Origin: Rotaria socialis
Lineage: Eukaryota
Direction of reading: 5' to 3'
Length of the DNA stretch: 56,126 bases
Assembly (NCBI GenBank): GCA_905331295.1
Contig: CAJNYD010000551.1
Coordinates: forward strand, 124,001-180,126
Shown: positions 1 to 56,126 of the stretch, piece by piece
How the letters are laid out: every line of letters begins with the position of its first letter
Position numbering within the stretch: position 1 is the stretch's first letter
Notes under the pieces: model-generated
Databases searched by the model: none
What the model saw: the letters and a program-made list of their open reading frames with translations, nothing else
Told to the model about the DNA's origin: nothing
Made by a program: the position numbers and the translations under genes

Positions 1-275
1 CTGCAGAGAATGATTCACTGAATTTTCTTCATACGGAATGTAATCATTTATCGAATACGATGAAGGATTACGTTGCATGTGTATGCTCGAATGATACTTA
101 TTCAACATCATCCGTACCGAAATCTCAAAGTAAAACCGAAATAATGACAGCATTCTATATAAGTACAGTACCGGCAATCAAACAAGTATTTTCATGCAGT
201 GATCAGTCATTGGATCGATCAAAATCTCAAACAATAAGAAATGATTTGAAATTTATGTATGAATGTCCGTTTTGA
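1..275 (+). CDS. Probable 3'-terminal exon of an unidentified gene, truncated by the window start
   Basis: The frame is open from base 3 (AENDSLNFLHTECNHLSNTMKDY...MYECPF*) and is followed by AT-rich, UTR-like sequence. No recognisable motif. Confidence 0.4.
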   Translation, partial: AENDSLNFLHTECNHLSNTMKDYVACVCSNDTYSTSSVPKSQSKTEIMTAFYISTVPAIKQVFSCSDQSLDRSKSQTIRNDLKFMYECPF

Positions 276-366
276 CAGTCTAACAAGAACAGTAGTTGTC
301 TTTTTTTTTATTTGTATATGTGCGAAGTATGATTAGTCTATTATTCATAATTAATACAGCATGTCG

Positions 367-367
<1 letters not shown>

Positions 368-392
<25 letters not shown>
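368..392. repeat. (CA)n microsatellite
   Basis: Direct read of the CA run. Confidence 0.9.
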
Positions 393-397
<5 letters not shown>

Positions 398-3300
398 AAC
401 ATGTCGATCTATTCTTTTTCTTTATAATTAACAAAACTATCAAAAAAAAAACAAAGAATGAATATTTGATCAATTGGTAAATAGATTTTACTTTTGACTA
501 GCAGATAAAATATTTCGGGATTTTCCGAGAATAAAAAACTCTCTATGAAAAATCCTAAAATTAATCATCGTTGCTTTTTTTTGGGTAATTTTATGGCATG
601 TCACATCTTTTGAAAGCCGAACTCAACAATCGTAGTGACATTCTCTATGACAGTAAGCACCATTATTCATCAAAGGAAAGTAATAATAATGAGAGCTTCT
701 TACTCTACTGAATACTCTATTCGCATTTTCCTAATCGTTATTCTACATGTGACAGGTGTTTTGACAAATCCATTATCATGTATTCGTGGCCACAGTTAGA
801 AATCAATATTCATACAGGCGAATAATTTATAGCAGTAATTTTGTCGAAGCATGTTAGCTTAAGCCTATGACTCATAACGACATCGTCGACAACGTATTTG
901 GGTAATTAATCGACACTTGCTCGCATGCTATCAGGAGTTATGTTGACATAATTGCGGCTTTTTGCTTCAGTAGAAGCCATTGTAATGAATACAGTAGCAA
1001 GAACAGATTGAATCCATCGGATCAAGGTTAACCAATCAGTGTAGCAAATTTATCTAAACAATCGAGTATTTCGTTATATGTCGTGTACTCTAACTGCGAT
1101 AGATTTATATTTATACCAGTCACACTCCGCTGGTGATCTATGATATAAATTAATTTGACGGTCATACTCGCTGAATGAGTTTCATTCGATTGCCTCTTTT
1201 TGTTCAGTAGATATGAAATCGAAAACGTTTTCTATGAAAACTGTATTGCTTATTTGCTGAAAATATAGATACATATTTTTAAAAGTATCTTATCATTAAT
1301 TTATTCAACAGCTGTATCCAGTGACGTCGTTTGGTTTTTTGTTCAATATGATTGATCGTTTCTAATGCCATTCTCTGTAAATATTCTCGACGTTTCTTTT
1401 TATTGGATTGTCACGATAGAATAGATGAAAACTTCTAAGCTTCTCTCATGGGCTTTTCTTGTTGTCATCGAGTTATTCCGCTAGCGTCGATTTCTCTTAT
1501 TTATTTTGTTAGAAAAGAAGCGATGGAATTATAAAGATCCATTCTGCCTTTTTATTAGAGTTTTTTTTTATTTAAGAATATAAATCATCAAGAACATATT
1601 GATGTTTAGTGTTTGCAACATCTAACAGTATTATTGTTGTAGGATGTAACTTATAATTATTAGAAACTAGGGTTCGATTCGACTGGCATGCGTATGGAGT
1701 CGAGCCTTGAATTGATTTACTGATTGTGAAAATTATTTTCTTCAAAAGTAAAGTGCGGTTGACAAAAAAAAACGACGATGATGAGTTTCTTATTATTGCT
1801 TCAAGGATTCAATCGAATATCACGAACGAAACTAATGAATTAGAACCGTATTATTAAAAATTCAATGAAATATTTCACTCAAAAGTGACGATATTTTTTT
1901 AAGCGATCAGTAAAACGCTTTAAAACTATTCTATTGAGCGATTCTATCAACAGTGGATTGCTGGTATATATGATATTTTCTATTTACAGCATAGAGGTCA
2001 TAGTTGGAATTAAGTTGCATAGATTTTTCTATACATTTTCGGATGCGATTAATCAATCGATCATTTCATACTTGTTGCGTCACTTACAATCTTGAATCGT
2101 ACCTTTGCCGAAGGTTCTGGTTGACTCTTTTATACTAAAATTGCCTTCTGTTCAGCAAGTAAAATACTACAACGTAGATCTCAAAACTAAATCTAAATAA
2201 CACTAGACTTCAATTTGTTTTTCATGAAATGATTACATTTTGTCACAAATGACATCTTCATGTTTTGCTATTATTAAATGTGACAAGAGAACTAAAGTTG
2301 TAACTGTTAAAAACACGAATAATCTATACGTCAATCATCAATTTTTCTTCGGCATCCTTAACTTCTTTTAAAATATTGGTAGTTAACTACTATGTGCAAT
2401 CAATCATCGATTAGCACGTCTGTTGAGTATTGACATCACCAAGGTTAAGAATGTTGGTCAAAAGTGATTCACGGTCGTGACATATATTTATAGTTCAGCA
2501 GTAAAGATTCTTAACACATTGGTTTTCGTTGACCGAATATCTAAGATATTTCTAGACGTTAGGAACCATCATGAAAATCGAAATCGAAAATTATGAAAAT
2601 TCCAATTTGTACTTTGTATCATCAAGTGTTTTACCATTTAAAAGTAACGCATGCAAATCTTTATCCCATCAAATATATTGATTGACTATCGGATGAGCTT
2701 TTCTTTTGGTTTTAACATTGAAATGTAATTCTTGTTCGACTTAGTTCTATTGATTGTCTTTTATGATTTCGATATGTTCTCTGTTTTATCGTTGTTTGAC
2801 TCATAGCATCGATGCAAACATTCTTTAAATCAACTTTTCGAATACGAGCGTATTTGGCATATAAGAACTTATTAATTAGACAATACTAATCATTTATTTT
2901 AAATTTATTGTCGAGTTATCATCTATAAATGAAAAATGATTATTTTATCTTTCACATGTACATCAAAGAATGTGATGGACGATAAAATGTGCATTGTTTA
3001 GAACGTGAAACATGCTTGCACGTATCTGTTACTATTTAGATATCTTATTTTGCCCTCTATAATGCAACAAGAAAAAGATGTTCCGTAAGAAAAAAATATA
3101 AAAATTGAACTCTTCTTTTTGCACAAAAAGATTCGTGTTACTAAATCACATATTTGTTCTCGCTCATGGTTTCAGATATTCTCGGTTAAGCATAGAAAAA
3201 TCAGACACGAATTACTATTATTTTAGAATGTAGCGACATCTTGAAATAGGCGTCGTTGTGCACGCTTTGGTTTTCTCTCTATCCAATAGACTTAATTCAT

Positions 3301-3508
3301 TCATCACTCACATGCAATAATAATAATCGTAACTTCCATTATAAATTTTTGTGAATCGTTTCTAACCAGGTATTGAGAAGTTAACATTGGAAACATCGCA
3401 TATCAATAATCATATTCTGAAAGTAAGAAATAACAAATAAAATATTTATTAATTTAATTAACTAATCTTTTTTGTATTAGTATTTAATATAAATAATCAG
3501 AATACATT

Positions 3509-3897
3509 ATGATAGCTGTCGAACCGTATTCAGTCGATCTCCTATGGATATTGATAGTCGGTTTCATTGTTGCCTTTGTATTAGCATTTGGTATTGGAGC
3601 GAATGATGTAGCTAATTCATTTGGTACAAGTGTTGGTAGTAAAGTGTTAACATTGAAACAAGCATGTATTCTAGCAACAATATTCGAAATATTGGGATCA
3701 ATTTTAATTGGTATATCATGAAAAGTTTTCCCTAGAATTCCATTGAATTATTCCATTCGACTATCTAGGAGCGAAAGTATCTGATACGATAAGGAAAGGT
3801 ATTATTGATCCAACGACATTTGATAATCCTAAAGAATTAATGCTTGGTCAACTTTCATCATTAATTGGTAAATAAAATATTTAGATATAGAGGACTC

Positions 3898-3931
<34 letters not shown>

Positions 3932-6798
3932 GGTTGTTGCATTTGGTTATTAGTTGCCACATTTTTCAATTTACCGGTATCTGGTACACATAGTATTGTC
4001 GGTGGAACCATTGGCTTTGCTCTCATTTCTCAAGGATCAAACAGTATAAAATGGAGTGTCTTTGCTAAAATTGGTATGTTGAAAATAATGCATGGATGAT
4101 TCTATTTTTTATGAAATATAATAGGGGCTTCATGGTTTGTTTCACCTGCATTAGCTGGTATTATATCAGTAGTTTTCTTTATTCTTATTCGAAAATTTAT
4201 TCTTGAAAAAGTAAATTACTTTTAGTTTTATTAATTAAATCAATTCGCTTTTATTTTATTCCTTTAGGAGAATTCAATGACTGTGGGTCTTCGTTGGCTA
4301 CCTATTTTCTATGGCGTAACAATCATGCTTAACGTTTTTTCAATAATTCATTCAGCACCACCAAGTTTGTAGTTTGAGAAATTGATTTTCAAAATTCTAT
4401 TTTACTAATCAATTCAGTGTTATATTTCGATCGTATTCCATTATGGGGAAATTTCATAATAACAATTAGTGTTGGACTTATCATTGGTCTTGGTGTTATG
4501 ATATTTGTTAAGCCACGTTTAAAACGAAGCATTGAAGGTAAAATTGTGTTTCGCTTTTTCGTTTTTGGATTAATAAAGCAATTCTGATTCGTTTGTTTAT
4601 TTTTGTTTTAGCAACATTAAGAAAGAAACGTGGAGTCGACCACAATTCAGAAGAGAAACCACAATTAACTAAAACTGAAGGTCGTTTTGAAACATATACT
4701 GGTAAATATTGTTTTTGTTTGAAATCAACATTTCTGACAGCGAAAATCTTTTTTATAAAAATTGTAGAATAAAAGTAAGTTGATGATTATTCAAGCTATT
4801 GATTTAAAAAAAAGAATAGCGATTGCAGAATTCTCGAGTAATTGTACGATATCAGTGATTACAAACTATTTTACTAACCATAACGCTTCATGATCAGCTC
4901 TTAATTTAAAGTCTTGGGCGATATGCTTTCCGCGGGAGTAATAAAAAATCATAAAAGCAAATATATTGAATATTTCAAGCGATATAAATGATAATATTGA
5001 GTCAATTCTTAATGCGCATATGATTTTGAAATCGACTATGGAGTTATGTACTGCTACGGTGTCTAAGCAACGTTGAAAATATCGTTTAAATCGCTTGAAT
5101 CATTTCATTTATATTTGCATCATATTTTTAAAACAAAGAATATTAATAAAATTCAATTTGCTAATTTAAAATTTAGTGTCTCGTCTTGAAAATGTCAATA
5201 CGAGTGATAAAGAAACACAAATTGATCATATATCTATGCTTAAAGAATATGATTTAATACGTTATCAACAACAACATCCCGATCAATTTCGTCCTTATGG
5301 TAAAGTCTCTATAATTGCTATTTTTCTTATTATTTGAAATGAACTATTTATAGTTGAAATGCAACGTATACGAAAAGATTCCGAAACATCAAATTCTGTC
5401 TATAGCGCAGTTGGTCGTGGCCGTCGAGAAAATGAACGTTTTCGTTATGAATTACTTGCATCAGATAATCCGAACACTGTGGCACATCGAAATGTTGCTA
5501 ATCAACCAGCTATTCGTGAAGTAATTGAATTCAAAAGTAATATAAATTATACGTCATGATGTTTTTAGAAAACAAAAATTTATCGTTTACCTCAATATCC
5601 AAACTCGCCAGTGATTTCCGGTTCAGCACCTACTGAGGTTAAAAGTTTATTACTTACTTCTGGTAAACAAATTTTTTCCTCGCATGGCTAATCATTTTTA
5701 TTTGCAATAACAATTCGTTCTTAGATGACGATAATATTTCAACAACATCAGCAAATCATTTGAGTTCAAACGAAGATATAGATGAAGTCGAAGACAAAAT
5801 GCCAGAAATACCAACAAAGAAGGTTTGCTTTTTTTTGATGATTAAAATTATGACTGAATGTTTTTTTTATATAGAAAAAAGTTGATACAACGAATGACTC
5901 ATTGGAAATTGCTAGTATTTTTAAATATTTACAAATTCTTACAGCTATATTCGGTGGATTTGCCCATGGTGGAAATGATGTCAGGTAAAAGAAAACTTTA
6001 TTTATTGTTTTTTAGTTTAAATTTTCGCACAATGTAACCAATTAATATGAAATTGCATCCTAAAAATTAGTTGAAAACAATAGTCTGGTTCAGCTTTCGA
6101 ATGCCATATCATCATCATATGATTTTTTCAGAATGCTGTTCATCGATGAGTGATTGTGTAGAAATTAAACAAACTGTATCATAGTGCGCTAATCAGAGAA
6201 TGGAATTTTGACGGACGATTCTTATTTGTGAACTGTCAAAGCTACTATTGAAAGATGAATTTATGAAAAGAACTTGTTTACAATGATGATTCAATGTGTT
6301 TGTTTTTTTCAAGTAATGCAATTGGCCCATTGATTGGTCTTTGGTTAATCTATGTCGAAGGAAATGTTGTTGCAAAATCAGCAACACCATTATGGGTTCT
6401 TTTCTATGGCGGTCTTGGAATATCAGTTGGTCTTTGGGTTTGGGGTCGTCGTGTTATTCGAACAATCGGTGAAGACTTAACTAAAATTACACCGTCAAGG
6501 TATAGAAAACATTTACTATATAGATTTTTTCGAAGTAAACTCTTGACTTTCTTTCAGTGGTTTTATAATTGAAATCTCAACTGCATTTACAGTACTTGTA
6601 GCATCGAATTTATCAATTCCAATTAGTACAACGCATTGTAAAGTTGGTAGTGTCGTAGCAATTGGTCGCGTTCGTTCAAGACAAAGTGTCGATTGGTCTT
6701 TATTTCGAAATATTATTGTTGCATGGATTGTCACAGTTCCTGTTACTGGTGGCATTTCAGCTGGCATTATGGCTCTTTTTCGTTACTTTTTTCTATAG
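3509..6798 (+). CDS. SLC20A: Sodium-dependent phosphate transporter, PiT/PHO4 family, multi-exon
   Basis: Both PHO4 signature motifs are present: [17 protein letters not shown] (N-terminal) and [15 protein letters not shown] (split by the intron after 5984). [11 protein letters not shown] and [13 protein letters not shown] are also present. GT-AG introns; stop TAG at 6796-6798. Confidence 0.95.
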
Positions 6799-7103
6799 AA
6801 AAACTTACTTTAGCTTTCAATCCATTGATACATAGAATGATACATAGAATGAAACAAAACAAAAAACAACTTCATCCATGAAGTCTTATCTTGTCATCCA
6901 GTAGCTTTAAACATAGGAAAGTTCTCTCTTGTCTTTTTCTCTCGTTTTGTACTACGTTTTGTTATGTAAAAGAGTTTTTACTCCCTCAACACACCTCTAT
7001 TAATAGACACTTAACATAGTCAGTCACGCATGAATGAAAAAATGACAAAGTTATTTCAGATTTCATAAAAACTAAACAGATAACCACTGGTCAAATCAAC
7101 AGC

Positions 7104-10100
7104 ATGGCTAATAATAAGGTAGTTCAATTATAATTGAACTTCTGATGATTTCAATGTTCGATTTATAGGAAGCAATGGCGCTCGTAGTTGATATTGGTGC
7201 TGGTATGTCCGAAGCAGCCCCTGGATTCGATTCACCGCTACAAATAGCAAGTGATGTACTTCAAATGATTGTTCAGAGAAAAGTATGTCATGCATTTATT
7301 TTTTATCTTCTCTGGTGCGCGGTGAAAAATATTCTATCGGGAAACTTGCTTCGATAGAACATATGAAAATGAATACCTATTTATAAAGCAAACCACTTCA
7401 ATCTTAGACGTGTATATAATTCTGCTAATGATCTGTTTTTTTCTCTTTGAAATACATTATTACTACGCTTCGCTTTCAACTATGGAGTTTATCAAAATTA
7501 TATGAAATGTAGCATCTAAAAGAAACTAAGAGTTTTTTCAATGCAAATCAAACTATTATACGAATTTCTGTTGTTATCATGCGCCTCACCCCTTCGAGAT
7601 CAAGAATTGAATCTTTTAAAATGAGAAATGGCGTCTATTTGAAAATTCTCAGACCGTTTTAGAACTTGATCGTAGGAATACATCTTCATACATGTAGAAT
7701 TATCTTGTTTCACAGTTCTGATGAAAGCGTTAACTCATCCAAAGTCTTTTATAACAACAGAAATTTTCAGACATTGAAAAATATTAAACATAGAATATCA
7801 TGAGATGTGATCAGTTTACTAATTCTTGTTTCAAAACAAATATCTGTGCCCATATAAATTTGTATAGTTACCTACGATTGTGATTTCTTCGAATCACATG
7901 AATAATCTTCAGCTTTTTATTTAAATAGATGTTTCAACAGAGTAAAGATGAATTAGCATTGATTTTATATGGTACTGATGAAACAAATAATGATTTAGCC
8001 GATGAAAACAATTATCAAAATATTAACGTTGCTTTTACTCTATCACCTGCTAATTGGCATTTATTTGAAGAAATACAAAAAATCAAACCAGGCAATGCTC
8101 CAGCTGATTGTAAGTAAATAAGAGACGAAAAGAAAACGAGAAACAACAGATAACTTTTTTAGTGGTTGATGCCATTGTCGTTGCTGCTGATCATCTTCGT
8201 CGTGAGACTGAGTAATTAAAGTGAAGATAAAAGCGTTATATTCGAAAATGAACTCCACTTACTTTAGAGGCAAACGCGGTTTTGTTGCTAAACGTGTTCT
8301 ATTGTTTACCAACGCTGCCACACCATTTAATGATCATAGCCTAAAAATAATTCTAGAATCCCTTCGACGTCAAGATATTATTGTTGATGCAATTGGACCT
8401 ACATGGGGTCAACAAGACGACGATAATCAACATGATGAAAATGATCGACCAGACTCGCCGATGCACACGAGTGAACATGCTGATAATCATGAAGATACAG
8501 CTAATAATCATCCGACCACCAATGGTCATCATCTAAACAGTCCGAAAAAACCATTAACACAACAGCAACAAACTGGTATTCGTATTATAAACGATATCGT
8601 TAATACAACCGAAGGAAGTTTATTTACATTTCGGTATAAAATAATTGTTCAATATCGATATAGACTAATTCTGTTATTTTAGCGAAGCGTTAACTATTCT
8701 CAGCGTTCATCAATCAAAAGCTGTTAGACCAACACCAACAAAATATATTATGCAATTAGCTGATCTTAAACTACACATTTGCACTTATATTCAGGTTTGA
8801 AAATATTCTGCCCATGTAAAAACGACAGACTACACAATGAGTAGCATACGAACATTTGATGATAAGAAAAGTTTTAGAATTAAAAAAGAGGAGACCGGTG
8901 ACGTCTGTGCAGTTTGCACTTTTTGTGTACTCAAAAAGTGAGTACACTCTAGAATCGGTCAGTGTGTCCGGCCGGCCGTAGGCACGATAACTTGCGAAAG
9001 GAGAGTCAGACCGTGATGAAATTTTCCACACAGTTCAATCTCATGAATATCTCGGTCGAGTTCGAAGATGAGAAGAATCCCTCAAGAAATGGTTGAGTTA
9101 TCGAAAAAATTGTCATTTTTGACCAGGCCATCCCTGAGGAGGAGTACAGGGAATTTTTTTCAAAAAATAAATCTTTCTCAGAATTATTCACAACATATAT
9201 AAATCGACTCAGTTTTTAACGCTGATTCCGAATCTGATATTAGTTTTGAGCTAAACCGTAGTTTTCTGATGAAACATCGCCTGAAAAACGTCTCAAAATG
9301 CACAAAAACTGCATCCAGAAATCAAATTGCCTAGTTTCTCATGATAATTTTGGTGTTCAGACATTCTAGAATGACTCATACATCCCATGCACTTTTTGCA
9401 GCACACATAACTTTCGGATGAAATCCGAAGTTTCCACATTTATTTTGACGGATATTTGAAAAATGATTTATTGTTTTAAATTAGGTTAAAGACAATAAAC
9501 CGGGAATATTTCGCCTAAAAAAGGTGTATGCACGTCAGCCAACAACGGAAATAAAAGTTGATCGTGGTCGTTATACAAAAGATGAAGAAGATCGTGAAAT
9601 TGAAAAAGAAGAATTGACCGATGGGTTTCGTTATGGTACAACATTTGTACCTATTAATAAAGAAACACTTGACGATATGAAGTATCATAGTGAAAAATGT
9701 TTTTCAATTATTGGATTTTCTGATGCTAATATGGTTGGTTTCATTTTTTTTTGTCGTTTCACTCAACTTCTATTTGAAATTATTTTCACTAGATGCGACG
9801 AAGCCTTTACTTAGGTGATACGGTTTATGAAGTTATTGCCGAACCTGCCTATGAAGTAAGAGTAGCTAATTTTCTTTTTTTGGTACCAGTAGATATTGAA
9901 TTTCGATCATTGTTGATAAATTCGATAGTTGATCCAATTCTCAGAAAAATCGCAAATAATGGTATCAAGAGTGTGGAATATCATCATATGCAGTTATCCT
10001 AAGCTTTTTTCTCAGTCTGATTTTCCTATATATATATATATATATATATAGATGATCCCTTAGGGAAAAGCGTGTGATTAGGTTCTTCTTTTTTTCTATT

Positions 10101-11929
10101 AGGAAGAAGGTCAAGTATTTGCTGGTATTGTTCAAGCAATGTATGATACGAATACAGTCGCGATAGTACGCAAATGCTTTAGTGAGCGAAGTTCACCTGA
10201 ACTTGGATTTTTACGTCCACACATTGCTCATGATCATATGGTAAGTGTCAAAGTAAATTTTATTTTTCAATTACGATAAAAAAATTTCTGTAGTGCATGT
10301 ATTATGTCAAATTACCGTTCGCAGAAGATTTACGTGGATTTGATTTTGATAATCTCGACGTCATTAAACGAAATCAACCAAGCGATGAACAACTAAAAAC
10401 GATTGATAATCTAATTACAACTATGGATTTAACTCATGCTGACCAAGGGTAAGAATTAAACAGAAGAGAAAAAAGAAAAGAAAATAAGATCCAATTAATT
10501 AACAGCGAAGAAGCATTTCAACCCGAAGTCGTTTTTAATCCTTACATTCAACGAATGTTTCAAGTATGTATTTCGCATTATATTTTATGTTGTTATCTCA
10601 GACAGAAAGAAAAAAACACTTATTCTAGTGTATCGCTCGACGTGCTGTTACACCCGACGAACCGTTATCATTATCGAACACAATTGAGGAAATGAATAAT
10701 ACATTAGTTCAATCAATTGTTGCGAAGAGTAAACGAACGTTGGACACAGTTCATGAAGAGTTTGTTCTCCGTGAAACTGAGCGTCGACAAAAAATAACTA
10801 CCGGTGATCAACTCTTTGGTAGCGATGATCAGTAAGACAAAAATAATCATTTTGAAAAGCACTAGACGAATATTTTCTTATGTTGTAGTTTAACGAAAAA
10901 ACTTCGTCTTGAAGAAAATGAAAACATTGAAGAACCGACAACAGATTCAACATCATTCGAAGCACAATCTGCTGCTAAAAAGAAAGCAGCCATGCGTACG
11001 ATTGGTACAATAACACCGGTGGAAGATTTTAAGATTTTAATTGAACAAGGTTCACCATCATTTACTGATGTGTGCAAACAAATGTCTACACTTATACTTG
11101 AACTCATTAATAATTCACGTGGTGATGCGTTGTTCGAAAAAGCTTTACAATGTATTCAATCTCTACGAGAAATATGCATTCAAAAACTAGAAACCAAAAT
11201 TATTTAATGACTTTCAGATGGTTATTAAAAGACAAGCAGCAAATATTGATGGAAGAAAAGATTTTTGGGCAAAAATTGTTGATGGTATGTCAGGAAAAAT
11301 TCAACAGTTTTTGATGAAACATCGTACCTATTCTATCAGAGAGTCGAGCGACACACACTGCTCATGTGTGTCATATTAAATTGAGAATGGTTTCGATTCT
11401 GCCAATAGAATTTCCGAAATGGTCATTAGAAAACAGAAATTTTTTAGAACACCGTAGTTTTCACTTAACTGTAGTCTAGAGCATCGTTTTGTATGTCGAA
11501 AACAGCAGGTTGGAAATAATAAAATATTTGAATAGATTTTCTTCATAAATCGAAAATAGAATCGAGTTGTCATACACATCGGAAAATAGCTTAACTAGAT
11601 AAATGATGCTCATGGTGCTGCTAGTTCCATTGCTATCCTATTCCGCTAGATTCCCTTACGTCTACTTAAAATTGTTTTGAAAATATTCATTCATATTTAT
11701 TTTTAGAAAACATCAGTTTAATCACAAGTGATGAATGCATTGAATCGAATGTAATACCAATAGAAGCCAAGAAATTTCTCGAAGAAGAAACAGCCAATGA
11801 AATGCTCAATAATGCACTAGGAACTAATGAAGAAGATGGTGACGATGAAGATCTTGTATGTAGAATAGATTTTCAAATTCTTCTATATCTCAAATCATTT
11901 CTATTTTATTTCAGTTCGATCTCATATAA
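7104..11929 (+). CDS. XRCC5: Ku80, NHEJ DNA end-binding subunit; apparent +1 frameshift at 11191-11193
   Basis: Spliced N-terminus MANNK|EAMALVVDIGAGMS; vWA motif SKDELALILYGTDETNNDLA; core motifs GFRYGTTFVP and KLPFAEDLR; C-terminal domain ALFEKALQCIQSLRE...DFWAKIVD|ENISLIT; tail EEDGDDEDL|FDLI*. Confidence 0.95.
8795..9485. mobile_element. Enlarged Ku80 intron, probably carrying a degenerate non-autonomous element
   Basis: About 690 nt against about 55 nt for typical introns; GC-richer core; only weak terminal inverted similarity. Confidence 0.35.
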
Positions 11930-13282
11930 GTAGCAAAAACATATGGCCGGTGACATACAATAGAATTCTATTACATATATTTTTAGTTGAGATTTTATTC
12001 TCGAGCATGACATATACGTATATGTTGTATATAAAATCTTGTTTGTGATATGCTTTTATTTTTAATAAATGTAATAATCAATTTATAAATAAATCGTATA
12101 TATTTATTTTTAAATATTATTGACAACTATTGAAAATAGATCAATAAAATACATTGCTAAAGCGCATCAACAAGCAGTACAGGTAAACATAAATGCACAT
12201 CTTGTATAGAAAAATTGAATAATATCAGATACAACTATGCAATTCTAGAAATATTGTTAAATTTATAAAAAAAAACATTGAATTCAGGCGTTGTCTCGTA
12301 TCACGAATAACTTTGGAGTTGGTAGAGAACGTGACGAAAGGAGTTCGACACTGGTAGTCGTGTATAGTTTACGAAATCTCCTGTACAATCACAAGTCTCT
12401 TCCTATGATCGCTACGAAAAATTTATTTATTTATTTCTTCCTATCTGTAGTAGTTGTTAGAACCTAGGGTTGAAGAGGACGAGCTACTAATAAATTCAAG
12501 TCAATGCTAACAACACTAATTCTTTTTCTTTGAAAATAGCTCTGAGCTAAAAAGCAAAAACAATTCAGATAAAAATACTGAAATGAATTACATATTTTCA
12601 AAAAGTATACTAAAACGATGTTTTGTCTAATATCCGACTATGTTAGTCGTAAATAATAAAGAAATATCAGAGAGACAGAAATAATTTAACTAGTGAAAAA
12701 CAGTTTAAATGCTGAAGCATGCAGCAAACTTGACACATTTCTAGTAACTGATGATATTCTTTTGAAGCCTTTTTCTCAGATTATTTCAATAGAAAATCAT
12801 ATAAAAACACTTATGACACTATATCCAGGCCTACTAACACTACAGAGAAACATACACATCCAGGGTTACCTATAATAAAAATAAAGACACAACGATGCAT
12901 AATCTAAATATAGATTGTCAAGGTGAAAAAAAAACATCTGAATTATGACGTCTCTAATAAGAACGTATTAAAAGAGAATTTGTAAGCTATCCATTGAAGC
13001 TTCTATCAGATTAATATATATATATATATGATGTTACTTCAACAACTGTGCTAATAACTTTCTCTAATAAAAAATAATAAGTTTTACTTTTTAAAGTAAT
13101 TAACATGAACGTGCCAAAAAGAGATTCGATTTCTTGTCTTTTAATATTTATTATATGAAAATTTCCAAACGTGACAATTACAAATTCTTAATAAGCTTTA
13201 CTTTGTTTCTTTAAATATCAACATAAAATCTCAAGTTCCATCTATAAAACTTCCCTATTGTTCAATATATCATCAAAATAAT

Positions 13283-14428
13283 ATGTCGTTTCTTGTCTGC
13301 CTTGCAATATTTTCTATTCGTACATATTTATCTACAGGTTCTTATACATATGGAATAATTCATAATGCAACAGTTAAAATTCCATTCGATTTACCTGACG
13401 ACGTTTATCATAGACTAGACAATCAATTTTCTTGTAATCAATGTCTTTGCCATGCATTTAACGATTCTCGCGTATTTCTATTAACATGTACTGGTAATGA
13501 ATTTGAAAATTTTACATGTCAATTTTATTATTTTATGCCGATGAGAGATGAACTTAGATATCGAAATAATACAAATATATACTTAATGAAAAATGAAACA
13601 TTTAAAGAAAAAGATGATTGCTGTAATACAACATATCTTCTTGAACAACTCCAGTCAACATCAACTAATAAAACACGTGTTTTTACACAATCTTTACGTT
13701 TTCTTGTTTTCGGTGATAATAATACGATAGCTTCAATATATCAAGAGAAATTAATTAAGTTTAATAAATATACATTTGAAAAGGTCTATGAATCAACTCG
13801 AAATGGTTTTAAAACGGTTGGATTCGATGGGAAATATTATTATCTTGGAAGAAGCGGGTCAATGGAAGTTCATAATGTGATAATCGATTCGCCAATAACA
13901 ACTGTTACATTAGGAGGCATTTTAACAAGTATTCGTCGTCGCAATAATACAAAAATGCTTGTAGGCGCAGCTACAGCAGGTGGTTTTATTTGCGAAAGGC
14001 AACCAGAAATATTTAACAAATGTGCAGCCATTCCAGCACTGAACGCAATTGGAAAACAATTACATGCTTTGGATATCGTTAATGACAGCGCATTTTATGC
14101 TGGCTGGGCAGATTCAAGCGAAAATGTTCGTTTATATATGAAAGATCAGAATAATACATGGAGCGACAGTAACTCTATTTTTAGTAGCTCTACGACGGTG
14201 TCAGATATCATTGTTGATGATTGTCAACGGTTATGGGTAGTTAAAGCAGGCGCTAATAAAATATATATCTATGATCAAAATAACAATTCTCCGAATATAT
14301 TTACAACTAATTCGGGTTTATTTAACCTTTTGATTATGGAGAATTATACACTTGTTACGTCACATGAAGCTGCTCCTCAGGGCTTACATGTTACTAAACC
14401 AACTCTGAATTGTCGTCCACCGCGTTAA
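13283..14428 (+). CDS. Intronless secreted protein with a Cys-rich PAN/apple-like N-terminal module and a probable beta-propeller
   Basis: 381-aa ORF; hydrophobic N-terminus; SCNQCLC...TC...TCQFY and CCN motifs; blade-like strands such as SDIIVDDCQRLWVV; many NxS/T sites; AATAAA downstream. Confidence 0.75.
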   Translation: MSFLVCLAIFSIRTYLSTGSYTYGIIHNATVKIPFDLPDDVYHRLDNQFSCNQCLCHAFNDSRVFLLTCTGNEFENFTCQFYYFMPMRDELRYRNNTNIYLMKNETFKEKDDCCNTTYLLEQLQSTSTNKTRVFTQSLRFLVFGDNNTIASIYQEKLIKFNKYTFEKVYESTRNGFKTVGFDGKYYYLGRSGSMEVHNVIIDSPITTVTLGGILTSIRRRNNTKMLVGAATAGGFICERQPEIFNKCAAIPALNAIGKQLHALDIVNDSAFYAGWADSSENVRLYMKDQNNTWSDSNSIFSSSTTVSDIIVDDCQRLWVVKAGANKIYIYDQNNNSPNIFTTNSGLFNLLIMENYTLVTSHEAAPQGLHVTKPTLNCRPPR

Positions 14429-15520
14429 ATATAAAACGTATGCATTTGCATAAAAAAATTAATTCAATAAATTTATCATTAAAAGGATTGTAAAAATTCA
14501 TTTTTCAAAATAATAAATAAGGTCTCGAAATGAGAAAATAGCTGGCTGCAGTTTGTTGAACTAGAAAGTATTTCATCAGTGCTACAATATATTCAAGAGC
14601 ACTGATGTGGAGTACTTCATCGAACATACGTATAATTGTTAATTATGGTTTAATTGTGTGCTAAGGTTATTTCGTTGCAGAAATGTAAAATGGATCATCT
14701 CAAGGAATGATTTATGATTATTAGCTTTTATTTGAAAATGTGACTACCTTCGTAGTAATCTAATCAGTTGTTTGAATTCATGGACAATAATTTGAAATAG
14801 AATTGAGTTATTTTTATAGAAACAAGAAAAAGATTAGTTTGCATGATTGAATTAAATTTAATACTTCCCTGCTAAAATCAAACGAGTTCGCATGAACAAA
14901 GGCACAATTTAGAAAATAATTCTCGAATTATACTAATTTGAATGATCGATAGATCAGGATAATTCAATCGCGTATTTTAAAACTATGTTTCATCAAAATA
15001 GTTCACAGAAACTGTCAGGATTAGCTGCTTGATGAAGGAAATGTCCGATGGCAATCTAATTTCAGCTATGTAGAAACTCGACGACCATAGATAAAATCGT
15101 TATAGGCTAATATTTTTCTAAACAAAAATTATACAAAATATTTATTCGAAATCAAGCCATGTGCGATTTTGAACTTGTTTTGATGAATGCTTACTTGAAC
15201 GCACATGTTTACTCAAGCAATCAATTGTGACTAAACGTTCTTTTGATGAATGAATTTTGTTCGTTTTATTAACGCCAAAACAAATGGTCAATATAATGTA
15301 GATTTTATCGTTACTCATATACATTTTTTTGTTCGTCTGCGCTCACCCACAAGCATATCGCACAAAATGCACAGCATCTAAAAGATCAAATAGCATAGAA
15401 AAAATTATCTCTGTGCCAAACACGAAGTAAAGATTAAAGTAACACTATAAATAGATTATTGTCCAAAGTCCTCTCTATAACTTAGCATTGAAAAGCTTAT
15501 ACATTGATTTGTGAATAGTT

Positions 15521-17326
15521 TTAGGTTAATCGAAATAGCCATTTGTTCACCATATTATATCGACCTTCAAGTACAATCTTATAGAAGTCCGATGGATAGC
15601 TTTTGACATCAATCTCAGCTGTTTTCAAAGCGATATGCTCTGTTCCCATGAGCTGATAATCATCAGATTTTCCCTTCTGAAATGAATTAGTAGTTGAAAG
15701 CCATATTGTCACATTGCCTTCATCATCGAATGCTTGCCAACTAAACTTGATACGATCACCAGTTAATTGTGCTTCAAAGTTGGCTAATGAAATTTTTCCA
15801 ATCAATGAAATTCCGTCTAGTTCTCGAGCCGATTCTATTGGGACCGAGATACTAAGAAATTGTGCCATTGTTGGCAATAAGTCAACGATAGCAGGCTGAA
15901 AATTACGAAAATAATCATTTGTATTCTGTGTATTCATCACTATCCAGGTTGTACGTTCTCGGTCGGATTGTTCTCCATGTTCGCGACCTGTAGTCGGATC
16001 TCGGCCATGGTCAGTTGTAATAATTATCAGCCAGTCCTCATGAAAGTGGTTCTGTCGATACTCGATCGCTTCCCACATTCGACCAATTTGATTATCAAGA
16101 CTAATAACACTTTGATTGAATTGTTCACTATCTCCGAAATGATGTGCCACATCATCAGTATACTGTAAATAAGTCCATGATAGATCTGGTGCTGCTGTTC
16201 GGATACATGTGGCAGCTTCATTTGCCACACGTTCATCGATCCTATAAATATAGTAATCTGCTAGATCATGTGGATAAGCGTGTTGGTTTAATTCATATCC
16301 GTCAAATTTATAATCGAAAATAATTTGACCAGCCTGCGGTAGACCTTCACCCACAAGTTTGAGACGATTATCTAACCAAGTAGAAAAGATACCGATTTCC
16401 CTTTGTGGTTCTTGTTCTTTCAACAATCGGAAAATGTTTTTATAATGATAGTTAGGATTTTTGACATCATTATCGAACACATTATGTTTGTTACCCCATG
16501 TTCCAGTAATTAGATCCATGTAACCTGGAGCAGAAACGGTTGGTGTCTCTGAATAAGACCCCTTGATGCCTCCTACGTATGCTCTCTTATATGTTCCAAG
16601 GTCAGAGATCTTTCTAATATTCGGAGCCGAAGCAGCTTCAATAACATCGGCAGGAATACCATCTGCGATAATGAACAACACTTTCTTGGTCATCTGTTGA
16701 ATAGTGATATTTCCAGGACGGAATATATCTAAAGCAAAAGCCAATGACCCTTTATTCATAGATCGGTTGTTGTTCTCATTAAGAGAAGCTCAGTAAACAT
16801 TCTGTACTGGCAAAGTATTTACCTGTTGAACTTGTATTGTCTGATGTTGTGTCTTCTTTGTCTCGTGATCCTTGAATACTTGTCTTCCCTTTCGTATAGA
16901 CAATAACGATCATAGATATGAAAATGATAGCCATTACCAAGACACCCAACCAGACAAAAGTGCGCATACTGAATAACGTACTGGACCTCTTCTGAGGAAG
17001 AATTCCAGTGATGATTTTATTATTGTCTCCATGAGCATCTGAATTATTGTCGGCCGGATCACGGCTTACTACTAATAGAAGCTTGCTCTCTCTTCCAACA
17101 TGCGATCCAGTCGAAGGTGGGCCTACAATAAAGAGATTGTATTTATATCATTGACTCTTTGATTTTTGAATAAGAAGAGAACCCATCGAATACGAAAGAA
17201 ACAAATCGATCATTCGAATATGATACTCTCGTAAGGAATTTTATAGACAGCAATTTAATAATAAACACTGATCTTACCATCATTTTCGTGGCTCAGAAGT
17301 GCTGGATCTAACTCGCTATGCATCAT
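15521..17326 (-). CDS. Membrane-anchored alkaline-phosphatase-superfamily / nucleotide pyrophosphatase-like enzyme, bacterial-type catalytic domain, 3 exons
   Basis: Exons 17326-17278, 17122-16823 and 16728-15521 join in frame through two phase-1 GT-AG introns. TM helix FVWLGVLVMAIIFISMIVIVY. Catalytic and metal motifs FIIADGIPAD, TVSAPGY, YLQYTDDVAH and TTDHG. Confidence 0.88.
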
Positions 17327-19971
17327 GTTGAGTAGGAGAAACAAATATTAACAGTGATAAATTGCTAATCTACAAATAGAAACCAATAAACACGATGTTA
17401 GTACGATCAGTCAATTAGACTAGGCATAATTGAGTCAACATGAAAGTTTCTCGAGTAAACTAACGAATTTTGAAACAATGACCACCATTGGCATACACAC
17501 ATCAAGATCTTCGAAATTTAAAATATAGTCGCGAAAAGAAAAGCATGTTTCAAGTGAAGAAAAATACATTTTCATCTGCAACCTGATGGTCTTAATCCAG
17601 TCACCATAAAGAAGAGTTAAAACGTTGCTGCCCCATCGAATGACGAACATCCTGTAGATTTACTTGAATTATATTTAAAAAATTCCAATATCGTCGCAAT
17701 GAAAGCTTCAATCTGATCGTGGGCGTCAAGTAAAATAAAATAGCAAGAAAAATGCATGTGTATGCATTCTACAATCCAGAAACTCGATGATATTAAACTA
17801 ACGGCGTACGTCGCTCGAATAAAGTAGAAAATCACATGTGTTATATGTTATGCTTCACTTATTTTCCTTGAGTTTTGTTTTTCTCTGATTTTTTTGTCAC
17901 ACTGCGTTAATTTGATTTTCTTCTTCTCTCTCTCTCTGACTCTGAGTGGCGTGCTTACGGTGTGAAGAAAGAGCGTAAAAATAGATTTGCAAGGTCAATT
18001 ATTTTCATTATGTATTGCTAGAGTATATATAAAAACACTCTTTCAGTTTTATTCATCTTTGAACCTGACACAGGTCAAACAATAAGAAATCATCTTTTTT
18101 TTACATTCCAAAACCATATTCAAGTATGACTCTAAAGCATTTTTTTTCTAGTTCGATGTAGTCGTCTTATTTGTTCAGTCTATGGCATAGATTTATGTTT
18201 ATGTCCCATATTCGTTAACTCTTTTCTCTACATTTCAATTAATACTCTGATCTAGTATGTAATTTTAAGGTCTAGATGTGTACGAGTTACTTGAAATACG
18301 CTGCGCAAATATTTTAAGACAAAAATTATCCATCGAGCGAGAGCTCTGACGAATCAAGAGAAGCAATAAATCACATAGAATGACTATCCTATTGAGTTAA
18401 CGATTAAGATCTGATTCAATGCAAAATATTTTCAGAGTCGTTTGCGAACTAGGAATATCCTACAACTGTATCTGATTGAAACTGATAGGTTTCTCACGAT
18501 CTCACAATGCGTATTAGGCAAGGGTAAGCCAAAAGAAAAGACAAAGAAATCGTCCAAAGCCGCAAGATATTATCATAAAATAATATTGATGTTGTAAGCT
18601 GTGGAGGTCGCTCACACCAACACCTTTGTTAAAATACCAATGTTACTTTATCGATCAAGCACATGCGTATATACATTCTGTCGACATTTTCTCAATCAAA
18701 ATTTGTTAGTTGACATTCTCTTCATCGACATTTACTATTCTACATCGTTTTGTTTCATTGTTTAGTGCGCAATTATTGGGCCACCTTATCAACTCGCGAT
18801 TGCGAATCTACCGCAACTAGTTCTAATAGTCCTTCTTAATGAAAATATCAGATTTAAGAATGAAATTCATCTATAAAAAATCCGGTACTAGAACATGTAT
18901 CCATTTCTTCCGACTATAAATATTTGATTGGGCATGTCAGAAATCACGTTTTCAGTCACATATTATTTTTATATTAGTTGCTGATATGCAATTTGTTCTA
19001 AACATTGTATTGAAAAATAATTTGAATCCTTCTATTAAACTGCACTTCCTGAGTACGGTTGATGATAGGTTGAATATATTTCTCTTTTCTTCGCTTTTAA
19101 CCTTGAATTACCTGATTGGGGTTCGAATATATATGACCGTTCATTTGCATAAAATGAATTCAAGAATAGAGGAAAAAAAAGAAGGCTTACATTTACCTCG
19201 AGCAGAAATAAAAACTTCCGAGTGACAAATCGAAAGCATTTTTCTTCTACTGTTCTATCGTTGTTAAACACATAATTTGAATATTCCTTTTCGTCTTTGT
19301 ATCGTTCTTATACGGCATTTCTTTTTAAATTATCAAGTATAATTCGAATTCATTATTTATTCTGCTTGTCAAACGTCTATAGAAGTTCTATTCAATGGGG
19401 AACAAACTGATTTCTAATGCTAGAAATCGCAAGAAATCATAAGAGATCATTTTATATTACATTTTTCAACTTTTTCAAATTATTAGACATTAGAGATAAA
19501 TATACAATATTCTTTTATTCTTATTCAATTTCTATTAAATTTATCGCAAAATTAGTACTCGCTCGGCAGCCAGTTGCTAGAAGTCTTAATTGTAAAACAA
19601 CTGAAAGCTTCTTATATTCGTTATTTCACAAAGTAGTCATAAATTAGTACGAAAAATCTTATAGATGAATGAAACATGATTGAATAGTAACTACTACATC
19701 GTGTTCGTTCAACCTCGATATCTAGGACATGATGGGCCACGTCTCTTATTATGCGTTCTCTTTGTCATATAGCTGACCGAAGGACACGGTTTCTTTAAGA
19801 AATGTCGATGCTAAATAAAGCTACAACTGTTGTCAATAATAAAAGCCGTATCGATCCGGAGACTTTTTATCTTTGTAAGGTATACTTTGTAAAAGTATCA
19901 TTTTTACGTTTCTGGAGTATCCTCATGCACTCGTGAAAAAGTTTTTTTTCCATTACTGCTGTTCACAAATA

Positions 19972-20966
19972 GCGGGTGCGCAAGGATAAATGTCCCTCTC
20001 AATGTTTTAGCTATAACTTTTTTTCTTTGTGCCCTATAGAGCTGATTGTTTTTCCAAAAGATGCACCGTGAAATTCTCTGCAAAACAGTGATCAAATGCA
20101 TATCTGAAGAAAGTTAAGGGAAAAAATTATACGAAGATTATCCAACACATAAAAAGTACCCAAATTTTAAAGCTAACGAGTGTTTCATAATGCATGGTGG
20201 AGGTTTGTATCTTTTTTGTTCATCATCTATTAAGTTTATTTTAAAAGGATGGTATATGAGAAGATACAGCGTGAAAAGCTCTACGTGTTACATTAAAAAT
20301 CTTATTTAATATATGTACCCTTTGTTATCAAAATAAACGAAATTCTATGCGACTAATTTTCAAGACTACGAACAAGATCATTTTTTGATACACTACGAAT
20401 TCGTTTTTTTTGTTATTTCACCTTTTTATTACCTAATATGTTTTATTACAAGGAAAGAAAATATACCAAAAGATGCAGCGTGAAAAGGTCTACAATTTAC
20501 AAACAACAATTTATTTTATGTATATGCACGATTGTTATTTAAAATAAGCAACGTTCCGTGAGACCAATAAATGATCTTTTCGCAGCATCTAAAATTGGTC
20601 GGACAAAGTTTTTCTCACTTTGAAAGAAAGAGTGCATAAGGTTTTTAATGTAACATGTAGAGCTTTTCACGCTGCATCTTCTGATATACTGTCTTTTTAA
20701 AATAAACTTACTAGATGATGAAAAAAAGAAGTACAAACTCCGACTGTTGATGGAACACTTGCTAACTTTGAAAGTTGGGTACTTTTTATGTGTTGGATAA
20801 TCTTCGTTTAAGTTTTTCCCTTAACTTTCTTCAGGAACATGTTTGATTACTGTTTTGTAGAGAATTTCACGGCGCATCTTTTGGAAAAACAATCAGCTCT
20901 ATAGGGCACAAAGAAAGCAAGTTATAGCCAAAAAATTGAGAGGGACATTTATCCTGGCGCACCCGT
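19972..20966. mobile_element. Foldback / long-TIR non-autonomous Tc1-mariner-type element
   Basis: Inverted arms of about 400 bp (CGGGTGCGCAAGGATAAATGTCCCTCTC ... GAGAGGGACATTTATCCTGGCGCACCCG); TA at 19970-71 and 20967-68; no ORF. Confidence 0.85.
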
Positions 20967-20980
20967 TAGATTGAATAACA

Positions 20981-21783
20981 TGTGTTGAGCTCAAGCATTA
21001 TATGCTTTTGAAGGTTTGTCTGTTCATAAGAGACATATGAACCACTTTTGGAAGAGCCAAAAATCAGGTTTTAGTGGAAAGACCGCAAATCTATGTGAAA
21101 GATTCATTTAAATTGGACCTGTTCGACGTAGAATCGTTTGCTCTACCAGAATATGCATGAAGACCTACATATAAGAATGCTCATCGGTTGATAATGGTCA
21201 AATACCGCCCCCAATGGGCTCAATGCTATAAACAGTGAGCTTATGGTGCAACAGAAAACGAGAAGACAACAATGTGGTTTTCACTTACAATAGATAAATC
21301 GATGAGCTCTTTTCATACAGATCATATTTAGCAGTTTATCGGAGAGTTTAGTGATCGTTTAAACTAAACTCATTGTTGTCGATTATCTTTCATCGAGGCA
21401 TGTAAGAGTTGTTTGAGAAGTGGCAACGAAAGGCCCGTTAGAAAGAACTTGCCGAGTTATCAGCCTTGAGTGAAAATCATTTTGATTCACTCATGCAGTC
21501 ACGGGTTCTGTCAGTCCAAGGAATCACTGTTTACAGCATTGAACCCATTGGGGGCGGTATTTGACCATTATCAATCTAGGAGCATTCTTATATGTAGATC
21601 TTCATTCATATTCTTGTAGAGTAAATGATTCTGTGCCGGACAGGCTCAATTTTAGTGAACCATTCACATAGATTTGTGGTCTCTCCCAGTAGAAACTAAT
21701 TTTTGGCTCTTTCAAATGTGGTTCATATGTCTCGTACGAAGAGGCAAGCCTCTAGAAACATGCAATGTTTGTGATCAATACAT
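20981..21783. mobile_element. Second, unrelated foldback element, more diverged
   Basis: Arm ~20981-21238 is the reverse complement of ~21524-21783, e.g. GATAATGGTCAAATACCGCCCCCAATGGG vs CCCATTGGGGGCGGTATTTGACCATTATC. Confidence 0.8.
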
Positions 21784-22247
21784 CTTATTCTATCTATCTG
21801 TGAACATCAGAGATGAAAAGAACATTTCGCGAATGTCTGACGGGTACCCCAGAAATAAAATAATGATGCATTTACCAAGTATACCATACCAGTATGAAAA
21901 GCGCTCAACATCGATACGACTTTTATTGTCGACACCAAGTTTAACTTTATTTTGTATCAATGAGGAATTTTCATCAAACATCGTTATTCGGGAAAATGAT
22001 AGCTAAGCGTCGTTACATTAGGAGCACTGAATGTACATTTCTAATTGAATGCAGCCATATTTGATGTTAAGAAATAGACAAAGACTAAGATCGAGACTGG
22101 CCGAGAGTATTGGTACATCCCTAAGCGATGAGTATTTAGCATTCGATGTTGGCTTCAAGGTTATAAACAATGTTGGAACGTCTTCAAATTGTGCAGTACG
22201 AGTGGTTGACAACAGAAAGCAAGAGCTTTCTTAAACAAACTTTCAAG

Positions 22248-22418
22248 CACAGGCGGATCTACCATATCGACCATCCGGTCATCCCCTTACGAAACGTTTT
22301 TCGATTTTCGCAACAGAAATGAAACAGAAAAGAGGCGTAATGATTTAAATGGGATTCCAAAACTGTTTTTTTTGACTACGAGCGCCACCCCCTTACTAAT
22401 TTTCTGGACCCGCCACTG
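22248..22418. mobile_element. hAT-type MITE
   Basis: Imperfect TIRs CACAGGCGGATCT / GGACCCGCCACTG; perfect 8-bp TSD CTTTCAAG at 22240-22247 and 22419-22426. Confidence 0.8.
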
Positions 22419-23446
22419 CTTTCAAGTTACAGTTAGAAAGGAAAATAAATTTCTTCACAAACAGACTGCTTGCTTGCTTCTGGAGAAAGATGTGAGTTCA
22501 TTACACGCTGATCGGTTGTCACATGTTCAAGAACAACAATGGTTTTCGTTTTTCAACTATTTTTGTTTAAATAATAAAACGTCATATTTATCTATCATGT
22601 TGGAAAATTTCCTTGTGCGCTATATAAACTTTGGTAAATGCAAGTCGCATATTTGTAAATACATGCATATTCATAATTCTACTGACATTAATGCATAAAA
22701 AAGGCAACGCGAAACTATAGCAACAAAAAATAAGAATTTCCAGAGATACTAGAAATCACTGGAAATCAAGTAGTCAGTTTGTTCCCCCTTGGCTCTATTT
22801 GAATTCTTCAATTAGAATTCAGTATCTTCTTATTCTGAGTACAGTAGTCCTTATATAATTTTATTTTCAAAAGCCTCATTCATACCAGGACTCGCGACTC
22901 AGGCATACATGAACAATAATCGATGTCTAAGCCGTGTCTTGTCTTGGCTGCAACTAAATTTTAAACGTAATTATTACCATGGTATGATCAATTCAGATGG
23001 CGTCCAAAAATCATTCTACACTGTTGGTACAATCTTCTTCTTGTTATTATTACATTCTCACAAGAAGTAATCCCCTTCTTTAAACATTAACACTCACTTA
23101 AATAGGATAGATACGAGAAGAAGAATGGAATGATTGTAAACGTGATAGAATGAAACCGAGAGAAAAAGATAGAACATACTTATGGCAGGACAGATATCTC
23201 CTGACACGACACCTGTTTTTGATCTATGTTGATTTTTACGTAGTGTATTAATATCTGATCCATCTGTTTATTGAATAAAAGTATTCGATGAAAAAGTAAC
23301 TCTCCTAAAGCAGAGGGGGGGGGGGTAACGGGGAACCATTTAGAATTCGAATGATTAACTGTTAAACGTTTTTGTATCTTTATCAACATTATACTCAAGT
23401 TCGTGATAGGTAGTTTTTAATTCAATTCTTGGTATTTATTTACGAA

Positions 23447-24633
23447 ATGATTACATCGAAGATTACTTACATTAATTCGTGCAATTTAAAACCCGAACAA
23501 CAAGCAAGCGGTACAGAACGAAGGTCGAGATTCGAGATACTAATAATTAATGTTTTTTTCAATAGGAGAAAGAACTGATTGGGATATTATAAATTAAAGC
23601 GCTTCATTGTAAAGAAAACTTTGATTTATGCATTTGCACAACATTTTTATTTTGATCAATTGAATAATCTAATAGAGTAGTAAGCGATATATTATGAAAT
23701 AAAATAAATAGAATTCATGTTGAAATCTAGTGAAGAAATGTGAGCCACCATATTTATCTAATGCGCCATTGAAATCGAACGTTTCTAACTACTGTATTGA
23801 ACATGATGATTGGCGGCCGACTCAAGAACTATTACTAACACGTTTTGCACAAGTTGAACATTCTTCGGAAATGTTTCAAACGATCAATCAAGATTGTGAG
23901 TTTTATGAATAGTTGTTCATTTCATTTTTAAATCAAATCGTTCTGTTTCGATGGTTCATTCTATCATCGTCAATCTGCATCACCTTGTATGCCCGATACA
24001 CTCAAAGAAAAGATCTATCGAAGACACGAACGATTTATGAATTGGCTCGATGTACAATATTCTCGGTCTCAACGTCAACATGAATGTACGATAAATGCAT
24101 TTCCAAAATGCAGCGCACACGCGATTAAGTGAGTATCACTTAATTTTATTCAAATGTGCATCATATGTAAAGAAAAAGCTAATATTTAGAATTATGCATC
24201 GGAAAAATCTATCCGAATATGACGCCGATGAATTAGTATCTCATTTCATGTAGTTCAAGAAAACAAAATCTATTTATTTTTATCGATCCTTTAGATTGTT
24301 GACTTTCTTGTTAAGCAAATTCGACAACAATTAGAAAGTATAATCAATCCGAACGAAGTATATTGGAGTATTCATCGAATTAAACTTCTCTTCTTCTTTT
24401 TTTTGAAAATCTCATTATAGCATCATGATTTATTTGAATGGGCTAAAATTCTTGTAACTGAACTATTGAGTAAGGAGCCATCTCTATGTGCAGAAGAAAT
24501 TATTAATCGAGTCATCACAATCATGAATACTCCTATTTGCCTTGTTGATAATGGCTCAAATATTATCAATACAAATCGTTTACCATCCGGCATTGAAAAT
24601 TCACCAACAATACACCCACGCTCCCAGTTTTAA
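23447..24633 (+). pseudogene. 7-exon gene of unknown function with 5' lesions
   Basis: Exons 4-7 splice cleanly (DTLKEKIYRRHERFMNWL...IVDFLVKQIRQQL...HDLFEWAKILVTELL...SQF*). Lesions: frameshift near 23590, an exon 2/3 phase mismatch, and an acceptor reading CG instead of AG at 23949-50. Confidence 0.65.
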
Positions 24634-25146
24634 TATGATATTGCATCTGTGAAATATTATTAATCTGTTTTTCTGCTCAACTAATACCGTCGAATCGATT
24701 CATTTTATATTCATCAAAAGGCACAGTATGCTCGTGAATAGGACATCTCTTTTTAATAAGATCAATATGAAAGTTCGAAACAGTTTAATCCTGTGAGCAC
24801 CTCTCGTTCGCATCTATCTTCTTTCTGAGAATGAAAAATTTGCAATCCTTTTCACTATGCATTGGTTATGTTTTTTAAAACAATTAAATGTTATCCGAGG
24901 TTTTTGTTTGAAGCAAAAACATAACTTTTTATTGCTTTGCAGAAATAAAACGTCATCATTTTAGAAGAACGAAGTAAATGAAAGAAGAAAATTAACAGTT
25001 GAACAAAGAGAAAAAATGCAATAAACATAATGAGACAAAAGATAATTTCGATGTTGAAATCTTTTGTACTATCAACTGAAAATAAGAGGAAAGAAATGGA
25101 TAGGTTAATTTATAAGTTCACTTTTGCGCAGATATTGATAGATATA

Positions 25147-28100
25147 TTACAGAGATTCGAGAATAAGTTGCTCCTGAGGATACAATTTTAATTGTTCAAA
25201 CGTATCTGATGCATTCAGCGATGCTAGCTAAAGAGAAACAAAATAAAGAAAGATGATATGAAATGAAGCACAAATCAAGAAATCACATACATCTCGTTTA
25301 GGATAAGTTGTCAAAAGTTTGTACTCGCCAAGCATACGTTCGTGAGTTGTAAGGTAATCGAATAACACCTAAGTCGTAAGAAGAAAAACAAAATTAATTA
25401 CATATGCATTACAAGGCAATCGGAAATTTTCCAAAAAATGAATCGAGAAGTATTAGAGTTTGGATATTCGGACACTTCCATGCGGACTAATCGCACTTGT
25501 ATCGGTTATCCAATACTGATTTGTGATAGTTTTATGTTATCGCCATTGTGTAACTCACTATGTACGGTCAGATACAAGTCTCTCACAAATAGATCAGATG
25601 TGAATTGCTCACTAATAAAATAATTTGATTTAACTTCTTCTTCAAACTAGCGAAGAATCGCTCAACGTAAATGTCAAGAGTAACGAGCTCACGGTATTCA
25701 AAAGTTAGAAATGTTTTTTTTCTGAAGAGATTCTCTTCTTTTCTATTATTGAAAAACATACTTGAAGATTATCGTTGATATGAAAACGTCTCATAAGTAC
25801 ACCTTCATCATTCGGTAGACGAATTTTCAATCGAATAATATTTTTTTCTGTTTCACTTGGTTCTTCTGGTAGACGAGCTTTAGATTCTTCTTGTTGTTGC
25901 TATAATAATAATAACAATGAAAGAATCAAATATTGTTTTCTACAACCATCAAATAACACATACCAATCTCTGTTGTTTTAAACGTTCGCTGGCATCGTAT
26001 TCTTCTTGTCGCGCTCGTTCTTTAGCTAGATCTGCTTGTAGAGATTGTTCATATTCATCTTCTTGTTGTTTTTTTAGATTTTCACGTTTTTCTCTCATTA
26101 TTTCTTCATCAACATCACGTAATCGTTGTTCTTCAAATGATTCATGTGATTGAATGAGATTAAGTAAAACTTCACTTGGTGTACTTTTTCCTTCGATTAT
26201 ATTTACTAACTCTAGTGACCCACGAGATCGTACAACAATAAGTATCAATGGAAATGTATCATTTTCTATTGAACCTACACGATGAACACATTGATTGCCA
26301 ACACATCGGCGAACTGTTTCAAATAATCTAAAGTAATTCTGGATGAATATGGAATTTGTAACGACATGTTTTAAGCTGTTACCGTGTTCGATTACTAGCC
26401 GATGTTACATCCCAAGCCCAAAAAACATAGTTATTTGCTAAATATTCAACAATTGAATCAGTAGCTAAGACTTGAGAGCAAAATACATTGGCACAGACCG
26501 ATTGATCATTGTGAAGATAGATGGCTAATGGGCGTCGCTATCAATAGATAAAAATGTCAATTTTGTTTTTTTTAAACAGAATTTCTTATGCTTATATTTA
26601 CATTATGTATTGATGCATAAACTGAATCTTGTATTGCTTGATCTAAGGGGCCAATGTAGAGAATGGGACCTGTTGAGCCATAGCGTGCATGAAAAACACG
26701 AGCGAAATTTTCCAGTGCAGATACATCATCTGTACACTCATCAGGAACTATGTTAGAGAAAAAAAGAATATCATCAGTAATTATTTATTAATATTGTAAA
26801 GTAGGATTATAAGTAAAATTTCGATTGTGAGAAGTATAGATGATATGAAAATCTTTTCAAACGATAAATTATCAATACGGATTAATCTTATTTCGTTAGG
26901 TAGACACATGAGCTAATTCTTTAACGCATTTTTTAATAAAATACTTTGGTTTCATATCAAAAAATTTTCAGCATGGTTGTGAATCAGACCGCTACGTTCA
27001 TAGCAAAGGACTAATCTTCAGGTTACTTACGAGGGAACATTCTCAAGTGATTCGCACCAATTCGATTCATCTTTTGCTGGCTTGTAGGGCCGGTCGTATA
27101 TATGAAATACCTGAAAGGGTTCGTGCCATTGCAGCTCGGTTTCAAAGTTGTGAGCGGAACATGTGTTAGAATAGATGGTGCCACCTTCTATGTGCTATTT
27201 TTTTCTTCTTTTCATATCTCAACTAGAGGATGATTTTCCCCATAGATGTATATAATACAAACATGTCTCAACTTGCTTGAACGAAAAAAGTTTCGAGAAG
27301 TATGTTTGAGCTACCTGGTCGGAAGAACGAAACATTAATGAATAGATAGTAGCACCATCAATCAAAGCAGCTGTTTCGCTCATAACTTTGAAACCGAGCA
27401 GCAATGGCACGAACCCTGTCACATATATGATGAGCCCTACAAACCAGCAAAAGATGAATCGAAATCGTGCGAATCACTTGGGAACGTTCCCTCGTTAGTA
27501 TGAGCCGTCATTCTTAAACATTATTAATAATCTTGCGAAATTAAACTTTGACTGATAAAAATGTATTCTTTTTTTTTCCATTATCAATATAACCCTTACC
27601 AAGTTTAAATTACACAATAGCAGAGATGCTGCATGAACGTTTATCTCATTCTTTCATTCTATTTTCTATGTTGAGTACGATTAAAACTTACTAAGTGGAA
27701 CTCGACTTGCTATTGTCGTTGCATCAAATTGTGGGCTAGTTTCATTTTGAGACAAAGCATGATTATCATCTTCATATGTTTCTAAACTACTATCATGATC
27801 AATATCCATTCGTTCATCGTCGTTTGTTGTTACTGAATACTATTTAGAAACAATGAAATTATTTAAAAATCAAAGACAATACGATTCTACTTACTTTGAT
27901 CTCTTTTCTTATTGATGGTAGTTGTCTGTCTGAACGATGAAGAATTAAAGGTATTTGAGAGGTAATAGATGTTTGACTTAATTCATCCTATAATCAAAAA
28001 ACATCGTATAGAATAAGTATCTACTTTTCTCAGTTGAAAAGTACCGAGTCTTTTGCACCTAGTAAACCTTGCCAACTTTGATTTTGTAGTGGTATGTGAG

Positions 28101-29422
28101 CTGAATGTTCAATTTTCTTTTTCAGCTAAATGAAAGCAAAAAATTTTATAGGTATTTTTATTTTGAATTATAATTAAAACTAACGTCATTAATGGTTGTA
28201 TTTGATTGTAAAGTAAGTTTAAATGGTATCATGTTGCCTGATTGATCTTCGCATAGCACTGTTATTGGAAATTCCTCTGAACTTGTATGAGTTTGAGTTC
28301 GACTAGAATAAGTGAAGTTTTCAATTTTTATTTAACTAGAAAGTGAATTTTTTACGATGCAGATCCATTTTCTATTGACGAAAGTTGTATTTTATTTTCT
28401 TTTGGTAAATGAAGGTCTCTTAAAATTGTCTAAGAAAGTAAATTTTAGTACAAGAATAATCTACGAAGTAAAATTTTCTTACGTGATCATCAAAACTTTT
28501 CGTTTCCCAATTGAGAAAATTTTGTTTGTTTGGTGGGATAGGAATTTTTTCACATATTTTTGCTTTTAATTGATCTTTCATACAAAATAGAAATATGATT
28601 TTAAGAAAACAAATTTAAACATTAGAAATAGACATACAAACGCTTTCATTATCAAACATAGTTATTTGCTCTGTCCGATCACGACATTCAATTGTAAAAT
28701 TTAAATCACGAACTACTAAATAGAAGAAATTACATGAAATTATTCCGGAATTCAATTGCGTCCAATTGAACATTATTAACATTCACTATACGATCAAATC
28801 GAATTTTCTTTTCTTGTCAGACGCTAGTCTTATTTTGCATGTTGCACATCTGTTTGGACTATCATTACAAATCGCGTTCGATTTGAATTAGGAAATGCGA
28901 ATAGCATTTAAGTTAAAGCAGCTGAGGCTTATGAAATCTTTATCGATAAGATACTATGAACTGACTAACCTGGTCCGATAATCCCTGTAGTCGTTCGTTG
29001 ACTACCAGGTATAGTTTTGATAATTCTTGGTTGATCTAAATCATCAATGTCATTTGAATCTGATTGTCGTTTATTATTAACATTTTGATTCGTTGTATTT
29101 ATTGCTACTGATGATGTACTATTATTAACTGTGTCTTGATTTGGTACTGTTGTTTCATTATCATTCGCACATCCGATTCTGTCAAGAACAGATTGAACAG
29201 CAGCCTATTATTAACATATATTTAGTATGCAATAGAGAATTAGTATTTTTATTTACCGGTAAAATCCATTCATATTGTTCTAGAACGTGAATACATTCGT
29301 CTATATGTTCTAAACCTGTGCAACTCTATAGGAAAAAACAAATGACGTCGATATGAAAATGTTTAGATTTTAAGTTTTACTTGAAAGTCCGATAAGATCT
29401 GTTCACGTGATTGGTCGCTCAT
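25147..29422 (-). CDS. FAF1: FAS-associated factor 1 / Caspar-like p97 cofactor (UBA-UBL-UAS-coiled coil-UBX), multi-exon
   Basis: UBA start MSDQSREQILSDFQ|SCTGLEHIDECIHVLEQYEW; UAS RPLAIYLHNDQSVCANVFCSQVL...WAWDVT; QQEDEYEQSLQADLAKE; UBX end TTYPKRD...LKLYPQEQLILESL*. Confidence 0.9.
27026..27498. mobile_element. Mariner-type MITE within a FAF1 intron
   Basis: Inverted arms of about 130 bp, starting ACGAGGGAACATTCTCAAGTGATTCGCAC and ending GTGCGAATCACTTGGGAACGTTCCCTCGT; TA on both outer sides. Confidence 0.8.
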
Positions 29423-31653
29423 ATTAAATAATAAATCTACAATAAATTAATTTTCGTAGAAAATATCAAAAGGTCATCGTTAAATAAAAAGATTTCGTTA
29501 ATGTGTTTTTCCCTCTCTCATGCTCACTAACAGCCGATTTATTATAAATAATGTTGACACATCTTTTATATTATCCCCGATTTCTATGAAAACATATCCA
29601 TAGAAGTATTGTTATGGGCGAAAAAGTTCAATGATCATTGCGATAGATGATAAAAAGCATGGGTTCGTAGGAATAGCATTCATAGTATGTCGGTTAATCA
29701 GTTCCTATAAAACATTATCAATGATGAAAAATATTTTTATAATAGAAAAAATTTACTTTATTCTACTTCATTGAATGAACATAAACCAACATTTATTCGG
29801 ATTGTCTATTTTGAAAGCGAAAACAAAAAATATTAGTCAACCTTTGCAAGTTTTATAATAATCATTTTATCCAGCGGAAACTTCACAGTCGTCATAAAGA
29901 GTTTCATTATACTCGTGATCAAATGTACACCATATAATAACATCGGAAAAAAGTAGTTTGAGCATTAAAAATAAACCAAAACTTACGCGCGTTCTAGGTT
30001 TCTAAGAACTCGAGGATGTTGTTTTTTTTTGAAAAAAACATCGTACTTAGAGAGAAAACAAGATTTGTTCGTACGGTAAAAATCAGCGAGAGGACGCATG
30101 AAAATTTATACTTGACTTGGTCCTATCTCGCTTAAGTATTGTTTTATTTTCATTTAGATTTGTTTGATAAAAATTAATTTCTTTTTTCAGCCACGCCCAC
30201 CGGTCTATGTAACATGCGTCTTATTGTTAGTAACACGAGAGAGAATTTTTATTATCTTTAACGATTAGGTCAATATTAAAATGATTCTTTCTTAGCATTC
30301 ATATAATAATTCATCTGCTTGGATTTTTCATTTTTTTGCTTTTGGCAAGAATTCTTATGATACATATTTACCATTCAAAACTTTTCCTTTCATATTCGTT
30401 GCGGGTTTTTGTCGGAAGTGAAACAAAGAGTTGCCAATGAATAAGTCAGATTTTTTTCTTGCTCTGTTTTTTCTTTTATTTACTCAGAACAATAAATGGA
30501 TTTTACGCTAAATTATGTTCTATCAAATTTCAAAGTTGATACCACTGGAACACATAAACACTTGAAAAAAAATTCTTTATTTAAAATAGATTACTCGTTA
30601 GTGTTGCAAAATTTTATTTCTAAAAATATCTATTTAATTTTTCATAATCTGGATTTAATTCAAATAAGATTATAGAAATTTTAGACACAGTTTTTTCGAC
30701 TTTTTCTATTTTTGGGAACAGAAGACGCTCGCATTTTGCTACAAAAGTAATAGGTAAAAAATATGATTTATATCTTCTGATAAATGTTTGTTTTTATTAC
30801 CCATTAAAAAAGGTGCATATATATATATATATATTACTTAATCACAACATGCATATTAGTGGATGAGAGAAAAATTAATATGCAACATAAAAACAGTTTT
30901 ATCTTTGAGCTGCTGATTTATTCAAATTAAATTAGACTGAAGTAACGAGAGGACAGTTGGGCGGATATTATCGAATTTCGATCGAAGAAAGTAAGTAGAA
31001 CATTCGTCTTACTTTTGTTCAGTTGATCACAATATTATATTCCATGTCCAAAGAGCATAATTATTAACAAACATTCAATAATTTCATTATGGAAAAAACC
31101 TTTTATCATTATTCACCTAGATAAGAAATGGTAGTTGATAGAAAGCACAAAATAAACGAACTGAAATAGACAACAGAAGAAAAAAGAAAATAATCTTCAA
31201 GCACTGTTAAGCATACCCGTGACAGCGAGTGGACGTGAATTATATTGGCATGATGTTCAATAGGGTTTATATTTCATTTCTACATTCATTACTCAGATCC
31301 TATCATCGTGTTCGATGTTCGATTTAATCTTAAATAAAAGATATAAGATAAATATATATGTTTTTACTAAAACAGAGCGATAGTTTCTCGTTCTAATCAC
31401 CTTTTCTTTGTTGATTACTTTTTATTCTGGTACATAAAAAATTAAAAGTTCTGACACACCAACAAACAAAAACTTACAGCTATTTTAACAAAATTGTTTT
31501 CATCTATCATTATTGTTGGATTTAGAGAAGAAAAACTGACTTATCACAAGACAGACGTGTGTGTATATTATAGTTTTTAAATTCTATGAATGTATGAAAA
31601 AAGAAAAGCAACATTTTTAAAATGCATAACAATCATACATCATCGTTTAGTTC

Positions 31654-32396
31654 TTATTCGAAGACGACCACAAGTTGTTCTTTATGAACAATTCTTATTT
31701 CATCGACTAATAATCTAGATAGTTCACCGGCTGTATGCGCAACATAGTGACACACTTCAGACGATACGGGCCGCCCAGAAAGCAACGATGGAAGATTATT
31801 TAAACCAGCATCTGGTATAGCTAAGAGTTTTGGTGATGACAAAGATTTAATTAATAATTGTTTTAATGAATCATTTTTTGAATTGACTTCGTATGCATTT
31901 GCATTTCTTTGACGAATATTAGATCCACCACCACCGGTAACATCAATTAATTTGGAAAACATACCTTCAACAATACGTGCCATTTCGTTATGAGCATTTT
32001 GACTGTCTAAGAAGAAAAAACAGCCAAAAAATTTAATGCTAAATTCTTTTTTCCCGAATATTCTCACCTGTTCTAGTTTCTACTCTGCCTTGATCAGTTA
32101 CAGGTTGTTCTGGAGGTGGAATTACTGATAAAAATTCACTATTTAGTGGTGAACTGAGAGTCACTGGTGTCGTTGGCGGGCAATTATGATTACCTGATTT
32201 ACTTAGTAGTCTATTTAAAAAGGAAATAGAACTTTATTTATTTAAAACACATAAAAACATACGGTGTTCGTTCGCTGCCTTTGGGTGCAGATACAGAAGT
32301 TTGTTGCGGATTCTGTATCTCTGATGTATCATTAAGGCTACCATTCGATTGTGATTGATCTTCGTTTTTAACACACCATGAACATATATTACCCAT
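31654..32396 (-). CDS. LAMTOR1: Ragulator subunit p18, 3 exons
   Basis: Myristoylation/palmitoylation-type start MGNICSWC; dileucine SERTP|LL; KLIDV; C-terminus IRIVHKEQLVVVFE matches the conserved IRVDAKEELVVQF end. Confidence 0.85.
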
Positions 32397-33523
32397 TTTT
32401 TAAATGAAAGATAATATAACTAAAAACAAAAGTGTATAATAGAAAAATTCGACTCTCGAAGAAAAAAAAACAGCTGTGATAAAGCAACGATATGAGTAAT
32501 ACTCTGTATGGCTATTTTTTCCGCGTGATAACACTCCGAAGTTACAAAGATGTCGGTAGATATCGAAAAGAATTTCATTGAAAAATAAAATAATTGAGAT
32601 CAAACTCAATAAAAAAATATAGAAGATTTATCAGTGAGTAATCTCTAAATTTCAATGGCAACGCTCGTAAATTTATTCTAGTACCGATCGGCCACGCCCT
32701 CTTCGGCTAAGTGATCTAAAACTCTGAGATATCGCACATCAGACGGTAGGCGATGTCGAGGTCTTGTTTATCTAGAAAAGTTATGAATGGCTCAAATGGA
32801 TGCTTTTTCACTGCTCAAAAGCTCTTGCCTTGCAATACCACAAGATGTGCAGTAATGTTTTTTTAATGTCATGTCTTTTGCAGAACGTGCGTGAAAGTAT
32901 TGAAGCGCTAAGCTGCCGTATGGGTGAATATATATATATATATAAATATTAGAAAAGAAGAGCATCTACTTACTGTTCATTAAACAATAATTATATCTAG
33001 CCGCATGATGAATTCTTCTGCAAAAGAGTATTAAATTATGTATCTCTCGAATAATTCATGAATTAAATTGATATAAGAAAATAATGAAGAAGATTTCAGA
33101 TAGGGAATTTAGATCATAGATCAGAAAAATATTTTGTAAACTGAAATAAAAAAACTTGATATATTCAAGATTTTGTCAGGTGTGGTATTTCGCCAGTGAA
33201 TTGATATTTTATCAAGAAATTATTTTTTTTTACATGAAGTGGATTATTATAATTATGTTCGCTCGTATCTGTGCACTTTATAAAACATAAGGTCATATTG
33301 TTTTCAAATAGTTGAAGTGTACCCAATGATTCAGATTAAAAAGGACTAGCTTTTCATTCATAGTTTTCTCATAAAACAAGAAAATTCTGTGCAAGAAATG
33401 TTTTGGGCAAAAATTCATTCTGTTAGATTTATTGAAATAAAAGAAGAAGAAAACGGATATTAAAGAAATAAACAAAAGCTATTTTAATTGTTCTCATGAT
33501 TTTGAACCAGTAGAGTTTGCCGG

Positions 33524-33646
33524 TTAATCTCGTGGACATTGACATCGTTCTGTGACTGGAACATCTTTTAATGTTTGTTCAATATGTTGACCACAGCCTC
33601 GCCATGTTGGCTTGCCACATTTGTCACAAGTAACTTTCATGCACAT
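33524..33646 (-). CDS. 40-aa Cys/His-rich putative zinc-binding microprotein, below the ORF-track cutoff
   Basis: MCMKVTCDKCGKPTWRGCGQHIEQTLKDVPVTERCQCPRD*; fits the CxxCGKxTWxGCGxH...VP...RCxC small-protein pattern; a TATAAATA lies upstream on the minus strand near 33727-33734. Confidence 0.85.
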   Translation of the reverse strand: MCMKVTCDKCGKPTWRGCGQHIEQTLKDVPVTERCQCPRD

Positions 33647-34576
33647 TGCTCAAGCGGTATAAAATAATAGTAAAAAAAAATATATATTGGTGTTTTTTTT
33701 GTCGTAGCATACTCCACTATATTCTCTATTTATATACATTGCTACAAAAAGAAGAATAAAAGAAAAAAGAGAATGCCGGCACCCCCCTTTTTTCTCTCGC
33801 TTTATCGACATGAGTAACAAGAGACGGGCGAAAGGAAAGCCTTCGATGTATGTCAGAAGAAGATGCGATGCAGTCGGAAGAAAAAGAAAAATTTGCTCTT
33901 GCAGCACACATAATGGCATAATAGATTTTTAGGCAACACCTTATGAGAAATAGTTAGCTGATGAAATCTTAGATTTTATTGAAATTTTTCAGACTTTGAA
34001 CCGGATACTCTTGAAGGATAATCATGTAAAAAAAAGAACGAAGGAAAAATATTTCAGTGATTCTATAAAATTATGAATAGAGGCATTAGACCAAAGAAAA
34101 TTGATTAAATTCATTCAAAACTTATCATAGTAATTCTAATACGTGACGTTTGACACACAGAAAACAAAAATATAGTTTTATGAAGGCCAGTGGTTATGTT
34201 GAAATATTTATAATATTGCTCTAGACGTAAAAATTGCCAATTCTGTTTCCTTGTAACATGCCATGCTATATTAGATTCGAAGTGTTGGCTGTAACATCTA
34301 CATGATCATTTTTAATTAAGAATTTTCTTAGTCAAAATAAGCTGTTGCTTATCTACCATTGGTTCCTTTATGATTGCCGTGACAACTATTAGAAACTCGC
34401 AAAACATGTTTTCAAAGACAATTTTTGACAACTTCGTTTTTACTAGAGAAATTTAATCAGTTAGTTAGTTAAATGAAATATCGAACAATTAAACAAAGCA
34501 CTTATTATTTATCAATTGGAAAAAAAAGAAAAATATAAGAAAAAATGAATTGTACAATATATCAATAAGCTGCTCA

Positions 34577-35359
34577 TCAGAACCAATCAAGATCTGGTAT
34601 ATCAGCAAACGAGAAATCTCGGTCTCCCTTCCAAGCCCAATAAGCAATACGTAAATGATAAAAACCAGGCAGAAAAACTAATGTTCCAATAAGTATTAAT
34701 GGCCACGTACGATCACTATACTACAATACCATAAAATAGAAAACAATTAAGTATAAAGTCATATCGAAAAGAAAATTACAAACTTGTGTTTCTATGCGAC
34801 CAGTTAACATTAACGCCCCTAAGGTAATCATCACAGAACCGATAAGAAAGAGCACAACAGCTAGAACAATAGCAAAAATAGGTACTTTGACCTGTGGCTC
34901 TTGAAACTAAAACGAAATAAAAGTTTGAAAGTTTCTTTTCTTATTATATTTCATAATAATAAATATGAATCTAACTTGTAAATCAGAATATTGCTTTTCT
35001 TCTTCTAGGCGATGATACGGTGAGGGTTTGTCATCTTCAGTTTTTGACTTGAAGATATTTCTAAAGAATAATATATATATATGTATAAATATAATTTCGA
35101 ATAAATGCAAAGATAAGTCGCAGGCATCAATACGATTCACGATAGGCAACTCAAGAATAGAAGTTCTGAATACGCATTGTATTAGCCTTACCTGACTGGA
35201 CTTCTGAAGCGCTAAAAGACAAAAATAGAATCATTGTTTAATTACAATAACAATTGAAGATACAGGAGGAAAAAACTAGAAAAAAAGAATCGTTTTTATT
35301 TTAAAGTTAAAGTAGCGTAAACGAGCAACTTCGAAAGGATACCTTTAAAAATATAACAT
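34577..35359 (-). CDS. TMEM230: Transmembrane protein 230; 5' end inferred and needs a 1-nt homopolymer correction
   Basis: [38 protein letters not shown]...|[43 protein letters not shown]. The ATG at 35359 joins in frame only if one base is added to the run at 35347-35351. Confidence 0.88.
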
Positions 35360-35451
35360 TATTATTATTGTTGTTTTTTATGCACTATTTTCCTATAATA
35401 TCCACCATCTGCTAGAAACTAATGAGTTTTAAAAGAACAAGAGCTCACTTA

Positions 35452-36900
35452 CTATACTTATATTCGAGTACAGGGACAAAAATATGACATAAACTTCGAT
35501 AATATTTGTTCAAATAGTACTTCTTAAAAGTGTTTCGAATGCTGAGTCTTTTGCTCCATTATCTTCTTTGATTCAGTTTAAGCATACTACCGAATATGTA
35601 TCTAATGATTAGAAAGAGAGTTATTTGCATTTAAGTCAACTGAATCTCTTAATCAATAAAGTTGACAGCGAAAATATTGTATTTCATTAATTATTCACTC
35701 AAATATTACGCATGACATTGAATAAAAAATGCTTTCCGGTATTTCACTAATACTTCCATCAATGTTGATTACCTGGATGAATTGGGACTGTTTTACCGAT
35801 CGATTTCTCGTTGAATCAATAGTGAATTCACATCAAAAAAGCTCTACAGTCAAACAGCCAACGTTACAGAATATAAAAGAAACTTACATAATGTATTTTT
35901 TAGTATTAGTCTGCCGTTTTCTTTTCTCTTAGCCGTTGGACATGTCAGATACAAATATAACTAATCATCTATTCAAAAGCTCTTAGAAAGCTCTTTATGA
36001 ATATTTAATCAAATTTCATCTTCATGGTTTGATTAGCGTACAGCCAGACTTTTGTCAATGTGAACATAACGAAAGTTTTCTGTGCGAATGTCGCACACTA
36101 AACTTTGATGCTACGATATTACATTAATTATGGGGAAAAGGTTTTGCTCGATTAATCTCCGCAACATCCCGGTATGAATTTTATGGTTCATAAGAAACAT
36201 GTAACACTCGTATAAAAATTTTAGTAAGAAAATAATATGGCATGCATGCATTGTTCTTGTTTCGCAAAACATAAGTCACCTTTATTCAAAAGAAGATGAG
36301 AATTGCTAAGCGCATGTCTAGTCAAAAAGAAAAGAAGAATAGCTATTGAAAACAAACACTGCTCCTACATCTGTTATTCGCACATTGTGCAGTGTTCAGG
36401 GTAGAATCTCTTTCGACTATTTATTTTGTATTTTATGGCAATATATTATTGGCGTTTCTTTTACAAAACTGAAAGGCAAATGTTTTAGTAAGAACTCTAA
36501 GGCAAAGATATAACTATTAATGAAGATAGTGATAAAATACTAAGAGGCCTACATTTTCTAGGGCACTCCTTATCTTGATGATTCGATTAATGTTTATGGC
36601 TATCAAAGAAAAAAAACGACAGAAAGTTTGATTTTGTCTCTTATTCATTCTTCGAAAACGCCAAGAACGCACCAATCAATTTAAAGGACGCTTCACTTTT
36701 AATTAAATCTACTTTTGATTCATACGATTCCAATTTTCTCAAATCTCACCGTTCTTTTCTTATCTTTGTTTACGGTTAACCCATCATCTTTCTTTTCACT
36801 CAATTCAATATTTGATGTTGTCACTGTTTCTGTTGTCTCGATATTTGTAGTCGCCATTGTAATAACCGTATTTACATTCACAAACAAAAAATATATAAAT
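35452..36900 (-). pseudogene. Chain of exon-like segments with canonical splice sites but many stops: decayed gene or spliced lncRNA
   Basis: Acceptor/donor-bounded blocks near 36900-36673, 36599-36553, 36317-36280, 35960-35888, 35843-35772 and 35601-35452. The first block reads MATTNIETTETVTTSNIELSEKKDDGLTVNKDKKRTVRF. Confidence 0.4.
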
Positions 36901-37294
36901 CTGAAACAAAAAAATTAAAATCGCAATATTTCTTTGTATAGGGAAGAAAAGATTATTCATTCTTCTGATTTCCCGAAATAAAACTACTGCACACACAATA
37001 ATAAAAGAAGAAACAATACGTTTCAAAGCAGAAGAAAATGAAAGTTGTGTGTTATCACATCACAACTATGAGACACATATTTGTTTGACTAGGAAACATC
37101 GAAGAAATAAAGCACAACACCACACACAAACAAAAATTTGTTTCTCGGAAACACACAACAAATATCTGACATCGAGGGAGAGAAGAAGGGATGAAAAGCA
37201 AGAAAAAAAACACGTCCGTTTCTGTATATGAATTAGATAAAGAGGAAAAAAATCGATTTTAAAAATATTGCTAAGCATGACTTGAATTTACGTT

Positions 37295-38409
37295 CTACAT
37301 GAGCGTACACATTCGTTTCCCGCTACGCTTTGCACTTTGACTTCGACCATCTTTTAATGAAAACTTATTTCCACTACCACCTGTGCCGTTACCACCGTTT
37401 TTATTCTTCCGACCTTTTCGATCCTTTCGTGTACGTTCCTTCTGAAACAAACAAGCAAACAAATCAAATTATTTCCTTTTACAATAGAAAACAAAAATCA
37501 ATTATTCTTTATTTACATATTTTCTTATTTCACGAACAAGTGTATAAAATGCTTCTTCAACACCTTGCCGAGTTTTAGCTGATGTTTGTACAAATGGCAT
37601 GGATAATGATGCAGCAAAATCTTTTGCATAGGATAAATCAATTGTTCGTGTTGGTAAATCAATTTTATTTCCCACCACTAAATATTTTTTATTTACGAAA
37701 TTCAAAAAAGACCGATAATTGAATTGTACTTACAAACCATAGGAATATCGTCAGCATCTTTTACACGTTTGATCTAAATGAATTATTTACAATTGAATTC
37801 ATGCGACAGAAAAAAACTACAGTAATGATTTTTACCTGTTCACGATATTGTTTTATTTCTTCAAATGATTTTGCACTATTAACAGCGAATACACATAGGA
37901 AACCTTCACCACCACGCATGTATTGATCACGCATAGCACTGAAATTTAAATATATTAATATTATAAAAATTTTACAATAAATATTGAAACCTGTATTCTT
38001 CTTGGCCAGCAGTATCCTATAAATACAAATAAATAAATTGAAATTGAAAACAAATATTTCAGCATACAAGAATATCTAGTAGACATGTTTCGCCATCGAC
38101 CACAGCTTGTTTTCGATATGAATCCTCTGAAGATATGAATATATAATTAAAACAAATATGACACTTAATATATATATATGTGTTATACCAATAGTTGGAT
38201 CGTATTCATCAATAAAACTACAAAATATAGGAAATAATCATTTTAATTTTTTTAGACAATATACATACTGATTTTGAATCAGCTGAATTGTCAATGCACT
38301 TTTGCCCACGCCGCCAGCTATAGTCAGAACAAAAAAAAATAAAAAATGAGCAGTTTGTTTTACTGTTTGTTTATTTACCACCGACGACGACGAGCTTATA
38401 TTCAGTCAT
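37295..38409 (-). CDS. RAS: Ras GTPase, KRAS4B-like, 9 exons
   Basis: [43 protein letters not shown]...[50 protein letters not shown]; polybasic tail; CAAX box CTLM*. Confidence 0.97.
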
Positions 38410-39771
38410 GAGCAGTTTACGTGGTTTTTGTTTTGTTTTTTATTCGCAGAAGAATGTCGGTAATGAACAGAACACGGTAAACGAACACAATATTGATTGC
38501 AATCTGTATATGAAGAGAGAAAGAACGGGAATAACAAAAAAAGAAGGCGCACTAACACTCTTCTGCTTCCCGGAAGAATAATAAAAAACGATAGACAACG
38601 CATACATGTAACAGCAGGCGAGTACTTTGAAGTGATGCGCTGCATGCATCGCGTTCAACACGAGTAGGATTGTAGCACTTTGATTCGATTGGATTATAAG
38701 AATAACATGTCAAAAATCGAGCGAAGATAGATGTCACTCAACGGCATTGACACAAGAAATTTTATTGTTTTAACTACGATTCTTCCAATACATACTTGCT
38801 GTCGTCCTCAGTCGAGAAAATAGAACGAACTTCGTTAAACTAGATGAGTCTCGTAATATTTTTTTCCCTGTCAAACTTCATCAAAGCATCATGCAGACTA
38901 TAAATCTCCATGTTCTAGAAATCGCCGCACTTTTCATGATTAATCGTGAGATCTTGTCTTATCGCTATACTACTAGTCGCTGTGTCGTTGGTTGATAAAT
39001 CTTGCTTTTGTTGAATTTCAGTAGAAATCCCAATGATCAACAAAAAACAGAACTGATTTGAAAATATCAAAAAATAATTTTCCCTCTTCGTTCTTTAAAA
39101 TGGAAAAGTTGAACAAAGACTTCAAGTTAAATTAGATCACGTGAACTCGTTTGATTTATTCAAAGTCATTGTGAAGTCAGCAGATTTATGACAAATAGAC
39201 AGCCAAAACCGGCGGGAATCCTTTGTTCTTAATACACTAATAAAATAGTTCTTTCAATTATTCTTCAATAGGCAGAACATGGTCGCCTGCCCATTAACCA
39301 GTGTTCCCATTTGTACATTAAAGAAATTAATATTGGATACACACGTTGGACGAGTTATCAGTAAAAACATATCAAAAGTATGAAAACTTTACTTGGGACT
39401 ATTCTCTTGTTTATCATTGAACTAAATGCCTGATGCTTTAGAGCATTCAACCATTGTACAAAACGACGAAAATGATCTGTGGTCTCGTTGTGCATGATCA
39501 ATCATATAATCTGTGATGGATTTGACTCTTATTGAGTGGCGCTCCTACTAAGAATTGCTCTTTCTATTGATGGTATTTCTATTTCTAGGAGGTCGTCAAT
39601 AACTTTTGGCTATTAGTTGACTGGTTTCCATGGATCTCTGCATATTATTATTATTCAAATATCACTCTTGAGGGTGTTGTCAACTGTTGAACTACTACAT
39701 AATCCACGAAGAGAAATAGTAAATCTTTTCGTTGAATAGTAATCTTTGTTTCCTTTAGAAAGATTTCATCT

Positions 39772-40942
39772 TTAGAATGTAACAACTAGATTATCCATTG
39801 TGAAGTGTTTCGCATCACAGCACCAATCACAAATCGAAGTTAAATGTATGCTATCGATTCTGGGCCAGTTGAGTTCAACCAAGGTTCTATTTTGTATAAA
39901 TAGTGATACTGTTTTCGTAAACAAAATGGTGCCTGATCTTGAACCAACCATTGCCAGTGTTATGTTATCGTACCAAACTGCACAAGAATAAAATGAGTGT
40001 GCTGTAAATAATGTACTTGCAGTTGCACTTTCGATAGTCATTGGACTACCATATCCATTAAAAGCAAGATACGGTGGACTAACAACACCCGTTCTATAGC
40101 CAGTACCTGGATTGCTAAAATTTAAACCATTCAAAACCAAAACATTTTCCCAATTTAAACCACCATAGTTGCTAGGTACTGGAACTCCTGGTGTATCAGT
40201 AGTATTTGTTATGTCATCAAAAGTTATTAATGAGCGTCGTTCTGAAAAAGCTACAAATAAGAAAAATTCATCTCTGATTTAACTACCAAATTTCAATATT
40301 TTTGCCTCTAAAAGAACTTTAGGTTTGTAAATATTTTGAAAAATGATGTAAAACGTCTAAATTATACAGTTCATGAAATAAAGAATAAATTTATTCTAAA
40401 AGCCCTCTCAACTCATGATAGAAAAACCATCTCTCGACTTGGATTTTAACTGATATATTTTGTATTGAATTTCTTTTTCAAAACTCATTTGATTTAAGCA
40501 GGACGCAGATCTTCACTTGTTTTTTTTTCTATCGCATTATTATTTATTGAATAACATTCAACTATTTTTTTTAAAGCGGGTCGAAGATGACACGCATAAA
40601 TGAATAAAATGGAGTAACTGTTTGAAAATGTGTTCGATTGCTTAAGAACATCTACACTTGATTAGTCAGAAATAGAAAAGATGAAATTTTCAATCAATTA
40701 TTATCTTTGTGTTCGAACACAAATTCAATGCATTATAAATTAATATCATATAAAGTAAAATTACAAAATACGTAGACCTACTCGTTTGCTGATTAATGAA
40801 CAGCGGCCCTATCAAACAGAAAGCATTGTTGATGAATTAAAACAAATAATATTATGCGATCATTTTTCGACTTCATACTCAAGGATATTGTGACACTAAT
40901 AGTCCAGAAGAACAGAGTAGTAGTGATGATACTTGCAAACAT
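39772..40942 (-). CDS. Small secreted protein with a microbial-type beta-sandwich domain, 3 exons
   Basis: Exons 40942-40879 (signal peptide MFASIITTTLFFWTISVTISL), 40808-40782 and 40250-39772 are in frame. Domain motifs LITFDDI, VPSNYGGLNWEN, GYRTGVVSPPYLAFN and HFTMDNL. Confidence 0.8.
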
Positions 40943-42469
40943 AGTTTCTTGTCGAATGACGAATGAGTAGATTGAAGCATCTGAAAATACTTTAAATAAC
41001 CATACTTCAGTCGTTTCTGAGAGCTAACAGCAGATGGTGTCAGTGCATGTTGTCACTATTCAGCAAGGAGAAATGAGATGTAATTTATAATCACAATGCA
41101 ACAGAAATATAGATTCCAAAGCAGTGGAGTTTTACAGAATTTGAAAATTTTGTGATGCTGTTCGAAGGCATATTGCGGGGCCTGAGAGGAAAGTTTTGAA
41201 GGGTGTGGATGTGAACAAGCACGGGCCAAGAAAAAAATGCTAAAACGACAGTGTGAGAATTTTCCAGGGATATCAACTACTTTGACGATTGAGAATATAT
41301 TAGAAGGAGTGAAAAATAAAACATTCTCTTCAATCGGCTTTAAATCATGATGGTCCTGAATTTTCTAATGCATGTTTGATACTAATCCAATAAGTCACGT
41401 GATATGGCAGGTTTGCTTGCTCGTTTCGCGTTTGAATCGACTCTGAAGAAATTCATCATTTTATTGGATACAGATCATATTGATTATTTCGATTAATGAT
41501 AGGATCATGCAGTACAACTATTGCCAGAATATCCGAAAAATAGATATACTTTTCTCTGATCCACTTCTTAACCTGCAATCCTAACTGACTCTACGCAATT
41601 ACGCGATTTTCCTCTTATCATACTGAAGAGTGCTGACAAGTCACAATCGTAATAATTCCACCCGTACTGACTAGATATGTGAATACTTTTGCATCTGTTA
41701 TCGTTATCGTTCTTTTTCTTGTCTTTATCATCATTGTTCTGCCTCGGTCGTATCAGATTTTTAATGAAAGCTATTCAATCTTGTGTTACATTTCTCATTT
41801 ACATGCGTACCATGTGATTTGCTCTCGCTTTTCCCATTGTTCTGTTGTTATCAGCAACTGTTCAGAGTATTCTAACAGTTGATGATGATGATGTGGCAAA
41901 TTCTTGTAATCCTAACATTGAACCGTATTCGTCGTGCACAGTTCGTATAGAATTGCCACATGGTTGTGCATCAGGTACTTTACTTGTCTAGTTATCATAT
42001 TTTGTAGCGCCTAAAAATGTCTATCGAATGGTAGATCAGAGAGCAGTTCTATTGTGATATATTTGGCGTCGAAAATGGAAGAGTGTTTCCAAGAGAAATA
42101 GTCAACTTTTGTTTGTACCCATAACTTTATCTCAACGCCATCTTTCATTTCATATATAATTTGGTTAGGTTCAGTTGAAAAAATCGCAATAGGCCGATAG
42201 GGTATCTTATACGCTCCTGTCCTTTCAAACAATACTCACAGCTCTATTCAAAATATCCAAGTACGTTGAGGTGTCCGTGCAGCAAGCTTTCAATTGAGTA
42301 TGAAAAATTTCTTCAAATTAACTTTACTTTCCATCAATTATAAACAAGTGATTTCGTCGCTGATCAGTGGATTGAAGTTTTCGCTCCTACATACTTTCAA
42401 GGTTATGCATACAAAAACGATTTCCGCACTGTGGGCTCGTTTATATTTCAATCATTTGTCATGTTTTGT

Positions 42470-43200
42470 GATTTAGTGAATGAAACTATTTCTGACAACT
42501 TGATTCATCTCTATTCAATTCAGTATTTCAGTCCGAATGTAGTGAATTCAGATTTGCTTCATGCATAAACTCAAGCAACAATTAATCAAATTATATCATC
42601 AACAACAAAGGAATTTCTTTTATTTCTACAAATGATTCGTACAAAAACAGAAGCAAATGCTTTGATGTGGCCACTTCTAAGAAATTACTATCTCTATGAT
42701 TGACCAGCACTTGGTTTTATAAGTACATATGTGCAAGGACACTCAAATTGTTGGTGTTATAGTACCGCATCATGCTTTTCACGTTCAAGTATTTTCAAGA
42801 GTAGTACGCGGAAAATATTGTTTAATGTAGTCGGTCTCTATGCAGGATGTTATATGATTGAATCACTGGTTAGTTCAACTCTCGAGTGACTTTATAATCA
42901 ATCTATGTTGAATCACCAATGGTGATGAATGAAAAAGCTCTTAACTGCTCATTACTATATCAATATGAAATAAATACAACGGTTGGAGAAATAATTAATA
43001 ATTTGGTGATCGAGCAATGGAACCCATTGATTATGTTTGCAAATTACTATAGAGAATGTCAACCACTCCAATGCACGTATGATGTGAACACTAGGAATGA
43101 TGCTATATTCATTTTACCACAGTGTTTACACTTCTGGGTGCTATGATTACAATTTTGACACTGACCAGACCACTTTTCGTGTCAATATGCATGAAATTTA
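42470..43200 (+). pseudogene. Disrupted fragment of a Cys-patterned membrane-protein family I recall as expanded in bdelloids
   Basis: Remnant motifs VVGLYAGCYMIESLVSSTLE*LYNQ, NTTVGEIINNLVIEQWN and YYRECQPLQCTY, with in-frame stops and frameshifts. Confidence 0.6.
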
Positions 43201-44073
43201 TTCGAACTATATCAGGAGTCACATATTCAAACACTGTATACATCTATCAAAAATAAATCGCTACTTTCGACTCGCACTAGTATTATTTATGAATGCTATG
43301 CTGCTTTTAATGTTTATTTGATTTGGGTGTTGTTCGTTTTTATTTTTATGTTGCTCAAGTATCCTTGCTTACGTTTGATTGACTAATGATCTCGCTCAAT
43401 TTACGAACTCTTCTAGACTTCTACATCGGTAAAGATAAAACTTTGAAACCTTGAGACGAGTTTTTAGCATGCTCACAGCTTGAGAAGACGTTTTCGAATA
43501 CCACTAAAAGTTCTTTTTTCTTAAGATATATCTTGACGGTGTGAGTGTTGGTAAGATTGTGCCAGTTCTCTGTACAGAAAAATGACATCCTGCATTCACA
43601 TCGAGAAAAAGCAACATCTATTTAGAAACTGATAGCCATACTCTCAGTTATCGTCACTCTCAAATCTTTCTCGGAAACTGCTCATAGATACTTTCCAGAT
43701 CTCTAACTAGAAAGTCAAACAAATTGCGCAGGTAGTTTCACAACTCTTGTATACTCTTCTTTAAAAACAAACTGGCAGATGTGTAAGATAGAAGTAGCTT
43801 GTCCGATAATAAGATGGTAAACGACAACGAGATGAGAAGGATTCGAGAGAATGAACTGTCTTACCAACTAATTTCGTCTAAGACGCTGTTGGCACTTTTT
43901 TTAGCAGATTAAAGAAGGTTGTCAATATGATTTATTTTCTGTTAAATATATAGGCCTTCGTTTTTGTTATAGTCGAATTGAAGACACTACAAAAAAGATG
44001 AAATAGCTGAGTACAGCTATGGGGAAAATTCAAGTCGAGAATAAAAATTTCCATGAGGATGAAACAGAAATGA

Positions 44074-45483
44074 TTATGTAGCAGAAATGAAACGATCGAT
44101 GAGATCAAAGGCTGCACGTGGTTGTTCACTAGGAACTGAGTGACCAGCATTCCGAACCCAAGCCAAAAAGAAAGAATGTGCTTGCTTCAGATAACCAGCT
44201 ACCTCTCGATCGTCTTCTTTCACTTTCCAAACAATGCGTTCGGCACTACGCAACTGATCGGCATAGTTCCATTCGAGTTTATCAATCCAATTCATCGTCA
44301 CTGAAGAAGGAATAATGACATCAAGCAGTCCATTGTAAATCAATACTTTATAGTCATTGTTGGCTATCATCGCTACTTTGCTTGCAATTGACTGCATCGC
44401 ATCATCTTGAAGAGCAATCTGTACTTTTTCACCATCATTATATGTCATATTGCCTACATGAATTTGACGACGGTGCTCACTTGCCATCACCCAAGGAATA
44501 TAGTAGAAGTAATCGTCGGGAAAATTGGTACGAAGATAATCGTCAGCATCAATCATACCGGTCTTATTTGGATAGAAACTATCGAAAAGATCGCCAAAAA
44601 TAGAGTAAGCTTGTTGATATTGACCTTGTCGGATGGCTTCACGCACTAATGCTGTCAATAAATTAACATATTCTAGTTGTCGTTGATCAATCAAACCCAT
44701 TTGATACATCGCTGGTCCATAATCCCATTGATTATAAGGATCTATCAAACCATTACCGATGGCCATTCCTTTTAGATTGATTTTTAATTTGGCTTGAGGA
44801 TTTTCTGTGTGAATTTTATAAACAATAGCTGGTACATATTTGCCACCATAGGACTCGCCAGTAGCATAGAAATGACACGACGCATATTCGTAATAAATTT
44901 GAAAGAATTGGATGAGCATCGCGTAAAGATCACGTGCTACTTCATCTTCAGTATGCACATAGCATTGATCGGCGGCAGTAAAACTAAAGCCAGTGCCAAC
45001 CGGTTGATCAATAAAGAGAAGATGATATTTAGAATTCCAAGTGATATTTCTTGGATGAAGCTGCTCATTTTCGTCGACTTGAATTGGGCCATGCTCGGAG
45101 AAAAGACCAAAAAGAGACGATGCACCAGGTCCACCTTGTAACCAAACAACCAACGGCGAATCAACATGACCATTTTGAGCAGGAAAGAACCAAAAAAATA
45201 GACTACTATTACATGTCTTATTGATAGTTAAATAGCCGGAATAGGATAGAGAAGAATAAGCTGGTTGTAAATGTACTTGGCTTAAGTTACGAGCTAGATC
45301 GATTTGACCTGTTTCTAAATAAGGTGTCAGAAAGAGCGGCTCGCCAGGATCATCCCCTGGTAGAAATGGAGTTTGAGAAATGCTGGCGAGGTGACGACGA
45401 AGTAGATCGAAAGCTTCGATACAAACTGATGAATAAAATAAGAGAATAACAAAAGCAGACAGATGGTTTAGGGAATGAAACAT
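44074..45483 (-). CDS. CPVL: Serine carboxypeptidase S10, CPVL/vitellogenic-like, intronless
   Basis: Signal peptide after the ATG at 45483; GEPLFLTPYL, WLQGGPGASS, GESYGGKY (Ser), NGLLDVII (Asp), AGHSVP (His). Confidence 0.92.
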   Translation of the reverse strand: MFHSLNHLSAFVILLFYSSVCIEAFDLLRRHLASISQTPFLPGDDPGEPLFLTPYLETGQIDLARNLSQVHLQPAYSSLSYSGYLTINKTCNSSLFFWFFPAQNGHVDSPLVVWLQGGPGASSLFGLFSEHGPIQVDENEQLHPRNITWNSKYHLLFIDQPVGTGFSFTAADQCYVHTEDEVARDLYAMLIQFFQIYYEYASCHFYATGESYGGKYVPAIVYKIHTENPQAKLKINLKGMAIGNGLIDPYNQWDYGPAMYQMGLIDQRQLEYVNLLTALVREAIRQGQYQQAYSIFGDLFDSFYPNKTGMIDADDYLRTNFPDDYFYYIPWVMASEHRRQIHVGNMTYNDGEKVQIALQDDAMQSIASKVAMIANNDYKVLIYNGLLDVIIPSSVTMNWIDKLEWNYADQLRSAERIVWKVKEDDREVAGYLKQAHSFFLAWVRNAGHSVPSEQPRAAFDLIDRFISAT

Positions 45484-45769
45484 GGTTTGTTTGTTGTCAC
45501 AAATGTGTGTGCTTGCACGGATCCGTGCTGTGTCTCTTATCAAAATGTGATAAAAAAAAGAGAAAAAGAAAGCTGTCTTTAATCATCATATTTACATAGA
45601 CGATTCTTTTCTAACCAATCTGAGTCAAGTTAGCCCTCGAGATAAAAGAATTCAAGGAATAATATCTGAATATTCATCAGCAACTAATCAACCAGTTAAA
45701 AAATAAATAAAAGGAATCGTTCTCACAATAGCTCAATGAGTTCAATCACTAATCGATAAGAAGAACAGG

Positions 45770-46250
45770 AAAATGGGCAAACCCGATCATTAATGTATGC
45801 CATGTCAAAACTACTTATTTTAGCAAATAAGAGAATGAAATCATTTCTATTACAGAATCTAATCTAGAAAAAGAACATCTGTTCTTTCTTGAAGATGACA
45901 ATACGTTTAGAAACGATTGAATAGACAAACTAGATGGCGATGTACTAAAAGTAATTATTGAACATAATTAAATATCATAAGATCATCAACAAAACAGAAA
46001 AACGAATGAAGGCTTAACAGTACAAACTGAAACGAAACAATCACATAAATTCTATCCATTATATAAAACCGAAACAGAAAAAAGTTCATTGCTGATGATT
46101 TTAATGCAACAATATATCAGATGGATTCTAGGAAAACTAATGCAAAAGAAAAAAAATTACAAGACTTTATTAAATGAAGACTTATGAAGTGACATAATTA
46201 TGAAGAAAAAATTGAATGAATATTATCTTAGGCAACCATGGGTTTGAAAA
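45770..46250 (+). mobile_element. Possible relic of a FLYWCH/MULE-type transposase
   Basis: Short remnants QTRWRCTKS and EHN* plus a Lys-rich downstream stretch; heavily decayed. Confidence 0.3.
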
Positions 46251-46644
46251 AATCAAAATGTTAAAACTAGTCGACCGCTCACCTCCAAGATCCTATTTAA
46301 AACTTAATCCAAACCAACGTCTCCTAGCGTTCTACTTTAATGCCAAAGAATGAAGTATAACTTTAGTTCTTTATATCAAGAAAAGCAAATGTGTATTATA
46401 CTCGTTTTCCATTCGTTGAAATTTCAATTAATTACAGGCCTGTGGTCATTTATTTCGCTTTCGGTATACATAATTGAAAAGATCTCTGTATTCAATTTTT
46501 AAGAATGCAAGTTACTTTGCGTATGTCTCTACTGCTACCGGTTTCCTGATGCAATGAGTTTCAAAGCTTTTTACACACGAAATATGACATTTTCTATTCA
46601 TAAGAGTAATTCTAAATTTCAGTGTGCTACACAAGCCCATATAT

Positions 46645-46865
46645 TAGGGGCGTAACCAGAGGGGGGCTAAGCCCCCCCCCTACAGAGGTCTTAGGCCCCC
46701 CTAGAAAAAATAAGTTTAGCCCCCCCTACCATGGCTTTGACCAACGACTTATCCCCCCCTACAGAGGTCTTAGCCCCCCTTGAAAAAATAAGTTTAGCCC
46801 CCCCCTACCATGGCTTTGACCAACGACTTATCCCCCCCTACAATTTTTTTCTGGTTACGCCCCTA
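46645..46865. mobile_element. hAT-type MITE with an internal ~79-bp tandem duplication
   Basis: Perfect 16-bp TIRs TAGGGGCGTAACCAGA / TCTGGTTACGCCCCTA; TSD CCATATAT / CCATATAG (7 of 8); repeat units at ~46674-46752 and ~46753-46831. Confidence 0.9.
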
Positions 46866-46899
46866 CCATATAGTTTACTTATGAGATAATTACATTATT

Positions 46900-48850
46900 T
46901 CTCAGATTTCCGTTTGATCTTTGAGATTTTCATAAACTTTCGCAAAATTGCAATCCATTACTTTCGCCTTGTTCTTCTTCTAAATACAATAGAAAATTTC
47001 TACTTTTCTACTCTTTCCTGATAGTCAAACTGAATGAGACGACAAACATATTAGACGATACAATTACATATTAACTTCTGTTGCACTGATTACCGTCTTG
47101 TCGTAGGGCGCTATCTATTTTTATTCTTGTTGATTTTTGGCCCAGTTTAATCTTCTTTTTTATTGGTTGGGTGTTGAGTATTATGATTGGTAAAAACATC
47201 GGATTCTTACAACACGTTTCTTCATCTATAAATAATCACTGAAGAAATTTCCAATTTGAATCAGTCGTGATTATTGTGCGCCTGTGCGCAATACTATCTT
47301 TTTTGGATTAGATTGTTATCAATATTTTTAATGAATGTTTTAATGTTGCTCTATCCTCTTTACCAATGTAACATTCGTTTCACCTACATACATCGACTCC
47401 ACACTCATATTCGATTTTATGTCTGCAATTGAATTTCTGTTCGTTCTTATCAGTAAGTTTACATGCGCTTATAGCTTTTCTGAGTACGAACACAATAAAT
47501 CGATGCGTAGCTTTTTAATCTTCGCTTTAAAACTTCTATAGAATGTGTATAAAATAAGATGATAGAAGATGTTACTTCTTTTGAATGTCTATTGATGGAT
47601 GGATTTGGACCATTGTTTATTAATAGTCTAGTTGTAATTATTGGATGAATTTTGGTTTTTTGGTTTTTCTGATATAGTACGATTTTTTACAAGTTTATTA
47701 GTATCTTGTTTTTATTCTAGAGTATTTCTCAATGTACCTTTAAAGCTCAATGCCGTGCTAGAAATGATATTCTTTATTATCGATTTATTATGCCATGAAA
47801 TATAAGTAAATAATATGCGTATCATTGTTTTTTTTCTGAACTATTTACTCTTTTTTATATTGTTATTTTGATCTCTTGCTAATGTAGTATATATTGTACT
47901 AATAATAATTATATCACCTACTTATTCTCGAAGTCTTTGTAGGATGTTGATTTTGTTAAGATATTTTTTCGTAAAACCATCAATATACATATGCCTTCAA
48001 TACCCAATGGTAGACATATTCTTGTCAGCAATCCTTGTTTCAACTTTTGACATTGTCAATGAAACACGTATGAAAGTTTCGGACTGATCTATTCTGTTTA
48101 TTGCGATGTACAGTTTTTGTGAGTAGAATGTTAAAATACATGTCTGCATATCAAATAGTGCTTTCCTCAATTCTTTAATTTTGTTAAAGTCAAATGTGAA
48201 ATGTTTTTTCATTGCACAAGTACTGAATATTCCTTAACATTTTCTTGATAGTTTTGCTAGATTTTTTTATACTTTAGTTTTTTTTCCATCTTCAAGTGAG
48301 AGTTATTATTTCATTTATTGTTGCTATTTTAATATTGGAAAAAATGTTAGGTTTTCATTTTTAGCTATTGATTATGTCAGCAGTTATGTTCTATGTATTA
48401 GGTGTTGACATAGATTTGAGACTTTTTTTTCTATTATTTTAATTTGATGTTCACCGAACGCCACAGATGATACATTTATACGTTAGGATGATTCTTATTT
48501 TCATAATTCTTTTAATTATTACTAGTTATGCTGCTAAATTAAGTTGATAAAATTTTTAGTATGTGTTAGCTTCTTGTTGAAAAGTCTATTGTGTTAAGCC
48601 ATTGTAGGTTTAGTTTGTAGTCTCTGGTAAATTGAATATTTTGTTGAGTATTTACTTTTATATTATATAATATTAGTTTTTTCTTATTTCAATCATAGAA
48701 TTCAACAAAATTATTTTATTCTTATAACAATACCTATTCCTTTTTATGACTAATTCTTTCAGTATTATCTTTTGATCTTTGCATAACTTTGAAATATTGA
48801 ATAAAGAAGTTTCGAAGATCTTCTGTTTTCTTGTTCAGTTTATGCATTGA
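46900..48850 (-). mobile_element. Decayed Penelope-like retroelement (RT + GIY-YIG endonuclease)
   Basis: Remnants in the expected order on the minus strand: KGIGIVI (~48730, ADKGN-like), KIFNLPE...ANTY (~48600), KTVHRNKQ...NFHT and DGFTKKY (~48100-47970, thumb), and CG..YVGETNVTLVKRIEQH (~47400-47345, GIY-YIG). Many stops and frameshifts. Confidence 0.65.
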
Positions 48851-49571
48851 TCTATAAATTTAAAATTCAAATTTAAATTTCTATTTAAGTTTTGTTTTAT
48901 TTATATACCAACATATAAATTGAAGACGGAACCAGTATATGTTTTGAAGCGTTCTTTGTAAAAACTTCAAAAACAAAACTCTTTAATCAATACGGGAACA
49001 ACTAAACAATGGAACCAGATAATATGAAAAAGAAATTAAAACGGTTTTCCTCAACGTCACGAAAAGTTTTATGCTGTGAAGACACAGCACAAACTATGAG
49101 CACATCGTTCTGATACTTCTTGTATCAACAATCATCAAATATAGATATCATTCGTTGTTACAATCTGTAGTCATAATCCGGAAAAATCTTTCAAAGCAGC
49201 TCGTTTATCATTCAACTGCAGATGCGCCCGTATACGTATGATATAAATCTTAAAAGATAAGTTCTATAGAACTTCCTAGATTTTCGATTAACTATTTATG
49301 ACCATGTTCCAGATAATTTGGCAGGCTACTTGACTCTGTTAGCTGGTGCTGACATGCCATATCTTTACTACTCAAAATGAACTGATGTTACAGTAGAGAA
49401 AAGCGTTCTCTGAATCTTCAAATGATAAAATATTTGTTTTGCTTATCTACCTTTCTCTTTTTATAAAACGGTTTTAGTATAGTTAACTGAATGTAAAAAA
49501 AACAGATAATTTTATCTGCAATCGTCAGTGATATTTTATACTTGTTGTCTTGCTTCTAGATTTTCATCCCA

Positions 49572-50621
49572 ATGTCAAAAACAATTCTTGTTACAGGCGC
49601 TAATTCTTTTATCGGTACTTGGATCGTCCAAGATCTTCTTGAGAAAGGTTACAGCGTTCGTGGAACAGTACGATCTCAAGCGAAAGAAACCCAAGTTCTT
49701 GATGGTGTTTCGAAGGATTATCACAGTAGAATTTCGTTTGTACACATTAATGATATTACTACAGACTCATTTGATGAAGCTGTGAAAGGTGTTCTTGGCA
49801 TTATTCACGTTGCTTCGCCATTTCATTTCAACGTCACAGATCCAGAAAAAGATCTAATTTTGCCAGCTATCAATGGTACTCTTGGCGTTCTGAAAGCAGC
49901 TCACGCATACAACCAAAACAATGATAATACAATAAAAAGAGTAGTTATTACATCATCATTTGCTTCGATCTTTGATCCAAGCAAAGGACTACGACCTGGC
50001 TATTCATATACTGAGAAAGACTGGTCTCCAGTCACCTACGAGCAAGGAGCAGCTGCTAAAAATGAACCAATGACGGCTTATCGTGCGTCAAAAGTATGTG
50101 CTGAACGCGCTGCATGGGACTTCATTGATAAGGAAAAACCTTCGTTTACAATCGCAACCATATGTGAACCACTGGTCTTTGGACCACGCGCTGGTGGTTT
50201 CAGATCACTGGATGATATTAATACTTCTAATGCATCAGTACGAGGACTGGTCACTAGCGGTAAAGATGCTCCAATGCTCGAAACACGAGTACCATTCCAA
50301 GTAGATGTAAGAGATGTGGCTCACACACACACAGCAGCTCTAGAACGATCAACTGATACAAGCGAACGCTATCTAATAGCAGGAGGAACTTGGAGTTTTC
50401 AGGAAATAGCGGATCTCGTTCATAGCAGTACCGTCATTCCGGACAATATCAAGAATACTACGCCAGTTGGCATCAAAGGTCAATCACTTCCAGATCATTA
50501 TGAGATTGATAGTTCGAAGGCTCAAAAAGACTTGGGCATTACATATATTCCTTTGAAGAAAACGATGGAAGATTTAATTGTGCAATTAGCCGATTTACAA
50601 ACAATGCTAGAACAATCATGA
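49572..50621 (+). CDS. Extended SDR, fungal GRE2 / aldehyde reductase II-like NADPH-dependent reductase, intronless
   Basis: ILVTGANSFIG, VRGTVRS, IHVASPF, LILPAINGTLGVL, VVITSSFASI, catalytic AYRASK, AERAAWDFIDKEKPSF, VDVRDVA; AATAAA after the stop. Confidence 0.92.
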   Translation: MSKTILVTGANSFIGTWIVQDLLEKGYSVRGTVRSQAKETQVLDGVSKDYHSRISFVHINDITTDSFDEAVKGVLGIIHVASPFHFNVTDPEKDLILPAINGTLGVLKAAHAYNQNNDNTIKRVVITSSFASIFDPSKGLRPGYSYTEKDWSPVTYEQGAAAKNEPMTAYRASKVCAERAAWDFIDKEKPSFTIATICEPLVFGPRAGGFRSLDDINTSNASVRGLVTSGKDAPMLETRVPFQVDVRDVAHTHTAALERSTDTSERYLIAGGTWSFQEIADLVHSSTVIPDNIKNTTPVGIKGQSLPDHYEIDSSKAQKDLGITYIPLKKTMEDLIVQLADLQTMLEQS

Positions 50622-50782
50622 TTCAAGAATGTTGTGAATTATATCTTATCGCATAATAAAGATTAATGAAATAAATATTGATTATCTAACCTTTGATTTT
50701 ATTACTTTGTATATCCACAGGTTTAATTATTTTGACGTTAATTGTAAAAATATTCTTGACAACATAAAATGAGCGACAAGCA

Positions 50783-50871
50783 TACCCCGTCCCATAATAG
50801 AAGCTCCATGGGACTTCCAAACTGAGCAGCGTTCAAATTTTTTAAAGGGAACTTCTACTATGGGAGGGCTA
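50783..50871. repeat. Short TA-flanked inverted repeat (mini-MITE), followed by repeat-like DNA to ~51500
   Basis: TACCCCGTCCCATAATAGAAGCTCC vs GGAACTTCTACTATGGGAGGGCTA, imperfect reverse complements. Confidence 0.55.
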
Positions 50872-51667
50872 CTACTGCGACTTTCGTACAGAAGTTTCAA
50901 AAAAAACTCAAAAAATCAGGATAATCAGGAAAATCAAAAGAATCAATGACTCGATCTAACATAAGTGATAAATTTTTTAATCTCTGCTGTCCAAAATATC
51001 AATTTAGGCTGAAACAACTTGAAACAGATTGCTCTGATTTCTAAGTTTATTTAATATTTTTAGCTTTTAAAGCTTTTAATTTATTGGTGATTTTTTTCGA
51101 GCTTTTTTAATTTTAAATCAATTGATTTACAAGCAAGAAAATAAAAAAATCACAGAAATAAGAAAAGTCTGACTTCAGATGTAAGGGAAGTTAGCGACAG
51201 ACTCGAGTTTTTCCTGAAACGATTCGCCCCATTAATCGTGTCACTTCTTGAATGTAGCGTGCCACATAGAATTCGATGAGCTCTATGTAATGCTATATTC
51301 AAAAATTACCTTTGCATCAAAGGAAAAGAAATACCGATCAAAATATGATTTATCATCATGGGACAAAATGTACACTTTTAATATTTCCTGAATATATTCG
51401 ATGCCTCGCGCGTATCCCTTTTGAAACTTATATCATTCGATGCAGTTCGATGAGTTGTATCGATTGATGTATGCCTGGATATGATGAAGAGTACCACATC
51501 AACAAGAACCCGAAAGACCAATTATGCTACATACAAAATCATCCCTATGGATAGTTTCAGTTGACCAGACATACAACTGGTGATTTATGATTCAGTCAAT
51601 ACAGCTGTCTGTGTTTTATGAGTTGAGGCATCATTCTACTTAATCAGCCATCGTATATCTACAATCA

Positions 51668-51742
51668 TACGTGAAATGGTGTGGGTGTTGGTGTCGATCC
51701 GGTGTCGTTGTGGAGTATTAGACAAGACAGCAATTCACACCC
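51668..51742 (+). repeat. Left copy of the inverted repeat pair around SLC52
   Basis: GGTGTCGTTGTGGAGTATTAGACAAGACAGCAATTCACACCC is nearly the reverse complement of 54342-54383. Confidence 0.85.
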
Positions 51743-52685
51743 ACGCCGAAAAGTTTTAAAGGCCATAACAATTTTAGAACAAAACACTATGGAAAACTGT
51801 TTCGTAACTTTTTTTAATCTTAGAAAAGATTTCATCACATTAGAAAAATTTCGACTAATTTGAACTGTACAATGAATGAATACAATAATAATCCTGTACG
51901 AAAAGACACGCTCCACAAAGGAAAAAACAAACGATTTTATGGTATCATTTGTGTCGACTCTTTTTTTATTACCATCGATGACAGTCAAAAAAAATGAGAT
52001 CTATTCAGAGTGAGTGGTTACAAGAAGTTATAAAGTTTGAATGAAAAATAAACCATATTGAGTTCTCTGTCATTCTGTATTATTTTGAATAAGACACATG
52101 CTTTCTGTGACATATTCAGTCAATCACTTATTTTTCACTTTATAAATCCTAAATTGACTATATCAAGCTATTTAATCCCATCGCCGACTGCCTATTGTTC
52201 TTTTATATGACGCCAACTATTTTAGCATCATGCGAAAGCCTTCATTGTTATAAACAATTGCATCTATAGGATCCTTGAAAATACTGATAGTGGATAATGA
52301 AAACTATCGTTAAACTTGCAGCAAACTTGCCCAACGTCATTTGTCCTAAAATTTGTATGACCATTGACAAACATCTTCAATCAAATTCTTTCATATAGTT
52401 TTGCACCCGATATTTTTCTCTTTCTAAAAATATGAAGTCGTCAAGACATTTCATTGCAGTGGTATTTGAAAAGCAAAATTAATACGGAGTCTTCATCCTA
52501 TTCATTTGCTTTTCATCAATATGCTCTTTTTTCATAGATAAAAGATAGCACAGTGACTGATTCTAACTACACCTATCAAAGATTATAATGTGTCCTGACA
52601 AGAATATGTATGCTTTTCTTTAAACATATAAATAATTCTGTGTCTCAATTGAATATTGTTCCATAATTAAAACTATTTTCAGACA

Positions 52686-53949
52686 ATGGACCATCAATGG
52701 AATCTAAATCAATATATAACTTACATTTTATTAACACTTGTTTTTCTTTCATCATGGACAGATATTAATGGAATGTATGCAGAACTGCCACAAGTTATTT
52801 TAACTCAACCTGAAAGTTGGAAATTAGGTGCAAATCTAGCGTTAATTACAAATTTTGGTAATATTTCACCCTTAATACTTGTTCTTATTAAATGTTTGTA
52901 CCGAAAGCATACACTTAATCCAGTACCAATTAATTATATTGTTATACTCATTGGTATGCTCTCATGTTTTTTATTAATTTTCCTTTGGTCATATACAACA
53001 GTCATTGCTAATGTAAGACGTAGTACAGCATTATTAACTCTTGCATTATTTCTTTCGTTACTCGATTGTACATCATCAGTTTCATTTGCTGATTATATAC
53101 ATCGATTTCGAAAAGAATTTACGAGTGCATTTTTCCTTGGTGAAAGTCTTACATTTACTATACCAAGTCTATTGGCAATTGCACAAGGTAATGGTCGAAT
53201 TCGTTGTGTTCAAGCAATCAATGGAACAAATACAACTGAAGCCATTTATGAACCTCCACGATTTTCAGTATCAATCTATTTTTTATGTTTATTTATTCTG
53301 TTAACCATTTCATTTATCTCATTCGTACTTTTTACAATGGACATCTATTGCTCGAAATGCAAATCAAATCGTACCGGAAGAATCATTGGAAATAATGAAT
53401 ACAATTGATAAAAAAGAAAAATCGTTAACTACGCCATGCTACATTCTTCTTTCATTAGGATGTGCTTATATCAGTTCAATTGTGTTTGGAATGATTCTAT
53501 CAATTTCCGCATATGCTTTAATGCCTTATGGACATAACATTTTTTATCTAGGAACAATTCTTTCACCATGGATGTTGACATTTGTTTGGATACTTGGTAT
53601 AATAAAACCTATTTTACCGAAATGTTTTATATTAATTTTAATTATACTTGGATCATTTACATTTGCATTGATTATGTATGTTTCTTTCAAAAGTCCGTGT
53701 CCTCCATGGGTTGATACAACTAAGGGAAGTGCTTTAATTTTATTTATATGGCTTAGTAATTACATATTGTTGGGTTATCCTCGTTTGATTATTGCAAATT
53801 ATATACGAACATATTCTCCTAATGGAATGTTTTGGTTTGGTGTTCAAGTACAATTTGGGGGATTAGTTGGCTCCATTATTTCTTATCTTTTTATTGAAAC
53901 ATTTTCGTTATTTCGTGAACGAATACCATGTGAACAATATAATTGTTAA
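52686..53949 (+). CDS. SLC52A: Riboflavin transporter, intronless, with a +1 frameshift in the T-run at 53329-53333
   Basis: SSWTDINGMYAELP, PESWKL, NFGNISP, LLDCTSSVSF, FFLGESL, PPRFSVS, YALMPYG, SPCPP. Deleting one T fuses ORFs 52686-53408 and 53386-53949 through VLLQWTSIARNANQ. Confidence 0.88.
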
Positions 53950-54341
53950 ACAAAATTTTCTTTTTGTTATTAATAAAATGAGTTCACCATGAAGAATTTT
54001 ATAGGAACCAGAGATGGGATCGGTTACGTTGGAGAGAACTTATGTAATTTTAGTTTGAGCTTAATGGCTTTGGGGTGTGAATCAGTAGAAATTCATAGAA
54101 GAGACACCCACACTCTTATCGTTCTTATTTAGATTTTAGTATCTGCTGTGCTGTGCTGTGCATTATTGAATAAAAATGGAAAAAGAGAAACAGTGGCAAT
54201 TCATTTAGTTCAACTAGAAGTACACTGATAAAATATCCGGGTAATGATCTACCCCAGTACTTAAAAAAATCCCCAATAAACCCTTGACAAGTTTATTCGA
54301 ATGCGATGAACCTTAGGATATGACTGGATGTGCGTGTGGAC

Positions 54342-54421
54342 GGGTGTGAATTGCTGTCTCGTCTAATATCCCACAACGACACCGAACCGACGCTGACACC
54401 CACACCCACACCCTCACGGTA
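54342..54421 (-). repeat. Right copy of the inverted repeat pair; may extend left to ~54236 as a longer dispersed repeat
   Basis: GGGTGTGAATTGCTGTCTCGTCTAATATCCCACAACGACACC...CACACCCTCACGGTA. Confidence 0.85.
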
Positions 54422-55093
54422 TAACACTGCAACACACTGACGTTACTAATCGAGGATAAAATCTAATACTAATTATTCAAGATAACCTACTGTGTTTTAT
54501 TTGTTTTTTTCAAACGCTGAGGTTGCCAAACAAGACAAGGATTTCTATCCAAAATGCTTGATCCAGTTTTCGGATCTTTTCTTCCTAATTTATGCCATTC
54601 TGTCATTGTTGCAGCCTGTGAACGGCAATTATCATGATAATATTTAAAACCGTTCTTAATAAAATCCTACTTTCAAAGACAAAAAAAAGCGAAATCATGA
54701 GGATGTGATGTGAGACTAAGAGTATGTTCCATAGTGAAGTAAAATACGTCTCGTTTCAATTACAGTTTAAGTAGTTCTAGTTGAGTATCTTTATAATATA
54801 TTATTACAATTCAAACGACATATATATTTACATGTTATTGACTTGTTCGAATTATTGTTTAATTTAATTTGGTTGTCTTATATGTGACTTCCTATGATGA
54901 GAGTGTTCATACATCACTCTTTATCTTATGATTTTTCCTCTTCAACATATATCTTGTCGTTCATGCGTTTATAACTAAGATTGGTTTGTTGCTTATCTGT
55001 TGACTGGAATACATATATCATGTGCCATGATTATCTTTTCTGTTATTCTCATCTTTTTTCGCTATGTCTATCTTTTATCTTGCTATATCTTTT

Positions 55094-55096
<3 letters not shown>

Positions 55097-55125
<29 letters not shown>
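55097..55125. repeat. (CT)n microsatellite
   Basis: Direct read. Confidence 0.9.
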
Positions 55126-55128
<3 letters not shown>

Positions 55129-55847
55129 CTGCGTATATAAACGCTTGTTGTGGATGTTAACGATGCGATTTGTGATATGAAGAAGCTAAATAAAGCGTAG
55201 TTCCATCAGCGCAAGCATTTCTTGTATCTAAAATCGTCACATTATATTCTTATTTTGAAATTTTTTTACCTTTCAATAGATGTGTCGTTAACTAAATCTT
55301 TCGATTGTTTTAATAAAGTAATAGATTGGAATTATACTTTCTGAAGACGATGCAAGTTCTATGCGAAACGTGTCTAATCCTTTTTAGAATTTATTTTAAT
55401 TGATTATGGAACACAAAATAATTCTCAGTCGAAATAGAGATGTACCCTTACTGTTATAGTTAAATTACCATGTCACTTTATTTCTTACTTATAACAAGAA
55501 GCACTTTCGATTTTGCAGCATGGTCTTTTACACTCATGAATATATGCCATCATGAAATTAGTAAAAATTCATCAATTTGCGGTCGACTACGGTATTTAAT
55601 ATTAGATCATCATCATTCTTTGAAAATGTCTATATACACATTTTACACATAACGTATTATGGATTACAATATTTTCTGAGATCTGCAACAATAGGATCCG
55701 TTAATTAAAGTGTTCTATTCATAAAGGAAAGCGTTTTCTCAGCGGCTTGAAATACGTCTCTGATTCACAGACAACAAATTATTTTAATATTCAGCGTTGT
55801 TTCTTTATTTCAAAAGATTTTTATCCAATATAAAACTGGAAAAGTAC

Positions 55848-56126
<279 letters not shown>

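Follow-up and report, generated by a model that had tools for sequence, protein, structure and literature searches.

A probably Bacteroidota-derived gene for a predicted membrane-anchored phosphoesterase in bdelloid rotifers, and its relatives in fungus gnats

Background

Among the described enzymes closest to the protein analysed here are NPP and ENPP, of which ENPP1-3 are anchored as type II membrane proteins, and the phosphatases SPAP and PafA. PafA is made a monoesterase by its residues K162 and R164 (10.1101/2020.11.24.383182). Nearer in sequence stand Bacteroidota proteins annotated as 'alkaline phosphatase family protein' (PF01663 + PF01676), found for example in Hymenobacter, Mucilaginibacter and Larkinella; our searches found no characterised member of this bacterial family, which has serine as nucleophile.

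Well-supported foreign genes make up 6-9% of the genes of bdelloid rotifers (PMC5916493, Nowell et al. 2018), and foreign phosphonate enzymes have been described in Adineta (PMC3499245). Supplement sheet 9 of PMC4632278 (Eyres et al. 2015) flags as foreign R. socialis and R. magnacalcarata transcripts named 'type I phosphodiesterase/nucleotide pyrophosphatase', whose exons are listed as pieces of 95-96 nt, 308-311 nt and about 1,500 nt. For the fungus gnat genus Bradysia, terpene synthases acquired from mites have been described (PMC11665903), P450s from springtails and mites are cited in PMC12051294, and transfers from mites or springtails also appear in 10.64898/2025.12.11.693641.

Here, we analysed one gene within a 56,126-nt stretch of Rotaria socialis DNA (GCA_905331295.1, contig CAJNYD010000551.1, positions 124,001 to 180,126 of the forward strand), referred to as the window. 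An earlier note on this DNA had read the gene as a bacterial-type phosphatase/phosphodiesterase rebuilt as a spliced type II membrane protein with sorting motifs. We examined its transcripts, fold, phylogeny, membrane anchor, glycosylation sequons and relatives in fungus gnats.

Results

Gene structure, transcripts and surroundings

The coordinates of all features are collected in Table 1. Joining the three exons in frame yields a product of 518 aa, and an identical protein is deposited at NCBI for Rotaria socialis (CAF3273724.1), besides shorter R. socialis models beginning in the last exons; the R. magnacalcarata orthologue at NCBI also has 518 aa. Intron 2 was absent from the contigs of all four runs (two studies) and intron 1 from those of three of the same runs, the fourth being without exon 1 coverage, whereby junctions were judged from assembled contigs, not from raw reads, and all six runs used are only presumed to be RNA. 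In contigs from two more distant organisms, all three exons (X5) or exons 2 and 3 (X6) are joined. The two phase-1 GT-AG introns and the hidden first exon postulated earlier are therefore confirmed by reading frame, contigs and the NCBI entry. The contigs span both introns and contain the spliced joints to the exon with the transmembrane (TM) helix, and ESKLLL, DPALL and all catalytic motifs quoted in the earlier note are present in the product.

Table 1. Positions of gene features within the window
Feature	Position	Strand	Details
Trans-splice acceptor AG (17371-17370) and 43-nt 5' UTR	17327..17371	-	23-nt rotifer spliced leader joined here
Coding exon 1	17278..17326	-	49 nt; residues 1-16 and one base of 17
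DPALL	17294..17308	-	residues 7-11, DxxLL match; D7G in R. magnacalcarata orthologue
Intron 1	17123..17277	-	155 nt, GT-AG, phase 1; skipped in X1, X2, X3, X5
Exon 2	16823..17122	-	300 nt; remaining predicted cytosolic tail, membrane helix, beginning of S/T/D stalk
ESKLLL	17073..17090	-	residues 28-33, [DE]xxxL[LI] match; EKNLLL in sister species
Predicted signal-anchor helix	16899..16955	-	residues 73-91; Kyte-Doolittle 3.02
Intron 2	16729..16822	-	94 nt, GT-AG, phase 1; between anchor and catalytic exons; skipped in X1-X6
Exon 3	15521..16728	-	1208 nt; catalytic domain
Alkaline-phosphatase-superfamily core	15790..16690	-	residues 130 to about 430; exon 3; PF01663 E 6.5e-18
Ser182	16532..16534	-	predicted nucleophile; aligns to Thr of NPP and PafA
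N237-R238-L239	16361..16369	-	invariant Asn; bacterial N-R-T/S sequon, lost in animal rows
C-terminal all-beta domain and stop	15521..15789	-	about residues 431-518; from model secondary structure; bacterial relatives have one too

Missed by the earlier note was an acceptor AG located 43 nt upstream of the ATG. Past 17371, two contigs end in non-genomic nucleotides (11 nt in X1, 21 nt in X5), and the X5 end together with the genomic AG equals the 23-nt 'Rotifera 1' leader listed in Table 1 of PMC3795323. Even with 3 mismatches allowed, the window did not contain the leader sequence itself. The transcript thus carries a 23-nt leader that is attached behind an AG without being encoded alongside, and is SL trans-spliced. 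Another X1 contig spans 17369-17800 and looks like an unspliced 5' part. The leader is a mark of full adoption by the host, yet not a rare one, as more than half of bdelloid transcripts bear it (PMC1925144).

As the neighbouring genes (PHO4, Ku80, FAF1, Ras and SLC52) are metazoan, the locus is rotifer DNA. GC3 was 0.32 for the gene and 0.17-0.30 in four neighbouring ORFs. Features of an established foreign gene are present, namely introns, linkage to metazoan genes and expression, the latter in the form of contigs from presumed-RNA runs. No Rfam match was obtained anywhere in the window. The PHO4-family phosphate transporter exon (6267-6572, +) lies about 9 kb from the phosphoesterase gene, which may be chance, and the SLC52 riboflavin transporter (52671-53949, +) is found in two overlapping frames. 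An ORF of about 380 aa (13175-14428, +), which has no introns and only weak propeller-like matches, is convergent with the phosphoesterase gene, and an X1 contig extends about 400 nt beyond 15300 toward it. An ORF of 168 aa (39772-40278, -) is without Pfam match; our impression is that it resembles bacterial secreted beta-rich domains. The intronless ORF at 49560-50621 (+; 349 aa) belongs to the NAD-dependent epimerase/dehydratase family and resembles, as we assume, fungal aldehyde reductases, which would make it a second candidate foreign gene.

Catalytic domain and probable bacterial origin

The catalytic domain scored 65.9 bits with PF01663 (cut-off 23). Its active-site set, comprising D139, S182, N203, D308, H312, D356, H357 and H367, is at least 97% conserved at all eight positions in animal and bacterial rows alike (183 rows), and the nucleophile is Ser in all rows covering the column (58 of 58 animal and 121 of 121 bacterial, 179 in total). 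D139, S182, D308, H312, D356 and H357 align to the two-metal ligands and the nucleophile of NPP, with the same Asn. The invariant H367 is a putative metal ligand, and a phosphoserine intermediate would be formed at Ser182.

A structure model based on 117 sequences (pLDDT 97.4) matched SPAP, PafA, ENPP7, Xanthomonas NPP and ENPP4 with Z values of 26.5-27.2 at 18-19% identity. With NPP/ENPP (Xanthomonas NPP 2gsn/7mw8, ENPP4-7) the protein shares the fold (Z 26.5-27.1, rmsd 2.6-2.7, 254-258 residues), the zinc ligands and the Asn, and predicted type II anchoring is shared with ENPP1-3; they differ by the low identity of 18-20%, their Thr nucleophile and a separate origin. Pfam showed neither a somatomedin-B nor a nuclease-like domain in the rotifer protein. 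The fold is equally close to that of PafA and SPAP (Z 27.1-27.2, rmsd 2.9, 273-274 residues), with an equivalent of N100 present, whereas T79 is replaced by Ser and an in-register K-D-R is lacking. A profile alignment, weak at 70% probability, gave K162/R164 of this K-D-R no partner in register, and an invariant N-R sits three residues beyond. The invariant R238 and K197 might stand in for the PafA pair, and the enzyme may be a mono- or a diesterase.

Several family assignments were rejected. Sulfatase was Foldseek's top rank, but the ligand set and the VIA ranking favour two-zinc phosphoesterases. For the PafA family, NF042991 scored 11.2 bits against a cut-off of 650, and membership of NPP/ENPP is contradicted by Ser instead of Thr as nucleophile in 179/179 rows. 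Descent from animal ENPP does not agree with a domain nested in Bacteroidota, and ENPP chains matched at E 1e-7 or weaker, the trees being built without ENPP rows. The enzyme is predicted to act in the manner of an NPP or PafA and is a member of neither family. In contrast, the Bacteroidota 'alkaline phosphatase family' proteins have 54-57% identity across the domain, the same ligands, the Ser nucleophile and the C-terminal beta domain; they differ by a cleavable-type signal peptide (median of 23 residues ahead of the domain), the N237 sequon and the lack of an anchor. Matches in the ESM Atlas were to bacterial clusters only. Alignments, nucleophile and tree thus uphold the view that the catalytic domain is Bacteroidetes-like and not an animal ENPP.

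In a 183-row tree, the 62 animal-type sequences fall into a single long-stemmed clade, which has 100/99-100 support in five IQ-TREE trees; the only names among its members are those of bdelloids and Bradysia. The remaining 121 rows are termed bacterial; those with a name belong to Bacteroidota, and of the rest most have signal peptides. Within Bacteroidota, the animal clade is sister to Hymenobacter and Mucilaginibacter rows (100/97), in a tree of 16 animal rows that was rooted on distant relatives from a full-library search and has one long outgroup branch. The bacterial origin claimed in the earlier note therefore stood up to phylogenetic analysis, the domain being nested in Bacteroidota and not among metazoan sequences. 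Since the clade includes copies from Didymodactylos, Adineta and Rotaria as well as several paralogues, the acquisition is old. In two Adineta steineri rows (P0040, P0042), an extra N-terminal methionine sulfoxide reductase or antimicrobial-peptide domain is annotated, representing real fusions or merged models.

Judged by name and piece size, the foreign transcripts of PMC4632278 are very likely this gene. Bdelloid foreign genes in PMC4632278 and PMC5916493 are similarly ancient, expressed and intron-bearing, while the relevant rows in PMC4632278 mention neither anchor nor leader, nor any sequon change or link to sciarids. Bdelloids have many foreign, intron-bearing genes, of which this one is apparently catalogued already, so the bacterial transfer itself is ordinary.

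Predicted membrane anchor and its possible source

A single internal hydrophobic helix precedes the domain, and there is no N-terminal signal peptide; hydropathy analysis thus bore out the TM helix of the proposed type II layout. The charge across the helix differs little (+3 before, +2 after). The anchor is predicted to remain uncleaved, with the N-terminus in the cytosol. With a hydropathy threshold of at least 2.5, a hydrophobic segment ahead of the domain was found in 21 of the 63 animal rows but in none of 109 bacterial ones, although the helix of P0024 escaped the pattern. By eye, most of the other 42 animal rows are truncated or intron-retaining models, and soluble forms may exist in the animal family. 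The earlier note had treated the anchor as an event in a single gene; this could not be maintained, as it is a family trait common to bdelloid paralogues and Bradysia, and it is ancient in bdelloids, not a one-off. A similar layout, with a 51-nt phase-1 intron at the equivalent place, occurs at an AT-rich metagenome locus (L009), which was the only one recognised as rotifer-like among 80 loci returned by a metagenome scan.

It had also been proposed that the bacterial signal peptide was replaced with host exons. An anchor indeed stands in place of a cleavable signal peptide, but a host source of the new exons was not found, as residues 1-125 matched two Rotaria clusters only (2/760 candidates) and no host homologue. 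Alternatively, the bacterial signal peptide could have grown longer, escaped cleavage and so become the anchor, with an intron gained behind it and the tail extended later, so that no host exon was borrowed. For this we see slightly less than even odds. The absence of a host homologue fits it, as does the short distance of only 9-16 residues from helix to domain in Bradysia and several bdelloid rows, which resembles the geometry of a signal peptide, and the window protein retains the bacterial mature start QQ-x-x-K-K/R-V. Against it, anchors and signal peptides have no demonstrable sequence likeness, and in both the window and L009 a phase-1 intron parts the anchor from the domain, as exon shuffling would also produce.

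Changes in N-glycosylation sequons

The sequon at N237 is present in 121/121 bacterial and 0/62 animal rows. Conversely, sequons absent from all 121 bacterial rows occur in animal rows at N286 (47/62), N455 (27/61) and N148 (23/52); the window protein itself is without the N286 sequon. On average, animal rows carry 4.6 sequons (56 rows) versus 1.9 in bacterial rows (121 rows), where composition predicts 3.3 versus 2.5, these counts not being independent owing to shared ancestry. The loss through residue 239 may be a single change, and a divergent bacterial-type row (P0228) also has Leu there. From the lost and the new sequons, we infer that the domain traverses the ER lumen, and it is probably N-glycosylated.

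The gene in fungus gnats

Contigs of 12.7 and 5.3 Mb carry the gene in B. coprophila and B. odoriphaga, and three related clusters were found besides. After these, the best matches of the Bradysia protein are animal-clade rows at 61-66% identity, followed by bacteria at up to 56%. The Bradysia protein has the anchor with a very short tail; the N237 sequon is lacking in 5/5 gnat rows, and the N286 and N148 sequons are present in 4/5 each. Five derived residues of Bradysia are common to bdelloids and one to bacteria. These sequence comparisons lend good support to one eukaryote-adapted ancestor of the bdelloid and gnat genes.

Four trees unite the sciarids with three Adineta rows that bear a name (95/85, 97/82, 99/97 and 98/95). 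Counting unnamed rows as bdelloid, AU tests rejected a position of the sciarids outside bdelloids, both with 32 rows (p 0.017) and with 26 rows under a mixture model (p 0.0016), whereas with named rows alone bdelloid monophyly was not rejected (p 0.39, 33 rows). The gnat gene is thus probably nested among bdelloids, which points to transfer from rotifer to insect or to a shared unsampled donor. A short S-E/K-E-N-like motif recurs in the N-termini of P0014, P0029, P0032, P0034, P0046 and P0051; in P0046, which adjoins the gnat clade, it is a weak sign of bdelloid identity.

We slightly favour a course of events in which a Bacteroidota enzyme was refitted once in bdelloids, by gain of anchor, intron and leader, loss of one sequon and gain of others, and then passed ready-made from a rotifer to an ancestor of the sciarids, the bdelloids serving as relay in a transfer between phyla. 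Transfer from a bdelloid is the most likely source of the gnats' gene. It is a good deal less probable that bdelloids and gnats each received an already adapted gene from a third, unsampled eukaryote such as a fungus, a protist or another soil animal. Such a donor would suit the test with named rows alone, which permits the sciarids as sister to all bdelloids, and the fact that the rows closest to the sciarids have no species name; it is opposed by the grouping with named Adineta, by both tests including unnamed rows and by the lack of any other named eukaryote among the best 120 matches of either the rotifer or the gnat query. No gnat locus was present among the 80 metagenome loci returned.

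Compared with the known transfers into Bradysia, the recipient is the same and the donors are likewise soil fauna; those donors are arthropods, however, whereas here the likely donor stands outside that phylum and the gene is ultimately bacterial. Among arthropod foreign segments, supplement 7 of PMC13389597 (2026) contains four rows (three proteins) with bdelloid tree sisters, marked 'disregard rotifer sisters'. The Bradysia accession was not found in 12 of the 15 supplements of PMC13389597. In the literature searched, no report of a bdelloid-gnat link of this gene was found. One assembly in supplement 7, GCF_014529535.1, is presumably that of B. coprophila.

Candidate sorting motifs in the predicted cytosolic tail

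Dileucine sorting motifs are defined here as DxxLL and [DE]xxxL[LI]. The earlier note had taken DPALL and ESKLLL for endolysosomal signals of these types, for which family comparison gave little backing. Conservation was compared with one full-length orthologue, that of R. magnacalcarata, the Silwood orthologue models being without N-terminus; the tails of the two species are 83% identical. DPALL reads GPALL there, and DxxLL occurs in 1/15 family tails (p 0.14), so it does not hold as a conserved signal. In EKNLLL the match to [DE]xxxL[LI] is retained, but the pattern is not enriched in the family (2/15 tails, 0.57 expected, p 0.11). Nor was enrichment seen for any of five dileucine-type patterns in the 15 tails (p 0.11-0.57) or for tyrosine motifs (5/15 tails versus 4.8 expected). 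The set of 15 left out the sister orthologue, tails of fewer than 24 residues and a partial model (P0032) with the motif above its likely start.

That this paralogue is sent to endosomes or lysosomes by its dileucine signals and works there is accordingly doubtful. Both motifs co-occur in just 1.9% of 20,000 tail shuffles (a post hoc test), EKNLLL keeps E and LLL while three adjacent residues changed, and an Adineta ricciae paralogue (P0402) begins with DPTSLL. Yet at 83% tail identity the retention of a few residues is expected, and D7G and the missing enrichment speak against such signals. As the dileucine motifs are not conserved, the protein's destination may be either the gut surface or the lysosome.

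Contamination of the rotifer assembly with bacterial DNA, or of the gnat assemblies with rotifer DNA, is highly improbable. For the window it is excluded by introns, spliced leader and metazoan neighbours. In the gnats it is opposed by proteins of two species that are encoded on large contigs (12.7 and 5.3 Mb), are 89% identical and form a 100/100 clade of their own.

Discussion

Clues to function come from the bacterial relatives. SusC/SusD-like or phosphoester/phosphonate genes adjoin the bacterial gene in 24/50 loci (at least 6 kb), a count without background control in which the labels for SusD and two metallophosphoesterases are partly our own reading (no or weak family matches). At four loci (L039, L046, L050, L013), the bacterial relatives adjoin genes of a TIGR03364 oxidoreductase and phosphonatase-like genes. 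Phosphate utilisation clusters of such a kind have been described in Flavobacterium (PMC8115612). Based on these neighbours, the Flavobacterium clusters and the phosphonate enzymes of Adineta (PMC3499245), we propose a phosphoester hydrolase freeing phosphate or head groups from food. We assign a probability of about 0.7 to the reading that the gene product is an anchored, lumen-facing enzyme of this kind; a role in scavenging organic phosphorus is suggested by the bacterial gene neighbours.

The history would then have begun with one acquisition from a Bacteroidota bacterium, likely early in bdelloid history, after which the gene would have become spliced and trans-spliced in its host. Its product would be a type II membrane enzyme with a two-zinc Ser182 active site facing the lumen or the cell surface, cleaving phosphate esters from food. 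A descendant of the same eukaryote-adapted gene would have reached fungus gnats, most likely via a bdelloid.

The gene would thereby make it possible to read how an enzyme of the periplasm was refitted to the eukaryotic secretory pathway. It is also a candidate case of transfer from one animal phylum to another in which shared derived residues can be scored, and it may offer a eukaryotic handle on a large bacterial family with Ser as nucleophile.

What the first reader, a model, noticed from the sequence alone, without database searches (positions are those of the whole stretch)
33524..33646. Unannotated 40-aa metal-binding microprotein, probably of non-metazoan origin
Seen: a complete intronless ORF, MCMKVTCDKCGKPTWRGCGQHIEQTLKDVPVTERCQCPRD, with 6 Cys and 1 His. 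It is GC-richer than its flanks and has an upstream TATA-like box. Knowledge (from recall): the MCxxxxCxxCxKxTWxGCGxH...VPxxxRCxC pattern marks an uncharacterised family in fungi, plants, protists and actinobacteria, not typical of animals. Inference: an HGT-derived zinc/metal-binding or stress protein that length cutoffs miss.
Basis: partly seen in the sequence, partly recalled or inferred. Interest (0 to 1): 0.75.

Follow-up and report, generated by a model that had tools for sequence, protein, structure and literature searches.

The report
Tiny cysteine protein of sulfur-detox operons
A transcribed gene for a 40-amino-acid, cysteine-rich protein in a bdelloid rotifer belongs to an unnamed family also found in flatworms, a leech, an oyster, fungi and bacteria; its bacterial relatives often sit in sulfur-detoxification gene clusters, so it likely works as a small zinc-cysteine buffer for reactive sulfur, and it was probably inherited rather than taken from bacteria.

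Summary
The ORF is real: minus strand, 33646-33524, in a Rotaria bdelloid. It is covered by poly(A)-tailed contigs and is syntenic in other bdelloid-like contigs. It belongs to a large family (3,669 proteins) with no Pfam or NCBIfam model.

The horizontal-transfer reading is weak. Homologues occur in Taenia, Schistosoma, a leech and an oyster. GC is host-like, and the 39-column tree cannot settle the origin.

The new result is the bacterial context. In Actinomycetota the gene lies near persulfide dioxygenase-rhodanese, CoA-disulfide reductase-rhodanese, SQR-like, rhodanese or TauE genes in 15 of 26 independently drawn loci, against 3 of 60 control windows. It carries the ScCsoR-type operator upstream in 56 of 129 genes, against 4 of 365 other ORFs. 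The neighbouring CsoR proteins lack the copper-binding His. Rhodanese (one case) and thioredoxin fusions exist. The last ligand swaps Cys for His, which points to a metal site.

Best reading: a Zn-thiolate microprotein that buffers or carries sulfane sulfur and is reset by thioredoxin. Metal binding, persulfide chemistry, translation and the role in rotifers are untested.

The parts
33524..33646 (-). Intronless ORF, 40 aa: M-C2-x4-C7-x2-C10-x4-W15-x-G-C18-G-x-H21-x13-C35-x-C37
   Evidence: family searches; ligand conservation
33647..33695 (-). 5' untranslated region, no upstream ATG. In another species (run X13, organism C) the contig carries the rotifer spliced leader joined at 33669; the window has no AG acceptor there, so trans-splicing of this gene in the window's species is not shown
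   Evidence: X9 record 21 spans 33403-33695; X13 loose end; leader sequence; 21 of 23 nt match
33729..33736 (-). TATA-like box TATATAAA, 34-41 nt upstream of the farthest 5' contig end
   Evidence: 27 such boxes in the window, function untested
33494..33523 (-). Former C-terminal tail: behind the stop the frame reads PANSTGSKS then stop. The stop codon is a Gln codon in organism D, with changes at the same place in organism C, so the 40-aa form is likely a shortened 50-aa protein
   Evidence: tails of 45-52 aa orthologues
33428..33433 (-). Poly(A) signal AATAAA
33395..33414 (-). Poly(A) addition sites (non-templated T runs before 33397, 33401 and 33414 in X12; 33395 in X13)
34422..35212 (-). 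Upstream neighbour, spliced gene for a small membrane protein (TMEM230-like; name recalled, no Pfam hit for the one exon frame scanned); same neighbour in 5 metagenome loci
31654..32421 (-). Downstream neighbour, spliced, with a spliced-leader loose end (LAMTOR1-like; name recalled, no Pfam hit for the one exon frame scanned); same neighbour in 3 of those loci

Best explanation
This is a transcribed, conserved rotifer gene for a 40-aa Cys6-His protein that likely binds zinc and likely serves as a small recyclable buffer or carrier for sulfane sulfur (persulfide), probably inherited within Spiralia. SHOWN: the gene, its poly(A)-tailed contigs, synteny, the family's range, and in Actinomycetota its place beside persulfide-detoxification genes and behind an operator of the form bound by the sulfane-sulfur sensor ScCsoR. 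INFERRED: (1) seven side chains (C2, C7, C10, C18, H21, C35, C37 or a His in its place) hold one or two Zn ions on a hairpin-helix frame; (2) in bacteria, sulfane sulfur lifts the CsoR-type repressor and the microprotein is made along with PDO-rhodanese, TauE and CoADR-rhodanese; (3) its thiolates take up sulfur as persulfide or polysulfide, loosening Zn, then pass it to rhodanese or PDO, or are reduced again by thioredoxin, as reported for metallothionein-3; (4) the rotifer protein keeps this chemistry without the operon. My odds per step: real gene 0.98; member of the bacterial regulon 0.9; metal-bound fold 0.8; persulfide handling as the main job 0.5; same job in the rotifer 0.45; vertical descent within Spiralia 0.7.
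For: Context: 6 of 6 plasmid regions inspected (of 66 records with a match) hold two or more of MBL hydrolase, TauE, rhodanese, DsrE, CsoR, FAD oxidoreductase. 31 of 74 non-duplicate genome loci have a sulfur-pathway gene within 5 kb or the contig end, 36 of 74 with CsoR counted (families named). Independent draw: 15 of 26 loci against 3 of 60 control 10-kb windows from 20 of the same 24 genomes, Fisher p 1.8e-7. Operator TACCC-N4-GGGTA within 150 nt upstream in 56 of 129 genes, against 4 of 365 other ORFs in the same loci and 0.02% of shuffles; 9 of 27 in the second draw against 0 in 604 kb of control. It fits the ScCsoR site ATACCn6GGTAT (PMC7533328, section 9). It is present at 14 of 39 genes that have no sulfur or CsoR neighbour. 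38 of 38 legible neighbouring CsoR proteins lack the His of copper sensors, the x-C-x-C pattern of candidate persulfide sensors (PMC8643695 passages). Second phylum: 6 of 12 Myxococcota loci have rhodanese, MBL or CoADR-like genes within 1.5 kb, one as an in-frame fusion. Four eukaryote-like proteins are fused to thioredoxin, and thioredoxin is a neighbour in 15 of 74 loci. Metal: C35 was not in the search pattern and is kept in 131 of 131; the last ligand is Cys in 78 and His in 53. Precedent: PMC12618007 abstract.
Against: All functional evidence is guilt by association in bacteria; nothing in the rotifer locus points to sulfur (the flanking genes are unrelated) and the operator is absent from the window. 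43 of 74 and 11 of 26 loci have no sulfur-pathway gene nearby (some are short contigs; 22 of 41 among loci of 9 kb or more), and only 25 of 251 sampled Actinomycetota genomes have the gene, so it is dispensable for the pathway. The same operator form is shared with copper sensors such as RicR. The rhodanese fusion is one genome of 121 among the listed matches (173 matches not listed), and a likely membrane helix separates the two domains. The thioredoxin fusions are unnamed and truncated predictions. The Myxococcota set has no control. A Cys/His swap fits a structural metal site as well as a redox-active one. Window row unresolved in the tree.
Confidence: 0.5

Rival explanations
1. A plain metal buffer or chaperone (metallothionein-like): it stores or scavenges Zn, Cu or Cd, or supplies metal to the Fe-dependent PDO. 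It sits in sulfur operons because sulfide stress disturbs metal pools, not because it handles sulfur.
For: Seven conserved Cys/His and a Cys/His swap; the operator form is shared with copper sensors; small size; a His/Cys-rich tail in the leech protein and a tandem duplication in Hondaea.
Against: No copper-efflux context: 0 HMA motifs, 1 P-type ATPase motif and 1 multicopper-like motif in 74 loci, none in 26. Neighbouring CsoRs lack the copper His. Only 15% Cys, with a conserved aromatic residue and fixed spacing, unlike metallothioneins (features recalled). Fusions are to rhodanese and thioredoxin.
Confidence: 0.25
2. A small structural zinc finger that acts as an adaptor or redox switch by binding another protein (a regulator, a sulfurtransferase or a membrane complex). 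Zn release is the signal rather than a sink.
For: Conserved non-ligand surface (W/F/Y15, G17, G19, V29-P30); compact model, pLDDT 86.8; 64 of 131 bacterial members end in an aromatic-basic tail that looks like a membrane-binding helix, others in a hydrophobic helix; CsoR is the commonest neighbour (25 of 74); ECF sigma factors are beside it in 4 of 12 Myxococcota loci.
Against: No one partner is shared by bacteria, fungi, animals and giant-virus-like contigs; 41 of 131 members, and the window's own, have no tail.
Confidence: 0.15
3. Origin rival: the bdelloid gene, or this copy of it, came by horizontal transfer from an actinobacterium or another microbe.
For: The highest identity among the 46 other tree rows is to two Tessaracoccus proteins (31 of 39); intronless; bdelloids hold many foreign genes (PMC4632278, start of abstract); the gene rides on 66 plasmids and 14 viral contigs; sisterhood with Tessaracoccus is not rejected (p-AU 0.21); the animal range seen is limited to Spiralia.
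Against: Homologues in Platyhelminthes, Annelida and Mollusca; a starred clade (97/85) joins Taenia, oyster and three bdelloid proteins; animal monophyly (0.23) and eukaryote monophyly (0.30) are not rejected; the window's gene is syntenic with bdelloid-type orthologues; host-like GC3. An older transfer into the spiralian or eukaryote stem is not excluded.
Confidence: 0.2
4. An iron-binding, rubredoxin-like or Fe-S electron carrier for the SQR, CoADR or PDO reactions.
For: One CxxC knuckle on a hairpin; oxidoreductase neighbours.
Against: No second CxxC pair; seven ligands with His; no match to rubredoxins or ferredoxins by sequence or fold (fold searches of a 40-residue model have little power).
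Confidence: 0.07

Closest known systems
ScCsoR gene circuit of Streptomyces coelicolor (ScCsoR, ScPDO, rhodanese, TauE; PMC7533328)
   Same: Bacterial homologues lie among the same gene types and behind the same 16-bp operator form, next to His-less CsoR proteins.
   Different: The circuit was described with four genes and, in the passages I read, no microprotein. I did not check whether S. coelicolor has this gene. The rotifer has the microprotein with neither operon nor operator.
CstR-type persulfide regulons (CsoR family clusters 3, 4, 10; PMC8643695)
   Same: x-C-x-C regulators with PDO-rhodanese, CoA-persulfide reductase and rhodanese neighbours.
   Different: The S. mitis cst operator has one more spacer base than the site found here; no small Cys-rich component is named in the passages read.
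Metallothionein-3 as a sulfane-sulfur-binding Zn protein (PMC12618007, abstract only)
   Same: Proposed chemistry: Zn held by Cys or Cys-persulfide, released on oxidation, regenerated by thioredoxin.
   Different: No sequence relation; 6 Cys in 40 aa, a His ligand, a conserved Trp and a predicted hairpin-helix fold.
Zinc ribbons, rubredoxin knuckles, UBZ fingers
   Same: One CxxC on a beta hairpin; a weak zf_UBZ hit over 9 residues (E 0.13).
   Different: No second CxxC; no significant Pfam, PDB sequence or fold match.
PANTHER PTHR34724 (uncharacterised; recalled from memory, not from any call)
   Same: As I recall it, an uncharacterised family with this N-terminal motif in plants, fungi and bacteria.
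   Different: Not testable here; 0 papers in the library name it.

Membership tests
Sulfane-sulfur detoxification regulon of ScCsoR type (bacterial homologues) | Operator ATACC-n6-GGTAT upstream of the gene | tested here: met
   56 of 129 and 9 of 27 genes against 4 of 365 ORFs and 0 in 604 kb; 0 of 12 Myxococcota loci; absent from the rotifer window
Sulfane-sulfur detoxification regulon of ScCsoR type (bacterial homologues) | CsoR-family repressor with x-C-x-C (no copper His) | tested here: met
   38 of 38 legible neighbours, read by eye from printed sequences; one further copy is frameshifted (definition)
Sulfane-sulfur detoxification regulon of ScCsoR type (bacterial homologues) | Linked PDO-rhodanese, rhodanese, TauE, CoADR-rhodanese or SQR-like genes | tested here: met
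   31 of 74; 15 of 26 against 3 of 60 controls. PDO and SQR names rest on domain make-up and motifs, below NCBIfam cut-offs
Sulfane-sulfur detoxification regulon of ScCsoR type (bacterial homologues) | Induction by sulfide or sulfane sulfur; repressor binding | not testable with these tools
   needs qRT-PCR and EMSA
Copper regulon (CsoR/RicR) | x-C-H-C regulator with CopA/CopZ nearby | tested here: not met
Metallothionein | About 25-30% Cys, few or no aromatic residues (recalled) | tested here: not met
   6 of 40 Cys; W/F/Y at position 15 in 340 of 340; no Pfam match in 75 members
Metallothionein | Exchangeable metal-thiolate cluster | not testable with these tools
   needs ICP-MS, native MS
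Zinc ribbon / rubredoxin | Two CxxC knuckles around one metal (recalled) | tested here: not met
   one CxxC plus C2, GCGxH and CxC/CxxH; no fold match, low power
Bdelloid horizontally acquired gene | No homologues in other animals | tested here: not met
   Taenia, Schistosoma, Helobdella, Magallana; the oyster model is joined to a transposase fragment; contamination of these four assemblies not checked
Bdelloid horizontally acquired gene | Nested in a non-animal clade with animal monophyly rejected | tested here: inconclusive
   39 columns; p-AU 0.23 for animals, 0.21 for sisterhood with Tessaracoccus
Bdelloid horizontally acquired gene | Integrated in the animal genome, not contamination | tested here: met
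   spliced neighbours on one DNA contig, poly(A) tails, synteny

The most novel reading that the evidence does not exclude
An overlooked family of 37-60-aa Zn-thiolate microproteins, shared by bacteria, fungi, spiralian animals and giant viruses, is a dedicated protein persulfide carrier: the unrecognised extra part of CstR/ScCsoR sulfur-detoxification operons, which shuttles sulfane sulfur to rhodanese or PDO and is reset by thioredoxin, and which eukaryotes kept as a stand-alone reactive-sulfur buffer.
Probability: 0.35. Interest if true: 0.8.

Novelty: new variant of a known kind. Interest (0 to 1): 0.6.

Why it matters
Persulfide-detoxification operons are thought of as a sensor plus enzymes and an exporter. 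A very small Cys-rich gene under the same operator, unannotated on the plasmids checked, would be a missing component, and actinobacteria rely on mycothiol rather than glutathione (established knowledge), so the sulfur carrier there is an open point. The family has thousands of members and no Pfam or NCBIfam model, and this gives it a first testable function. A 40-residue peptide can be synthesised and assayed directly. It is also a caution for horizontal-transfer calls in bdelloids: a best hit to a bacterium at 79% identity is misleading when gene callers miss the short animal homologues.

Tried and rejected
No whole genome is held for the window, so copy number was read only from run contigs and the protein collection.

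Expression level: one run shows a far higher contig depth over this gene than over its neighbours (X12), but the tool states that contig depth cannot rank genes, and in X9 the difference is small. No level is claimed.

Higher GC as a sign of foreign origin: rejected. Copper regulon: rejected. Contamination: rejected.

No family model: Pfam and NCBIfam gave nothing. PDB by sequence gave only weak, unrelated rows. Foldseek and VIA-align gave no match, which says little for 40 residues. The ESM Atlas gave only unnamed clusters; a second query did not complete.

The tree could not settle the origin. A search for more rhodanese fusions found none beyond the first among the listed rows; one further case has an in-frame stop between the two parts.

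Earlier scan notes: nothing by sequence or words.

Literature searches that found no description of the family: motif strings and the recalled PANTHER id (2 irrelevant papers); six locus tags; small protein with CstR terms; microprotein with persulfide terms (none of the 12 listed of 395 holds 'microprotein' or 'small open reading frame'); bdelloid with sulfide (none of the 10 listed mentions bdelloids). Supplements were not searched; differential-expression tables of bdelloid or actinobacterial studies could hold this gene.

Full report
1. The observation. window:33524-33646 read on the minus strand gives the 40-aa protein of the finding with its stop. The context is gagcaATG, and there is no ATG in the 54 nt upstream. 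GC is 40.7% against 34.5% and 28.0% in the flanks, but three of four other long ORFs measured are 38.7-40.9% and GC3 is 22.5%: the gene looks like host coding sequence. A TATATAAA lies at 33736-33729 and an AATAAA at 33433-33428.

2. The host and the transcript. A protein encoded at 49572-50618 is in the collection exactly, in a cluster whose named members are Rotaria magnacalcarata and R. socialis, so the window is from a Rotaria bdelloid. I laid 7 of 20 listed runs, all as contigs. Three runs that the tool only guesses to be RNA (X12, X9, X13) skip GT-AG introns of the neighbouring genes and leave most intergenic bins empty, while the DNA run X5 covers every bin and shows none of these joints; I therefore treat them as RNA. 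Their contigs cover about 33395-33695 without a joint inside the ORF in the window's own sequence type. Non-templated T runs begin before 33397, 33401 and 33414 (X12) and 33395 (X13). In X13 (another species) the 5' loose end matches 21 of 23 bases of the rotifer spliced leader (sequence from Table 1 of PMC3795323, passages seen). In X12 a leader fragment is seen on the downstream neighbour, not on this gene. Four of four listed internal differences in two other species' orthologous contigs are synonymous; X16's record has four further differences that were not resolved. The stop is a Gln codon in organism D, and the window reads on as PANSTGSKS, so the 40-aa form is likely a trimmed 50-aa protein. 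A paralogue is seen in DNA and RNA runs and matches the annotated 75-aa R. socialis protein P0411. Of 47 metagenome loci, five AT-rich ones (four distinct) share the upstream neighbour and three (two distinct) also the downstream one. Translation is not shown and no expression level is claimed.

3. The family. A profile finds 3,669 proteins at 90% clustering and 957 representatives at 50%. None of 75 aligned members matches Pfam at E 0.001, and the window's protein matches no NCBIfam model. Named eukaryotic members: the bdelloids Adineta vaga, A. ricciae and Didymodactylos; Taenia solium, Schistosoma japonicum, Helobdella robusta and Magallana gigas; chytrids, Mortierellaceae, Tieghemiomyces, Leucosporidium; and Hondaea. 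Only the best 120 or 150 rows of each search were listed, and most are unnamed. Evenly drawn samples give 25 of 251 Actinomycetota genomes and 26 of 151 Myxococcota genomes (each count includes the centre genome; one Myxococcota genome is marginal). It is also on 66 plasmid records, with no annotated feature under any of the 20 listed matches, and on 14 viral contigs.

4. Anatomy. Among 131 distinct bacterial members, C35, which was not in the search pattern, is invariant, and the last ligand is C37 in 78 or a His one to three places later in 53. Among 340 stored proteins with the core motif, C2 is kept in 339, C35 in 332, and C37 or a nearby His in 326. Exchange of Cys for His is typical of metal ligands (established knowledge). 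AlphaFold2 on 75 rows gives pLDDT 86.8, pTM 0.50, strands 3-6 and 13-16 and a short helix at 22-25. No structural neighbour was found, and ligand geometry could not be inspected. Tails vary: 64 of 131 have an aromatic-basic end, 41 have none.

5. Bacterial context. The six plasmid regions inspected (chosen from the top 20 rows for different genera, two from Rhodococcus) all hold two or more of MBL-fold hydrolase (4 of 6), TauE, rhodanese, DsrE, CsoR or FAD oxidoreductase. In 74 genome loci (80 with flanks, 6 overlapping duplicates dropped), blind clustering of neighbours put MBL-rhodanese, CsoR, thioredoxin, CoADR-rhodanese, SQR-like and rhodanese on top. With profiles built from these clusters, 31 of 74 loci have a sulfur-pathway gene and 36 of 74 have that or CsoR. 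Because those profiles came from the same loci, I repeated the test on an independent draw: 26 loci from 24 genomes (centre genome and one marginal partial match left out) gave 15 of 26 against 3 of 60 control windows from 20 of these genomes, p 1.8e-7. The palindrome first noticed upstream of the plasmid copies stands within 150 nt upstream of 56 of 129 genes, against 4 of 365 other ORFs of the same loci, and of 9 of 27 in the second draw against none in 604 kb. It is there at 14 of 39 genes without sulfur or CsoR neighbours, so the gene is a target of the regulator in its own right. In several copies the site overlaps the start codon. The site fits ATACCn6GGTAT, bound by the sulfane-sulfur sensor ScCsoR, which controls PDO-rhodanese, TauE and rhodanese genes (PMC7533328: abstract, passages and section 9). 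That paper notes its likeness to copper-sensor sites. The 38 legible CsoR neighbours all lack the copper-binding His, the pattern of candidate persulfide sensors in actinomycetes (PMC8643695, passages), and copper-efflux motifs are not enriched. In Myxococcota, without this operator, 6 of the 12 loci fetched have rhodanese, MBL or CoADR-like genes within 1.5 kb (no control). One is an in-frame fusion of microprotein, hydrophobic helix and rhodanese, found once among the listed matches of 121 genomes. Four unnamed proteins join the domain to a thioredoxin N-terminus with WCGPC. Against: more than half of the first set and 11 of 26 of the second lack sulfur neighbours, and nine in ten sampled actinobacterial genomes show no match.

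6. Origin. The closest tree rows are two Tessaracoccus proteins (31 of 39), then A. vaga (30); Taenia is 28, Schistosoma and oyster 27, leech 25. In a 47-row, 39-column tree, a starred branch (97/85) joins Taenia, oyster and three bdelloid proteins; the window's row sits unresolved beside it, and Didymodactylos, Schistosoma and Helobdella fall elsewhere. AU tests reject nothing: all animals p 0.23, all eukaryotes 0.30, window plus Tessaracoccus 0.21. Presence in four spiralian phyla and several fungal lineages makes old vertical descent, with under-annotation and loss, the simpler reading (inference). An older transfer is not excluded, and the four non-rotifer animal records were not checked for contamination.

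7. Mechanism. I commit to a Zn-thiolate microprotein that takes up sulfane sulfur on its cysteines, releases or loosens Zn, and is emptied by rhodanese or PDO or reduced by thioredoxin. The regulon link is shown by genomics; the chemistry is inferred by analogy to metallothionein-3 (PMC12618007, abstract and outline only); the extension to rotifers rests on sequence conservation alone. Rivals: plain metal buffer (0.25), structural adaptor or switch (0.15), iron carrier (0.07).

8. Comparison and novelty. It works, on this reading, like a miniature metallothionein-3 inside a CstR/ScCsoR-type system, but it fails the compositional test for metallothioneins and the two-knuckle test for zinc ribbons. 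The gene itself is an ordinary member of an existing uncharacterised family. The tie of that family to persulfide regulons was not found in print by the searches, which cover only the open library and not supplements. Other papers (PMC4632278 and the rest) were seen as search listings with the start of the abstract only. Verdict: real gene, HGT doubtful, a new and testable functional lead for a widespread unnamed family; interest 0.6.

Noticed in passing
L009, L010, L014, L016, L017 (IMG/VR contigs, AT-rich; one named GVMAG, two of 261 and 482 kb): The same microprotein is encoded on giant-virus-like contigs, with no sulfur genes or CsoR nearby; viral identity judged from record names, size and gene style only.
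   Followed up: partly
L012, L013, L018, L019; phage record MT835623.1: Phage-like contigs carry a 37-41-aa copy, two with a Shine-Dalgarno site; possible auxiliary gene.
   Followed up: no
L026, L035, L042, L051, L058, L059, L073, L081, L102, L133: The operator's last bases overlap the ATG, suggesting leaderless mRNAs repressed right at the start codon.
   Followed up: partly
L027, L030, L064, L068, L075, L089, L096, L114, L137, L139: Two or three divergent copies per cluster, often one tailed (CxGH type) and one short (CxC type), which suggests two functional subtypes.
   Followed up: no
Proteins P0229, P0222, P0297, P0291; P0178, P0200, P0239, P0261; bacterial tails: Three kinds of possible membrane anchor on the same domain: CaaX-like ends, hydrophobic helices, and amphipathic FFxRLFGR-type tails (likeness to the MinD anchor is recalled).
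   Followed up: no
All family members, residue 2: The protein starts Met-Cys in 339 of 340. After Met removal an N-terminal Cys could add an amine ligand or be a Cys N-degron substrate (recalled, untested).
   Followed up: no
L037, L038, L042, L071, L081, L091, L100, L156; L050, L057, L085, L098, L216: MMPL transporters, DUF302 and YgaP-like/DUF4395 proteins recur in these sulfur clusters (7, 7, 3 and 1 of 74 loci) and may be further unrecognised parts.
   Followed up: partly
window 15521-16789 (-), 49560-50621 (+), 44074-45582 (-): Long intronless ORFs: phosphodiesterase/alkaline-phosphatase family, NAD-dependent epimerase/reductase, serine carboxypeptidase. The first two look like better HGT candidates than the finding (impression, not tested).
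   Followed up: no
window 52671-53949 (+): An SLC52 riboflavin-transporter gene lies in two overlapping frames (52671-53408 and 53305-53949), suggesting a frameshift, an assembly error or a short intron.
   Followed up: no
window 13175-14428 (+), 39772-40278 (-): ORFs of 417 and 168 aa with no Pfam match.
   Followed up: no
P0179 (oyster gene model): The microprotein is joined to a DDE transposase fragment in the model, probably a gene-prediction artefact.
   Followed up: partly
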